From an uncultured delta proteobacterium (GTDB lineage: Bacteria > Desulfobacterota > Binatia > UBA9968), in assembly GCA_963755715.1 (NCBI GenBank), contig CAVWLW010000014.1:29759-93758 (forward strand): a stretch of DNA of 64,000 nt, given 5' to 3'. This document shows positions 1 to 64,000 of the stretch, in pieces. Both the position numbers and the translations under genes were made by a program. The number at the start of each line of letters is the position of its first letter. Positions within the stretch are counted from its first letter, which is position 1. Below the pieces are notes generated by a model. The model saw nothing but the letters and a program-made list of their open reading frames with translations, searched no databases and was not told the origin of the DNA.

Positions 1-472
1 CCTGGCTCTCGGTCTCCTGCAGCGCCTGCTGGCTCACCGCGTTGGCGGTGATCAGATTTTGATTGCGTTTGAGATTCTGTTCAGCCAACACCGCGGCGGC
101 TTTCTGCTGGTTGAGCTGGGCGCGCAGGCTGTTCAAATGCGCCTCGCCGGCTTCCACTTGAGCCTGGTAAACGCGCGGGTCGATCTCGGCGAGCAATTGG
201 CCTTTGGTCACGGTATCGCCGATGTCGACGTGGATCGCTTTAAGCTGGCCGGAGACTTGAGTGCCGACGTCAACGTACTGCTTGGCTTCGAGCTTGCCCT
301 GGGCAGTGACCAAGGCTTCGACGGTTCCCCGAGTCACCGTGATCGGCACCAGGACGTCCCGCTTCGGCGCTCCCGCGGCGCCCGTGTACCAATACAAGCC
401 GCCGCCGATCAGCACCGCCAAAATAACCCCGGCGATGATCTTTTTTCGTTTTGTTGCCGTTAGCCAATTCAT
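1..472 (-). CDS. Efflux periplasmic adaptor subunit (MacA-like membrane fusion protein), partial, runs off the window start
   Basis: Manual translation: MNWLTATKRKKIIAGVILAVLIGGGLYWY...VDVGTQVSGQLKAIHVDIGDTVTKGQLLAEIDPR, an N-terminal TM helix plus the MFP lipoyl-like motif. Not in the ORF track because it is truncated. Confidence 0.85.
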   Translation of the reverse strand, partial: MNWLTATKRKKIIAGVILAVLIGGGLYWYTGAAGAPKRDVLVPITVTRGTVEALVTAQGKLEAKQYVDVGTQVSGQLKAIHVDIGDTVTKGQLLAEIDPRVYQAQVEAGEAHLNSLRAQLNQQKAAAVLAEQNLKRNQNLITANAVSQQALQETESQ

Positions 473-508
473 ACTGATTCACCTTTCCCTCGGAGCGATC
501 TTACTGAA

Positions 509-537
509 TGATACGAACCAGGCGCTGGAAGTCTCCG
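509..537 (-). promoter_or_regulatory. Putative ECF sigma promoter for the efflux gene
   Basis: Minus strand reads AGACTT-N9-GGTTCGTATCA, with the same motif and spacing as at 2011-2039. Confidence 0.65.
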
Positions 538-545
538 TGAGCGCC

Positions 546-576
546 AAAAAAAAGCGCCGGGGTTCCCGGCGCTTTT
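546..576 (-). terminator. Rho-independent terminator of the ECF operon
   Basis: AAAAGCGCCGGG-GTT-CCCGGCGCTTTT hairpin, giving a T8 tail on the minus strand. Confidence 0.8.
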
Positions 577-600
577 ATAAAAGTCATTTATTTCGCCAGT

Positions 601-1040
601 TTAGCCTTGGCTGGGCGGCGGCGGGCGGCGCAGCATTTGGGCAAATCGGCGCCGTTCTTCCGGGCTCAGGTCCTTGATGGCTAGTTTAACCGATTGCGAG
701 AGTTGTTTGCTCATTTTCGCGCGCAACTCATTGATCTTGAGCTTCTTGACGGTCCAAGGCCGCTTCATCGAAGGATTCGCCGCCGAGCACTTGAATGGCC
801 TCGTCCTGAGCTTTGCGCATTTGCTCGAAAAACGGATCGGCGGTGGCGCGCAAGCTGCTGAAATCGTTCGCGCAGCCGCTGCTGCGACGCTTCGGGCAGG
901 TCTTTAATGACTTGCTCTATGCGCTGCTGGCGCATAGCATTGCGATCGAAGCGGCGCGGTGATTGACCGAGCACGAAACCGAGCAACAGCACATTCAAAA
1001 TAATCGAACCGACAAACGTCATTTTCGTAGCCCGGTTCAT
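601..1040 (-). CDS. Periplasmic heavy-metal sensor / Spy-CpxP-like protein (frameshifted)
   Basis: N-terminal SIILNVLLLGFVLG anchor and helical charged body. Continues in another frame to ...LSPEERRRFAQMLRRPPPPSQG*. Confidence 0.65.
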
Positions 1041-1351
1041 AAAAACCCCTCATCGCCGGCGATCATGCTCTGCGTCGTGGTATAGTTGGCATCTTGAATC
1101 GTCGAACTGTCCGGACTCGTATTGAATCCCAGCACCATGCCCAAAACCAAGGCACTGGCGAGCACGTAGCCGGGCTTCGGCAAATGAAATTCGGCGAACA
1201 ACTGGCGCAGCGACTGCCACAATGAAATATTCTGGATTTGCGGCACAGTTTGCGCCTTCAGAATGATTCGCGCAGCCAAGTCAGGACTCGCGGCATCCCT
1301 GCGGCGATTGTGCAGCATCGAATCTAATTTCTGGTCTCGATGGTCATTCAT
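1037..1351 (-). CDS. Putative anti-sigma factor (single TM)
   Basis: 104 aa, SPDLAARII motif, one TM segment, directly downstream of the ECF sigma gene. Confidence 0.65.
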   Translation of the reverse strand: MNDHRDQKLDSMLHNRRRDAASPDLAARIILKAQTVPQIQNISLWQSLRQLFAEFHLPKPGYVLASALVLGMVLGFNTSPDSSTIQDANYTTTQSMIAGDEGFL

Positions 1352-1358
1352 AAAACCC

Positions 1359-1913
1359 TCACAGATAATCCTTTAAGCGTTCCTTCAAGGTCGTCTTGGC
1401 GCGCATTACCAGCGACTGCAATGCTTTAAGATTAATCGCCATCACGTCCGCCGCGTCCTGATTACTCAAGCCCTCATCGTAACAGAGGTTAATCGCCGTT
1501 CGCTGGCGCTCGGGAAGAGCCGAAATGGCGCCTTCCAAAGCGATTTGCTGCTGCTTTCGTTGCATGGCTTCATCGGCGCTTTCGCGCTCGTCGATGATCG
1601 GCATATCCTCGTTGAGTTCCAGCGGCTGCTTTTTCTTTTGCCAGTCGAGGCATAGATTGACCACGACCCGGTAGAACCAAGTGGTAAACTTAGTGTTCTT
1701 GTCCGGCTGCCATCTATGCGGATCTTCCCAGAGCTTGAGAAAGGCATCTTGAACCATGTCTTCGGCCGCTTCTTTGCTCTGAACGTAGCGATAAGCCAGG
1801 CGGTAAAAGCGCTCGGTATGGCGTTCGACCAGCAAGGCAAAGGCTTGGCTGCTACCATCCTGGATGAGCGCGAGGAGTTCGTGGTCGTCTTTATCCGGCC
1901 AGGGTGTCGCCAT
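1359..1913 (-). CDS. ECF RNA polymerase sigma-70 factor
   Basis: Region 2 AEDMVQDAFLKLW...FTTWFYRVVVNLCLD and region 4 ALPERQRTAINLCYDEGLSNQDAADVM. Confidence 0.93.
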   Translation of the reverse strand: MATPWPDKDDHELLALIQDGSSQAFALLVERHTERFYRLAYRYVQSKEAAEDMVQDAFLKLWEDPHRWQPDKNTKFTTWFYRVVVNLCLDWQKKKQPLELNEDMPIIDERESADEAMQRKQQQIALEGAISALPERQRTAINLCYDEGLSNQDAADVMAINLKALQSLVMRAKTTLKERLKDYL

Positions 1914-2010
1914 AGTGTCGAATTAATTGCCTTAAGGCTTTGATTTACTTGCTCGATCATACAACCAGTGGACTCCAAAAATAAGGCCGGAGACACTCCC
2001 GTTCAATGGT

Positions 2011-2039
2011 TGATACGAACCGGGAGGGCAAAGTCTTCG
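2011..2039 (-). promoter_or_regulatory. Putative autoregulatory ECF promoter
   Basis: AGACTT-N9-GGTTCGTATCA about 100 bp upstream of the sigma start codon, with a duplicate at 509-537. Confidence 0.65.
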
Positions 2040-2050
2040 CCGGGTTGCGA

Positions 2051-2722
2051 TTATTTATAATTGGACGCGGTAATCGGAGTGAGCCGCGTGCCGAGCAATC
2101 CACGAAAATTGGCCCGATCCGAATCGGATGAGGCATCCAATGAGCACCATGGATACTCACCGGCGTAAAGGCGCACCGTCGGCTCAAAGCCATGAAGGCT
2201 CGGCAGCAAATCTCTCAAGGTATCGTACCAGGCGCGGCGCTCGTCGCGGTCGAAGGGTTGGTCATCTACAGCATTGATTTCACGGCATAACTCGCGCCAA
2301 CGAGCGAGCGGAAACCCGAGCTTAAATGCCTCAGGATAAAGCGACAGCGTGATCAGCCGGGCGTGCGAGAAGTGTTGGCTCTCGTCGAATTCTAAGATAA
2401 AAGGCGGATCTGAAATATAAAAATCGCAGGGCGGCATCTCGGCGCTTTTGATAAAGTCGCGATGACCGCGTAAGGCGCCGACGCCGGCGCAGATCCGCTG
2501 TAAGAGATCGCCGATCGGCGTATTGACATAGTCCTCCGGTCGGGACGACCAGGAGAATGACTGGTTCATCTGGCAATCGCCGTAGATGGCCGTCAGCAAT
2601 TCGTGTACGCGCTCTTTGCAGGCGCGGCAGTGACCGGAGTGTGCTAAGTTCACCAGCAATCCGTTTTCATCGAGCATAACACAATTCGAGCAGAGGAGAA
2701 TTCGACATGGCAAAACCAGCAT
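2051..2722 (-). CDS. Hypothetical protein, possible PD-(D/E)XK-like nuclease fold (start uncertain)
   Basis: PPCDFYISDPPFILEFDESQHF resembles the D...E.D...H pattern of Vsr/DUF559-like nucleases. Confidence 0.5.
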   Translation of the reverse strand: MLVLPCRILLCSNCVMLDENGLLVNLAHSGHCRACKERVHELLTAIYGDCQMNQSFSWSSRPEDYVNTPIGDLLQRICAGVGALRGHRDFIKSAEMPPCDFYISDPPFILEFDESQHFSHARLITLSLYPEAFKLGFPLARWRELCREINAVDDQPFDRDERRAWYDTLRDLLPSLHGFEPTVRLYAGEYPWCSLDASSDSDRANFRGLLGTRLTPITASNYK

Positions 2723-4960
2723 CGATCATCGGCGCGGCGGTGGGTCGGGTCGAAGGCGCCGACAAAGTCAGCGGCCAGGCAACGTATGGCGCCGACGTGC
2801 ATTTCCCCGACACTTTGTGGGGCAAGATTCTCAGAAGTCCGTATCCGCATGCGCGCATCGTCAGGATCGACACGACCAAAGCGTGGCAAGTGCCGGGCGT
2901 GAAAGCGATCGTCACCGGCAAGGACGAGCCGGAGCATTATCAGGGCAAAAGCATTCGTGACATTCCGGTTCTTTGCTGGGACAAAGTGCGTTACATCGGC
3001 GACAAGGTTGCGGCGGTGGCGGCCGAGAGCAGAGACGCGGCGGAAGAGGCGATCAATCTCATTGACGTAGAATACGAAGAACTGCCGGCGGTCTTCGACG
3101 TGATTGAAGCGATGAAGCCCGGCGCGCCGGTGTTGCATGACAACGCCCCGGGCTACGACGGCGCGCCGAAAGAAATCATGGCGGCAGCAGGCGGCCAATG
3201 TGGTGAACAAACTGACTTTCGGCAAAGGCGATATCGAAAAAGGGTTTGCTGAAGCCGACCTAGTATTGGAACACACTTTCCGCATGCCGATCCATCATCA
3301 AGGCTACCTCGAGCCGCAGTCGTTTCTCGTCAAGATCGAGGACGACGGCAAGGTCAATGCCTGGGCCTCGACCAAAGGTCCTTTCGGCACCCGCGGCCAA
3401 TTCGCCAAAGCGGCCGGCATTCCGGCGAGCCAGATTCGCGTTCAAGCGGTCCACGTCGGCGCCGACTTCGGCGGCAAGAGCGGCGCGGGCGAGTTGCCGA
3501 TCTGCTACTTTCTCGCCAAGCAGGCGAAGCGGCCGGTGAAGATTGTTTTGACTCACACCGAAGAATTGACCGCGATGAATCCGGATCACTACACTGTGGT
3601 TAAAGTAAAGACCGGCGTGAAGCGCGACGGGCGAATGACCGCGCGCTATTTGCAAGCGATCCACGGCACCGGCGCCTACGCCGGCATGAAGCCAGGCCGC
3701 GCCAGCATCGGTGGCGCCGGTTCGGCGACGCCGTACAAAATCGACAACAGCTATATGGAAGCGCTGCAGGTGTATACCAACACGGTGCCCTGTGGTTTCT
3801 GGCGCGCGCCGGGCGCGATCCAGGCCGTGTTCGCTTCTGAATCGCACATGGATCTCATCGCCAAGGAATTGAAAATGGATCCGGCGAAATTTCGCATGAT
3901 GAATCTCATCGGCGAGGGCGAAGTCAATGCGCTGGGAAAAACTTGGAGCGGCGTGAAGGCGAAAGAAACACTAAAGGCTGCGCTCGATGCGGCGGGCTGG
4001 AAATCGCCCAAGCGACCCAACGTCGGCCGCGGCGTGGCGATGTATGAACGCGGCACGGGCGCCGGTAAGGTATGGGTGAATCTGACCGCCGAAGCCGATG
4101 GCACGCTTACCGTATTCACCGTCGCCGGCGATCAAGGGACGGGATTGCAGACCGTCTTGTGCCAAACCGTCGCCGCCGAAATGCAAGTGCCTTACGAGCA
4201 GGTGCGCTGCCGCATCGGCAACACCGCGGATGTTTCTTATAGCGTCGACGTCGGTTTCGGCGGCAGCCGCTCGACCAACATCAACAGCGCGGCGGCATTT
4301 CAAGCGAGCGCCGAGCTGCGCAAAAAGCTCAACGCGCAGGCAGCTAAACTGCTCGGCTGCGCCGAAGATCAAGTCACTTACAAGTCCGGCAAGTTTTCTG
4401 CCACGGGCGGCAAGGCAAAACCGCTTACGTTGATCGACGTCGTCAAGGCGAACGAAGGACCGGTGACGGTCAGCGTCGAAACCGAAGTGCCGCGCAAAGG
4501 ATCGTCGACTTCATTCATCGCCCAGGTAGCCGAGGTCGAAGTCGATCGGGAGACGGGGAGAGTGAAATTAAATAAATTCGTCACCGCCCACGACGTCGGC
4601 ACGATCATCAATCCGCTCGGTCATCAGGGACAGATTGACGGCGAGGCGATCATGGCGATCGGTTCGAGCTTGATGGAAGAGCTGATCGACGATCAGGGCA
4701 AAATAACCACGACCAATCTCGGTGAATACAAAATCCCCAACATCCTCGATATTCCCAAGCTCAAAACCGTGCTGGTGCAAGGCAAGAATGGCCCCGGCCC
4801 TTACGAGGCCAAGGGCATCGGCGAGCACGCCAACGTGACGCCGCCCGCGGCCATCGCCAACGCAGTGCACGATGCTTGCGGCGTGCGCCTGTTTGACGTG
4901 CCGGTTACGGCGGAAAAGGTTTACAAAGCCCTGCAGGCGAATAGACAGGCGATAGGATGA
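2707..4960 (+). CDS. Xanthine dehydrogenase family molybdopterin-binding subunit (frameshift near 3190)
   Basis: ORFs 2707-3252 and 3137-4960 join. Motifs KILRSPYPHARI, GADFGGK, AHDVGTIINP, GQIDG, KGIGE. Confidence 0.92.
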
Positions 4961-4962
4961 CA

Positions 4963-4990
4963 GTAGGGGCGCAGCATGCTGCGCACCTAC
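4963..4990 (+). repeat. GTAG-type REP-like palindrome
   Basis: GTAGGGGCGCAGCATGCTGCGCACCTAC, with related copies at 22718-22737 and 63151-63176. Confidence 0.7.
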
Positions 4991-5032
4991 GGAACATCGG
5001 CAAAAGGAGGTCTTATGAACCATAGACAGTAA

Positions 5033-6027
5033 ATGTTGTCGAAGATTTCTTTGGTCCTTTCTCTTTCTATGTGTCGTCTGGCCGGTGCACGCGCAAGCGC
5101 AGGACAAAATCAAAGTCGCCTACAGCTCCACGGACACGCTCAATCAGATCTGGACCATCGCGCAGGATGCCGGGTTTTTCAAAAAGAACGGGCTGGACGT
5201 GGAGTTGGTTTATATCGGCAGCACGACCGTCGCCGCCACGGCGATTGTGGCGCAGGATATTCAGGTGGGCAATGTGGCCGGGAGCGGCGTCGCCAACGCG
5301 GCGATCCGCGGCGCCGACATGGTGAGTGTCGGTTGCACGATCAACGTGCTGGCCTATGAACTGGTGGTGCTCGACAGCATCAAGTCCGCCGGAGGACTTG
5401 AAGGGAAAGTCGATCGGCATCAGCCGCTTTGGCAGTGTCTCGGACGTTGCTGCGCGGGAGTTACTCAAAGGATTGGGATTGCGACCGCAGGAAGACGTGA
5501 AGATCCTCCAAGTTGGCGGAGCGTCGGAGCGAGCGGCCGGCTTCAGCCGCGGCGTGATCGCCGGCTTTCCGTCGCCGCCGGGAAATGTGAATCTGATTCC
5601 CGGCGGACTGCCGCACCGCATCCTCGCAGATATGGCCGATCTCAAAAAGCCTTATCCCCTGCCGTTTATCTGCGCGGTGACGACCAAAAGCTATCTCGCC
5701 AAGAATCGCTCGGTTGTCAGACGAGTCATGATGGCGCTGATCGAAGCATCGCATTATTTCAAGACCAATAAAGAAGGCGCGCAGAAAATCATTGCCAAAT
5801 ATCTGCGCGGCGCGAACAAGGCGTATCTCGATAGCTCCTACGATTCGACCGTCAAAATTATCGAGCGCGTTCCTTACACGACTCGCGAAGGAATGAAAAT
5901 CCAGCTCGACGACGCGTTGAAACAAGCCCCCGGAAGTAAAGTTACCGTAGATAGCCTGATCGACGACAGCATCGTGCGCGAGCTGGAAAAAGAGGGATTC
6001 ATTGATCGGGTTTATGGAAGGCAATAG
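5033..6027 (+). CDS. ABC substrate-binding protein, NitT/TauT (NMT1/SsuA) family (frameshifted)
   Basis: AQDAGFFKKNGLDVELVYI...DLKGKSIGISRFGSVSD...ELEKEGFIDRVY across three frames. Confidence 0.88.
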
Positions 6028-6049
6028 GCACTAGGCATTAGGCAATAGT
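6019..6049 (+). repeat. Heptamer tandem array (AGGCAAT-like x4), left arm of an inverted repeat
   Basis: AGGCAAT AGGCACT AGGCATT AGGCAAT AGT; matches the reverse complement of 6433-6463 at 28/31 positions. Confidence 0.9.
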
Positions 6050-6082
6050 AAGATAAGAAAGGATCGTAACGTCGCGGCTAAG

Positions 6083-6433
6083 ATGGTGAACAGCCAAAAG
6101 ATCTGTTTGTTTGGCAACGGTCCATGGATTTGGTTGAATCGATATATCGACTAACGGCAAGATTGCCTGCGAGCGAACAGTTTGGTTTGATTGCTCAAAT
6201 GCGGCGTTCTGCGGTTTCGGTACCCTCGAATATCGCTGAAGGATACGGCCGCCAGGCGACAGGCGAATACCGGCATCATCTCTCGATCTGTCGTGGCTCG
6301 TTGTTAGAATTAGAAACACAGTTGCTCTTGTGTCGAAGGCTAAAATACATCGCAACAAGAGAGTGATCCTGTCCTGAATGAAATAGCAGAAATCAGCAAG
6401 ATGCTTGGCTCATTGATTTCGAAACTTTCTTGA
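6083..6433 (+). CDS. Four-helix-bundle protein (23S rRNA IVP / bAvd-like family), frameshifted
   Basis: KDLFVWQRSMDLVESIYRLTARLPASEQFGLIAQMRRSAVSVPSNIAEGYGR...CRGSLLELETQL...EISKMLGSLISKLS*. Confidence 0.9.
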
Positions 6434-6463
6434 CTATTGCCTGTTGCCTAATGCCTATTGCCT
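6433..6463 (-). repeat. Heptamer tandem array, right arm of the inverted repeat
   Basis: ACTATTGC CTGTTGC CTAATGC CTATTGC CT, starting at the stop codon. Confidence 0.9.
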
Positions 6464-6479
6464 GACCAGGAGGTTCCAA

Positions 6480-7187
6480 ATGATTGACCTTTACTATTGG
6501 ACGACGCCGAATGGACACAAAATCACGATTTTTCTCGAAGAGGCTGGAGTGCCTTACTCGATCAAGCCGATCAACATCGGCAAGGGCGAACAGTTCCAGC
6601 CGGAGTTTTTGAAAATCTCGCCGAACAACCGGATTCCGGCTATCGTCGACACCGAGCCGGCGGACGAGGGCGAGCCTTTGAGCGTTTTCGAGTCCGGTGC
6701 GATCCTCGAGTATCTCGCGGTGAAAGCCGGCGCTTATTTGCCGAGCGACGTGCGCGGGCGTACGGAAGTCATGCAATGGCTTTTCTGGCAAATGGGCGGG
6801 CTCGGGCCGATGCTCGGACAGAATCATCACTTCCGAGGCTACAGCAACGAGAAAATTACCTACGCGATCGAACGCTACACGAAGGAAACCGAACGGCTCT
6901 ACGGCGTCCTCGATGATCGGCTCGCCGACCGTAAATTCGTCGCCGGCGATTATTCGATCGCCGACATGGCGTGCTATCCGTGGATCGTGCTGCATGAGAA
7001 GCAAGGCCAGGATTTAAATGACTTCCCCAATCTCAAGCGCTGGTTCGAGGCAATTCAAAAACGCCCCGCAGTCGAACGCGCCTACGCTTTGGCGCGGCAG
7101 ATCAACCCGGACACTGGCGGTATGACTGAGGAGGCAAAGAAGATTCTCTTCGGTCAGGGACGGCGGCAGAGGAGTCAAGAGAAGTAA
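6480..7187 (+). CDS. yfcG: Glutathione S-transferase / disulfide-bond oxidoreductase (YfcG-like)
   Basis: MIDLYYWTTPNGHKITIFLEE, ISPNNRIPAIVD, FESGAIL, WLFWQMGGLGPMLGQNHHF. RBS AGGAGG. Confidence 0.9.
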   Translation: MIDLYYWTTPNGHKITIFLEEAGVPYSIKPINIGKGEQFQPEFLKISPNNRIPAIVDTEPADEGEPLSVFESGAILEYLAVKAGAYLPSDVRGRTEVMQWLFWQMGGLGPMLGQNHHFRGYSNEKITYAIERYTKETERLYGVLDDRLADRKFVAGDYSIADMACYPWIVLHEKQGQDLNDFPNLKRWFEAIQKRPAVERAYALARQINPDTGGMTEEAKKILFGQGRRQRSQEK

Positions 7188-7275
7188 CGAGTGCTGAGGA
7201 CTGAGTCTGAGTAAAGAAGAGCCAGAACAGTTCAAGATGTGCAAATCGTTCAGACAGTCCGAAGCGGTTGCACGC

Positions 7276-8280
7276 ATGAAGCGTCGATGGTTGGCGGCGA
7301 TTTTTTCTTAGTTGGTTTATTTAACGGCGGCCGCTGCGCATGCCGCTGAGCGCCGACTGAAGTTCTTGCTCGCCTATGGCGCGATCGGCGGCAACGCGAT
7401 GCCGCTGTGGATTGCCAAAGAGCAAGGGATCTTCCGCAAATACAATCTCGATCCGCAGTTGATCTACATCATCGCCGGGCGGGCGATGCAGTCGATGATC
7501 GCCGGCGATATTCAGTTCGGCTTGCTCGGCGCCACCCATGTCACCAACGCGGTCACCGCGGGCGGCGATATGACGATGCTGCTCGGCATGGAAGACAAAC
7601 TGAACTATTTTTTGAATGTGCGTCCGGGGATCAAGAGCGCTGAAGATTTGAAAGGCAAGAAAGTCGGCATCGGCACACCGTCCGGCTCGCTGGCGATGGC
7701 CACCTACGTGGGCCTGGACCAGCTGGGTCTGGTGCCGCGGCGCGACCGCATCACGCTCTTGAATACCGGCAGCACGCCGGAGCGCATGAGCTCGCTATTC
7801 GCCGGCGGTATCGACGCGGCATTTTTCAATCCGGAGGTGGAGCAGGTGGTGCTGCAGCAGGGTTTTCCAATGTTGTTCGATCTTGGCAAGGCCAATGTGC
7901 CGTACCAGGCATCGGGTTTGGTGACGTCGCGTAAATATATGCGCAGCAATCCGCTGATCGTGGAAAATCTCGCCAAGGCGGTGATCGAGGGCGCCGCCTT
8001 CGTGCAAAATCCGGCGAATAAAAAGACTGTGGTCGACAGCATCGCGCGCAATTTGCGGCTCGACCGGCCTGACCGCTTGGAGAGCGCCTATCGCGCTATC
8101 GCCGATACCGTTCCACGCAAACCCTGCCCGAATTTGGCGGGCATCGCTTCGGTGTTGAAATTGATGACGCAACACGGCATCAATCCCAAAGCCGCGGAGC
8201 TCAAGCCGGAAGACATCGCCGATATGAGTCTGTGCAAGAAATTGGATGACACAGGATTTTTCGACCGTGTCCACCAATAG
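7276..8280 (+). CDS. ABC substrate-binding protein, NitT/TauT family
   Basis: PLWIAKEQGIFRKYNLD, DLKGKKVGIG. Probable indel in the signal peptide. Confidence 0.88.
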
Positions 8281-8287
8281 CCGGCGA

Positions 8288-9316
8288 GTGAAACGGACAA
8301 ATCATTGGCCACTCATCTGCGCCATGGCGGGTTTGCTCCTCGTTGCCCACGGCGTCGCGCTCGATGAATTTGCCGGCGCGCAAGAACGGAAAAAGATCGT
8401 CGTAGCTTACGTCGCCGCTAGCGAGCAGATGATCATCCCGGCACTCGCTCAGCAAACCGGGATTTTCCATAAGCATGGTCTTGATGCCCAAGTGGTGCTC
8501 GTGAGCGGTAGCCCGCGCAATGTTCAGTCGCTGATTGCCGGCAATTTCGATTTTACGATGGCGGGAGTGACGCCGCTGGTGCGGTCGCCGGATGAACGGT
8601 GCAGATCCGGCGATCCTGGCGGCGATCGCGAACTACTCGACGCAGCAAATCATCGTCGCGCCGCAGGCGAGAATACGCAAAGCTCGACGACCTTGCGAGG
8701 AAAGATCGTCGGCGTGACCCAGTACGGTTCCGAGGGAGACACCTTCCTGCGCATCGCGCTCAAAAGCGCCGGCCTGCGGCCCGATCTGGACGTGACGATA
8801 TTTCAGACCGGTGGCGGCGCGAACACGGTGCAGGCGCTGGCGGCGGGAAAGATCCACGCGGGGGCGACTGGCGGCAGCAACGCCCTCCAGGCCAAGCGGA
8901 TGGGCGCAGTGGAGATCGCGTCGGGTGAAGATATGAAGGTCTTAGCGCCCGCCGGAACGCTGGCGACGACGCGGCGTAAGATCGCCCGTGACCGCCAGGA
9001 AGTGATGAGCTTCATGCGCGCGTTCGTCGAAGGCATTCATTTTTTCAAAACCAATCGCGAAGCGTCGATTCGCGTCATGCAAAAATTCATGGCGGGATTG
9101 CCCATCGAAATCGTCAGTCCGCTCTACAACGAAACCAGAAACAGGTTGCCGGCGTTGCCCATGCCGATGAAGGAAGCGATCCAGTCCGTCCTGGACCGCG
9201 AAAACGATCCAAAGGCCAGAGCGCTGCAACCCGCCGATATCGCCGATTTCAGTTTCTTGCAGGAGATCGAGAAGAGCGGCTTTTTGAAGGAACTTTACAA
9301 ATCCACCGTCAAGTAA
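8288..9316 (+). CDS. ABC substrate-binding protein, NitT/TauT family (local frameshifts)
   Basis: GIFHKHGLDAQVV, LRGKIVGVTQYGS, EIEKSGFLKELY. Confidence 0.85.
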   Translation: MKRTNHWPLICAMAGLLLVAHGVALDEFAGAQERKKIVVAYVAASEQMIIPALAQQTGIFHKHGLDAQVVLVSGSPRNVQSLIAGNFDFTMAGVTPLVRSPDERCRSGDPGGDRELLDAANHRRAAGENTQSSTTLRGKIVGVTQYGSEGDTFLRIALKSAGLRPDLDVTIFQTGGGANTVQALAAGKIHAGATGGSNALQAKRMGAVEIASGEDMKVLAPAGTLATTRRKIARDRQEVMSFMRAFVEGIHFFKTNREASIRVMQKFMAGLPIEIVSPLYNETRNRLPALPMPMKEAIQSVLDRENDPKARALQPADIADFSFLQEIEKSGFLKELYKSTVK

Positions 9317-9645
9317 AAAGAGGATTCGAGGAGGAACGCTCGATGCGGCGATCGTAATTCTCCCATTGCAGCTGAAGCCACATTTTCTGCCAAATTCGCC
9401 GTTAGCAGTTAATTTACGTACGGCATTTACCTACAGGTGTCCGGTTTTTCCCTCTCGATTTTATCCAGCCTACAAATAGTTAGTCAAACTTTTCCAGAAC
9501 TTTCGGCGCGCTAAATTGTGGAGGTTCTCGGTATGAGAGTTGCACAGCCTTCATCGCGCGGTCGCAACGATTGATTGGCAATAATAAAACGCGGGGTTGG
9601 CGATCGACTTCGAGAGCGAATGCCGTGGACGGGAGAAGGCAGCTT

Positions 9646-10092
9646 ATGTTGACGGAAAATTTTCTGACGGCTCGAGATGGGGCGGATGACCGTTTTTCTC
9701 AGCAAGAAGAGACCAAACGCTTATTCGACCAACCCGATGTGTTGTGCGTGAATGAGTATTTGTACGTTTATCAATGCCGACCTGCGGAGACGCCGGAACG
9801 AAGGCTTTTAGCGGCGATATTGCGCGACGCCATCGATTGCTACACACGCGATTGCTTCGCCAAGAATCGCTACAAAAAGAGAAGCTATCGGGAAGCCGAG
9901 GAGTGGTTTTTCAAAACCGACGACCTGGGCATTTTCAGTCTGGAGAGCGTGTGCGGGATTCTAAACATCGACCCGGGCTACATCCGGCGTAGCTTGATCC
10001 GTTATAAACAAAACCACGCCCCCGAGGCTGAGGCGACACCAATGCCTATCCGACGGGATATGTCCGCGATCGAATTACCTCTAGCTTCCTAA
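9646..10092 (+). CDS. Conserved hypothetical protein
   Basis: Protein-like ORF with PERRLLAAILRDAIDCY...EAEEWF...FSLESVCGILNIDP. No function assignable. Confidence 0.65.
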   Translation: MLTENFLTARDGADDRFSQQEETKRLFDQPDVLCVNEYLYVYQCRPAETPERRLLAAILRDAIDCYTRDCFAKNRYKKRSYREAEEWFFKTDDLGIFSLESVCGILNIDPGYIRRSLIRYKQNHAPEAEATPMPIRRDMSAIELPLAS

Positions 10093-10187
10093 ACGACCCC
10101 GGCACTCAATCCCACAGGCGAGTCTGGCACAAGCCAGATTCGCCGCATGAATTTCTGTTCCCCTATTTACCGGCGGATCGAGTCACT

Positions 10188-11519
10188 ATGCAGGAGCTTT
10201 CTCGCGTAGTCATTGTCGGCGGGGGCTTCGGCGGTCTTTCCGCCGCTCAGTCTCTAAAGCACGCGCCCGTTCGCGTCACTTTAGTTGACAGGCGCAACTT
10301 TCACTTGTTTCAACCATTGCTCTATCAGGTGGCAACCGGATGGCTCTCACCCGCGAACATCGCCTCAACGCTGCGCACGGCCCTCAGGCACCAAGAAAAC
10401 GCGCGAGTTATACTCGGGGAGGTCGTCGACGTCGACATCGAGCGGCAGCAGGTCGTGCTGTGCGATGGTCGGATCGATTACGACACACTCGTGCTCGCAA
10501 CCGGTTCGAGCCATCACTATTTCGGCAACGAGAGCTGGCGGACGCTCGCTCCTGGTCTGAAGACCGTCGAAGACGCCACGGAAATCCGCCGCCGCATCTT
10601 TCTCGCCTTCGAAACCGCCGAACGAGAGTCCGATCCTGCCAAGCTCGATGCCCTGCTGACCTTCGCGATCGTCGGCGGTGGACCGACCGGCGTAGAGCTC
10701 GCCGGCGCCTTGGGCGAGATCGCGCACGACACTCTTACCCATGATTTTCGCAACATCGATCCGACCAAAACTAGAATTCACTTGTTCGAAGGGGGCGAGC
10801 GCATTCTGCCGACTTATGCTGCGGAGCTTTCGGTAAAGGCAGCGGCTGGTCTCAATCGGCTTGGGGTCAGCGTGCATGAAAAAGCTATCGTCAGCGAAAT
10901 CACGCCCGAAGCGGTGACGATTAAGCGGGGCGAAACCGTCGAGCGCATCGCGTGCCGCACGGTGATTTGGGCGGCGGGAGTTCAGGCATCGCCGCTCGGT
11001 CAAAGGCTGGCCGCCCGCATTGGAGCAAAAATCGATCGCGCCGGCCGGTTGATGGTCGAACGGGATCTAACGATTGCCGGCCATCCCGAGCTATTTGTCA
11101 TCGGGGATCTGGCCAATTGCTCGCAACAAACCGGCAAGCCTCTGGCCGGCGTCGCTCCGGTCGCGATACAGGAAGGCCGCTATATCGCTCGGGTCATCAT
11201 CGCCAGGATCAAAAAAAAACCGGTCGCGCCTTTTCACTATCGGGATCGCGGCTCGATGGCGATCATCGGGCGCGCCTCGGCGGTGGCTGAGATTGGACGA
11301 CTGCATTTTTCGGGGTATCTCGCCTGGCTCGCCTGGCTGTTCGTCCACATCGTCGAGTTGGTCGAGTTCGAAAATAAAATTCTCGTGCTGGTTCAATGGG
11401 GTTGGTATTATTTCAGCCGCAACCGCGCGGCTCGGCTGATCACCCGCACGGCCGTGCCTGCCGACGCCGAACTCGAGCGCGATAAAATGACGGGCTCCGG
11501 CGCAAACGTGAGGTGTTAA
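10188..11519 (+). CDS. ndh: Type II NADH dehydrogenase
   Basis: VVIVGGGFGGL, HLFQPLLYQVATG, IVGGGPTGVELAG, VIGDLA, YRDRGSMAIIGR. Confidence 0.93.
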   Translation: MQELSRVVIVGGGFGGLSAAQSLKHAPVRVTLVDRRNFHLFQPLLYQVATGWLSPANIASTLRTALRHQENARVILGEVVDVDIERQQVVLCDGRIDYDTLVLATGSSHHYFGNESWRTLAPGLKTVEDATEIRRRIFLAFETAERESDPAKLDALLTFAIVGGGPTGVELAGALGEIAHDTLTHDFRNIDPTKTRIHLFEGGERILPTYAAELSVKAAAGLNRLGVSVHEKAIVSEITPEAVTIKRGETVERIACRTVIWAAGVQASPLGQRLAARIGAKIDRAGRLMVERDLTIAGHPELFVIGDLANCSQQTGKPLAGVAPVAIQEGRYIARVIIARIKKKPVAPFHYRDRGSMAIIGRASAVAEIGRLHFSGYLAWLAWLFVHIVELVEFENKILVLVQWGWYYFSRNRAARLITRTAVPADAELERDKMTGSGANVRC

Positions 11520-11694
11520 TTTTTGTGTTCTCAAACCGCGAGGTCAATTGTTTAGGGTTCTTCTTTGCCGACGGAGTAGGCTTGGCAAGTTAACAAGCCC
11601 GAATGGGCCTGTTTGAAGAAGGATGCATTATTTTCTAACCAGCTAGAATTGTGCGAATCGCGATTTGGCTCACGTTTTGCGCTACAATATCTGC

Positions 11695-12048
11695 ATGGGA
11701 CAGGCAACGCCGAACACTGATGCCGGTGTAAAAGCCGAAGAACAGGTCGAGAAGCTGGTCGCGGAAATCAGTCGGGTGATTCGCGCAGCTGAGCCGGAGA
11801 AACGGGCCGGGCTAAAGGAACTGGCCGAGACACTCTTGCATGAAGAAGTCTCGACGCTCACTGAAGAGCCACGACAGGTCGAAGACGCGCCTAGTCGTTC
11901 GAGTGCAAATCCCCTCGCGGCCGGGATACTTTTAGGAATTTTGGGTTTAGGGCTGCTCCTCATCATTCCGCTCGTGGGTGCGACGCTCACGGTCATCGGC
12001 CTGATATTGGTCATCTGGGGCGGCATCATTAGTTGGTCTAAGAAATAG
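11695..12048 (+). CDS. Hypothetical membrane protein (2 C-terminal TM helices)
   Basis: Charged helical N-terminus followed by two hydrophobic segments. Confidence 0.6.
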   Translation: MGQATPNTDAGVKAEEQVEKLVAEISRVIRAAEPEKRAGLKELAETLLHEEVSTLTEEPRQVEDAPSRSSANPLAAGILLGILGLGLLLIIPLVGATLTVIGLILVIWGGIISWSKK

Positions 12049-12151
12049 CATTCGCACTTCTTGAGACGAGCGACCTAGCGCCTGGCAGCTTTTTTCACCG
12101 ATCCGCAAAGCGGATGCTACGAGCGCGCTTTGGCCACCGAAGCAATTTCGT

Positions 12152-13864
12152 CTAACGCGGATTGAAATCACTCAGCACGAGGTCGATTACCGTCAGCTTA
12201 TGCTCGGCTTCGTGTTTGAGCGCTTGTTCGACCGCGGCTTTGATTTCACTCGGATCGCTGACCCGGTAGCCGTAGCCGCCGTGAGCTTTGGCGTAGTGTT
12301 GATAATCGGGTCTCGGCCCGATCTCCGCGCCGAAATGAACGCCGGTTTTTTTCGCCGAGCCCGCGGGAAAATATTTTATCAAGCTCGTCTCCATCGACAG
12401 ATAGCGTCCGTTGTTAAAAATCACGGCATGGATCGGCAAGCCGTATTCTTGCGCGACGCCGAGACAAGAGGGCACCGCGTTGTAGTGAAAGGCGCCGTCG
12501 CCGATCAACGTGAACACCGGGCGATCGGGCAGCGCCAGCTTGACACCCAGAGCGTAACTTAGACCGACTCCTAACCCGCCGGTGATGCGCGCGAAATACG
12601 ATTGGGTTTGGTTGCGTGGAATCGTTTCCTGAATCAGGCCGCGATAAACGGTGGTCTCTTCTGAAATGACCGCATTTTTCGGCATCGCTTCGCTGAGCGC
12701 GTGACAGGCCCAGCGCGGATCGATCGGTGTCTCGTGTGCGTGTTTCTGCGCTTCCTCTTTCAGTTTGCCAAAGTAACTATCGTGTTGCGCGCTGGTGCGC
12801 GCCAGGCGCTGTTCGTACACGGAGCGATTGGCGGCGACCTGTTCCGACGCTTTGGCTTTCTTGACGAGCTTTGCGAGCGTCGACGCCGGCGGCGCGACCA
12901 GGGCGAGATCGACGTTATAACCCCAATAGGGCAGGCGCGAGTTGGGAAACTCCTCCGTGATGGCAATGATCTTGGCGTTTTTTGGCGCTTTACTTGCCGG
13001 ATACCAAGGAGTGACGGCGTCGACCATGAGAATTAAATCTGCGGCGTCGACGAGCTTTGGATCGTGGTGCAAATAAAGCGGATGGTTGGTCGGAAAATTC
13101 ATGAACGCGGGGCGGTAAGTTTCCATCACCGGAATGGCCATCAATTCGCAAAGCTCAATCAGCCGCTCCACCGCACGCGGATCGCCGCCCACGTGTTCGG
13201 TTAACGCCACCGGATTTTTCGCGGCGGCGATGAGATTCAGCGTTTGGTCGATAGCGTCATCGCCGACTTCGTGGGCGCGCACCACTTCATTCGATTTTTG
13301 GTGATCGGTGAAATTGACTTCTTCCATCATGCATTCGAATGGAATGCCTATAAGCACCGGCCCCGCCGGCGGTTCCACGGCGATGCGCACGGCGCGCTCG
13401 ATGGTCGAGGCCAAAAGCTCTGCGGACATGACGCGATCGGCCCACTTGACGCAGCCGCGCAACAAGTCGGGCGAGCCGCCGAGGTCGGTGAGATCGTGCA
13501 GCCACTGGCCGCCGGGATCGGCGACTTTGGTATTTTCGCCGTAGGCGGCGACCTCGCCGCTGATAATGACCATCGGCGTGCGCTCTTGCAGCGCGGCGCG
13601 CAAAGTCATTGCGGCATTGAGCGGGCCGGCGGTGGCGTGAAGCATGACCACTTGGGGTCGATTGGTAACTTTCGTGTAGCCCGCGGCCATGGCGACGGCG
13701 ACGGCTTCATGCCGGCAGTTGATATATTTCGGGTTCTTTGCGCCGCGCGCGGCGGCCTCAGCCAAGGCTTCCCACACCGGCGGCCACTCCGAGCCGGGGG
13801 AGGATAAAATAAAATCGACGCCGCTCCGTTCGATCGCTTTCAATATCGCTTGTCCGCCGTGCAT
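12152..13864 (-). CDS. Thiamine pyrophosphate-binding enzyme (acetolactate synthase / benzoylformate decarboxylase-like)
   Basis: MHGGQAIL start with AAGGAG RBS, CRHEAVAVAMAAGY, and the GDGAFHY...NN TPP motif. Confidence 0.92.
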   Translation of the reverse strand: MHGGQAILKAIERSGVDFILSSPGSEWPPVWEALAEAAARGAKNPKYINCRHEAVAVAMAAGYTKVTNRPQVVMLHATAGPLNAAMTLRAALQERTPMVIISGEVAAYGENTKVADPGGQWLHDLTDLGGSPDLLRGCVKWADRVMSAELLASTIERAVRIAVEPPAGPVLIGIPFECMMEEVNFTDHQKSNEVVRAHEVGDDAIDQTLNLIAAAKNPVALTEHVGGDPRAVERLIELCELMAIPVMETYRPAFMNFPTNHPLYLHHDPKLVDAADLILMVDAVTPWYPASKAPKNAKIIAITEEFPNSRLPYWGYNVDLALVAPPASTLAKLVKKAKASEQVAANRSVYEQRLARTSAQHDSYFGKLKEEAQKHAHETPIDPRWACHALSEAMPKNAVISEETTVYRGLIQETIPRNQTQSYFARITGGLGVGLSYALGVKLALPDRPVFTLIGDGAFHYNAVPSCLGVAQEYGLPIHAVIFNNGRYLSMETSLIKYFPAGSAKKTGVHFGAEIGPRPDYQHYAKAHGGYGYRVSDPSEIKAAVEQALKHEAEHKLTVIDLVLSDFNPR

Positions 13865-13948
13865 GACAGTCTCCTTTGATATTGTAATTGGTAGTGTTGC
13901 CATAAACCCCGAATTCGCTGCGCTGCACCGGGCACGGAGGTCATCAAG

Positions 13949-14078
13949 AAGATCCGAAATCCGAATATCGAAATCGAAACAATTTCCAAAATTCAAAACC
14001 AAGTCCGAGTCAAGTTCGTTTAAACATTCTGTCTTTTTCATTCGATATTGTTTCGAGTTGAATTCGTGTATCGAATTT
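13949..14078. repeat. Intergenic inverted heptamer-array element (AAATCCG family)
   Basis: ATCCGAAATCCGAATATCGAAATCGAAACAAT...ATTGTTTCGAGTTGAATTCGTGTATCGAATTT; similar to 44882-45024. Confidence 0.7.
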
Positions 14079-14082
14079 ACGC

Positions 14083-15118
14083 TTATCGTGGTAGCTCTTT
14101 TTCTCATCTCGGCCATAAAGCCGCTCGCTTCCAAGTTCTGTATTACGGATGAGACGATCACCTGATCGAGATCGACTTCTTGGACTTTAGGATTGATGCG
14201 TGCCACCAGGCGCCGCACCGTTTTCCAGGAGTCGACGTTGAGTCCGACTTCAATGTTGGGCATCTGCAGTTGCGCTGTGCGCGCCGAACTTTCGCCGTCT
14301 TCGTCTTTGGCCAAGCGGAGGTTTCTTTTGAGTATCGCCGCGACCTCACGCCGGTTGGCGGGCTCGAGAATATAAATCAAGGATTCGATCAAGCCTTTGG
14401 TCAGAGCGATATGAGTCTCAGGCGTGACGGTGCTGGAATCTTTCAATGCGCACATGACCGTCGCTTGATAAACGACTTTCAGAGCGCCGACATCAGCCAG
14501 GGATCTCGCGCCTGCGCGCTTGGCGATGTCGGCGTAGCTGTATGGCAAAACCGCGGCATCGATATTTCCGCTAAGGAGCGCCTGAGTCTGCGTGCCGGTG
14601 TCGCCGATGACACGCATGTTGAGTTTGTACTTGTCGGGATCGAGGCCGAGTGCATCGAGCGCCACCATGGTGGACAACCAGGCGCCGCCACCGATGCTCT
14701 GCACGCCGAACGACTTGCCGCGCAGGTCTTCAGTAGATTCGATCCCCTTACGCACGATCAGCTCGCGCGACAGCCGGTTATTGCCGGCGGCGAAACAACC
14801 GAGCTTCATGCCGGCCGCCGTCGAACTGAGGGCGCTGCTCGGCGCCGCCCAGACGAGAGACGCGCCGCCGGTTGCCAGGGTCGCCATCATGATCTGACCA
14901 CTGCGCGTCTGCAGGACCTGAGCATCGACGCCGTATTTTCTAAAGAGGCCTTTCTCCACGCCGACCCACATGGGCGCCATGGTCTCGTTGAAGCCGCCGT
15001 AGGCGATCAACACCGGGCCAGCGCCATGCAATTTGCCGATGAGCAGAGGAAGGGCAAGGAGTAAACCGCAAGAGAAGAGTAGGCGTTGCAGCAGCCCCAT
15101 CCGATCGATTCCTTTCAA
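14083..15118 (-). CDS. ABC substrate-binding protein, NitT/TauT family
   Basis: PMWVGVEKGLFRKYGVD, DLRGKSFGVQSIG. The real end ...MRKELPR* is restored by removing one base. Confidence 0.85.
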
Positions 15119-15279
15119 TGTGATTCTCGGCTGCTACTACCACACCCGCCTGCGTTTGCACAGGCCGGCTTGAAACAGCCAACGATGACGGCGCCGATCA
15201 TGTTCGAGGTTTGCCATTGACAACGACGGTGTCGGTCGGCATATGATTTCGTCGCCTGAATTATTCGACGCGGATTTCA

Positions 15280-15861
15280 ATGGAGGAAGGAATGGTCAAG
15301 GGTCGCACCAGGATTTTACTCGTATTCGCGCTGATCGCGAGCATGGCGCGGATGAGCTCTGCGCAGGACACGATCCCTTTCGTGCCGTCGCCGATGCATG
15401 TCGTGCACAAGATGCTCGAAGTGGCGGAGATCAAAAGTGGCGACATTCTTTACGATATGGGTAGTGGCGATGGACGGGTGGTTATCGAAGCGGCGAAAAA
15501 ATATGGCATTCGCGGCGTCGGCGTCGACTTGAATCCGGAGCTGGTTGCCAAGGCGCGCGAGAATGCGGAGAAGGAAGGGGTCAGCAATTTGGTCGAGTTC
15601 CGCGCCCAGGACGGCTTGACCGTCGATATTTCCGAGGCGACGGTGGTGACGCTTTATATGTTCAAGTGGTTCAACAATGCTTTACGCCCGAAGCTGCAGA
15701 AACTAAAATCCGGTTCGCGCGTGATCGCTCATGATTTCGATATTGACGATTGGAAACCGAGCCGCGTCGAATACGTCAAGCCGCCGGAGGATGGCTCGGA
15801 CTACGCCGAATCGCGCACGCTGTATATTTGGAAAGTTGGGGAAACGCCGACAATCAATTGA
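15280..15861 (+). CDS. Class I SAM-dependent methyltransferase (signal-peptide-like N-terminus)
   Basis: IPFVPSP...LYDMGSGDGRVVI...GVGVDLNPELV. Confidence 0.88.
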   Translation: MEEGMVKGRTRILLVFALIASMARMSSAQDTIPFVPSPMHVVHKMLEVAEIKSGDILYDMGSGDGRVVIEAAKKYGIRGVGVDLNPELVAKARENAEKEGVSNLVEFRAQDGLTVDISEATVVTLYMFKWFNNALRPKLQKLKSGSRVIAHDFDIDDWKPSRVEYVKPPEDGSDYAESRTLYIWKVGETPTIN

Positions 15862-15877
15862 TCAGGAGGATATGAAA

Positions 15878-16741
15878 ATGACCGTCGCATACAATCCGGC
15901 AAACCGCTTCGAGATCAAATCTTGGGACACCGAGTTTCGCCGCGCGCCCAAGCGGACGCTGATGGCGCGGATCTATCAGCCACAAGGCGACGGGCCGTTT
16001 CCCGTGCTGCTCGATTTGCACGGCGGCGCCTGGAATAATCAGGACCGCACGGCCAATGTGGCGATGGACGAGGCGTTGGCGAAAAGCGGCATCCTGGTTG
16101 TAGCCATCGATTTAACTCGCGCGCCGGAGGCGCCTTATCCTGCCTCCGTCCAAGACGCCAACTACGGCGTGCGCTGGCTCAAGCACAAGGCGCGGGAGTG
16201 GGACGGAGACGCGGCAACCATCGGCGCGCTCGGCAGCTCGAGCGGCGGCCACGAAGTCGAGCTCTGCGCCATGCGGCCGCATGAGCCTTATTACGCGGTG
16301 CATAAGCTGGCGGAGGCGCCGGAGCTCGATGCGACGCTAAATTACGTCGCAACTCGCTCGCCGGTAAGCGATCCTCACGCCCGCTACTTAAACGCGGAAA
16401 AATTAGGACGGACTGAAATGGTGCAAAACAGCAAAAATTATTTCAGTCCGTGGGAAACGATTCATGAGGGCAATCCGCAGGAGATTCTCGATCGTCACGA
16501 GGCGGTGACGTTGCCGCCGCTGTTGATTATGCAGGGCGAGCTCGACGACAACGTGCGTCCGGCGGTGCAGGAAAAATTCGCCGCGTCTTACCGCGCCGCG
16601 GGCGGCGAGTGCCAGTATGAAGTGTTCGCCGGCTGCGAGCATCTATGGGTGCGCGAACCCGGTCCGCAGACTGATCGCGCCCATGAAATGGTAAAAGCGT
16701 TTATCGCACGGCAATTGAAAGCGAAACGTTTGGCGGCGTGA
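15878..16741 (+). CDS. Alpha/beta hydrolase (HSL-like esterase)
   Basis: LHGGAW, GSSSGG nucleophile motif, downstream Asp and His. RBS AGGAGG. Confidence 0.88.
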   Translation: MTVAYNPANRFEIKSWDTEFRRAPKRTLMARIYQPQGDGPFPVLLDLHGGAWNNQDRTANVAMDEALAKSGILVVAIDLTRAPEAPYPASVQDANYGVRWLKHKAREWDGDAATIGALGSSSGGHEVELCAMRPHEPYYAVHKLAEAPELDATLNYVATRSPVSDPHARYLNAEKLGRTEMVQNSKNYFSPWETIHEGNPQEILDRHEAVTLPPLLIMQGELDDNVRPAVQEKFAASYRAAGGECQYEVFAGCEHLWVREPGPQTDRAHEMVKAFIARQLKAKRLAA

Positions 16742-16852
16742 GCGCGAAATCGCTTGAGTTTTTCAGACTCAGTTTCATTTTGTTGCGAATTGCAGTTTTG
16801 GAAAATTCGGCAGGTCGTTTCATGATTCTGCACGAACCCATTTGATCGCGTC

Positions 16853-17896
16853 TTGTTTGCGGCACTTGTTTTTATTCTATTAGCGGCTTCAGGTGCACCG
16901 GGCCAAACCAAAAAGCCGACATCGCTCGCCGAGCTGGCGGCGTATATGGGGCAGGACCGCGAGCAACTTTTATTCACCGGCGCCAAGAGCGAGGGCAAGG
17001 TCGTTTGGTATACCTCGCTCGCCGGCGGTTCTTACAAAGCGATCGTCGAAGTCTTCGAAGCGAAATATCCCGGGGTCAAAGTCGAAGTCTACCGAGCGGG
17101 CGGAGCGGACCTTACCGTCCGGCTCAGCGAAGAAGCGAAGGCACGGCGCTACCTCGCCGACGCTCTCGAAACTACCGAAGAGCCGCTTGCGGCATTGCTC
17201 GAAGCCGGGATAATCGCCCCATTCAATTCGCCTTACCTGCGCAATTATCCGGAGCAAGCGCTCAAGAGGGCTGACAAAGGTCTGATCTATTGGGCCAACG
17301 CGCGCGAATCCTACGTTGGTTTCGCTTACAACAAGACCAAGCTGCCCGCTTCGGCTGTGCCGAAGAATTTCGATGGTTTGCTCAATCCGGAGCTGAAAGG
17401 GCGGATGGCGTTCGGTTCGGGCGGCACCGCGCCGGAAATTATCGGCGCGATGGTCAAGACTAAGGGTGAGGCCTTCGTCAAGAAATTGAAGGCCCAAGAG
17501 ATCCGGCTTTTTTCCATGGGCAGCTCGGCGGTTCGTGATCAAATTGCCGGCGGTGAGATCGAAGCGGCGCCGGTGATTTTCAGAACTCACGCGATCGAAG
17601 CCGCCGAAAAAGGCGCGCCCATCGAGTGGCTGCCGATGGACTTAGTGCCGGTGCATGCCGGCTCGGCGATTCTCGCGGCGCGCGCGCCGCATCCGCACGC
17701 GGCGCTGCTAATGGTCGACTTTCTGTTCAGTGCCGACGGCCAAGGCGTGCTGGAAAAATTCAAATACGGCAGCGCCGCCAAGGACTACGGTTTCAAACGC
17801 TGGTACTTTACCGCCGGTCTCAACGCCGACCAACTCGAACGTCAGGTGACTTACTGGGAAAAGCTGATGCAGGGAATCGTCAAGAAAGGCGGCTGA
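16853..17896 (+). CDS. Extracellular solute-binding protein (Fe3+/thiamine-type ABC SBP)
   Basis: GAKSEGKVVWYTSL, PKNFDGLLNPELKG, APHPHAALLMVDFLFS. Confidence 0.88.
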   Translation: MFAALVFILLAASGAPGQTKKPTSLAELAAYMGQDREQLLFTGAKSEGKVVWYTSLAGGSYKAIVEVFEAKYPGVKVEVYRAGGADLTVRLSEEAKARRYLADALETTEEPLAALLEAGIIAPFNSPYLRNYPEQALKRADKGLIYWANARESYVGFAYNKTKLPASAVPKNFDGLLNPELKGRMAFGSGGTAPEIIGAMVKTKGEAFVKKLKAQEIRLFSMGSSAVRDQIAGGEIEAAPVIFRTHAIEAAEKGAPIEWLPMDLVPVHAGSAILAARAPHPHAALLMVDFLFSADGQGVLEKFKYGSAAKDYGFKRWYFTAGLNADQLERQVTYWEKLMQGIVKKGG

Positions 17897-17943
17897 CTTG
17901 GTGGCAGTCTGCTTATAGGTGCGTTAAATCGTTCGAAACTTGC

Positions 17944-17968
17944 TCACGTCCCGGCGAACCGCCGGTGA
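17944..17968 (-). promoter_or_regulatory. SECIS-like hairpin
   Basis: Starts 11 nt after the UGA: UCA-CCGGCG-GUU-CGCCGG-GACGUGA; the loop begins with G. Confidence 0.6.
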
Positions 17969-18389
17969 TCGACCATCAGTCAGCGATCTTGTACGACTTT
18001 GATTCCTGCCTTGGCGAAGATCTCCGCCGCGGCGTCGTTGCGGATGCCCGACTGAAGCCAAACTGAATTCGGTTTCTTGGCCAGGATGTCGTCGATATGA
18101 CCGGCGACATCATGAGAGCGGCGAAAGACATCGACCATATCGATTTCGCCGGGGATGTCGGTCAGGTGGCGATAAACTTTCTCTCCGAGAATTTCTGTCG
18201 CTTCGGGATAGTAAACCGGCACCGGGACGATTTCGAAGCCTGCTTTCTTGAGATACATGCGGCACGTAGACTGACGGTTGATCGGCTTGCGCTTCGGTTT
18301 TGATGCCGAGCACCGCGATGCGTTTCGGTGGTTTGAATCAGCGCGCGAATCTCTTCGGTATTCTCGATCAGGTTGTCTTGCCAGTTCAT
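17944..18389 (-). CDS. CoA-binding protein (YccU-like), candidate selenoprotein with in-frame UGA at 17980-17982 (also frameshifted near the N-terminus)
   Basis: IDMVDVFRRS, VWLQSGIRND, then KVVQDR-UGA-LMVDHRRFAGT*. The family has DRC at this position. Confidence 0.82.
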
Positions 18390-18435
18390 TGCGCTAGTTT
18401 ACCAGATGCCGTGCGTCCGAGCGACGGCTGGATTT

Positions 18436-18840
18436 TCATGCCGGCGTGCGGCAAACGGCTTCGATGTTGTTCCCGTCCGGGTCACGGACGAAGGCGCCAT
18501 AGTAATTGGAGTGATATTGCGGTCGCAATCCTGGCGCGCCGTTGTCACGCCCGCCCGCGGTCAATGCGGCTTGATAAAATGCATCGACAAGAGCGCGGTT
18601 GTCGACGCGGAAGGCAACGTGCACTGGTACGTTGCCCGGTCTACCCTGGCTTAGCCAGAACTCGGGACTCACGCCCTGTGTGGTGGTTTCTTTCGCTCCA
18701 TAGCCGACAACGTCCGCCCTGCCAGTGACCGACGCGGGCAGTTCTTTCAGTAGAGAAATTCCCATCGCGCCCAACGCCGCTGAGTAAAAAGCTTTGCTTT
18801 TTGCCAGATCGCTGACGATGACGCCGGTGTGGTCGATCAT
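18436..18840 (-). CDS. VOC (glyoxalase/bleomycin resistance) family protein
   Basis: MIDHTGVIVSD, HVAFR, GGRDNGAPGLRP.YH.NYYGAFVRDPDGNNIEAVC. Confidence 0.9.
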   Translation of the reverse strand: MIDHTGVIVSDLAKSKAFYSAALGAMGISLLKELPASVTGRADVVGYGAKETTTQGVSPEFWLSQGRPGNVPVHVAFRVDNRALVDAFYQAALTAGGRDNGAPGLRPQYHSNYYGAFVRDPDGNNIEAVCRTPA

Positions 18841-19036
18841 AAGTAAACCTTCCGCGCATGTGACCTCAGTTTTTTCTACATCGATTATCGCGCGCTCGAC
18901 CCGAGATGCAAGAGGCTTTTACTTCGTTCCTTTAGACATAAAACCTTGACGATTGGCACGCTGGCGTAATAATTAGCCGAGCCGTTTTTTCTCTGGTTGT
19001 GCTAGACGAACGAAAACACGCAAAGGATAAAACTCC

Positions 19037-21265
19037 ATGGCTGATCACAAAATCGTAGGCACCTCGGTGCCGCGCGGCGAAGGCGGTGGCAAAGTGAGCG
19101 GACAGACCGTCTATGCGGCCGACGTGAAGCTTTCCGGCTTACTGTGGGCGAAGATTCTGCGCAGCCCGCATCCGCATGCGCGCGTTCGGCGCGTGGATGT
19201 TTCGCGGGCCGAAAAAGTTCCGGGCGTATGCGCGATCATCACCGGCGCTGATGTCGAAGGTTTTCTTATTGGTAAACAGATTCGCGATATGCCGGTTTTG
19301 TGCTGGGACAAGGTCCGTTTCATCGGCGATCGGGTGGCGGCGGTGGCGGCCGAGACGGTCGATGCCGCCGAAGAGGCGATTCATTTGATTGAAGTCGATT
19401 ACGAGCTGTTGCCGGCGGTTTTCGATCCGCTCGAAGCGATGGCGCCGACTGCGCCAAAGCTTCATGACGACGTTGCCGATTACGATGGCGCGCCGAAAAA
19501 GCTTCTCGCCACCGATCTGCATAACGGTCTGACTCGGCTCCAATGGAAAAAAGGCGACGTCGAGAAAGGCTTTCGAGAGGCCGACCTCGTCTTGGAGCAT
19601 ACTTTTATTACTCCCGCGCGCCATCAAGGTTATCTCGAACCGCACGCGGCGACGGTGGCGATCGAGGCCGACGGGCGCATTCAAGTCTGGGCTTCGGTGA
19701 AAAATCCCTTCGGCGTGCGCAGCCAGCTTTCGAAGTGCTTATCTATCCCCGAGGAGCGCATTCGCATGAACCCGGTCAACGTCGGCGGCGAGTTCGGCGG
19801 CAAGGGCGACGGCGTCGATCTGCCGGTGCTGTACTTTCTGGCGCAAAAGGCGGGGAGGCCGGTGAAGATCGTGATGAGCTATGCCGAAGAATTATCAGCA
19901 AGCAATCCGGCGCATCCGACCGTGATTACGATCCGGACCGGCGTCATGCGCGACGGGACCATCGTTGCGCGCAAGATGCGCGCGGCACACGCGAGCGGCG
20001 GTTATGGCGCGCTCAAATCCAATAGCTCGCTTGCCACTTGGCACTATGCCGGTGGACAGTATCGAATCGATAACGCGGATATCGAGTTCCTGCAGATTTA
20101 TACCAACACGGTTCCAGGCGGTTATTATCGCAGCCCCGGTGCGGTGGCGACGGCGTTCGCGGTCGATTGTCATTCCGACATCCTGGCAAAAGAGCTCGGC
20201 ATGGACCCGGCCGAGTTTCGTCTGAAAAATTTTCTCGGCGAGGGCGAGGCGGACGCCGTGGGAGATAAGCTGCGCAACGTGCGTTTCCGCGAGGTGCTAC
20301 AAGGCGCTCTGGATGCCGCCGGTTGGACGAAAGCGAAAAAGCGCAATCACGGGCGCGGCATCGCCTTGTCGGGCCGTCATATCAGCGGCGGCGACACCGG
20401 GCTCGTGCTGAGCGCAGAGGCCGACGGCAGCTTTTCCATCGTCAGCCCGAGTATCGATCAAGGATCGGGCACGCACACAATCTTACGCCAGTTGGTTGCC
20501 GATCAGATGAAAGTGCCGGTCGAGCAAGTGCACGTAATCATCGGCGACACGGACAGTGCGCCGCGGGACGGCGGCATGAGAGCGAGCCGCATGACGTACG
20601 TCGCCGGCAACGCGATCATGCAAGCCTGTGAAAAACTGCGTCAACGCTTGCTCGATCAGGCGGGACGCATGTTGGAATGTCGGATGGACGAATTGGAGTT
20701 CTCCAACGGTAGATTTTCATTGCTGTCGGACCCGGGTCAGCAAGTGGCGCTGCGACGTGTGGTCGCCCAAACGAACGAACCTCTGGAAGTAACGGTTTAC
20801 GAGGATTATCCCTATCCGGAAGATATTTCTTACGTCTGCGCGCAAGTGGCCGAAGTCGAAGTCGACCCCGACACCGGCGCGGTGCGCGTTCATCGGGTAG
20901 TCAGCGCGCACGACGTCGGCACGATCATCAATCCGGTCGCGCACCAAGGTCAGATCGACGGCGCGACGATCATGGGTATGGGCCAGGGGATCATGGAAGA
21001 GCTGGTGATGGACGGCGGCCGGGTCACGAATAATAATTTGGGCGATTACAAGTTGCCATCGGTGAAAGACATCCCGGAACTGAGGACCGTGCTGGTGAAG
21101 TCTACCGGCGGCGTCGGTCCGCTCGATTCAAAACCCATCGGCGAGTTTGCCAACAATGCTCCGCCGGCGGCGATCGCCAATGCCATCGCCGACGCGGTCG
21201 GCGTGCGCCTATTCGAGTTGCCTGTGAAGGCGGAAAATATTTATCGGGCGTTGAAACAGAGGTAA
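19037..21265 (+). CDS. Xanthine dehydrogenase family molybdopterin-binding subunit
   Basis: 742 aa with GGEFGGK, AHDVGTIINP, GQIDG, KPIGE; paralog of 2707-4960. Confidence 0.93.
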   Translation: MADHKIVGTSVPRGEGGGKVSGQTVYAADVKLSGLLWAKILRSPHPHARVRRVDVSRAEKVPGVCAIITGADVEGFLIGKQIRDMPVLCWDKVRFIGDRVAAVAAETVDAAEEAIHLIEVDYELLPAVFDPLEAMAPTAPKLHDDVADYDGAPKKLLATDLHNGLTRLQWKKGDVEKGFREADLVLEHTFITPARHQGYLEPHAATVAIEADGRIQVWASVKNPFGVRSQLSKCLSIPEERIRMNPVNVGGEFGGKGDGVDLPVLYFLAQKAGRPVKIVMSYAEELSASNPAHPTVITIRTGVMRDGTIVARKMRAAHASGGYGALKSNSSLATWHYAGGQYRIDNADIEFLQIYTNTVPGGYYRSPGAVATAFAVDCHSDILAKELGMDPAEFRLKNFLGEGEADAVGDKLRNVRFREVLQGALDAAGWTKAKKRNHGRGIALSGRHISGGDTGLVLSAEADGSFSIVSPSIDQGSGTHTILRQLVADQMKVPVEQVHVIIGDTDSAPRDGGMRASRMTYVAGNAIMQACEKLRQRLLDQAGRMLECRMDELEFSNGRFSLLSDPGQQVALRRVVAQTNEPLEVTVYEDYPYPEDISYVCAQVAEVEVDPDTGAVRVHRVVSAHDVGTIINPVAHQGQIDGATIMGMGQGIMEELVMDGGRVTNNNLGDYKLPSVKDIPELRTVLVKSTGGVGPLDSKPIGEFANNAPPAAIANAIADAVGVRLFELPVKAENIYRALKQR

Positions 21266-21307
21266 GACGCTGACTGTTTACCGTGAAAATTTGCGTTCCG
21301 TGAGGTT

Positions 21308-22369
21308 TTGTTGATGTCGCTATTACCCTGGTTAATGATTGTTGTTTCCCTGATCGTGAGCTCACCGCTTTCGCTCTCGGCGCAAGCCAAGAAGCCTTCG
21401 ACTTTAAGTGAGCTCGTGACCTATACCGGCGCCGACCGCGAGCAGATTCTCGTCGGGGGCGCCAAGGCCGAAGGCAAAGTGGTTTGGTACACTTCCCTCG
21501 CGGGTAGCTCTTACAGAGAGTTGGCGCAAGGATTCGAAAAAAAATATCCGGGCATCAAAGTCGATGTTTACCGCGCGGCGAGCAATGAGCTCATGGCGAA
21601 AATCACCGCCGAAGCCAACGCGAGGCAATATCTGGTCGACACCATTGAAACGACTTTACCGTTACTCAAAAGTCTGCGTGAGGACGGACTCCTGGCGGTC
21701 TATCAATCTCCCCATCTCGCCAAATATCCGGCGCGCGCCAAGGAGAGCGCGGGAAACGGACTTTACTACTGGGGCGTCAACCGCGAGAGCTTCATCGGTG
21801 TTGGTTTCAATCCCAATCTGATTACGGCGAGCGCCGTGCCGAAGAATTTCGATGGCCTATTGAATCCGCAATTAAAAGGCAAAATGGGCATGACCACAAG
21901 CGAGACCGGTGTGCGAATGATGGGGGCGATGCTAAAATTTAAGGGCGAAGAGTTTGTCCGCAAGCTCAAAGCGCAAGATATCAGCCTGCAATCGATTTCC
22001 GGTCGCGCGATGGCGGACATGGCGATCTCGGGCGAAGTGCCGATCTCGCCGTCGATCTTTCGCGATCACGCCATGGAATCGAAGCTCAAGGGCGCGCCGA
22101 TCAACTGGGTGCCGATGGAAGCGGTGCCGACCAACGCGGGCGCCACCGCGATTATCTATCAAGCGCCGCATCCGCATGCGGCAGTGCTAATGGCGGATTT
22201 CATCTTGAGCCCGGAAGGACAAAAAATCCTGGAGGATTTGCAATTCGGCAGCCCGGCAAAAGACTTTGGCTTCAAGCGCTGGTATCCCGAGGCGGGACTC
22301 AACACGGACCAATACGACAAAGAAGCGACGAAGTGGCAGAAGGTGTTAAGGGAGCTCGGAAGAAAGTAA
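21308..22369 (+). CDS. Extracellular solute-binding protein
   Basis: Close paralog of 16853-17896 (EGKVVWYTSLAG, VPKNFDGLLNP, KDFGFKRWY). Confidence 0.9.
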   Translation: MLMSLLPWLMIVVSLIVSSPLSLSAQAKKPSTLSELVTYTGADREQILVGGAKAEGKVVWYTSLAGSSYRELAQGFEKKYPGIKVDVYRAASNELMAKITAEANARQYLVDTIETTLPLLKSLREDGLLAVYQSPHLAKYPARAKESAGNGLYYWGVNRESFIGVGFNPNLITASAVPKNFDGLLNPQLKGKMGMTTSETGVRMMGAMLKFKGEEFVRKLKAQDISLQSISGRAMADMAISGEVPISPSIFRDHAMESKLKGAPINWVPMEAVPTNAGATAIIYQAPHPHAAVLMADFILSPEGQKILEDLQFGSPAKDFGFKRWYPEAGLNTDQYDKEATKWQKVLRELGRK

Positions 22370-22370
22370 G

Positions 22371-22409
22371 GTTCAAAGCGTTGAAGCCGTTCAAATCGTT
22401 CAAGTCGTC
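22371..22409 (+). repeat. Nonamer-period repeat (GTTCAANNN family)
   Basis: GTTCAAAGCGTTGAAGCCGTTCAAATCGTTCAAGTCGTC; relatives at 46473, 47641, 54200, 54400 and 55596. Confidence 0.7.
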
Positions 22410-22523
22410 GGAAAATTGGGCGGTGGTTCGGTTTGGGAAAGATCTCTCACGGAGTTTGCCCTGAGCATCTGTATCGAAGGGTTCGAGATGACAAAATGCA
22501 TATTTAGTTGTCATTCCGGGCGG

Positions 22524-22656
22524 CAGACTGTGTGAAAACACCGTTCATGGTTCGACTAGGCTCACCACGAACGGTGTAGTCTCATTAGAAATAGAGTACT
22601 TATCCGTTCGCCCTGAGCATCGTCGAAGGGCTCCGAGAGAGTTTTCACACAGTCTG
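22524..22656. mobile_element. 133-bp MITE with 16-bp perfect TIRs (IS1182-like ends) and a 4-bp TSD
   Basis: CAGACTGTGTGAAAAC...GTTTTCACACAGTCTG flanked by GCGG on both sides (22520-22523 and 22657-22660). Confidence 0.82.
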
Positions 22657-22750
22657 GCGGAGCGAGGAATCGTTCTCGATGTTAAGCCTCATGGCTGATT
22701 CCGAAAATTGATCAAAAGGGCGAAGCATGCTGCGCTCTTTGGTCAATTTC

Positions 22751-23909
22751 TTACGCCGGTACCAGTTCCGGCTCGACCGGATAGTTCGATAATATCTCAG
22801 CGCCGTCGGCTGTGACTCGGAGTAAGTGTTCGAGCTTCACCGGATAGTGGTTGATCTCGAGGGCGACGATCATGTTTTCTTCGAGCGAGATCATGTATTT
22901 TTCCGGATCGCCGCCGCGGAGCCACGGCGATTCGTAAATGCACAAGCCGACGCCGTGGAAACCATCAAAGCCGGGCAGTCGCGCCGCCGCGCCTTTGCCG
23001 AAATGGCGAAACGCTTCCGTGCACGGACCCGGCTTGACGAGTCTCAACGCTTCTTGCAACGAATGATAGGCTTCTTTGTAGCGCTGTTTGGTTTCAGCAG
23101 TGGGCGTGCCGTGGCTGAACGTGCGCGCGAAGTCGCTGTAGTAGCCGCCGGGCCCGGCGACCGTGGCATCGCAGATCACCAAGTCGCCGTCCTTTACCAC
23201 AAGATCGGTGCCCATCGGTTCGTTGTGCGGTCGCTTGTCGGCAAGCGAGGAATCGTAGATCGAAATAAACTCGCTGCCCGCTTCGAATCCCTGATCCATC
23301 AGATAGTCGAGCATGATTCGGCTTAGTCTGTCCTCCGGCGGGTTCGACTCACGCAAGGCTTGACGCACCAGATCATAGCCGCGCTCCTTCGCTTTCGTCG
23401 TCCAACGAATGAGCTGCAATTCATCGGCGCGTTTTCACTACACGGGCTTGATTGATCGCCGGCCAGCCGTCGACGAGTTGAATGCCTTTTGCTTTCAAAC
23501 CGTCGACCGCGGTTAAATTTAGAAAATCCACGCCGACACGCTCGCCGGCTGCGCCCAGTTGCTTCAGACCCGTGATCGCTTGATCGACAAAATCTTCGGT
23601 CGCGATCGCCGGACGCATGGCGAACATGTAAGCGTCGAAGCGCAGGCTGCGATAATGGCTCTTGCGCGACAACTCGCGTTGACAAATCAGCGGCTCTCCT
23701 GCGACCGGCACGAGGACGAAGCGCTGGATGCCCGTTGCGCGCAGCCCGAGCATCATAACCGTATCGGTCGCATAGCGAATATTCAAAAAATCGGTGAGCA
23801 GGAGCGCGCCGAGCCCTTCGTGCTTCATCGCCGCTTGCAATCGATTGAGCCGGTCGCTGTTCAACCGCTCCATATCGACGCCGAACGGCGTCAGGTCCGT
23901 GTGAAACAT
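22751..23909 (-). CDS. M24 (Xaa-Pro aminopeptidase-like) metallopeptidase family protein (frameshift near 23425)
   Basis: Creatinase-like N-domain (RLNRLQAAMK...NIRYAT), GYYSDFART, HGVGLCIYESP, ALE, LEH. Confidence 0.85.
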
Positions 23910-24021
23910 GATTCCTCCTGTTGTCGAGTCAAGTCCTCGCGTACTGCCAATCGGGATGGGAGTCAAGGCTGTCTATTCCCGTCGCGCCTCGACTTGTCTT
24001 TCTAGACCAACTTGGTAAGTA

Positions 24022-25660
24022 ATGAGTCGAGTAGAAATTATGGATAACACATTGCAGGAAATTCTCACCTTGGTCGAGAAGGGCACGGTCGAGCAGCGCT
24101 GCGCGGCACTGCTCGTTCTTGGCGCGGTAAAGGCCAATAGCGCGCCGGTGGTGAAGCTGGTTGGAACTTTGCTCGATCATGCAAATCCGGTGGTTAAAGA
24201 TTACGCGCTGCGCTACTTCGAAGAAGTCCAGCCCAAAAATAACATCGCGCAGTTGCTCAAAATGCTCGACGACTCGGATAAAGAGATCCAGGAGCGCGCG
24301 GTGCGGTCGCTGAGCGCAGCGGGGCAATCGGCCGTGCAGCCACTGCTTCAGAGCCTTGCCGGCGGCTCGCGCGTCTGGCAACTCAACGCCGCGCGGGTGT
24401 TATGCCATGCGCGCGGCAAAGGAGCGATGAAAGGGCTGTTGCAGCTGCTCGCCGACGGCACCGATGAGACAAATCGGGTTGTCTGCGATCTCCTGACGCC
24501 GGCGCTGCGAGAGATGGACGCTAAGGAACAGGAGGCGTTTTATGACGAGGTCGAAGCCTTCGCCGCCAAGCTCAACGTAAAGCAGCAGCGGCCGGCGCTG
24601 GTTTCGACGATGCGTCTCTTGGGTCAGCTCGGCCGCCCGCAGGCGCGGCGCTGGCTGTTCAAATTCATCGGCGCCGAACATCATCCGGCCGTGCGGGCGC
24701 ACGCGCTGGTGGCGCTGCTGCGCTGCCTGCGTGAACAGGACATCCGCAAAGATGAATATACGAAACTATTGCCGATCCTCGAGGAGGCGGAGTTCAGCGA
24801 AGCGACGCGGCTGGTAGTTGAATTGCTCGAGGCGCACGGCTTGCCGGAGGACTCCCGCGCATTGCTCGCCAAACTGATGCAAAGCCCGCACACGGATCTG
24901 CAGAAATTTGCCCTCAGAAAGATGGGCGATATCGGCACGCCCGCTACGGTGCGCACGTTGGTCGAGCAGTTGGGCGATGCCGATTATCGCAGGCGTGATG
25001 TCGCCGCAAGCTCGCTGCGCAAAATTCCCGACGCGCGCGCCGCATTGATTAAAGAACTGTCAACTTGCGCAGACGCGAGCAAAGCCTGGAGCATCGCCGA
25101 GCTGCTGCCTTCGTTCGAAGGAAAATGGCGTCAGGATACCTTGGACGGATTATGGCAAAGGCTAAAAGACGCCATCGATAATGAAGAGCGCATTCAGACC
25201 GCTTTTCTCCACGTGTTGAAGCAGGCGGATCCGGCGTATGTCTACCAGCACCTGGCGGAGCAAGGCGCCAAGCTGGTTAAGGCGAAAAAGTATAAAGAGG
25301 CGGTAGGTTTTTTGACACCGCTCAAAGATTTCCCTGAGTTCAAACCGGAAAATAAATTTCAGCTCGCTGCGGTGCAGCTCAAACTGCACGTGCACACGGT
25401 GGCAAGCCACAAAAATCATCCCGCGGTGGAGCTGATCGCCGATCTTTGCCGCAATAGCGCCTATCCGGTGTTCGAAGCGTTGAGGAAAGAAAAAACCCTC
25501 GCGCCGGAAGACCTCTTCGCGCTCGGCTTCAGCATGGCCGAGCGAAGCGGGCAAGAGCGCGGCCTCGGCATCGACTCTGCTCGAACACATCGCGGAGAAA
25601 TTTCCGCGCAATAAGATCGGCAAAAGCGCCAAGAATAAACTCAAGCTCGCCGGCGTTTAA
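24022..25660 (+). CDS. HEAT-repeat protein (C-terminal frameshift)
   Basis: Helical repeats (LLDHANPVVKDYAL, LGDADYRRRDVAASSL). The alternative frame ends ...GKSAKNKLKLAGV*. Confidence 0.75.
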
Positions 25661-25818
25661 ACTGCTTTGCGCTTGACCTGAAACGCGGGCTTCGCAAGCT
25701 GTGCAGTCCGCCGAGTTCTTTCCTTCCAAATCAAGCGGGGTTGCGTCCAGTGTGCCCGCGCGCAAAATTGATCGTTAGCATTCTACGAGCCCGGTCCACA
25801 TCGGACTGGATTTACTCA

Positions 25819-25847
25819 TTGACAGGCAAGCACGAGTTCGCTACCGT
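25819..25847 (+). promoter_or_regulatory. Putative sigma70 promoter
   Basis: TTGACA-N17-TACCGT upstream of 25942. Confidence 0.5.
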
Positions 25848-25941
25848 TTGCTTCGATTCGGCAAACCAGCACGGGTTACAAGAAAAATCCGGTTTTAGAA
25901 TTACGGTGGTTTGATTCCAACTTAGTTCTTGGAGGTGGGTC

Positions 25942-27833
25942 ATGAGCAAAGATAGTTTCGATCGGCGGGCCTTTTTGAAAGGCGCCGCGGCCACGGCGGC
26001 GGCGGTCATCGGAACGCAAGTGGCGGCGACAAACTCACCGGCGCAAGGCGCCGAGTCTAACGGGGAGCCCAAAGATGGCGCGCAAACCAGAGACAAGATC
26101 ATTGGCCGGCCGGGTTCCGATTATATGGTCGACGTGATCAAAGCGACCGGCATGGAATATATCGCGTCGAATCCGGGATCGAGCTTTCGCAGCCTGCAAG
26201 AATCCATCATCAATTATGGCGGCAATAAGAAACCCGAGTTCCTCACCTGCACCCATGAGGAATCTTCGGTGGCGATGGCGCATGGTTATGCCAAGGCGTC
26301 GGGAAAGCCGATGGGTATCCTGGCGCACGGCACCGTCGGTCTGCAACACGCGACGATGGCGGTCTACAACGCCTGGTGCGATCGGGTTCCGGTGATGATG
26401 TTCGCTGGTAATTTCCTAGATGCCAACACGCGGCGACCCGGTGTCGAGTGGTATCACTGCGTGCAAGATCCGGCGGCGATCCATCGCGATTTCACCAAGT
26501 GGGACGACCAGCCGGTATCGTTGCAGCATTTCGCCGAGTCGGTGATGCGCGCTTATAAGATCGCTACCACACCGCCGATGGGACCGGTGCTGATCACCGC
26601 CGATGGCGATTTAGCGGAACAGCCGGTGCAAGACGAAAAAAAACTAAGCGCATGCCCAAGCTCACCATGTCCATCCCGCCGCAGGGCGACAGCGGTGCGG
26701 TGACGGAAGCTGCAAAGTTGTTGGTGGCGGCGCAAAATCCGGTGATCTTGGCCGATCGCGCGTGCCGTTCGCAGGAGGGCATGAAACGCATCGTCGAATT
26801 AGCGGAGGCATTAAACGCTCCGGTGGCGGACATCGGCGGGCGGATGAATTTTCCCACGAGTCACTATCTCTGCCGCAGCTTGGACAAACGTTCACTGGTC
26901 GGGCAGGCCGATGTCGTGCTCATGCTCGAGGTCGCTGATCCCTGGGGACAGTTTAATACCATCAGCGACCCGCACCACGAATATCGCCGCTTGTCCAAAC
27001 CGGATGTCAAAATCATTCACATTTCTCTCGGCGATACTCTGACGAAAGCGAATTACCAAGATATGCAGCGGTTTATGCCGGTGGATCTGGCGATCTCCGG
27101 CGATGCGCAGGCGACACTGCCGGCATTGATCGAGGCGGTAAAGAGCGCCGTGGGTATGTCCCAGCGCGCCGCGATAGCCGAGCGCGCGACCAAACTGCGC
27201 GAAGACCATCGCCGCATGAAGGACCGGGCGCGTGCGGAGGCGAGCCCGGGCTGGGATGCGACGCCGTGCAGCACCGCGCGCACGTCCGCACAGTTATACA
27301 ACGCGATCAAGAACGAAAAATGGTGCGTTGCCGTTTCCAGCATGCAATGGAACAAAAACCTATGGCCGGCGACGGAATATTATAATTTTATCGGTGGGTC
27401 CGGCGGCGCCGGTCAGGGCTACGGAGCTCCAGCTGCCGTCGGCGCGGCACTCGCCAATCGTGACAAGGGCATCATCACCGTCTCCATCGAGGGTGATGGG
27501 GATTTGATGTACGCGCCGGGCTCGCTTTGGACCGCGGCGCACCACAAAATTCCGTTGCTGATGATCGTGCACAATAACCGCGCTTATCATCAGGAAGTGA
27601 TGCATCTGCAAAAGATGGCGAGCCTGCACAATCGCCGCATGGATACGGCGGCGATCGGTACCACGATCGAAAATCCCAATATCGATTTCGCCAAGCTGGC
27701 GCAATCGATGGGCCTATTCGCGGAGGGGCCGATCAATGATCCGGCAGCGATCGGACCGGCGCTGTCGCGCGCGCTCGCAGTGGTGAAGCGCGGCGAGCCG
27801 GCGCTTGTTGACATCGTGTCGCAAGGACGCTGA
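25942..27833 (+). CDS. TPP-dependent enzyme with twin-arginine (Tat) signal-like N-terminus (frameshift near 26650)
   Basis: SFDRRAFLKGAAATAAAV, CTHEESSVAMAHGY, GDGDLMY...NN. Confidence 0.9.
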
Positions 27834-27845
27834 AGAGGAGTTGGG

Positions 27846-28202
27846 ATGCGTACTTTAATTTCAACGGTGCTGTTGTTCATGATTACGTCCATTGGGCTTG
27901 CGCAGGAAACGCCGCCGGCAGGCTCGGCGGAGCGCGGCCATCAGACCTTCATGAAGTACATGTGCTACACCTGTCACGGCACACTTGGTCAGGGTGCTGA
28001 CCGCGGCACCGGCCCGAAGTTGGCGCCGGGCTCGCTGCCTTACCCGGCGTTTGCGCTCCAGGTGCGCACGCCCCGCCTCGATATGCCGGCGTACCGCAAG
28101 GAATTCGTCAGCGATCAGGAGTTGGCGGATATCTATGCATATCTTTTGACCGTCAAGCCGTCACCTGCGGCGAAGGATATTCCGTTGCTGAAATTTGACT
28201 GA
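27846..28202 (+). CDS. Cytochrome c (monoheme)
   Basis: Signal peptide, CYTCH heme motif, distal MP, ELADIYAYL. Confidence 0.9.
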   Translation: MRTLISTVLLFMITSIGLAQETPPAGSAERGHQTFMKYMCYTCHGTLGQGADRGTGPKLAPGSLPYPAFALQVRTPRLDMPAYRKEFVSDQELADIYAYLLTVKPSPAAKDIPLLKFD

Positions 28203-28235
28203 TCGATTATCAGACGCATCACGCGCGGATAAGAG

Positions 28236-28271
28236 AAGGCCCGATCTGTGATCCAGGTTGGGCCTTTTTTT
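28236..28271 (+). terminator. Rho-independent terminator
   Basis: AAGGCCCGATCTG...CAGGTTGGGCCTT followed by a T run. Confidence 0.75.
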
Positions 28272-28305
28272 GCTGCTTATAGATGATGAGGAGTAAGGTC
28301 GGGAT

Positions 28306-28620
28306 ATGAAGATTATCGCATTCTATGCGTTAGCAGCCGCGCTGTACGTGACCGGCGGCACATTCATGAAATATTCCCAGGGACTGACGCGTTTATCTCC
28401 GACATTGGCGCTCGTGACAGTTTTCAGCGCCGGTGCCTTGATTCAAGCATGGGCGATGAAGCATGAAGCACTGGGTTCGAGTTACGCGGTAGTGCTCGGC
28501 CTAGAAGCGCTGCTCGCAGTCGTTGCGGGCAGTATAATTTTTTCTGAAGAGGTAACTATGAGGATACTCTGCGGTGTGACGCTCGTCGTGCTCGGAATCG
28601 TCGTACTGCGATTGAATTAG
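28306..28620 (+). CDS. SMR/DMT family small membrane transporter
   Basis: 104 aa, 4 TM segments, MKYSQGLTRL, SYAV..G pattern. Confidence 0.8.
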   Translation: MKIIAFYALAAALYVTGGTFMKYSQGLTRLSPTLALVTVFSAGALIQAWAMKHEALGSSYAVVLGLEALLAVVAGSIIFSEEVTMRILCGVTLVVLGIVVLRLN

Positions 28621-28657
28621 ACGCAGCTTGCTTGCTGGCTTGTTTCACCGAACCGAT

Positions 28658-29494
28658 CTATAGTCCCGTCGTTAATTCCCACCAGTTTTTATCCAAATCG
28701 CTGAAAGTAAAATTCATTTTGCCGTTTGCGCTTTCCAGTTTGCCGACTTCGGTGATCTCGAGCGTCTCTCCTTGCTCGGTGAATTCCCGGTGGGCGTGTT
28801 CGACATCCGCCGTCGACGCCATCTGCAGCGTGAATCGGTTCACCGGAGCGAGGTATTGCCGTGGACTTCGCTGCAACACGACGATGTACCACGGGCTCGA
28901 AGGATGCTTGATGTATTGCGCCGTGTTGAAACCGGCGGCGATCTCCAAGCCCAACACTTCGACATAAAAGCGACGGCTTCTCTCGACGTTATCGCATTGC
29001 AAGGTGCCGTGGGTAAAAGCCTGCGGCAGATAACCGCGGCCGGGAAAGCGATCGACGGTTAAAGGATTCTCCCAGTGGCCGGCGGTGTGCGAGCGGCCGT
29101 GCAATGCGCCGCCGGGATTGTAATATTCGATCTCGAGGTGGTTGCCGCCCGGCTCGCGAAAATAGATCGAGTACGCAAAGTGCGCGCTCTGCGGTTTAGT
29201 GATTTTGCTGAGGCGATATTTGTCTTTGTGAGCCTCGATGTATTTCCACGCGGCTTCGACTTCTTCATGCGTGCCGACGCGAAAGCCGTAGTGGTTGTCG
29301 AAGGTTTTCTCCGGCGCGTTGGGCCCGCCCTCGTGCATGATCAGGCGCCAATCCGTGTTCGGATGTTTGAGCGTTGCTTCGCCGGCTTTTCGTTCGACGA
29401 CTTCCATGGCCAGGAGCTCGGTGAAAACCGGCAACGTGTCGTCGAGTGAGCGGCACTCATAATGTCCGGCAACGAGGCCTGTGGTTTTTAGCAT
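28658..29494 (-). CDS. Two-domain VOC family protein
   Basis: HYGFRV, SIYFREPGGNHLEIE, THGTL, FSDLDKNWWEL. Confidence 0.85.
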   Translation of the reverse strand: MLKTTGLVAGHYECRSLDDTLPVFTELLAMEVVERKAGEATLKHPNTDWRLIMHEGGPNAPEKTFDNHYGFRVGTHEEVEAAWKYIEAHKDKYRLSKITKPQSAHFAYSIYFREPGGNHLEIEYYNPGGALHGRSHTAGHWENPLTVDRFPGRGYLPQAFTHGTLQCDNVERSRRFYVEVLGLEIAAGFNTAQYIKHPSSPWYIVVLQRSPRQYLAPVNRFTLQMASTADVEHAHREFTEQGETLEITEVGKLESANGKMNFTFSDLDKNWWELTTGL

Positions 29495-29578
29495 GTTTCA
29501 CTCCTGAAATGCGTGAATATCCCTGGCATAAAACTACTTATCGTAAGCGGCCGGTGCAAGAGCCTTTCAAACACTGGC

Positions 29579-29725
29579 TTTGAGCGCACCCCGAATGTTT
29601 TAATCGGGGGCCATTTCGAAATTCGCCTGGATTCCCGCTAAAAACATGCGGGAATGACGATTCTGGGAGAGCTACCCACCACTGCTATGCCACAAGCTGC
29701 AGGAATTGACCCCAGAGAGATTAAA
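29579..29725. repeat. Intergenic palindromic repeat cluster (GGATTCCCGC...GCGGGAATGAC family)
   Basis: CCCCGAATGTTTTAATCGGGG and ATTCCCGCTAAAACATGCGGGAAT hairpins. Confidence 0.5.
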
Positions 29726-29748
29726 ATTTCTGATCGGCTCGGCGCTAC

Positions 29749-30741
29749 TCATCGTTTTGCGCCCTCAGGATAGAGTTCCTTGAGAAACCCTTCTTTTTCT
29801 AGTTCTTGAATCAACGAATTGTCGATTAGACTATCGAGATTCAGCTTGGCGTTCTTGGCTTCCGGAATACTGTCCAGCGCTTGCTGAATTCCTTCGCGTC
29901 TCACCAACGGCACCGTCTCCCAGGCTTCGCGGTAAACGTCGTAGGTTTTGGAAAGAATTTCTCGATCACTGGTTTTAATATAGCGGCCTAAGGTTTCCAT
30001 GGAGAATTCTTTATCGGTCTTAAAGAGTTTAATGCCTTCAATATAGACGCGCAAAAAACGTTTCACGGCGGAGCGCTGAGCGCGCAGGAAATCTTTGCTG
30101 ACGACGATACCTTGAGTCGAATAGTTCAACGGCAATTTGCGCAGATCGATCAAAACTTGAAAGCCCAACTTCTCTGCTTGAAAGACTTGATCGACATTTA
30201 ATATTGCGCCGTCGACGGCGCCCGACGTGAGCGCCACCATGCGCTCGCCAAGGCCGCCCATTTGCGCGACCTGGACGTCTTGGTTCGCTCGTAGTTTGTA
30301 AAAGGCCAGAGCGTCGCGCAGCGAGACATCCGACAGCGAGCCGAAGCGGCTGATCGCCACTCGCTTGCCCTTCAAATCGTCGGGCTTTTTGATCTTTGGA
30401 TTGACCATCAGCACATTGAGCGCTCGCTCGATGCCGCCGGCGACCAGAGCCAGCTCGGCGCCTTTCACCCAGGCCGCGACGGCTGAAGGCGGCGCCAGGC
30501 TGGCGACACCAACGTCGCCGGAAAGCAAAGTCTGGACGATCAAAGAACCGCCGGGCATGTAGATAAGCTGCGCTTCGAGTTGGTTCTTCTTGAACAGTCC
30601 GGCGCGCTCGCCGAGATAGAGCGGCGCTTGGAAGCCGGAGATCGAGACGTAGGGGATTTTGAGAGTTTGAGCCGAAGCAAAATCGTTCGAGAACAAAGCA
30701 AGAAGAAAACTTAGAATCAGGAACGTCGCTTTTCGATGCAC
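29749..30741 (-). CDS. ABC substrate-binding protein, NitT/TauT family
   Basis: GLFKKNQLE, DLKGKRVAISRFGSLSD, ELEKEGFLKELY. Confidence 0.9.
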   Translation of the reverse strand: MHRKATFLILSFLLALFSNDFASAQTLKIPYVSISGFQAPLYLGERAGLFKKNQLEAQLIYMPGGSLIVQTLLSGDVGVASLAPPSAVAAWVKGAELALVAGGIERALNVLMVNPKIKKPDDLKGKRVAISRFGSLSDVSLRDALAFYKLRANQDVQVAQMGGLGERMVALTSGAVDGAILNVDQVFQAEKLGFQVLIDLRKLPLNYSTQGIVVSKDFLRAQRSAVKRFLRVYIEGIKLFKTDKEFSMETLGRYIKTSDREILSKTYDVYREAWETVPLVRREGIQQALDSIPEAKNAKLNLDSLIDNSLIQELEKEGFLKELYPEGAKR

Positions 30742-30778
30742 GATTTGCCTCCTTGCCGGTTTAGCGGAATTCGGTCGA

Positions 30779-30806
30779 GATTCCTCGGCTTCGCCTCGGA
30801 ATGACA
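30779..30806. repeat. REP-like palindrome (GTCATTCCGAG...GAGGAATC family)
   Basis: GATTCCTCGGCTTCGCCTCGGAATGAC; intact relative of the MITE-interrupted copy at 22510-22671. Confidence 0.65.
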
Positions 30807-30829
30807 GCTCGTGAATTTAACACCTTCAT

Positions 30830-31825
30830 CTAATTTCTGTAGAGGGTTTTCAGGAATCCCTCCTTTTCCAATTCGTCGAGAATTGTCGAATCGATGAAGC
30901 GGCGCGGGTCGGCGGTCTTTGCGCCGGGAATTTTCTCCATGCCTTCGAGGATTGTCTTCACGCCATCGACCGAGGTGCGCGGGATACGTAGCATATTTTT
31001 CGCCTGAAGCACGTAGGCTTCCTTTACTTCATCGCGGCTTTTCGCCCGCGTCCACTTTTGAATGACCTTGATGCTGAAGTCTTCGTCTTCTAAATAAGTT
31101 TTCATGCCTTCGAGAAAGCCGCGCATGAACCGCTTTGCCGTGTCGTGCTGGCCGTCGATAAAGCGCTTGCGCGTGACCACGGTGCCGGTGATGTAAGTCT
31201 TGCCGATCTTGGTCATGTCGAAGAGCTCGGTATAGCCGAGATTTTTCGCGCGAATATTGCTCGGGATCGAGATCGGCGCGGCATCGATGACGCCGCTCAC
31301 CAAGCCCTGCACGAGAAGCCCCATCTCGTTCAACTGCACGATCGTCACGTCGGTCGCGGGATCGAGGTTCCACATTTTCAACATCGCGCGCGCGAGAGCG
31401 TCGGGAGTGGAGCCGATACGCGTGACGCCGACCCGTTTGCCTTTGAGATCGGACGGCGTTTTGATCTTTGGATTGACGATGAAACTGTAGAGCGGTTTGT
31501 CGAGGATCGCGCCCATGAACAGCGTGTCCGCGCCGCTCAGGTTGGAACTGACGCAGGCATCGGTAACCGATTGTGCGACGGAGACTTCGCCCGCGAGGAG
31601 CGCCTGCAGCGCCAGAATACTGCTGGCGTGCACAAGCTCGACGTCGAGGCCGTGTTTTTTGAAATGGCCGGCGTCGTAGGCGATCCATGGAATAGCCTGA
31701 TTGACCGTGATGGCGCTGTAAGCCAGCCGCAGTGGCGTGGTTTTGCCGGTTTCCGCGGCGGTGGCTGAATTCGCTATGAGGGCAATGATCGCCATCAGGA
31801 GGAGAAGCCTAGCTACGGCATGCAA
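30830..31825 (-). CDS. ABC substrate-binding protein, NitT/TauT family
   Basis: GHFKKHGLDVELV, DLKGKRVGVTRIGS. Confidence 0.9.
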   Translation of the reverse strand: MHAVARLLLLMAIIALIANSATAAETGKTTPLRLAYSAITVNQAIPWIAYDAGHFKKHGLDVELVHASSILALQALLAGEVSVAQSVTDACVSSNLSGADTLFMGAILDKPLYSFIVNPKIKTPSDLKGKRVGVTRIGSTPDALARAMLKMWNLDPATDVTIVQLNEMGLLVQGLVSGVIDAAPISIPSNIRAKNLGYTELFDMTKIGKTYITGTVVTRKRFIDGQHDTAKRFMRGFLEGMKTYLEDEDFSIKVIQKWTRAKSRDEVKEAYVLQAKNMLRIPRTSVDGVKTILEGMEKIPGAKTADPRRFIDSTILDELEKEGFLKTLYRN

Positions 31826-31946
31826 AACCTGCCCAAATTGATCTTTTCATAATTGGTTCTCGAGTGATTTCCTGAAGAGAAGGGAAGATCTTCCAACTCC
31901 TCGATCGTTGTGGCTGATATCGGCCTGGTCAAAAAGTCGCCTGCGG

Positions 31947-32973
31947 TTACAAGATTGTACAGCGCTCGGGCGTTGTCGCTGACGATTTTTTTTGCCAGTG
32001 ACGGAGTGAGACGCGGGTCCGCGCTCAGATTATGAATCGCCAGCAGTTCAGTGGCGCTGTCGGCGTGCGCGTAATCCGAGCCGATGACGATGTTGTCATC
32101 GCCGAGCTTATTCACGATGTACGGGATGTCGTCGGTCGTTTCGCAGGCGACGTAGATCCGGTCCTGGCGCAGGAAGTCGCTTTTTAGTTCCTTGCCTTTG
32201 ATACGAAAACGTTTCGCCAGATCGGTGTAGGTGTAGGGCAGCCATTCGGCGCTGATTTCCAGAAAACCGATGCGGAGCTTGGGAAAGCGCTCGGGAATCC
32301 GATCCATCACGATGGAATGAAACGCGCCGACGCAATTCAACTTAAACTTTGAAAAGCCGACGGTCTCGTACTTGTAGTAATTATACAGCGTCGCGCTGCC
32401 GTTGGCGGCGTGGATACAAATCGCCAAATCGAGACGGCTGGCTTCTTCGTAGAGCGGAAAGAAATACGGATCGCTGAGCAGCAAATCGCCTTCGGTGCCG
32501 CGCATGAAAATGCCGCAGGCGCCGTTTTCTTTGGCGAAGCGCGCTTCTGCGATGGCTTGGTCCATCGTCATCAGCGGCACCACTGCGGCCCAGCGCAGCC
32601 GCTCTTTTCCCTGTTTCCAGATGTCCGCGAGCCAGCGGTTGTAGCTGCGGCTGAGCGCTAACTCCACTTCGGGGCGCGGCGTGAGCGGTATAAGAAACAG
32701 CGTCGGATAGAGGACCTGGATGCTGACACCGAGCTCGTCCATGTGCTTCAGGCGAGCCGGCACGTCGCGCATTTCGCGCGAGGCTTGTGGCGTGTTGCGG
32801 CCGACGTTGCCCGACTTTAAGCGCAGCGTGCCGTCGACCAGCCAGTACTCGTCCTTCGACTCGCCGCCGGTCGCTTCGACGATCCGCGGCCGGTATTTGT
32901 GCTCCGCGCCGTCCATAGATTCCCAAGTCTGCTCGGTTTCCAAGACATGCGCGTCGGCGTCGATGGTTAGCAT
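31947..32973 (-). CDS. Amidohydrolase_2 family protein (decarboxylase/hydratase-like)
   Basis: IDADAH, QVLYPT, ICIH, GSDYAH, NARALYNL. The true stop is probably at 31947, hidden by an indel. Confidence 0.88.
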
Positions 32974-33049
32974 GGTAAAGTCCTCGCTCTCTACGTCGGT
33001 TGCGACCAGCTGGGCTGTAACAGTTGATTGGCGTCTGTCTATTTGAGAC

Positions 33050-33118
33050 CCTTCGACACGCTCAGGGCGAGCGGATTAAGGAAAAACCGTTCGTGGTGAG
33101 GCTCTCGAACCATGAACA
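33050..33118. repeat. Paired REP-like repeat (CCCTTCGACA.GCTCAGGG family)
   Basis: Inverted relative of the unit carried inside the MITE at 22541-22630. Confidence 0.65.
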
Positions 33119-33334
33119 GTAGATGCCATTTACGGTTTTCAGTCCACTAGTTATGGTTGGTTCATAACATCGCAATTTATTCCCCGTCAAATGCGGTGTA
33201 ATGAATGACCGGATGTTTGTGCTGATTTCCGGAGCAAAGGATTTGGATTGCCGGATTTTACAGTTTTCTCCTTGTCCCGTTTTTCCTGTCGCCGAAGGTT
33301 AGCGATTACACGCTTGCGCTCCCGCAGCCCCTAA

Positions 33335-33362
33335 TTGACTTAGCCTATTTGTTTCTTATACT
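33335..33362 (+). promoter_or_regulatory. Putative sigma70 promoter
   Basis: TTGACT-N16-TATACT upstream of 33423. Confidence 0.5.
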
Positions 33363-33422
33363 CATCCAGCCTTTGGACACACCGGGACTCCAGCCATAAC
33401 ATCAGAGATACGGAGGTACGAG

Positions 33423-34446
33423 ATGAGTTCAGTTTTAACAACGTCGGTTTCACTGAGCTTGTGGATCATGACTCTTGCGATTGGCGTGGTGTCGGCGTGG
33501 GGTCAGGCCGATGAAAAAGCCAAGCTCATCGAGGGCGCGAAAAAAGAAGGCAAACTGATTTGGTACGCCTCCACGAACGTGACCGAGTCCAAGCCGCTGC
33601 TCGACGATTTTGAAAAGCAGTATCCCTTCATCAAAGGCGAGCTTTTTCGCGCCAGCGGCGAGGTGATTTTGAATCGAATCATCGGTGAAACGCGCGCGGG
33701 CAAGTGGAACTTCGATGTCGTCATGGTCGGTGAATTCGACGTGCTCATGGGCGCTAAATTGCTTGCACCCTACAAGTCGCCTGAAAGCAAAAATTTCATC
33801 GCCGACTTCGTAAATCCCAACGGTTACTGGTGCGCAGTTTACGTCAACTATAGGACCATCGGTTACAATTCTAAACTCGTCGCGGAGAAGGATGCTCCGA
33901 AGCAGTGGGAAGATTGGCTCGACCCGAAATGGCGAGGCAAAATTTCGCTCGAAGAAGAAGACTACGTTTGGTACGGCGCTTTGGTGAAGTATTGGGGCAA
34001 AGAGAAAACGCAAAAATTTATGAGAGCACTGGCGAGGCAAGACATCCAATGGCGTAAGGGGCACACGCTGATCTCGCAGCTCATGGCGGCCGGCGAATTC
34101 CCGCTCGGCGGCATTTACGCCCATCGGATCGAGGAGATGAGACAGCGGGGAGCGCCCGTCGAATGGGTGAATACCGTCAACCCGGTGGTGGCCACATTGA
34201 ACGGCGCGGGCTTAAGCGCGAAGCCGCCCGATCCGAATGCGGCGCGGCTGTTTATCGATTTTCTTCTATCCAAGCCTGCGCAGCAGCGCCTGCGCGCGCT
34301 GCGGAGAATTCCTGCGCGCTCGGACGTCGAACCCCTCTCGCCGAAAATGGATCAGTCCAAGACTCAAGCTCGCCATTGCGCTGAGGGATTCCGTCGAGGA
34401 GTACAACACGAGCATCAAAGAGTTCCGCGAGATATTTGGACGATGA
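33423..34446 (+). CDS. Extracellular solute-binding protein (C-terminal frameshift)
   Basis: GAKKEGKLIWY, WLDPKWRGK, PNAARLFIDFLLS. The alternative frame ends FREIFGR*. Confidence 0.88.
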
Positions 34447-34488
34447 GCCAGGGATGAAAATGTCTGTGATGGCGACGAGGAAAGTTCG

Positions 34489-35503
34489 ATGAAATTTGAA
34501 GGAATGAGACGAATTGGTGTTTGTGGTCTTGTTTTTCTGGTCGTTGCGATCCATGGCCAATGGGTCGGCGCTCAAGAGTCAAAGAAAGTCCGATTCGGTT
34601 ATCCATCTCTCGGTTTTCGCCAAGGTCATATCTGGGTGGCGAAGGACGAAGGGCTGTTCAAAAAATACGGCCTTGACGTCGAGCCGATCTTTCTCCGTGG
34701 TGGACAACTGGCGATCCAAGCATTGGCGGGCGGCGATCCTCCGTCTGATGAGCATCGGTCAGGTAGTTCAGGCCGGACTGGCGGGGTTTGACCTTGCGCT
34801 GATTGCCGGAGTGGAAATTTATTACGATTCGACAGTCTTCGCCCAGCCCGGGATCACGCGGCTCGAACAATTGAAAGGCAAGAGAATCGGTATCAGCGGT
34901 TACGGCGCGGCGACCCATTTTGCCGCGATCATCCTCGCGCAGCATCTCAAGCTCGACCCCGACAAGGATCTGATCCTCGTGCCGGGCGGACCCGACGCCG
35001 AACGCATCGCTGCGATGTCGGCGGGAAAGATCGACGCGGGGGTCTTTAATTCGTCGACGCTGCCGATCGCCAAACGCATGGGACTCGTCGAGCTGGTGAG
35101 AATTCCCGATCTCAAAGTCGAAGTGCAGGGCAACGGCATGGCGACGACGCGAACTTACATCAAGAGCAACCGCGACGTCGTCAAGTCGGCGCTGAAGGGC
35201 TACATCGAAGGCATCAACTTTATCTTCAACAACAAACAGGCGACGCAGAAAGTCTTCGGCAAATACATGCGCACCAACGATGCCGAGGTGCTGGAGACAT
35301 CGTACCAGGCCTATATCAACACGACACCGAGGAAACCTTATCCGACGCTCAAAGGACTGCAGTTTCTCTTGGACCGCCTCGCGCCGACGATGCCGCAGGC
35401 GAAGACGGCCAAGCCGGAACAGTTCGTCGACATGAGTTTTCTGCAGGAACTGGAGAAGGAAGGCTTTTTCAACGAGATGGCGAAACGCTATCCGGGGAAA
35501 TAG
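34489..35503 (+). CDS. ABC substrate-binding protein, NitT/TauT family (frameshift near 34742)
   Basis: WVAKDEGLFKKYGLDVE joined to LKGKRIGISGYG...ELEKEGFF. Confidence 0.88.
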
Positions 35504-35565
35504 AGTCTCGGAATATTGACCACAAAGGGCACAAAGGTCACAGAGTAGAAGATTTGGATGCTAAT

Positions 35566-35869
35566 ATTTCACCACGAAGGCACGAAGGTCACGAAGGATT
35601 GGAAAATTTGAACTCTGAAACTTCGTGCTCTTCGTATTACTATAGTTAAAAATTTGCGCGGCCTGCGCAAATAATCTGGCATCGAAAGTACTCGGAGTCG
35701 GGAATTCCTCCCGCCAAGGCGCAAAGGCGCCAAGGTTATGGGGAAAGGACAAAAACTCTTATAAATGATTTTCACCCTCAATCTCCGAACTTTGCGCCCT
35801 TTGCGTCTTTGCGGGAGATACTCCGAGTTTCGGTTGCGGCTCAGCCGCACTGGGTCCTTCGTGGTGAAA
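35566..35869. repeat. Nested intergenic repeat complex
   Basis: The outer CACGAAG-family inverted repeat has its right arm split by a 218-bp insert (35636-35853), which itself contains a CGCAAAGG-family inverted repeat. Confidence 0.75.
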
Positions 35870-35898
35870 ACGTGATCCACTAATTTCTCGGAGGTCTT

Positions 35899-37344
35899 AT
35901 GCCCAAGAGCTTGAGCACGTTTCTTGAAGAGTGCCGAAGAGAGATTCCCAACGAAGTCATTCATATCTCGAAGCCGATCGACCCGGCGCACTATGACGCC
36001 ACTGCGATCATCAAGCACCTCGGCGCGCAGAAGAAATTTCCCATCGCCATATTCGATCAGGCGTTAAATCTTCATGGCAAAGTAAGCGAGTTTAAGCTTG
36101 TGCTCAACTGCGAGATCTCCCAGCGAAAAACCCAGATCGCGTTGAACTTCCCGCGCGAGCTGACGCGCGGCGAGATGGCGGAAGCTTGTCTGGCGCGCGA
36201 AGCGAAGCCGATTCCGCCGATCATCGTCGACAAGAGGGACGCGCCGGTCAAACAGGTCGTGAAACGCGGCGGCGAGGTCGACTTGTATCAGCTGCCGTTC
36301 ATGCGTCACTACGAGATGGACGGCGGTCCGTACAGCACGTTGTCGACGATTACGCGCGACCGGAAGAGCGGTATTTACAACTGCTCGTATCATCGTATGG
36401 AGATCAAGTCGCCCAATCGCACAGCGCTCTATGCGTCGCCGCGCCACCTGTGGCGCATGTACTGTGACTACGAAGAGCAAAACATGGAAACGCCCGTGGC
36501 AACGGTCATGGGGCATCATCCCGCCTATCATATCGGCGCCTGTTATACCGGTCCCTTCGAGGTCAGCGAGTTCGATATTATCGGTAGTTACATGCAAGAA
36601 CCGCTCAGGCTTACGCCGTCGGAAACCTGGGGTGATGACTTGTTGATTCCGGCTGATGCCGAGATCGTCATCGAAGGCGCGCTGATTCCCGGTAAGCGCA
36701 TCGTCGAGGGACCGTTCGGCGAGGCGCCGGGCTATCTCGGACCGCAGCGTTTCATCCGCTGTGTCGAGTATGAAGTGAGAGCGATCAACTACCGCAAGGG
36801 CGCGATGTACCAGTCGGTGATCACGCCTGAAGGCGACAAGCCGTGGATGGATCTGCCCCGCGAGGGCGCGTATCTGAGGCGCTGCCGCGAAGCGGTGCCG
36901 GGCGTGACCGCGGTGTGCAAGCTCGGCCGGCAGGCGAACTATAATATTTTCATCTCGATGAAGAAAATGTCAGAGGGCGATCCGGGCCGCGCCGCTGCCG
37001 CGGCATTGACCTTTGATCATGCCAAGAATGTTTTCGTCTTCGACGACGACATTGACGTTTACGATGCGACGGAAGTTTTGTGGGCGATCGCGACCCGAGT
37101 TCAACCGCACCGCCAAGTGTCGATCACGCCGCCGCTCTTCCGCGGCAATATGCTCGATCCGTCGCTGGAGGACGAGATCAAAACATCCTGCATGATCGTC
37201 GACGCGACTCGTCCGTTGGACCGGCCGTTCTCTCCGGTATCGAAGTGTCCGGATGAAGCGATGGCGCGGATCAAGCTGGAAGACTACGTCCCGGGTGAAA
37301 TCTTGCAGCACATTCCAGTCGATAGGACGACGTACTGGGCGTGA
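35899..37344 (+). CDS. UbiD-family (prFMN-dependent) decarboxylase
   Basis: DGGPY, YNCSYHRM, PADAEIVIEG, EGPFGE, DDDIDV...VLWAIATR. Confidence 0.92.
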   Translation: MPKSLSTFLEECRREIPNEVIHISKPIDPAHYDATAIIKHLGAQKKFPIAIFDQALNLHGKVSEFKLVLNCEISQRKTQIALNFPRELTRGEMAEACLAREAKPIPPIIVDKRDAPVKQVVKRGGEVDLYQLPFMRHYEMDGGPYSTLSTITRDRKSGIYNCSYHRMEIKSPNRTALYASPRHLWRMYCDYEEQNMETPVATVMGHHPAYHIGACYTGPFEVSEFDIIGSYMQEPLRLTPSETWGDDLLIPADAEIVIEGALIPGKRIVEGPFGEAPGYLGPQRFIRCVEYEVRAINYRKGAMYQSVITPEGDKPWMDLPREGAYLRRCREAVPGVTAVCKLGRQANYNIFISMKKMSEGDPGRAAAAALTFDHAKNVFVFDDDIDVYDATEVLWAIATRVQPHRQVSITPPLFRGNMLDPSLEDEIKTSCMIVDATRPLDRPFSPVSKCPDEAMARIKLEDYVPGEILQHIPVDRTTYWA

Positions 37345-37459
37345 AGGCAGCGCGTTCAGACGGCCGCTGGTTCCAACCGTTCAAGTCGACGAAGATCGGC
37401 AAGAGCCATAGAGCGAGATCGGATGTCTAAACCTGGATGACTCGAAAGGGAGGAATTTT

Positions 37460-38461
37460 ATGAGGGTAGGAAAGGTTCTTCTATCCGTTGCGCTATTGTT
37501 GTGCGGAATTGTCTCCGCGCAGGCACAAACCATCGACGAAGTTTACAAAAAGGCGTTGACCGAAGGCGGCACGCTCAACTTCTACGGCACCTTGGCGCAA
37601 ATCAACGCGGAAATTATTCTTCCCGCGTTCGAGAAGCGTTTTCCGGGGATCAAAGTGAACCACGTCGACGCGACCGCCGATCAGCTCGCGGCCCGGGTGA
37701 TCGCGGAAGCGCGCGGCGGCAGGGTGCTTGCGGATATTTTTCAAACGCTGCTGGACGGTCTGGTTCACGTCAAAGACCAAGGTCTGTTTCTCGATAAACT
37801 CTATCCTGAAGCAGACGCCTATCCCAAAGAACTTAAAGGAACGAGCTGGGTCGCCAGCGATTTGATTTACATCGTGCCCGCTTGGAACACGACACAGGTA
37901 AAGAAAGAGGAAGAACCCAAACAGTTCGAAGATTTCGCCGATCCGCGTTGGAAGGGCCGGCTTATCGCCGAGCCGCGCGATTTTCAGCTTCTCATCGGCC
38001 TGGCGCGCTACAAGTACAAGAACGAAGAGAAGGCCGTGGCGCTACTCAAGCGTATCGCAGCGAACAACCCTGAATTTCACAAAGGCCACTCCCAGCTCGC
38101 CGAGCTTTTGGTGGCGGGACAAGCGGCGGCCTGCGTCACCTGTTACGCGCATCATTATCCGGTGCGCAAGCGCAAAGGCGCGCCGGTCGACTACATGCTG
38201 ACCGAAGGCACCGGCGACATCGATGGCACCGCGATCCTGAAAGCCGCGCCGCATCCGAATACGGCTTTGCTCTTTGCCCGTTGGACCGCCAGCGAAGAGG
38301 GACAAAAAGTTTTCGCGCAAGGCGGCCGTTTGCCTGCCCATCCAAAAGTCGAACCGGTTGAAAAAACCCGCCCGGCGAAGGTCTACCCGGTCGGCGAAAA
38401 TGACGTCAAGGATTATCCCAAGTATGAAAAGATGTGGAAGGAGATATTTGGGTTGCGGTGA
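37460..38461 (+). CDS. Extracellular solute-binding protein
   Basis: Signal peptide, FADPRWKG, APHPNTALLF, WKEIFGLR. Confidence 0.9.
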   Translation: MRVGKVLLSVALLLCGIVSAQAQTIDEVYKKALTEGGTLNFYGTLAQINAEIILPAFEKRFPGIKVNHVDATADQLAARVIAEARGGRVLADIFQTLLDGLVHVKDQGLFLDKLYPEADAYPKELKGTSWVASDLIYIVPAWNTTQVKKEEEPKQFEDFADPRWKGRLIAEPRDFQLLIGLARYKYKNEEKAVALLKRIAANNPEFHKGHSQLAELLVAGQAAACVTCYAHHYPVRKRKGAPVDYMLTEGTGDIDGTAILKAAPHPNTALLFARWTASEEGQKVFAQGGRLPAHPKVEPVEKTRPAKVYPVGENDVKDYPKYEKMWKEIFGLR

Positions 38462-39788
38462 GAGCTGCTAGGGGATTGTTAAGCGCACATGGTGCCTACG
38501 ACCAAGCCGCGACGGTCAAGTTTACGTCTGCTGTTCGAACCGCGGGAGTCAGCCACTCACCTGTTTTTCTGGATTTCTACTAAGAATTCGCCAGGCGAGT
38601 TATTCGACATGTTACGGCGGTTTTACCGAAATGACAAGGTGTTTACAATCAAGCCCAAAGAATTCTCTCGAAAGAATTTAGCTATGAGATCAGATAGAGC
38701 CGCTCGATTGAAGCTGACTTTGCTTAGCGTTATCAAGGTCGGCCACAAAGAGGGCTCATCTATGATACACTGAAGTCTGAATGACTGCCGATCGATTCGG
38801 GTCTTCACCCAGATATCTAGAAAATGCCACCGAGGTAGGCGACTAGAAACTTGCAGGCTTCGGTTCGAAAGAGTCGCTCAGATTTCGTAAAGCCGTATCT
38901 CGACCGCATTTGTCCACATAATCATCTATAAACCGTTTTGAATTCTACTCCGCACGTGGCGATCCGGCTCACTGAGAGAGGAGGTCAATAGGACGACTAA
39001 GTATTATCGCGATATGATCCGCACGAAGTGATACATCATGAGCACTTTTTCACTATCTTATCGGAGCGCTCCCAAAAAGAGCGTGCAAATTAGCTCTGGA
39101 TGATTCCTGGTCGCATCGAACGAGAGTATCCGCCGTTGCGTACAAGTGGCTATAAAAGCCCCGCAACGTCACTGCTCTAGAGTCGAGTAGATCGTATCAC
39201 ATGTCACTGATTAGTCTCAGATCAAAGTTGAGATAGACGTACCGCTCTCGTGGAGACTTGGCTATCCTGTTCGTGCCAGGAAGTAGAATCAGGATGTTCT
39301 AACATAAGAGACGATAGCCGATAGCATCAGACGTTTGCCATTGTCGACGATTTGGACATTGATCCAAATCGCGGTGTGGAACAACAGTACGAATGCTGTA
39401 GCGAGCACGAAAGCTGTCTTGTCTTCCGGACCGATTTCATTTGGTTAGGATCGGAACATATGCGGACGGACCTGAGCTAGTATAGAATGACGTCCACGAT
39501 TCAAGATGGGTTAGAAATCGACAGGTTGATTAATGTCTCTGAGCAGTGCAACCACGCAATAGTAGTCTCGGACCAGATGTTATCTGTGGTTCCGCTGCGG
39601 AATTCTCCCAGAGACGAATGACATTCCAGATAGCCATGCGACCGTTCCAAGCGATATACCGATGTTTAGTCCGACGCTTCGTGGTTAATTTCATCCACGT
39701 AGTCGCGAAATTAAGTCCATTGGATATAGATCGTGCAGATAAATTTTTGCGACATCGAAATGCCATGCTTTTTACTCGAAATTTTCCG
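38462..39788. other. Unexplained low-GC, ORF-poor segment
   Basis: About 45-47% GC from sampled lines, no credible ORF, five CTAG sites and none of the local repeat families. Confidence 0.6.
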
Positions 39789-41481
39789 TTAAACACTTCG
39801 CAACACTTTCCCCGGATACACACCCGTATGGGCGCCGTTTTTCATCAGGACGGAGCCGTTGACGACCGTGTAGTGAATTCCTTTGGCGCCCTGGATGTAG
39901 CGCGAAGCGCCTTCGGGGAGGTCGTTAATTTTTTCCGGTTCGGCATAAATCGATCGTCGTCGGGATCGAAGACGAAGAGGTCGGCGGCCAGGCCGCGGCG
40001 CAGTAGGCCGCGGTCGTGGATGCCGAAGATCGATGCGGGCAGGAAAGTCAGTTTTTTGATCGCGTCTTCCAAGCTCATGATTTGCCGCTCGCGTACCCAG
40101 TACGCGAGCATGGTTGTGGCGAAGCCGAAACCCGGGTTGGCGTTGGCGACGTGGGCGCCGGCGTCGGATTGACCGAGCAAGACGTGCGGGCTACAGAAGA
40201 TTTCTTTTACGGCCTGGTCATCGCCCTGGGTCGCGGTATCTTCGAAAGTCGTTTCTAGATCTTCGGCCAGGGCTAAATCCAAGAATGCGCCTATCGGCGA
40301 CTTTGCTTGGAGTCGAGCGAGCTCGTCGATATTTTTGCCTTCGAGCGGTCGATTCTCCGCGCGCGCGGCTTTCTTGATCGAGACTAGATCCCAGCGGCGC
40401 GAGAAATTGATCGGCTTGCCTTCGGTCGTCGCCTTGTCGAGCTCGTCACGGGTTTTCGCATCGCCCAGTAGTATCTTGCGCAGCTCCAACGGCATGGTCA
40501 TGAGAGTTTTCCATGCCGAGATCTCGTCGAACCGGCTCGAATCTTTTAACGTCCAGCGCCGCAGCGTGCGTCGCGTGCTGGTCATCGCGTACGCCGCATA
40601 GCCTTGCCGGCAGCGCTCTTCGACGTCGTTCAATTGCTTGCGCCACAAGTCCGGCTCGCTCCAGAAGTGGCGGATGCTTTCGCCGATCAGCGGCCGGCGG
40701 GTCTCCTTGAGGATCGTGTCGTACCACTGGCCGATGTGCGCGACGTGTTCAGGCGAGGCGAAAGCGCCGTGGGTGAACTGCACCAAACCGCTCTGGGCTT
40801 CGCCGACCACGCGGCACAAGCCGAGCGATTTCATCGAGACCGGCGAAGCGGCTCGCCACCGGCTTGCCGTCTTCGCGATAGTGACGCTGGTTGGCATTGG
40901 TCGAGAAGCCGAAGGCGCCCGCCGCCATGCCATGGCGGACCAAGCTCTTCCATCTCGGCAATCTCGGCATCGTTGGCTTCGCGCTCGACGCTGGCTTCGC
41001 CCATCGCATATTGGCGCACGGCGCAGTGGCCGACGAGCGTCGCGACGTTCAATCCGAGCGGCTTTCGCTCCAGCGCGTCGAGATATTCGCCGTGGGTCGT
41101 CCACTCCCAGGGAATGCCGGCTTGTAAGCTTTGGCGCGGCATGTCCTCTACCCGCACGAAGGTGCCGATCAACGCATCGCGGCTTTCCGGTTTGCACGGC
41201 GCCAGGGTGAGGCCGCAATTACCCATCACGACGGTGGTGACGCCGTGTTCGGAGGACGATGACGCCAGCGGATCCCACCAAAGTTGCGCGTCGAAGTGGG
41301 TGTGAAAATCGATGATACCCGGCGCGACGGCGAGACCGCCAACGTCGAGGACCTGATCGGCGGCGGCATTGATCCTGCCAATCTCTTCGATCCGCCCATC
41401 GCGGATCGCCACATCGCCGATAAATGACGGCATGCCCGAGCCGTCGTAAATCCGTCCGCCTTTGAGAATCAGATCGTACAT
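39789..41481 (-). CDS. N-acyl-D-amino-acid deacylase family amidohydrolase (several frameshifts)
   Basis: MYDLILKGGRIYDGSG, APGIIDFHTHFD, GVTTVVMGNCG, SDAGAH, DRGLLRRGLAADLFVFDP; ends ...GVYPGKVLRSV*. Confidence 0.9.
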
Positions 41482-41651
41482 AAGACCTCATCTGCGCGTG
41501 CTGGAAAGTCGAACGAACATAGCGCACCGCGGCAATACGTGAATACGCAAACTATAGGGCGGAGAATTTTTCCGTGCAACTCTAATATCGACCGGTGAAA
41601 AGCGGCACTCTCAGATGTGCTTGCACTCGTCAGGTTTGGACATTTGTCCTT

Positions 41652-41671
41652 CATTGCATTACAATGCAATG
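41652..41671. promoter_or_regulatory. Palindromic operator of the TA operon
   Basis: CATTGCATT-AC-AATGCAATG perfect inverted repeat just upstream of the antitoxin RBS. Confidence 0.7.
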
Positions 41672-41688
41672 CGACTGGAGGATCCTGT

Positions 41689-41937
41689 ATGGAGCGTCAA
41701 TTGACCATGCGATTGTCGGCGGATCTTGCTGCCAAACTAGAACGCTCGGCGAAACGGCTAAAACGCAAGCGATCTGAAGTGGTTCGCGAGGCGCTGGAGC
41801 AATATCTGGATACCCAGCCGGATATTCGTCCGATTGAGCGGGTGCGCGATCTTCTCGGCAGCATTGCCAGTGGTCGTCCCGACCTAGGCCAGCGTCATCG
41901 CGATTACTTGATTCGCCGGTTGCGCCGTGGAAGATGA
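41689..41937 (+). CDS. vapB: Ribbon-helix-helix (CopG-like) antitoxin
   Basis: QLTMRLSADLAAKLERSAKRLKRKRSEVVREALEQYL; overlaps the PIN gene. Confidence 0.85.
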   Translation: MERQLTMRLSADLAAKLERSAKRLKRKRSEVVREALEQYLDTQPDIRPIERVRDLLGSIASGRPDLGQRHRDYLIRRLRRGR

Positions 41938-42340
41938 ACTCTTGTTGGATACGGGTGCATTCGTGGCCCTCGTGGACCGAGACGAGAAGCTGCACGATGA
42001 TTGCATTGCCGAGTTGGAAAAATGGACCGGGCACGTCGTTACCACGGAAGCGGTGTTGACCGAAACACTTTATTTGGTCGGACCAGATTGGCGCGCGCAG
42101 AAAATTTGTCTTGAGTTTATCCTCAGAGGCGCATTTCAATTGGTTCCTTCATCGGCGAAAAGTTTACACCGGGTCGCTGCTCTGATGGAAAGGTATCGAA
42201 ATGTTCCGATGGACTTTGCCGATGGGACGCTGGTTGCTCTCGGGGAAGAACTGGAGACGGATAACGTTTTTACTTTGGATCGTCGCGGATTCTCTGTCTA
42301 TCGAATGAATCGGAACAAATCTTTCCAAATTATCCCATGA
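41927..42340 (+). CDS. vapC: PIN-domain toxin
   Basis: LLDTGAFVAL, VLTE, MDFADGTLV, FTLDRRGF. Confidence 0.9.
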   Translation: MEDELLLDTGAFVALVDRDEKLHDDCIAELEKWTGHVVTTEAVLTETLYLVGPDWRAQKICLEFILRGAFQLVPSSAKSLHRVAALMERYRNVPMDFADGTLVALGEELETDNVFTLDRRGFSVYRMNRNKSFQIIP

Positions 42341-42436
42341 TCCGGCATACGAACCCGATGGGCCGTTTTCTTATCTTGAACGGTTTGCGCTTAACGATTC
42401 ACGGTTTTACGGCCAACGCATTGGAATGCTCATCGG

Positions 42437-43441
42437 TCACTTAAAAAAGATCTCCCGGAACTCGTCCACATATTTCGCATAGCTGTCGCCCCAACGCGGG
42501 TCGGCGGGGTAGAGTTTGATTCCTTCTTTTAACTCCGAAGTGACGTCGCCGCGATCGGGGATGCGGTTGAAGCTGCGGATCAATTCCTGACCTTCTTTCG
42601 ACAACGCCAAGTCGATAAATAGTTTGCCGGCGTTCGGGTGCTGCGCTTTGGCGCTGAGCGCTATGGGTTTTAGTCCGGTGACGATGGGTTGTGCCGTGCG
42701 CACCCAGTCCACCGGCGCGCCGCGTTTCTTCATCGTCGCCGCCTGGTGTGAGTAGACCAGACCCAATGGAAACTCTCCTGCCCCGAGCAGTTGGATGATC
42801 ACAGTTTCGCTGTCGCGGAACGCCGGCTTTTGGGCCGCGAGCTTGCGCATGAAGTCGCGCCCCTTTTCTTCGCCGGCAAATTTCAGAAAGCCGGTGTACC
42901 AGAGCGTGGCGCTGTCGGACATGCCGAATCCGCCTTTCCAGCGCGGATTGAGCACATCGTCGAAGGTTTTTGGCGCGACGTCGGGTTTTACTAGATTCGT
43001 ATTGTAGGCAATGACACGTGGGATGGAGTAAACGCTGGTCCAAAAGCCGTCTTTGTCGGTGAAGCCTTCGGGATAAGCTTGGCTGTGCGGCGAGACATAT
43101 TTTTGCAAAAGCTTTTTCTGCAGCAGCACGCGAACCTCGAAGCTGCTGATCATGATCGCGTCGCCGTTGAATTTTCCCGCCGTCGATTCCGTGAGGATAC
43201 GATTCAACAGCTTTTCGTTGTCGGCGCGAAAAAGGTTGACGTTGATAAAGGGATATTTCTGCTTGAAAAGCTGAACCATGCCATTGGCGTCGGTGAGGTT
43301 CGTCGACAGATAGAGGACGAGTTGCCCTTCCTTTTTCGCGGCAGCGACCACATCGTCCTGGGCCGCTGCGCCCGAAGGATGCCAATTCAAGACCGTGAAG
43401 CCGATGAGGAGCGCGAGCGATAGTTTTAATATTTTCATCAT
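42437..43441 (-). CDS. Extracellular solute-binding protein
   Basis: AAKKEGQLVLY, VLNPRWKG, HPNAGKLFIDLALS, FREIFFK. Confidence 0.9.
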   Translation of the reverse strand: MMKILKLSLALLIGFTVLNWHPSGAAAQDDVVAAAKKEGQLVLYLSTNLTDANGMVQLFKQKYPFINVNLFRADNEKLLNRILTESTAGKFNGDAIMISSFEVRVLLQKKLLQKYVSPHSQAYPEGFTDKDGFWTSVYSIPRVIAYNTNLVKPDVAPKTFDDVLNPRWKGGFGMSDSATLWYTGFLKFAGEEKGRDFMRKLAAQKPAFRDSETVIIQLLGAGEFPLGLVYSHQAATMKKRGAPVDWVRTAQPIVTGLKPIALSAKAQHPNAGKLFIDLALSKEGQELIRSFNRIPDRGDVTSELKEGIKLYPADPRWGDSYAKYVDEFREIFFK

Positions 43442-43478
43442 GTCTCCAGCCGCAAACAATTCTAAGGAAAATTCAGAC

Positions 43479-43549
43479 TCACCACGAAGTTCACGAAGAG
43501 CACGAAGTTCGGAGAAAAATTGTTAAAACCTTCGTGTCCTTCGTGGTGA
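43479..43549. repeat. CACGAAG-family inverted nonamer array (uninterrupted copy)
   Basis: TCACCACGAAGTTCACGAAGAGCACGAAG...CTTCGTGTCCTTCGTGGTGA. Confidence 0.8.
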
Positions 43550-43561
43550 ACCAAGGTTTTT

Positions 43562-44852
43562 TCAGACTTCCTCCTGCAAAGTTTGCAGGGCGCGGAGAAT
43601 CAATTGTCGCCTGAATTCTTTTTCCTTCTCCGGGGGCAACTCGGGATTGCCGGTCGGACTGACGATGCCGCCGGAAGCGATCGCGCGCAGCGAACCGACT
43701 TCTTTCGCCACCGGGATCATCGTGCAGATTTGCGTAACCGGAATTTCGAGTTTTTCGATTTCTTTGCTGATCGCTGCGCCGCAGCGAGTGCTGGAGCCTC
43801 AAGTCGAGGTGAGGATCACGCCGGTTACGCCGGCCGCTTTCAGGCGCTGGGCTATGTCTTTACCGATGTTCGTCGCGTTTTCCACGGCGGCATGAGCGCC
43901 GCCGGTGGAGTGGACGAACTCGTGGAGTTTGCCGATCACGCCTTCGCGTTCGAGCTCGCGCATGGTATCGAGCGGCACCAAGCGGTTGGGATCACGATTG
44001 GCAATCGCCGTGTCGTACCCCGAGTGAACGGCATCGTATTTATCCGCATCGAGAGAATTGACGCCGGTGACGGGAATCGTCGTAAAGCGCGTCGGACGGC
44101 CAGGCTCGATGTTGTCGGGATTGCCTTCGGGCACCAAGCCGCCGTCGGTGACGAGTGCGATGACTGCCGACTTGAGATTCGTGAGCGGCGCGGCCGGTTT
44201 ACTCCCGGCAAATTTCGGCGGCGGCGATTTCCGAGTGAAATTCATCGCCGCGCAATTTCGCGAGCAGCATGTCGACGGCGCGCTCCGCCGGCGGTTTAGC
44301 GGCAAACTCATTGCGCTTGATGCCACGCGCCAGATAGCCTTCGTTTTCCGGTTTGCCGATCGCCTCGCGGCGAGCCAGTTTCACTCCGAGCGCGGCCATG
44401 CGCTGAATCGTCGGCACCATGCGGGCGATGGTGGCACCGGAGTTGATGATATAGAGATTTTTTCGATACAGGCCGGCGCCGACGTTGTCTTCGTCCATGC
44501 CCGCTACCGCCACGATGCCGAGCCGCTGTTGCGCGGCTTGGCAGATCGCGCCGCAGGCGATGCCGTAACGGCCGCTCTCGAACGCCGGGCCGGCGATCAG
44601 CAGGTCCGGTTTGTATTCGGCCATTCGTTGGATCAATTGGTCGATCGTCTGCGCTTGGTGCTCGGCGAAATAGTTATCACCGCAGAATATCGTCGCGACG
44701 ATTTCGCCGTGCTCGCCCAGCGCTTGCTGCAGCGCGCGGCCGGGGCCGATAAGACCGGGTTTGATCTGCGGGCCGACTTCGGCTTTGTCTTCGCCGCCGA
44801 TCTGGGCGAAGAACTGATTCAAGTAATGGACGACGCGAATCTGTGGGTTCAT
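43562..44852 (-). CDS. grdB: Glycine/sarcosine/betaine reductase selenoprotein B family, Sec UGA at 43799-43801 (plus indels near 44220 and 43620)
   Basis: VVHYLNQFFAQIGGEDKA, CGDNYF, AGPAFESGRYGIACG, HSGYD, DPNRLVPLD, then GVILTST-UGA-GSSTRCGAAISKEIEKLEIPVTQICTMIPVAKEVGS. Confidence 0.92.
43771..43787 (-). promoter_or_regulatory. SECIS-like hairpin
   Basis: Starts exactly 11 nt after the UGA: UCGCUGC-GGC-GCAGCGA, 17 nt, with G first in the loop. Confidence 0.75.
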
Positions 44853-44881
44853 ATAGTTCACTCCGTAACTTTATCCACGGA

Positions 44882-45024
44882 AAAATCCGAAATCCGAAGC
44901 ACCAAATCCGAAACAAACCAAGCCGAAATTCAAAATCCGAAATCCGAAACGGGCCGCTTTTGAATTTTCTGCGTTTTGATCATTCGGATTTGTTTTGGAT
45001 TTCGAATTTCGGATTTCGAAATTT
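44882..45024. repeat. Intergenic inverted heptamer-array element (AAATCCG family)
   Basis: AAATCCG AAATCCG AAGCACC AAATCCG AAACAAA...TTTGTTT TGGATTT CGAATTT CGGATTT. Confidence 0.85.
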
Positions 45025-45026
45025 AG

Positions 45027-46304
45027 TTAGCTCATATACGTCGTGAGGCGCGATGCGCCCACCTGGCTGATGGCGCCGACGATGTCGCCGATCCAAAGAT
45101 TCAATTCTGCGCGCGCCGCCGTGGGCGTGATACCCGGGTTTTCGCTGTCCGGATTGCCGTTGTCCAGTGCGATGGTTTCGCCGCCGATGACGTGCTCTAC
45201 AGCGGGCAGGGTAATCGCGTCGCGCGTCAGTCCGGGCGTGACGAGGGCGTTCACGTTCGCCGGGACGAAGGTGATGCCGGTGTCGGGATAGCGCTCCATG
45301 ATGATCAGCGCGGCTTTCATGCCCATCTCTTCAGCGCGCGTGTAGATCATCATCAGGTCGGTATCGACGGCGCCGCCGCCGATCTTGGTCGCGATGATGC
45401 CATCGGCGTTTAAGACTTCTTTCGCCAGACGCGCGGCGAGGGCGGTGTTGCGTTCTTTTTCAGCAATGGTGACCGGCGCGACGGTGAGGACGACGCCGGC
45501 GAACCAGAGATCGCGGCCGTGGCGCCGATAAAGCTCGTGGATCACCGGATGATTCTGCGCGAACCAGGTAAACGCCGAGTAAGAAAACATCAGCGCGCCG
45601 TCGAGGATCTCGTTCGGATGAACGATGGTCGGCATGAAGCCCTGAATGTTGCTGCCGTAGAAGACGGTTTCTTTTTGCTGGGTCGGATGCTGGTGCGAAT
45701 GCATCGGAAAAATGTAAGCGATGCGCGGCAAATCTTTCGGCCCTTGATTCGATCGCAACTGGCGGCAGCTCGAAGGTTTGCGTTTCATGAGGAGCGACGT
45801 CTTTCGCTGCCGCCGCGAGATACGTCGCGGTTTTCAACCCGGCTTTCTTCACCGCCAAGCGATAATCGTCTTTGTCGGCGCCTGGCTTTGGATAAGGCAG
45901 CAAGACGACATTGTGCGTGTTGGCGATGGGGGAGTATTCAGCCGCCGGGCCGCTCATGTCGATGATATTTCGCGAACGGATCGCCAACTGATCAGTTTCG
46001 ACGACCGCTACGTTCTTGAGCGCGCGCGTGCGGCCGTCGCCGACTAGGCCGATCGCATTCGAGCGCGCCAGGAAAATTCGGACCGTTCATCCGATAACGC
46101 GGTTCGACAACATCGAGGACGCGGATGATCCGGCAAGATTCGCCCGGGTGGGCCAATTCGATTTCGACGTGATTCGAAAAGCGGTTCCTGTTCGAGTTGC
46201 GAGACGAGGTCTGCGCGATCGATGATCAGGGCATCGTTCACGATCGCAGTCCGCGCTCCAAAGCGGACATCGTTCACTTGGATGAGCTCGAGATCTAAAC
46301 GCAT
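45027..46304 (-). CDS. grdE: Glycine/sarcosine/betaine reductase component B proprotein family (GrdE/GrdI-like), frameshifted
   Basis: MRLDLELIQVNDVRFG, IIDMSGPAAEYSP, PTIVHPNEILDGA, QNHPVIHELYRRHG, ADGIIATKIGGG. The symbol is family-level only. Confidence 0.85.
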
Positions 46305-46472
46305 GGCTCGATATTTATCATCTATCGGCGAGCGTGAGTAGAGGCGGCGTGCGAGAGATTGAACCGCTGGACTAGACCAACTTGTAACGGTCTGGCCGTG
46401 CGGCGCCGGCTAGAGGTCTGCTCCTAGATTGCGCACCACTGGTCAATCTGCTGAATCAGCTGCTCTCTGCTC

Positions 46473-46511
46473 AACGATTTGAACGGCTTGAACTTTTTGA
46501 GCGACTTGAAC
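46473..46511 (-). repeat. Nonamer-period repeat (TTGAACNNN)
   Basis: CAACGATTTGAACGGCTTGAACTTTTTGAGCGACTTGAAC, nearly identical to 54400-54442. Confidence 0.75.
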
Positions 46512-46520
46512 GTCGCCCAA

Positions 46521-47558
46521 TCAGCTCGCCGGCAGCGGTCCGGCGGCGTTGAGCTTTTTGAATAACTCGACGATCTCCGGATCGCGCGGCAATTCTTTGA
46601 GGGCGCGTTCCATGTCTTCACCCGATAGCGGTGTCGGCTCCTCGCCGACCAGTTTCTTATACTCTTTGTGAAAGTCCGGGTCGCTGTACATTTTCGCCGT
46701 GGCGGCGCGGAGTATTTTTACCGGTTCCGCCGGCGTGCCAGGCGGGAAGAAAGACGGCGTGCCGATCTGGCGGAAGGTGCGAACCATCGCCAGTAACTTT
46801 TTTTCACGCTCCGATTTGGCGAACTCTTCAACTTCAGGCAAACGATCGAAGCCCGCTTGTTTGAGGCCGCGCGGCACTTCCATGATCGCGTGGATGTCGA
46901 TCATGCCTTTGGCGAGCCATTCCGCGTTCCGTATCGTCAGCGTGTCCGGATTGTTGATCCTGCCGTCGATCTCGCCGCGCATGAGCGCGAGGTCGAGCTC
47001 GTTGCCGGAGTAGCCCACGACCATTTTAGGATCTTTAAATCCGATCAACAGGGCAAACAGGCGGCCGACGAAATAGTTCGAGTGGCCGACGGTTTGCGCG
47101 CCGATTCTAATGCCACTTGCCGAGCGTAGGGCATCGATACTTTTAAGCCCGGCTTCTTTGCGCGTGATGAAGACCCAGTGGTAGGTGCTGTGCGGCGAGC
47201 CCAAATAAATAAACTTGTTGAGATCGTACAACACGCCCTTCTCGCCGAGCACCGCGTTGGCGATCAGACCGCCGCCGACGCGGCCCATGGTAAGACCGTC
47301 GGGGCGAACATTCTTGAAAACATGGTTGGCGGCTTTAGTGCCGCCACTGCCCGGCATGTATTCGGAGACGATGGTCGGCTCACCGGGAATATGTTTTTTC
47401 AGATACGGTAGGAGCGCGCGGGTTTGGACATCGGAACTGCCACCCGGTTCAGTGCCCTGGACGATGGTGATGGTTTTGCCCTGGTAGAAAGGAGTCTGGG
47501 CAGACGCGCAAGTCAGTGAGCATAAAATGTAAGCGACGAGAGCCAACGGTTTCAGCAT
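46521..47558 (-). CDS. Tripartite tricarboxylate transporter substrate-binding protein (Bug/TctC)
   Basis: FYQGKTITIV...PGG..D, HIPGEPTIVSEYMPGSGG, PDGLT, PPGTP. Confidence 0.9.
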   Translation of the reverse strand: MLKPLALVAYILCSLTCASAQTPFYQGKTITIVQGTEPGGSSDVQTRALLPYLKKHIPGEPTIVSEYMPGSGGTKAANHVFKNVRPDGLTMGRVGGGLIANAVLGEKGVLYDLNKFIYLGSPHSTYHWVFITRKEAGLKSIDALRSASGIRIGAQTVGHSNYFVGRLFALLIGFKDPKMVVGYSGNELDLALMRGEIDGRINNPDTLTIRNAEWLAKGMIDIHAIMEVPRGLKQAGFDRLPEVEEFAKSEREKKLLAMVRTFRQIGTPSFFPPGTPAEPVKILRAATAKMYSDPDFHKEYKKLVGEEPTPLSGEDMERALKELPRDPEIVELFKKLNAAGPLPAS

Positions 47559-47574
47559 ACACTCCTCCTTACAG

Positions 47575-47673
47575 GTTCAAGCTGTTCACCCTCTACCTCT
47601 GTCCTCCCCCGCGACGCGAGGAGGAATTTAGGAGGTGGGATTGAACGGCGCGAAGCGGTTGAACGATTTGAAC
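47575..47673. repeat. Nonamer inverted repeat with a nested CCCTC/GAGG hairpin element
   Basis: GTTCAAGCTGTTCA [CCCTCTACCTCTGTCCTCCCCCGCGACGCGAGGAGG...GGAGGTGGGA] TTGAACGG...TTGAAC. Confidence 0.6.
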
Positions 47674-47682
47674 TCTTTCGCC

Positions 47683-48739
47683 TTACCGCGCCGGCAGCGG
47701 GCCCTGCTCGGCCATTTTCTTGTAGAGCGCGACAGTCTCGGGGTCGCGCGGCAGCTCGCGGATCGCGGTTTCCATTTCCTCGCCGGTGAGCGGCGTCGGC
47801 TCGTTGCTCATGAGCTTTTTGAATTCCTTGTGAAACTCCGGATCCTTGAAAGACTTCGCCATCGCGCCGCGCAAGATTCCCACGACTTCTTTGGGCGTTC
47901 CCGGCGGCACGATATAGGGCCAGCGGGGATAGAGAAAGGCGCGAAACAGGTTGACCATCTGCCGCTCCTTGTCGTTCTTGGCAAAACTTTCCAGCTCGGG
48001 AGCTTTGGGCAAACCTTTAATGAAATTTCCCTTGGGAATCGTGATGAAGGCGTGAAAGTTGAGTTGTCCTACTTGCAGACCGTCGCGATTGCGCTGGAAG
48101 ATGGTATCCGCGCCGTTGGCGCGTAAATCCAATTCTCCACTTCCCAGAGCGATGTCGATCTCGGGGCCGCCGTAGCCGACGACCATGCGGGGTTCTTTCA
48201 AGCCCAGCAGGTAACCGAACATGCGTCCGCTGATGAAGACCGGATGGCCGACCGCCTGCGCGCCAATCCGTAGTCCGGTTGCGGCGCGCAATTTTTCCAG
48301 ACTGTCGAAGCCCGCTTCCTTGCGGCTGACAAAGACGTAAGGATCGCCGCTCTCCGTCGAACCGAGATAAATGAGTTTGTCGATATCATATTGCGATCCG
48401 GGAAGGCCCAAGATCGGACCCGCGACCAGACCCGCGCCGACCGCGCCGATCGCCAAGCCGTCGGGCTTGGCCGTCGAGTAAATGTGATTCACCGCCTTGC
48501 GGCCCGCTGCGCCGGGCATATTTTCAACGATGATCGTCGGATCGCCGGGAATATTTTTTTTCAGAAAGGGAATCAGCGCCCGCGCCTGCAGGTCGCCCGA
48601 ACCGCCGGGCTCGCCGCCGCGGATGATCCTGATGGTCTTATTTTGGTAATAGGGAACTTGAGCGAAAGCTGGGCCGGCGATAAAACACGACGCTATCGCT
48701 AGAAAGGTAATCGCACCACGAATTCTTCGGACGCCGCAC
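47683..48739 (-). CDS. Bug/TctC substrate-binding protein (frameshifted N-terminus)
   Basis: YYQNKTIRIIRGGEPGGSGD, MPGAAGRKAVN, PDGL, PPGTP. Confidence 0.87.
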
Positions 48740-48783
48740 GTTCTCCTCCGAGTTTTTCAATATGATCTGAGAAAGAAACGTCA

Positions 48784-49252
48784 TCAGTCGAAAAGAATTC
48801 CCGGTGGCCACCTCGTCTCGAGCATGTACTCAAAGAGACCCCAGACGAGGGCATAAGTGCAAGCCGTGGCAATCAGAGCGATGTACCATTTTTCCTTGCC
48901 TTCGATCAGCGTGTAAAGAAAGACCAGCAGCGGCAAAGCGATAGACCAGACCCAATAGCCAGATGCCGAGTGCGCCGCCGATGAACCAGGCGAAATATCC
49001 CAATGTGCGCTTGAGCTCGGTTTGCCGGTCGAGCTGGACATCGCTGACCTCATCCATATCAATACCGCCAGCAGTGCCGCGCCGCCCCTGCCAACCGGTC
49101 ACTTCACGGTAAAGTTGCACCAAGACTAAAATAATACCAGGGATGGCGGCAACGTAGACCGGCATGATCTTGGCGATGTTGGGCCAGTCCCAACCAATCA
49201 CGGCCCCTACGACGAAAACCAAAAGAAAGAAGAGAGTAAGATTAGCTTTCAT
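48784..49252 (-). CDS. tctB: TctB small permease subunit (frameshifted)
   Basis: 4-TM protein overlapping the tctA stop; ends LFEYMLETRWPPG. Confidence 0.75.
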
Positions 49253-50783
49253 CTTCAGCCCTCGCCATCGCGCCGCTGAATGAAGCGGGGGGAGCTTCTT
49301 TTCTCGCTCTCATTTGTCCGCGCAGGGTAAAAAATAAAGACAGCGCCGCGAGCATGAGTATCACGATCACCGCCGGCCGGGCGAGCCAACTAAAGCCATA
49401 GCTCGCCACCGAGCGGTAGAGATATTTTTCCATCAGATCGCCCAACACCAAACCGAGAATCATCGCCGGCCGAGGATAGCCGGAACGGCGCATGAAATAA
49501 CCGAGGATGCCGAAACCGACCACGACCACAAGGTCCAAGGGATCGCGGTTGACGCTGAAGGCGCCGAGGAGAATGAAGATGAACATGATCGGAACCATGA
49601 ACGTGTAGCGCACCTCGGCGAGCTTGGCGAGCTGCGCGGCCAATACGAAGCCGACCAGGGTGCCGGCGATTCCCGCGATGCCTTGAATCCAGACGATGCT
49701 AAAGATTAGGTCCGCGTTCTTTTTGAGCATTTCCGGACCAGGGACAAATCCCCAGGCGAGCAACGCGACGATAAACAGCGCGGTGGTCACGCCCTGGGGA
49801 AATCCCATCAGCAATGTGGTGATGAGATCGCCGCCGTCTTTGGCGTCGTTGGCGCTCTCAGGCGCGATGACACCGCGCACGTCGCCCTTACCGAAGTTTT
49901 CTCGGCCGCCTTTGCAACTTTGCGCCGCATGGCCGTAGGCGAGCCAGTCCACCACCTGAGAGCCGAGGCCGGGAACGATTCCCACCCACACGCCAACGAA
50001 ACTACAGCGCACCACCAGCCACCATTCGCGCAAACAATCCTTGACCCCGTCGAACAAACTGCCTTTGAGCGGCACGGGCTGTTGCTCGACACCGAGCTTG
50101 GTCAAAGCCAAATCCAGCGCCGAGGGAATACCAAAAAGAGCGAGCGCCATGATGCTGATCGACATGCCGTCCAATAGGTAGGGCTGGTCGAAAACATAGC
50201 GCATGACGCCGCTTTGTGCCTGTTGGCCGATGGTTGCGATGAGCAGACCGAGGCTGGTGGCGATGAGTCCTTTGATCGGCTGGCGCCCGGCGAGCACGGC
50301 GACCATGCTTAGGCCCCAAAGCATGACGACGAAAAGCTCGGGCGAGCCCATCAGGTAGATCAAAGGCCTGGTTACGGGAATCGCCAATATGAGCGTGAAG
50401 GTGCCGATCAGGCTACCCATACCGCCGGCCATGAACGAGGCGCCGAGCGCGCGCCGGCCCTCGCCTTTCTTTCCCATCGGGTAGCCATCGAGAACTGTGG
50501 CCTGGGAACCAGAGCCGCCGGGAATGCCAAAAAGTATCGGCAGGTAGGCAGCACAAATCGCGCTGACTGCGCTTGCGCCAATGAGTATCGCGATGCCGGT
50601 GAGGGGCTCCCACTTGATCACGATCGGCAACAGGATCGCGTAGACCAGCGGCATTCCTAACCCCTGCGGCGCCACGGCGGTGAAGGTGCCAATGCTGACG
50701 CCTATCATCATTGCGAAGAACACCTTCAGTTGAAGGATATTGAGGAAGCCTCTTATGGCCGCGTCGAATAGCGAAGTTTCCAT
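49242..50783 (-). CDS. tctA: TctA large permease subunit
   Basis: LDGYPMGKKGEGRRALG, GIVPGLG, FGKGDVRGVIAPESANDA. Confidence 0.93.
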   Translation of the reverse strand: METSLFDAAIRGFLNILQLKVFFAMMIGVSIGTFTAVAPQGLGMPLVYAILLPIVIKWEPLTGIAILIGASAVSAICAAYLPILFGIPGGSGSQATVLDGYPMGKKGEGRRALGASFMAGGMGSLIGTFTLILAIPVTRPLIYLMGSPELFVVMLWGLSMVAVLAGRQPIKGLIATSLGLLIATIGQQAQSGVMRYVFDQPYLLDGMSISIMALALFGIPSALDLALTKLGVEQQPVPLKGSLFDGVKDCLREWWLVVRCSFVGVWVGIVPGLGSQVVDWLAYGHAAQSCKGGRENFGKGDVRGVIAPESANDAKDGGDLITTLLMGFPQGVTTALFIVALLAWGFVPGPEMLKKNADLIFSIVWIQGIAGIAGTLVGFVLAAQLAKLAEVRYTFMVPIMFIFILLGAFSVNRDPLDLVVVVGFGILGYFMRRSGYPRPAMILGLVLGDLMEKYLYRSVASYGFSWLARPAVIVILMLAALSLFFTLRGQMRARKEAPPASFSGAMARAEDES

Positions 50784-50971
50784 CTCGATAATATTCCTGC
50801 CTGATTAATGGTCCGACTTACTGCGAAAGGTTCATCATCGGCGATCCACCGTCCGCTGCGATTCCCGCGGTCGGCGGCGCAGCGCACTTATATGGTTTTC
50901 AATTTCCCGGCGCAAGTACTATTTTGCTTGCGGCCATCGCGCTTCGCGAGCCTCGTCGATGCTGCCGTGCC

Positions 50972-52027
50972 TCAGAGCGGCGGCAACGCGCCCGCGCCGG
51001 CAAATTTTTTGAACAGTTCGATGGTCTCCGCGTCGCGCGGCAGCTCGCGGATGGCGCGCTCGTTTTCCTCCGGCAAAAGCGGCGTCGGATCTTCGCCGAC
51101 GACTTTACGGTATTCCTTGACGAACTCCGGGTCCTTGAAACTCTTGCGGATCGCTTCCTTGATGATCTCGGCGCGATCTTTTTGCGTCGCCGGCGGCAGA
51201 ATAAAGGGCGATCCGGAAAGCCGGAAGAGACGGAACATCGACAACAACTTGTGACCGCGCTCCGTTTTGGCAAAGGTTTCGATCTCGGGCAGACGGGAAA
51301 AGAGCGGGTGCTTTTCGCCTTTGGGAATCTCCATAACAACGTGGAAATCGACCATTTTCTTTTCGATCCATTCGGGGTTGCGGGCGTAGAAGTCATCCGA
51401 GTTGGTGATCGCGTCGATCTCGCCGCGCAGCAAAGCAACGTCGCGCTCGGGGATCGAATAACCGGTGACGTACTTAGTGTCTTTGAGACCGAGCAGCGCG
51501 GCGAATATTCTGCCGATGGTGTAGTTGGTATGGCCGACGGATTGGGCGCCGAGGCGAATGCCGGTGGCAGCGCGCAGCTTCTCCAGATTTGTCAGACCGG
51601 CCTCTCTGCGAGTGGCTAGCACGTAGTGAGTAGCGCTGTACGGCGAGCCGATGAAGGGCAGCTTGTCGAGGTCGTACTGCACACCCGATTCGCCGAGTAC
51701 CGCGTTGGCGACCACGCCGCCGCCGACGTTGCCGAGGACCAAGCCATCCGTGCGGGACATGGCGAAAATATGATTGGCCGCTTTGCGCCCGCCGCCGCCG
51801 TCCATGTACTCGTGCACGAAGGTCGGATTGCCGGGAATATATTTTTGCAGAAAGGGCAGCACGGCGCGTACGCGAAAGTCTCCCGATCCGCCGGGGGCGC
51901 GGCCGTGCAGGAGGGTGATGGTTTTACCCCGATAAAAGTCGGACTGTGAATAAAGGAAGTCAGGCAACATAACCACCTGAGTCAACAGCGCCGAGCATAG
52001 AATCCGCGTCATAATTTTTATCTTCAT
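50972..52027 (-). CDS. Bug/TctC substrate-binding protein
   Basis: FYRGKTI, KYIPGNPT, GGGGRKAAN. Confidence 0.9.
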   Translation of the reverse strand: MKIKIMTRILCSALLTQVVMLPDFLYSQSDFYRGKTITLLHGRAPGGSGDFRVRAVLPFLQKYIPGNPTFVHEYMDGGGGRKAANHIFAMSRTDGLVLGNVGGGVVANAVLGESGVQYDLDKLPFIGSPYSATHYVLATRREAGLTNLEKLRAATGIRLGAQSVGHTNYTIGRIFAALLGLKDTKYVTGYSIPERDVALLRGEIDAITNSDDFYARNPEWIEKKMVDFHVVMEIPKGEKHPLFSRLPEIETFAKTERGHKLLSMFRLFRLSGSPFILPPATQKDRAEIIKEAIRKSFKDPEFVKEYRKVVGEDPTPLLPEENERAIRELPRDAETIELFKKFAGAGALPPL

Positions 52028-52042
52028 GGCGAGTCTCCCTTC

Positions 52043-53098
52043 CTAGCGCGGCGGCAACGGCGCCGGGCCGGCGAGCTTGTTAAAAAGCGCGATGGTCTCG
52101 GCGTCGCGAGGCAATTCCCGAATAGCTCTTTGATTTTCTTCTGGCGAAAGCGGCGTGGGCTCCTCGCTGACGAGCTTTTTGTGCTCTTTGTAAAACTCCG
52201 GGTCATTGAGGCTCTTGGTCATCGCCTGCTTGAGTATATCGACCCGGTCTGCGGGGGTTCGTGGCGAAATAAAGAACGGCGAACCGGTCAGCCGCAGATT
52301 ACGAAACATCGCCAGCACTTTTCGCTCTCTCTCCGACTTAGCGAAGGTTTCAATATCGGGCAGGTGACCCAAGCGGGGATACTTGTTTCCCTTCGGCACT
52401 TCCATCAAGGCATGGAGATCAATTTTGTTCGCCGATATCCATTCGGGATTACGCACGAGATGATCGTCGGTGGTAGCGAGAGCGTCGAGCTCGCCGGCCA
52501 TGAAAGCAACATCGCGCTCAGGAGTCGAATAGCCGGTGACAAACTTGGGATCTTTGAGAGGCAGAACCCAAGCGAAGAGCCTGCCGATATTATAAATGGT
52601 ATGGCCGACGGATTGCGCACCGACGCGCACGCCTGGGGCTGACCGGAGTTTCTCCAGCGTCGTCAGTCCTGTTTCTCGTCGCGTCAAGAAAAAATAATGA
52701 GTGGAACTATAGGGCGACCCAAGGAAAATGAGTTTATCGATGTCGTATTGCACTCCCGTTTCGCCGAGAACCGCGCTCGACACCATGCCGCTGCCTGCGT
52801 TGCCGATGGTCAATCCATCGGGCGCCGCCGATCCAAAAATATAGTTGCCGGCCTTCCGGCCGCCGCCTCCCGGCATGAACTCATGAACGACGGTGGGATT
52901 TCCGGGGATGTATTTCTGCAGAAACGGCACCAGCGCTTTTACCCGCAGGTCTCCTGAGCCGCCGGCGTCGCGCCCGTGCACCATTCTAATAGTTTTGCCC
53001 CGATAAAAGTCGGACTGTGAATAAAGGAAGTCAGGCAGCATCACCAGCTGAGTCAACAGCGCCGAGCATAGAATCGGCGTGGTGATTTTTATCTTCAT
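52043..53098 (-). CDS. Bug/TctC substrate-binding protein
   Basis: Same motifs; signal-peptide DNA nearly identical to that of the neighbour at 50972-52027. Confidence 0.9.
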   Translation of the reverse strand: MKIKITTPILCSALLTQLVMLPDFLYSQSDFYRGKTIRMVHGRDAGGSGDLRVKALVPFLQKYIPGNPTVVHEFMPGGGGRKAGNYIFGSAAPDGLTIGNAGSGMVSSAVLGETGVQYDIDKLIFLGSPYSSTHYFFLTRRETGLTTLEKLRSAPGVRVGAQSVGHTIYNIGRLFAWVLPLKDPKFVTGYSTPERDVAFMAGELDALATTDDHLVRNPEWISANKIDLHALMEVPKGNKYPRLGHLPDIETFAKSERERKVLAMFRNLRLTGSPFFISPRTPADRVDILKQAMTKSLNDPEFYKEHKKLVSEEPTPLSPEENQRAIRELPRDAETIALFNKLAGPAPLPPR

Positions 53099-53111
53099 GG
53101 CGAGTCCTTTC

Positions 53112-54176
53112 TTACCGCGCCGGCAACGGCCCCGCGCCGGCAATTTTCTTGTAGAGCTCGACGATCTCGGGCTCGCGGGGGATTTCTTTGATCACCTTTT
53201 CATGGTCCTCGGGGAGGAGAGGGGACGCCTCGTCGCCGGTGAGCTTTTTATATTCGCGGAGAAATTCCGGGTCTTTATAGGTTTTGCGAAACGCCTCTTG
53301 GACAACCGCGACCCGATCCTTGGGGGTTCCTGGCGGAAGGACAGAGGGACCGCCGGCCACTCTGAAAGCGCGCGACAAAATGATCACCTTACGTTCTCTA
53401 TCCGACCTGGCAAAGCTCTCCAGCTCGGGAAGCTGCTTGAACTGGGGATGTTTGTCGCCCTTGGGAATTTCCAAGATCGTGTGAAAGTCCACCAACCCGC
53501 CTCCGAGCCAGTCCGGGTTCCGTTGCGCTATCGAGTCAGCCGCGGTCGCGCGCGCGTCCACCTCGCCGCGCATTAGCGCCTGGTCGATTTCCGGCCCCGC
53601 ATAGCCGGCGATGAATTTGGGGTCCTTGAGACCAAGAATATAGGCGAAGAGGCGACCTTCATTGTAGGTGGAGAAACCCACGGATTGGCCGCCGATCCTG
53701 ACTCCGGAAGCGGCGGTGAGTTTCTCAATGCTGCTCAAGCCCGCCTGTTTCCTGCTTAAAAAGACCGGGTGATACGAGCTGTAGGGTGACCCCAGATAGA
53801 AAAACTTATCGAGATCGTAAAGAACTCCCGATTCTCCGAGCACCGCGGCAGCAACCATGCCGAGCCCGGGGTTGCCGATCATCAAGCCGTCAGGGCGCGC
53901 AGACCGGTAGACGTGATTCGCGGCCTTTCGACCGCCGCCGCCGGGCATATACTCGCTGACGATGTTCGGGTTTCCCGGAATGTATTTTTGCAGGAAGGGG
54001 ATCATCGCTCTCACCCGCATATCGCCCGTGCCGCCGGGGTCGCGGCCGTGAACGATGGTGATGGTTTTGCCCTGGTAGAATGGGGTCTGGGAATAGACGG
54101 GAGTAGCGAAAAGAAAAACCAAAGTGTAGAGCGCCGCCGAAGCGGTCAACGGCGTTCGCCGTTCATTTGTTTTCAT
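53112..54176 (-). CDS. Bug/TctC substrate-binding protein
   Basis: FYQGKTITIVHGRDPGGTGD, PPGTPKDRV. Confidence 0.9.
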   Translation of the reverse strand: MKTNERRTPLTASAALYTLVFLFATPVYSQTPFYQGKTITIVHGRDPGGTGDMRVRAMIPFLQKYIPGNPNIVSEYMPGGGGRKAANHVYRSARPDGLMIGNPGLGMVAAAVLGESGVLYDLDKFFYLGSPYSSYHPVFLSRKQAGLSSIEKLTAASGVRIGGQSVGFSTYNEGRLFAYILGLKDPKFIAGYAGPEIDQALMRGEVDARATAADSIAQRNPDWLGGGLVDFHTILEIPKGDKHPQFKQLPELESFARSDRERKVIILSRAFRVAGGPSVLPPGTPKDRVAVVQEAFRKTYKDPEFLREYKKLTGDEASPLLPEDHEKVIKEIPREPEIVELYKKIAGAGPLPAR

Positions 54177-54199
54177 GCCATGTCTCCATTTCTCTGGAG

Positions 54200-54442
54200 G
54201 TTCAAGCCGTTCAACCCCTTCAATCCCTCGATCCTTCGGCTTCGCTCAGGGACAGGCTCCCTCGACTGCGCCTTTAGTCCCGAGCTTGTCGAGGGATCAG
54301 GATGAGTGGAAATACGTGCCGTGCATGGTGAGCCAGTCGAACCATACGCTCCGTTCAAATCGTCTGAGGTTCGGATGGTTCGACATCTCCATAGCTCCGT
54401 TAAACGACTTGAACGGCTTGAACTTTTTGAACGACTTGAACT
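54200..54442. repeat. Nested intergenic repeat complex
   Basis: GTTCAA nonamer arms at both ends. The left arm is interrupted by CCTTCG...GCTCAGG / GTCGAGGG / ATGGTGAGCCAGTCGAACCAT-type units. Confidence 0.7.
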
Positions 54443-54450
54443 CCCATTAA

Positions 54451-55521
54451 TCATCTTCGCGGCAACGGACCGGCGCCGGAAAGAACCTTGATCGTTTCGA
54501 TTATCTCTGCGTCGCGAGGGATTTCCCTGATAATTTTGCTCAGCTCCTCGGGCATCATCGGTTCCACTTCTTCTCCGACCAGCTTTAGAAACTCGCGGTG
54601 CATCTCGTCGTCTTTCAGCGCCTTGCGCATGGCCTCCTGGAGTATGGTGGCGCGCTCTTTGGGCGTTCCCGGCGGTAATAAGTAAGGCGAGCCGACGGCT
54701 CTGAAGGCGCGCCAGACATCGAGAAGCTTCTTTTCTCTCTCGGTCCGCACAAAGCTCTCGATCTCGGGAAGGTGACCCAGGCGAGGATGCTTGGCGCCCT
54801 TGGGCACTTCCATAATCGCGTGAAAGTCCATCACACCCTTGTCGAGCCAATCGGGGTTGCGCCGCAATACCGACACGGCCGCATTCGCCCGCGCATCGAG
54901 CTCGCCGCGCAAGAGCGCAGCGTCAACCTCTGGAGCGGTGTAGCCGGCGATAAACTTCGGATCTTTGAACTCGATAAAGTAGGCGAAAAATCGCCCGGCG
55001 ATGTAAGAGACGTGACCGACGGTTTGGGCGCCGATGCGCAGGCCGGATTTCGCTCGAAGCTTTTCGAGATTGTTTAGGCCAAGTTCCTTGGGCGTGTAGA
55101 TGGTTTGGTGGCCGGCGGTTTCCGGCGCGCCGAGATAGATAAACTTGTCGAGATCGTAGAGCACGCCGCTTTCGCGCATGATGTTCAGAGATATGACGCC
55201 GCTGCTCATGGCCCCGATCGTAAGCCCGTCGGGGCGAGCGTTGCGGAACAGGTAGTTTGCCGCTTTGCGCCCGCCGCCGCCGTCCATATATTCGAGCACC
55301 AGCGTGGGATTCCCCGGAATATGCTTGCGCAGAAACGGCAGGAGCGCTTTCACTCGGAGATCGCCGGTTCCCGCGGGCGAGGTGCTGGCGATCACGGTGA
55401 CGGTCTTGCCTTGGTAGAATGGCGCCTGGGAAAATGCGCGACGTCGACAAGAAGAGTAGCAGCGAGGATGCCTACTGCGAAGAACAAGTCGAATCGGTGG
55501 TGTGTGCTTGTGAATTTTCAT
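54451..55521 (-). CDS. Bug/TctC substrate-binding protein
   Basis: FYQGKTVTVI, HIPGNPT, PPGTPKER. Confidence 0.9.
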   Translation of the reverse strand: MKIHKHTPPIRLVLRSRHPRCYSSCRRRAFSQAPFYQGKTVTVIASTSPAGTGDLRVKALLPFLRKHIPGNPTLVLEYMDGGGGRKAANYLFRNARPDGLTIGAMSSGVISLNIMRESGVLYDLDKFIYLGAPETAGHQTIYTPKELGLNNLEKLRAKSGLRIGAQTVGHVSYIAGRFFAYFIEFKDPKFIAGYTAPEVDAALLRGELDARANAAVSVLRRNPDWLDKGVMDFHAIMEVPKGAKHPRLGHLPEIESFVRTEREKKLLDVWRAFRAVGSPYLLPPGTPKERATILQEAMRKALKDDEMHREFLKLVGEEVEPMMPEELSKIIREIPRDAEIIETIKVLSGAGPLPRR

Positions 55522-55628
55522 GATCGAACTCCGTGACGTTTGCGTGGCGTTGTTTCTTCATAAGACCATACGCGCCCTAGCGAACACGCACCACTTGAAC
55601 GGCTTGAACGATCTCCACGGCTATTATG

Positions 55629-56705
55629 TCAGCGCGGCGGCAGTTTCTTTGGGCCGGCAATTATTTTAAACAGCTCGATCGCTTCCGGGTCGCGCGGCAC
55701 TTCTCTGATCGCCTTCTCGTGATTTTCCGGCAGCAGAGGCGACGGATCGTCGGAGGTGAGTTTCCGATACTCTTTGGCGAAATCCGGATCCAGATAGGTC
55801 TTGCGGAAAGCGTCCTTCAATATATCGACCCGATCCTTCGGTGTTCCCGGCGGAAGCACGAACGGCGTGCCGGTGACGCGGAATCCGCGCTGCAAGGCCA
55901 GCATCTTACGCTCGCGATCGTTTTTAGCGAAAGTTTCGATCTCGGGAAGCTTGGCGAAGAATGGGTGAGGGTGCTTGTCGCCTTTGGGCGTTTCCATGAT
56001 CGCATGAATGTTCGCCAAACCCTTGTCGAGCCAATCGCGGTTGCGTTGCAGGATAGTGTCAGGGCCGGTGGCGCGGCCGTCGATCTCGCCGCGCATCATC
56101 GCCGGATCGAGTTCGGCGCCGCCGAAGGCGGCGATGAACAGCGGATCCTTGAGGCCGAGCATGTAGACGAAAAGTCGCCCTTCATTGTAAGTGGAGAACC
56201 CAATCGACTGGCCGCCGACTTTGACTCCGGTGGCGGCGCGCAGCTTATCGAGGGTGTCGAAGCCGGCGTCTTTACGGGTGACAAACACCGAGTGGTAGGT
56301 GCTGTACGGCGAACCCAGGTAATGGAATTTGTCGATATCGTATAGGACTCCGGATTCTCCGAGTATGGCGAGCGAAACCATGGCCGAGCTAAAGTTGCCG
56401 ATGATCAAGCCGTCAGGACGCGAGTTCCTGTAGATGTGATTTGCCGCCTTGCGGCTGCCGCCGCCGGGCATATACTCGCTCACGATGGTCGGGTTGCCCG
56501 GTATATATTTCTGCAAGAAGGGAAACAGGGCTCTCACTCTGAGGTCGCCGGTCCCTCCGGGGTCTCGCCCCTGGACGACTACGACGGTCTTGCCCTGAAA
56601 GAACGAAGCTTGGGAAAAGGCAGCCTCCGGCGCTAGCGCTACGACGATCGATATAGCGGAAAGCCAACCGGTGCTTAGGGCGCAGAAAATTTTGTGAACT
56701 TTCAT
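55629..56705 (-). CDS. Bug/TctC substrate-binding protein
   Basis: FFQGKTVVVVQGRDPGGTGD; most similar to 53112-54176. Confidence 0.9.
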   Translation of the reverse strand: MKVHKIFCALSTGWLSAISIVVALAPEAAFSQASFFQGKTVVVVQGRDPGGTGDLRVRALFPFLQKYIPGNPTIVSEYMPGGGSRKAANHIYRNSRPDGLIIGNFSSAMVSLAILGESGVLYDIDKFHYLGSPYSTYHSVFVTRKDAGFDTLDKLRAATGVKVGGQSIGFSTYNEGRLFVYMLGLKDPLFIAAFGGAELDPAMMRGEIDGRATGPDTILQRNRDWLDKGLANIHAIMETPKGDKHPHPFFAKLPEIETFAKNDRERKMLALQRGFRVTGTPFVLPPGTPKDRVDILKDAFRKTYLDPDFAKEYRKLTSDDPSPLLPENHEKAIREVPRDPEAIELFKIIAGPKKLPPR

Positions 56706-56781
56706 GGCCGGACCTCGCTTTCATGGTCACTGTCCATTATTTAATCTAAGCCTGTATTACAAGTTTCGCTGAGCGTAGCGA

Positions 56782-57837
56782 CTAGCGCTGCGGCAGCGGA
56801 TCGGCGCCAACCAGCTTCTTGAATAACTCGATGACTTCTTTATCGCGCGGTATCTCGCGCAGCGCCTTCGTCTGTTCGTCCGCTGTTATCGGTGTGGCCT
56901 CCGCGCCTGTCTGTTTCTTGAAGTCACTCAAGAATGCCGGATCGCGAAAGGTTGCGCGCAGCGCGTCAGCGATGATGTCGACCCGCTCCTTGGGAGTTGC
57001 CGGTGGCAGCATGTAAGGCGTGCCGACCGAACGGAAGGCGCGATGCATGAGTAAGACCTTTTGTTCCCTGCCGGATTTCGCAAAGCTCTCTAGCGTCGGC
57101 AGTTGAGCAAAGCGAGGATGCCTTTTGACACCAGGAGTCTCTAGGATGGCGTGAAAATCTACTGCGCCCTTGTCAATCCACTCCGGCGTGCGCTCAATCG
57201 ATTCCGCGACTTGGGATCGACCATCTACCTCTCCCTGCGCTAGGGCAACGAGCATCTCCGGATCGCCAAAGCCCGTGACAAACTTGGGCTCCTTCAAACC
57301 GAGCGTGTAAGCGAAGAGTCGGCCGGTAAAATAAATTTCATGGCCCACTGCGTGGGCTACGATTCTTAGTCCGGCATGAGCGCGAAGCTTGTCTATAGAG
57401 TTCAGCCCGAGCCGGCTCATGGTGATAAAAATATAATGAGAGCCGGTGTTGGGCGTGCCGAGATAAATGAACTTATCGATGTCGTAATCCACTCCGGTTT
57501 CGCCCAGGACGGCGCTGATGATGTGGCCACTGCCAATGTTGGCGAGGGTCAGGCCGTCAGGACGAGCCCGGTGATACATGTAATTCGCCGCCTTGCGACC
57601 GCCGGCGCCCGGCATGAACTCCATCACCACTGTTGGATTGCCGGGGATATGCTTGGTCAAGTATGGAATGACCGAGCGAGCGCGCCGTTCGCCCACGCCG
57701 CCGGGCGTGCTGCCGCGGATGAGCGTGATGGTTTTGCCTTGAAAAAAGTTGGCTTGGGGTAATGCCTGATGGGGGGAGAGCAGCAAGAAAAGCATGCTGA
57801 GAACCAACAGCCAGAAGCCACCGTTTTTCTCTCTCAT
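56782..57837 (-). CDS. Bug/TctC substrate-binding protein
   Basis: FFQGKTITLI, HIPGNPT, MPGAGG. Confidence 0.9.
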   Translation of the reverse strand: MREKNGGFWLLVLSMLFLLLSPHQALPQANFFQGKTITLIRGSTPGGVGERRARSVIPYLTKHIPGNPTVVMEFMPGAGGRKAANYMYHRARPDGLTLANIGSGHIISAVLGETGVDYDIDKFIYLGTPNTGSHYIFITMSRLGLNSIDKLRAHAGLRIVAHAVGHEIYFTGRLFAYTLGLKEPKFVTGFGDPEMLVALAQGEVDGRSQVAESIERTPEWIDKGAVDFHAILETPGVKRHPRFAQLPTLESFAKSGREQKVLLMHRAFRSVGTPYMLPPATPKERVDIIADALRATFRDPAFLSDFKKQTGAEATPITADEQTKALREIPRDKEVIELFKKLVGADPLPQR

Positions 57838-57911
57838 GTTATCCTCCGCTAATCCGGCCGGAACAGAGGCGGCAAATCTATGACAGCGTGTTCATGTCGA
57901 CGATATGAATA

Positions 57912-58943
57912 TCAGTTTCCTAAAACCTTCTTCAATCGATCAATGACATCGGCCGGTTGGCCGACGACTTCTTTGGCCAGCCTTTCCAATTCTTCACCGC
58001 CCACCGGATCGAATTCGTAATTGCGCTTCTTCACCTCGGCGCGGAACTGTTCGTCGGCCATGGTTTTAGCGAAGGCGTCGCGCAAGATTTTCAATCGCTC
58101 GGCGGGCATGCCCGGCGGGCCGAACATCGGCCGTCCCATGTCGTCGGCGCCGAGCAGCACGGTAGCCAGGCGCCGGCCGGATTCCGCTGTTTTGTATTTG
58201 TCCATGATCTCAAAGATCGTCGGCGTTTGCGGCAGCCGGGCGTCTCTTTTGCTGCCGCTCTGAAACATGTGATGGACGAAGCCGGTCTTGCGCCAGGTAT
58301 GATAGGGTTCGCGGCCGAAGAACGCTTCGATGGTAAAAGCGCGGCAGTGAATCTCGCCGCGCTCGACGCCGAGATCGATATCGGTGCCGCCGGGATAGCC
58401 GGTGACGATGTTGAACTTGGCGCCGACGGTTTCCTGCAGCAGCTTGGGAAAATAGGAGTCCGGACCGGTGACGCCGGTGGCGCCGCATTTTGGCGGCTCT
58501 TTGGCGGTGCGCACCTCTTCGATGGTTTTGTAGGGGCTGTCGGCGCGCATGTACATCTGGCTGGCGCCGCGAGCCGGGGAGCCGATCCAGGTGAACTTCG
58601 ACCAATCGAACTGAATTTCGGGCCGGCCGATGAGTTGATTGAGATAGAGCGAGGGAATCACCGATCCGATCAGCGTCAAGCCGTCCGGCTTGGCCACGGT
58701 GTAGAGATGATTGACCGCGACGACATGTCCGGCGCCGGGCATGTTTTGCACGATGAATGTTGGATTACCGGGAATATATTTACCCATGTAGTCGACGATG
58801 AGCCGCGCCCAGAAATCGTAAAGGTTGCCCGGCGGCGTGCCGACGATGATGCGAATGGTTTTGCCCTGGTAAAACGCCGTCTGGGCATCGGCGCGAATGC
58901 TCCACAGCACTGAGCAAAGAATCACCAGCAAAGTCTTCTTCAT
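57912..58943 (-). CDS. Bug/TctC substrate-binding protein
   Basis: FYQGKTIRIIVGTPPG, QNMPGAG, GYPGG.DI.L..ERGE. Confidence 0.9.
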   Translation of the reverse strand: MKKTLLVILCSVLWSIRADAQTAFYQGKTIRIIVGTPPGNLYDFWARLIVDYMGKYIPGNPTFIVQNMPGAGHVVAVNHLYTVAKPDGLTLIGSVIPSLYLNQLIGRPEIQFDWSKFTWIGSPARGASQMYMRADSPYKTIEEVRTAKEPPKCGATGVTGPDSYFPKLLQETVGAKFNIVTGYPGGTDIDLGVERGEIHCRAFTIEAFFGREPYHTWRKTGFVHHMFQSGSKRDARLPQTPTIFEIMDKYKTAESGRRLATVLLGADDMGRPMFGPPGMPAERLKILRDAFAKTMADEQFRAEVKKRNYEFDPVGGEELERLAKEVVGQPADVIDRLKKVLGN

Positions 58944-59126
58944 GTTGCGCCTCCTGCAACCGAGATTTCTTGTCGATGAAATCAGCTCGAAGCTGGAATC
59001 GGAAACGAGTCGCGCCAACGCTTATCGGAACCCCGAAGATGAGTCAAGGAGGTCATGCAGGCGGATCAGCGAGCATTCACTCTCGTGTCGCTTGCGTCTT
59101 TTTGAATTCTTCCGAAGGGCGCATCG

Positions 59127-60167
59127 TCACCGATTCAAATATTTCTTCATCATATTTTGGGCGAATTCTTTGGCCCCGGGTGAAAGAATGAGCAACCGGC
59201 GCAGGACCGGGTCGCTCTCTGCATGGGAGAGCATTTCGGCGTCGTCGCCGGCAACCTTGGCCAGCTCCGCAGCGAATTCTTTGTCCTTTTCGATGCGCCC
59301 CATGGTATCGCGATAGACTTTGACGATGTCCGGCGGAGTTTTCTTTGCTGTCTGCAACGGCCGGCCGGAGTCGTCGGCGCCGGCAATCGTGATATACGCT
59401 TGCCAGGCAACGCCTGTCGGTTTCTGCGCGCCCAACAACTCTTCGAAGAGCGGTACTTTGGGAAATTCCACGCGCTTCTTGGACGAGCCATCCGGCAACA
59501 GCCGTCCCTTTTGCACGAAGGGCTGAAAACCTTCGGCGATCAGCTCCTTGAGCGCAATCAAGTTGGACGTTGCGTAGATATCGGTCTCGCCGCGTTGAAA
59601 TGCCAGGCGCATTTCGCCGCCGCCGCCATAACCGAGAATCCAGCGGACGTTCCACTTGAGATACTCGGCGCCCCACAAGAACATGGCATTCCAAGTATCG
59701 TCTCCACCGCGCGAGCCGATGGCGAGGGGCTTGCCGCTTTTCAAGCGATCGATTTTGTCCGGGCGCATCAGCGCCACGGGTGTGCCGCGCAGGATCGCGC
59801 CGATGAGATCCCAATTGAGTAGATTGTATTTTACTTCGTCGCGAGCGAAAGCCTGTTCAACGATATTCGTCGAGCTGCCGTAATAAAGCTGCAAGCCGTC
59901 CGGTTTGGCAAACTGCTCGAACCAGTTGGCAGCAACCAATCCGGCGGCGCCCGGCATGTTGCGCACCGTGACAGCCGGATTGCCGGGCAGATGGCGCTCG
60001 AGATATTTTCCAAGCAGCCGCGCTTCGGCGTCGACGCCGCCGCCCGTCGGGTAGCCCACGAGAATCTGGATCCCCTTTCCTTTGAAAAAATCTTGGCACC
60101 CCACACTCGCGGCGGAAATGACAATGACGATCACCGCCAGGCAGAAAATGCTGATCTTGCAGCGCAT
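59127..60167 (-). CDS. Bug/TctC substrate-binding protein
   Basis: VGYPTGGGVD, RNMPGAAG, GYGGGGEMRLAFQRGE. Confidence 0.9.
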   Translation of the reverse strand: MRCKISIFCLAVIVIVISAASVGCQDFFKGKGIQILVGYPTGGGVDAEARLLGKYLERHLPGNPAVTVRNMPGAAGLVAANWFEQFAKPDGLQLYYGSSTNIVEQAFARDEVKYNLLNWDLIGAILRGTPVALMRPDKIDRLKSGKPLAIGSRGGDDTWNAMFLWGAEYLKWNVRWILGYGGGGEMRLAFQRGETDIYATSNLIALKELIAEGFQPFVQKGRLLPDGSSKKRVEFPKVPLFEELLGAQKPTGVAWQAYITIAGADDSGRPLQTAKKTPPDIVKVYRDTMGRIEKDKEFAAELAKVAGDDAEMLSHAESDPVLRRLLILSPGAKEFAQNMMKKYLNR

Positions 60168-60188
60168 GGCGCCTCCAGCGATTTAATG

Positions 60189-61588
60189 TTATCCGCTCGC
60201 GATGAGCGCTGATTTTAAAATTTTTCCTGTCGGACCCTTGGGGAGTTCTGAAAGAATGTGGATTCTCCGGGGATATTTATAGCGAGCCAGATGTTCTTTG
60301 CAGTAACTTAACAGTTCTTCGCTGGTCAGGGTTTCCAGCCGCTTCAAGCTGACGAAGGCCGCGATTTCTTCACCCAGATCGGCGTCGGGAATGGCCACGA
60401 CGGCAGCCTCAGCGACTGTCGGGTGAGAAAGCAATACGGCTTCGACCTCCTGTGGAAAGATCGAGTATCCGCCTCTGAGAATGCGTTCGCGCACGCGGCC
60501 GACAATCTGCACGTAGCCCTGAGACGATATCGTCGCGAGATCGCCGGTCTTGAACCAGCCGTTGGAAATCACTTCACGGGTCTCCTCAGGGGCGTCCCAA
60601 TAGCAATCCATCATCGCCGGCGACTTGATCCAGAGCTCGCCGATATTGTCGCGACTTGCGGTTTCATCCAACGCCAATCGTATCTCGACACCGGGCACAG
60701 GTTTGCCGACGACGTCCGGGACGTCGCTCGGATCGTCGTCGCGAAAAGACAGCGGGCGGAATAATTCGGTCATGCCGTAACCGCGCACGATTCGCGTGGC
60801 CGTCTTTTCTTGCCATTCAGTGGCCAGCTCCCACGGACAAGGCGCCGCGCCGGACACTGCCAGACGCAAGCTCGAAAAGTCGCTCTCGGAAAACGCCGGC
60901 GAATTGAGCAAGCGGCGAAAGATCGTTGCGACTGCGGGCAAGACCGTCACGCGATATTTTTTGACCGCCGCGAACACGGCTTCGGGCGTGAATCGTTCCA
61001 GCACGACAACAGTCGCGCCGCTAAGGAGCGGCGCTAAAAGACCGCCGTTGAGGCCAAGCGAGTGCGCTAACGGAACGGCCACGAGCACTCTGTCGTCGGG
61101 CGTGAGTCCCATGACGGGTTGTGCCCAAGAATGATTCGCGAAGGTCAAGGCGTCGTGACTGAATACGGCGCCCTTGGGTCGCCCGGTGCTTCCCGAAGTA
61201 TAGAGAATCAACGAAGGCGCGTTGACGTCATCCATCGTCTGGCAGGAGCGCTTGGCTCATGACGACCCGATCGATGCTTAATTTTGGTCTGAGATCGGCC
61301 TTGAATGCGGCGACCTCTTCTTCTTTGACCAGCGGATTGAGAGGCGCGGGCGTCGCGCCCAATTTGAGAATCGCTAAAAACGCGACAACGAACTCGACTC
61401 CGTTGGGCAATAGCATGGCGACGCGATCGCCGGCGACTACGCCCTGGGTGGCAAGATCGCGAGCAAATCCTGCGGCAAAAGCGTCGAGCTCCGACCAGGT
61501 GAGTTTGTCCTCGCCGCAAAGCAGCGCGGTTTTCGCGCCGAAACGGCGCGCATTGGATTCGATCGGCGCAGACGAAGTTCTGGTGCAT
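60189..61588 (-). CDS. Acyl-CoA synthetase / AMP-binding enzyme (frameshifted)
   Basis: YTSGSTGRPKG, GYGMTE, WFKTGD, LPKGPTGKILK. Confidence 0.92.
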
Positions 61589-61614
61589 GGCCTATACGTA
61601 AGTCTAGGTGGCTC

Positions 61615-61698
61615 GGAGTATTGGAGTGATGGAGTAATGGAGTGTTGGGGTCCGGAATTCTTAGCATCACTCCATGACTCCAGTACTCCATCATTCCA
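61615..61698. repeat. Inverted octamer-array element (TGGAGTRN family)
   Basis: GGAGTATT GGAGTGAT GGAGTAAT GGAGTG...CACTCCA TGACTCCA GTACTCCA TCATTCCA. Confidence 0.85.
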
Positions 61699-61705
61699 GC
61701 CGGAC

Positions 61706-63064
61706 CTACTTGTTCGTGAAATCTTTGAGGTTAATGCGCTGCCAGACTTCGCGCGGAACACGATGGCGCGGCGTGTAAGCGGCGAGGGAAGGCTTGGCTG
61801 TGGCATCGACGCCCCACTTTGCGGTGTTGCCGTCTTCCTTGGTTGAGGGGTCGAGATCGGAGCCGCGCGCATTTGAAATGATCGCGATGTCGCGATCCGG
61901 CTGGCATCGGGTCGCGATCGCCCAGTTGACTTGCCGATCATTAAAGATGTCAACGTCGTGATCGACGACTACGACGCGCTTCATGTAGAGATCGGCGCCC
62001 AGCACGGCCAAGATAGCATTCTTCGCCTGGCCGGAGATCCGTTGCTCGATGGACACGTAGCAAGTAAACGGCGCAGGAACGCGCACGGCTTTCACCGTCG
62101 GCACCATCGCCCGCACCGCGCGATAAAGATTCGCTTCGATAGGCGTGGTGGATAGCATCAGGTGGTCGAGATGTCCCACTGTGATGTCTTGGAAAATCGC
62201 ATCGCGCCGGTGCGTGATCGCGCGCACTTTCAGCACTTCGCGTTGGCGCTCACCGAGACTGTAGCCGGTGAACTCCCCGAAAGGTCCTTCGGGCGTGCGC
62301 TCGTGCGGCAAAATTTCTCCTTCGAGGATCATCTCCGCTTGGGCGGGAACGAGAAGATCGGAAGTTTCGCACTTGATAAGCTCTAAAGGTTCGCCAAGCA
62401 AGCCCGCCCATGATCGCGCGTTCGTCCTCATCGATGGAGCCGATCGCAAGACAGCCCAGCGCAATGGCCGGATGGACGCCGATGGCGAAAGCCACGGGCA
62501 GCGGTTTTCCTTGAGCTTCGGCTGCGCGTTGAAATTCCCAGAGATGCTTCGCCAACGTGAGATGAATCGAAGTCGTATCGCGGCCCTTGATCATCAGCCG
62601 GTTGTAGGCGCAGTTCCAAGTGTCGCTGTTCGGATCTTTGGCAAATGAAATGGCGGCCGTGATGTAGGGACCGGCGTCTTCCTGATGGTGGAGAATCTGC
62701 GGCAGTTTATAGAGATCGATCCGATCACCGGTGAGAATGACCTCTTTTACCGGCGCTTTGGAAACCATTTTCGGCGGAATAGGTTTTTCCATCGCGCGCA
62801 GATAAGCGCGTTGCATCTCCTCAGGCTTGGCGTGGATTGCCGCCGCCAATCGAGAGCGGCCGGCATGAAGATTGGTCAAGACGGGAAACGACGTGCCTTT
62901 TACTTTTTCGAAAAGTAAAATCGGCCGCCGCTTGGCTTCCTGTTCGAGCTTCACCGTGATGGCGGTGATTTCAAAAGCCGGATCGACTTCGCGGGAGACG
63001 GCAAGGAAGTCTTCCGGGTGATTTTGTTTGATCAGATCGAGATAGCTACGAGGTCTTGAGGCAT
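61706..63064 (-). CDS. UbiD-family decarboxylase (frameshifted)
   Basis: EDAGPYITA, WNCAYNRL, EGPFGEFTGY, DHDVDIFN...WAIATR, GSDLDPS. Confidence 0.92.
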
Positions 63065-63150
63065 AACATTACCCTTCCCCAATCATTTGATCACTCGATT
63101 CCCCCGCGTTCCGATTTTGGATTTTCGACCTGTGTGTCGGCTCTCCGAAC

Positions 63151-63176
63151 GGGCGGACACATAGGTCCGCCCCTAC
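63151..63176 (-). repeat. GTAG-type REP-like palindrome
   Basis: Minus strand reads GTAGGGGCGGACCTATGTGTCCGCCC. Confidence 0.65.
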
Positions 63177-63194
63177 AATCGCCCGTTGCGTTCT

Positions 63195-64000
63195 TCACCG
63201 AATCACCCTGTCCGCCCGCGCCAACACATTCGGCGGAATCGTCAAGCCGATCTGCTTAGCTGTTTTTAGGTTAATGATCAATTCAAACTTAACGGGTTGC
63301 TCAACAGGAAGATCGGCGGGCTTGGCGCCTTTCAGTATCTTGTCCACGTAGGTGGCAGCGCGCCTAAACAATTCGGAACGGTCCGTTCCATATGCCACAA
63401 GACCACCAGAGTCCACGAATTCCTTCACGTGAAATATCGACGGCAGGCGGCTCTTTACTGCAAGGTCAGCGATCCGGTTTAGATTCGTAACGAACACCGG
63501 GGCTGGCATGATGGCAAGAGCGCCGACGCGCGCCCTGGTCGCGTCTTCAAACGCTTTGTCGAAATCGCTGGAGCTCCGTATCTCGACCGAATAAAGCTGG
63601 ACTCCCAACGACCGTGCTGGGGGTTGGAGCTCGTTCCAACTGATTGTTGACATTTGGTCCTGGGGATTCCAGAACACGGCCACGCGGGAAAGCTTGGGGA
63701 CAATTTCCTTGAGTAGCTCCAGCCGTTTTCCGGCCAGCTCCGGGTTCATTTGCGACAACCCCGTGATGTTGCCGCCGGGCCGCGCCAGACTGTCAACAAG
63801 CCCACTCGCCACAGGATCACCCGCAGCCGCCATAACGATAGGGATTGTTCTGGTTGCGTTTTTGGCAGCGAGAGCATCGGGAGTAACCGCAGTGACGATG
63901 ATGTCAACTTTGAGACGGACAAGATCAGCTGCGAGGTCAGGGAGGCGATCGTTCCGACCCTCCGCATATCGGTACTCGACGCTAATGTTTTTTCCCTCAA
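63195..64000 (-). CDS. ABC substrate-binding protein (ABC_sub_bind type), partial
   Basis: DPVASGLVDSLARPGGNITG, KRLELLKE, KILKGAKPADLPVEQP, LARADRVI. Confidence 0.92.
   Translation of the reverse strand, partial: EGKNISVEYRYAEGRNDRLPDLAADLVRLKVDIIVTAVTPDALAAKNATRTIPIVMAAAGDPVASGLVDSLARPGGNITGLSQMNPELAGKRLELLKEIVPKLSRVAVFWNPQDQMSTISWNELQPPARSLGVQLYSVEIRSSSDFDKAFEDATRARVGALAIMPAPVFVTNLNRIADLAVKSRLPSIFHVKEFVDSGGLVAYGTDRSELFRRAATYVDKILKGAKPADLPVEQPVKFELIINLKTAKQIGLTIPPNVLARADRVIR

Follow-up and report, generated by a model that had tools for sequence, protein, structure and literature searches.

Structural genomics has solved members of the Pfam family PF13380 (CoA_binding_2). The solved relatives that lie closest in sequence to the protein described here are TT1466, a YccU-like protein of Klebsiella and PH1109, all of which carry [DN]R-C at the position with which this work is concerned. 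In the part of the literature that is open to searching we found no biochemical function for YccU, COG1832, TT1466 or PH1109 proteins, and the accessible text of PMC13018889 holds nothing relevant under Cys, cysteine or thiol. The decoding of UGA as selenocysteine (Sec) in bacteria is described by a model of the bSECIS element, given in the accessible text of a 2026 catalogue of prokaryotic selenoproteins (PMC13188914). This model comprises a loop of 3-9 nt, a stem of at least 4 bp, a G within the first two loop positions, a distance of 16-37 nt from the UGA and a minimum free energy (MFE) of -7.5 kcal/mol or lower.

The window analysed here is a stretch of 64,000 nt from the genome of an uncultured delta proteobacterium of the Binatia (contig CAVWLW010000014.1), and it contains a PF13380 gene that bears on both subjects (Table 1). 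The first-pass annotation of this DNA had reported an open reading frame that halts at a TGA and resumes as LMVDHRRFAGT up to a second stop. We confirm this on the minus strand, where the frame reads ...AKAGIKVVQDR, TGA (17982-17980), LMVDHRRFAGT and a second TGA (17946-17944). Alternation of UGA with Cys codons at one position, a conserved frame downstream of it, a hairpin that shows both constraint and covariation, and the presence of selA, selB, selC and selD together lead us to conclude that this is very probably a genuine selenoprotein gene, of an apparently undescribed family and decoded by ordinary recoding, in which Sec replaces the Cys of the family.

Table 1. Positions of the features of the putative selenoprotein gene in the window.
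Feature	Position	Strand	Remarks
PF13380 CoA-binding gene	17944..18389	-	ATG at 18389, true stop 17946-17944; three frames as assembled
In-frame UGA, putative Sec codon	17980..17982	-	At the near-invariant Cys of the family, VVQDR-U-LMVDHR
bSECIS region (predicted)	17951..17979	-	14-nt spacer (17979-17966) and hairpin; constraint, bSECIS model, covariation
True stop TGA	17944..17946	-	4 nt past the hairpin
First 1-base insertion	18325..18328, ~18326	-	Frame A to B; alignment column 67; probable assembly error
Second 1-base insertion	18258..18260, ~18259	-	Frame B to C; alignment column 134; probable assembly error

As assembled, the window's gene is split over three successive frames (MNWQDNLIENTEEIRALIQTT, then ...RIAVLGIKTEAQADQPSVYVP, then MYLKKAGFEI...); relatives have it in one uninterrupted frame of about 146-150 codons (~147 aa). 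Alignment against three relatives shows that the window carries two extra single bases, which put the N-terminal part of the gene into two other frames. Contigs from three DNA runs (X1, X2 and X6), which belong to different studies, were aligned to positions 17700-18700. Relative to the window, a base is missing at 18326/18328 in all three and at 18258-18260 in X2 and X6. The X6 contig, which comes from a soil run and is 1911 nt long, covers the whole stretch with exactly two gaps, and these are the extra bases. Moreover, this independent sequence retains the TGA at 17980-17982, since all of its tallied substitutions sit at listed places elsewhere. The same splitting is found in other genes of the assembly, namely selD, a GrdB-like gene in the window and a UbiD-like gene at 61706-62954, and the frameshifts were therefore read as indel errors of the assembly. 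In all likelihood, then, the organism's own gene is intact, and the warning in the first-pass annotation that the assembly is rich in errors accounts for the two frameshifts, not for the TGA.

The alternative that survives best grants that the family is a real selenoprotein family and takes the copy of the window organism for a pseudogene, both 1-base insertions being real. The gene does stand in three frames as assembled, and the share of sampled words found in any one run is at most 0.67, so that no aligned contig is proven to come from the same strain. However, both insertions are absent from independent contigs that are 95-99% alike, the codons that follow each shift remain conserved, the proper frame contains no stop, and the likewise split selD, GrdB-like and UbiD-like genes point to indel errors in the assembly. 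We consider a pseudogene unlikely and take the intact selenoprotein gene as the basis of what follows.

To place the TGA in a wider context, 61 related genomes were searched with the C-terminal 104 residues. A strong orthologue was present in 35, with one TGA inside the match in 23 of them and none in the other 12. When the DNA was read, the TGA lay at the identical codon in all 23 TGA-bearing orthologues (VVQDR-TGA-LMV[DE]HR), and the same codon was TGC (9) or TGT (2) in the 11 of the 12 Cys-form orthologues for which the DNA was read. The suggestion of the first-pass annotation that the UGA occupies a conserved Cys position is thereby borne out, the Cys being near-invariant across the wider family as well. 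A pattern scan (one genome per species: GAYCGNTGANTNATGGTNGANCAY), which demanded D-R-U-x-M-V-[DE]-H and which divergent forms would escape, returned 30 loci, comprising 27 true homologues, 8 of them new, and 3 chance matches. In total the TGA form is present in 31 species-level genomes, independently assembled. These comprise Candidatus Binatia, for many of which the deposited name is 'uncultured delta proteobacterium', two Rokuibacteriota and two Methylomirabilota. Two of the genomes used are unpublished, namely G005, which supplies a single row of the 23 with TGA, and G035, which supplies a single SelA row (see below); our claims are independent of both.

The peptide downstream of the codon, LMV[DE]HR, is conserved, being common to the U and C forms and matching CLMVEHKR of TT1466. 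Among the best 120 cluster representatives from a collection of 5.8 billion proteins, 97 stop exactly at ...QDR and 22 continue with Cys and then LMV[ED]HRR, one more being a fragment. The naming of these representatives goes no further than 'predicted CoA-binding protein', 'CoA-binding protein' and 'uncharacterized' or 'hypothetical protein'. For a quick maximum-likelihood tree we used 60 rows, of which 26 are Sec and 34 Cys forms, leaving out the window's frameshifted copy, L015, L037, L060, L061 and duplicates. Seven changes between Sec and Cys are needed on this tree, and at least five are forced by well-supported branches.

A second Sec lineage was sought in P0252, a YccU-type protein of 133 aa that ends in ...VVMNR, and this candidate was rejected. 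No Sec form was seen in a metagenome scan for loci of this type, in which the codon was present in 78 of 80 loci (TGC 69, TGT 9), the remaining 2 being cut off by contig ends; P0252 probably represents a fragment.

The first-pass annotation had also drawn attention to a hairpin, CCGGCG-GUU-CGCCGG, with G first in its loop. It is present on the minus strand as a perfect 6-bp stem (CCGGCG at 17965-17960, loop GTT at 17959-17957, CGCCGG at 17956-17951). Its start had been put 11 nt past the UGA, which is right if a U-A/C-G extension with a bulged A is counted, a feature of the window only; the conserved 6-bp stem begins 14 nt past the UGA and the apical loop 20 nt past it. With 6 bp, a GUU loop, a spacing of 20 nt and -9.4 kcal/mol, the window's hairpin agrees with the published bSECIS model. 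The same model is passed by 30 of the 31 Sec forms and by 2 of 11 Cys forms, and the sole Sec form to fail, L017, has a G-U pair in the stem and misses the energy cut-off. As a background, 114 of the 1954 TGA triplets in the window (5.8%) pass the model, and the hairpin alone is therefore weak evidence. The evidence beyond chance is comparative, and consists of the recurrence of the TGA, the loss of synonymous variation after it and covariation in the stem. Folding energy against shuffles, taken over the 48 nt after the codon, did not discriminate between the forms (z of -0.1 to -2.4 for Sec and +2.1 to -2.8 for Cys), and therefore the bSECIS model and synonymous sites were used as tests instead.

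Loss of synonymous variation was evident in the 19 Sec sequences from the window's genus. Before the TGA, 38 of 40 codons vary at their third position, as against only 1 of 9 after it (GAY), and variation returns at the first codon beyond the stem. Fisher's exact test on the before/after contrast gives p = 1e-6, a value that is overstated because the sequences are kin.

The hairpins fall into three classes, whose distances from the UGA are nearly equal. The window's genus has CCGGCG-GUU-CGCCGG, with 20 nt from UGA to loop; Rokuibacteriota and Methylomirabilota have CCGGCG-GCUC-CGCCGG, CCGGCA-GCUC-UGCCGG and CCGCCG-GCUC-CGGCGG, likewise at 20 nt; and a second family of Binatia has a 7-bp stem, GGUCGCC-GGC-GGCGACC, at 23 nt. 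An ungapped MAFFT alignment of the three classes was discarded as not structural, and a covariance-model alignment of the 31 sequences was used instead, which is fitted to the model and whose rows are mostly close kin. In this alignment all 172 of 172 cells are paired, two of the six pairs change on both sides (G-C to C-G and G-C to A-U) and one further pair changes to G-U, a level reached by 0 of 500 shuffles. Shifting the 3′ partner by 1-3 columns reduces pairing to 24-62% of cells.

That the organism probably decodes Sec, as had been supposed in the first-pass annotation, is in line with its genome, which encodes tRNA-Sec (selC), SelA, SelB and SelD. The SelA, SelB and SelD genes adjoin each other on contig 3, and the SelD gene itself carries a TGA. 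Among the related genomes, SelA is strong in 56 of 61, and these include 22 of the 23 TGA-form genomes. SelA, SelB and tRNA-Sec were not found in G009 (93% complete, 670 contigs), which has the TGA form; its selD is cut by a contig end, and therefore the Sec cluster probably fell into a gap of the assembly. The only same-genus genome with TGC at the codon is G027 (92% complete, 90 contigs), in which SelA, SelB, SelD and a tRNA-Sec above the Rfam threshold were all not found; no other well-assembled genome of the genus failed to yield any of the four. Its hairpin persists with C, not G, as the first loop base. With TGC in place of TGA, no machinery found and a relic hairpin minus the loop G, G027 amounts to a small natural experiment on the conversion of Sec to Cys.

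On the reading we favour, a ribosome would meet the UGA at 17982-17980 with a GC-rich hairpin 14 nt downstream, G first in its loop. The hairpin would recruit SelB carrying Sec-tRNA(Sec), Sec would be inserted, and translation would add another 10-14 residues (LMVDHRRFAG...) before it met the real stop, which lies just beyond the hairpin. Both the binding of SelB to the hairpin and the actual incorporation of selenium are what we infer from the comparative footprint.

Alternatively, the TGA could be a genuine stop, in which case the protein would end at ...VVQDR without its C-terminal helix and the hairpin would be a terminator or regulatory element. Gene callers do end 97 of the nearest 120 database proteins there, and the hairpin is GC-rich and situated at the gene's end, but it is not followed by a T-run. 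Moreover, ten codons past the TGA remain in frame and encode the LMV[DE]HR helix that TT1466 and the TGC/TGT relatives have after their Cys, a stop would cost the protein the invariant Cys of its family, and TGC replaces TGA in G027, which yielded no Sec machinery. A genuine stop is thus very improbable. Slightly less probable again is that the UGA is read through, but by another route than Sec, such as a near-cognate Trp or Cys tRNA or a local reassignment. A C after UGA makes a leaky termination context, and C is the base 3′ of the UGA in 30 of the 31 forms. Against this stand the maintenance of a SECIS-type hairpin with covariation, the full Sec machinery in the genome, the alternation with Cys, which is a pattern typical of Sec, and again the TGC form of G027. 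Furthermore, other genes in the window end at TGA, and there is therefore no genome-wide reassignment. Finally, it is scarcely credible that the TGA arose by faulty sequencing or by a nonsense mutation that recently altered TGC/TGT. The assembly does hold errors, but these are indels and not substitutions. Moreover, 31 species genomes, each assembled independently, share the TGA at this codon, and it is also implied by the 97 shortened clusters among the best 120 and is kept in the contig of another study's run.

The putative selenoprotein is readily assigned to its family. With a gathering cut-off of 22.8 bits, Pfam PF13380 matches the window's C-terminal 104 aa at E 6.5e-29 (101.2 bits) and the intact orthologue L006 at E 1.1e-31 (110.1 bits), and membership of the family suggests that the protein binds CoA. 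No specific or selenoprotein-specific model of NCBIfam matches it. An AlphaFold2 model of L006 (pLDDT 97.8) superimposes on TT1466 (1iuk) with a VIA Z of 23.5, an rmsd of 1.4 over 136 residues and a TM of 0.85-0.91. In the model, Sec is residue 136; the last strand (130-132) precedes it and the C-terminal helix (137-146) follows. Across 42 diverse sequences, which were chosen for full length and all have Cys, Cys136 belongs to the 7 columns that do not vary. In the best 150 representatives at 50% identity, the column holds Cys in 92, another residue in 8 and a gap in 7, while 4 sequences end just before it and 39 end earlier, most of those without Cys being fragments; of the 111 representatives that extend to the column or stop there, 92 therefore have Cys.

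Next in structural similarity come the CoA-binding subdomains of succinyl-CoA synthetase alpha (SCS alpha) and of acyl-CoA synthetases of the ADP-forming type, among them entries for E. coli Cys123-alpha mutants. Cys123-alpha of succinyl-CoA synthetase sits close to the CoA thiol. In the SucD of the genome itself, the equivalent strand is followed by LLGPNCPG. Profile comparison with hhalign returned no alignment of the protein alignment with this SucD; with an ACD-like protein, which has Ile and not Cys after GPN, it aligned only as far as the fifth strand, the C-terminal part being misaligned before the motif.

Because the Sec/Cys follows the last beta-strand of the Rossmann domain, and the comparable stretch of SCS alpha is GPNC, Sec is probably near the CoA thiol. 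We tentatively propose that it may have a nucleophilic or redox role towards the thiol end of the CoA that is bound, by way of an Se-S or acyl-Se bond; the first-pass annotation had likewise envisaged a redox-active residue. By extension, though this is doubtful, the invariant Cys of stand-alone PF13380 proteins could be catalytic, reacting with the CoA thiol via a selenenyl-sulfide or acyl-selenoester. If so, the family of YccU, TT1466 and PH1109 would consist of CoA-dependent redox or acyl-transfer enzymes and not of passive CoA binders, with possible roles in resolving CoA mixed disulfides or protein CoAlation, and soil Binatia and Rokubacteria would have upgraded such an enzyme with selenium.

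Genomic context was considered as a further source of functional clues, and a conserved operon partner was rejected as such. In the genus, the neighbouring alpha/beta-hydrolase gene is convergent and the Mo-hydroxylase gene divergent, and a glyoxalase-family gene lies directly upstream in L004 and L005 only. A contig from an RNA library (X15, record 11) spans 17866-18079, across the UGA and hairpin; we do not take it as transcription.

To our knowledge, the cysteines that Sec replaces are in practice catalytic or redox-active ones. A Sec form that occurs naturally thus serves as a ready-made functional label, and here it points to the single invariant Cys of a widespread family as a reactive centre. 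The form is common in soil metagenomes, and 97 of the nearest 120 database clusters end at the codon. This would also mean systematic mis-annotation, the database proteins being 11-14 residues short and their reactive residue lost.

The view of the first-pass annotation that this is not a standard selenoprotein family agrees with Table 1 of the 2026 catalogue, in which the 119 prokaryotic families and subfamilies include no PF13380 or CoA-binding entry (PMC13188914). In the accessible text of a 2022 review (PMC9312934), of the GOS study (PMC2398784) and of a preprint on eight new families (10.1101/2022.07.06.499078), and in the main text of the deep-Sep paper (PMC12013277), 'CoA' occurs in unrelated uses only. 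Likewise, the full-text literature, supplements and subscription journals aside, yielded no selenoprotein linked to CoA-binding, YccU, COG1832, PF13380 or CoA_binding_2.

In summary, the locus can be compared with four described systems. TT1466 (1iuk/1iul), PH1109 (2d59/2d5a) and the Klebsiella YccU-like protein (2duw) share its family and fold (phmmer E 1.1e-26 to 1iuk) and its C-terminal motif, [DN]R-C-[LM]M.EH. However, these proteins have Cys, whereas the protein described here has UGA, putatively Sec, together with an in-frame SECIS hairpin. SCS alpha subdomain 1 (1jkj/2scu; Cys123-alpha mutants 2nu6-2nua) and the acyl-CoA synthetases (4xyl, 9y43) also share the fold, with Z of 12-13 for model residues 15-147 against chain residues 1-144 (ranges only) and a profile match to 4xyl at E 7e-10. 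Those synthetases are large ligases with a phosphohistidine loop, in contrast to a stand-alone protein of 147 aa. With the catalogued bSECIS selenoproteins, such as those of the fdhF type, the locus has in common a UGA at the Cys position of homologues, a stem-loop immediately 3′ of the UGA whose loop of 3-4 nt opens with G, at 20-23 nt from the UGA and -7.5 kcal/mol or lower, and frequent interchange of Sec and Cys, as far as the accessible text of the catalogue describes them (PMC13188914). Unlike them, it has a CoA-binding Rossmann fold and not a thioredoxin-like one, and a lone Sec in DR-U-LMV with no UxxC or CxxU motif. A CoA-disulfide reductase-type FAD oxidoreductase (TIGR03385) is the sole selenoprotein in the same text to be named for CoA-thiol chemistry (PMC13188914), and it offers a parallel to the Se-S chemistry with CoA that we propose, although it is FAD-dependent and unrelated in fold and size. 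Taken together, these comparisons suggest that the locus apparently represents a new selenoprotein family within a known kind of system, Sec-UGA with a bSECIS element, which would add a non-thioredoxin, CoA-binding Rossmann fold to the selenoproteome.

Among the same-genus genomes, a single case of TGC at the Sec codon of the CoA-binding protein gene was identified, in the related genome G027. The hairpin 3′ of this codon is retained in G027, with a loop of CUU versus GUU in the window, and the residue four positions past the codon is Glu rather than Asp. Moreover, in this genome, which is 92% complete, we could not find SelA, SelB, SelD or a tRNA-Sec above threshold. The G027 gene looks like a recent Sec-to-Cys conversion following loss of the Sec trait. 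At the same +4 position (window 17968-17970), Asp is found in most Sec forms (LMVDH) and Glu in most Cys forms (LMVEH); Glu is also carried by 4 of the 5 Sec forms (L034, L035, L036 and L060) of the second Binatia family, the clade with the hairpin GGUCGCC-GGC-GGCGACC.

Record 10 of X15, a contig from an RNA-library sequencing run, carries 23 other letters in place of 56 bases 3′ of the gene (window 17894-17951). This replacement sequence matches the G027-type Cys form (L005) at its 3′ end, and therefore the Sec and Cys forms seem to coexist in soil samples.

Coordinates of the features discussed (window positions unless a contig or locus is named)
Feature	Location	Strand	Remarks
Cys-form orthologue of the CoA-binding protein gene	G027, L005:1492-1938	(-)	
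Glyoxalase/VOC-family gene (PF00903)	18436-18840	(-)	46 nt upstream of the CoA-binding protein gene, same strand
GrdB-family gene (PF07355)	43562-44840	(-)	"grdB-like" in the first-pass annotation
UbiD-family decarboxylase gene	61706-62954	(-)	two overlapping frames
selD, selB, selA	window's own genome (G000), contig C3:71086-75186		loci L001, L003, L068, L069

Of the loci compared, only the window and G027 have a glyoxalase/VOC-family gene upstream; therefore it is an insertion, and we rejected it as a conserved partner. On the other flank, a GC-rich GGGGCGACCGGCCGGTCGCCCC-type palindrome is found about 15-25 nt past the stop of the gene in L006, L007, L009, L013, L018, L019 and L037. It is absent 3′ of the window's copy, though present in many relatives, and is possibly a terminator, or else a REP-like element.

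In the window's own genome selD, selB and selA are mutually adjacent. The selD contains one in-frame TGA and is itself a selenoprotein gene; like the CoA-binding protein gene, it is split between frames, two in the case of selD. The UbiD-family gene is also split, such that UbiD_N and UbiD positions 3-137 share a frame and the other contains UbiD positions 122-205 and UbiD_C; this is probably another assembly indel. Two frames are likewise seen in the GrdB-family gene, with the break near 44200-44326. Within this gene, a TGA at 43799-43801 lies in frame (VILTSTUGSSTRCG), and ~79 further codons are open beyond it; the genome contains five strong loci of the family.
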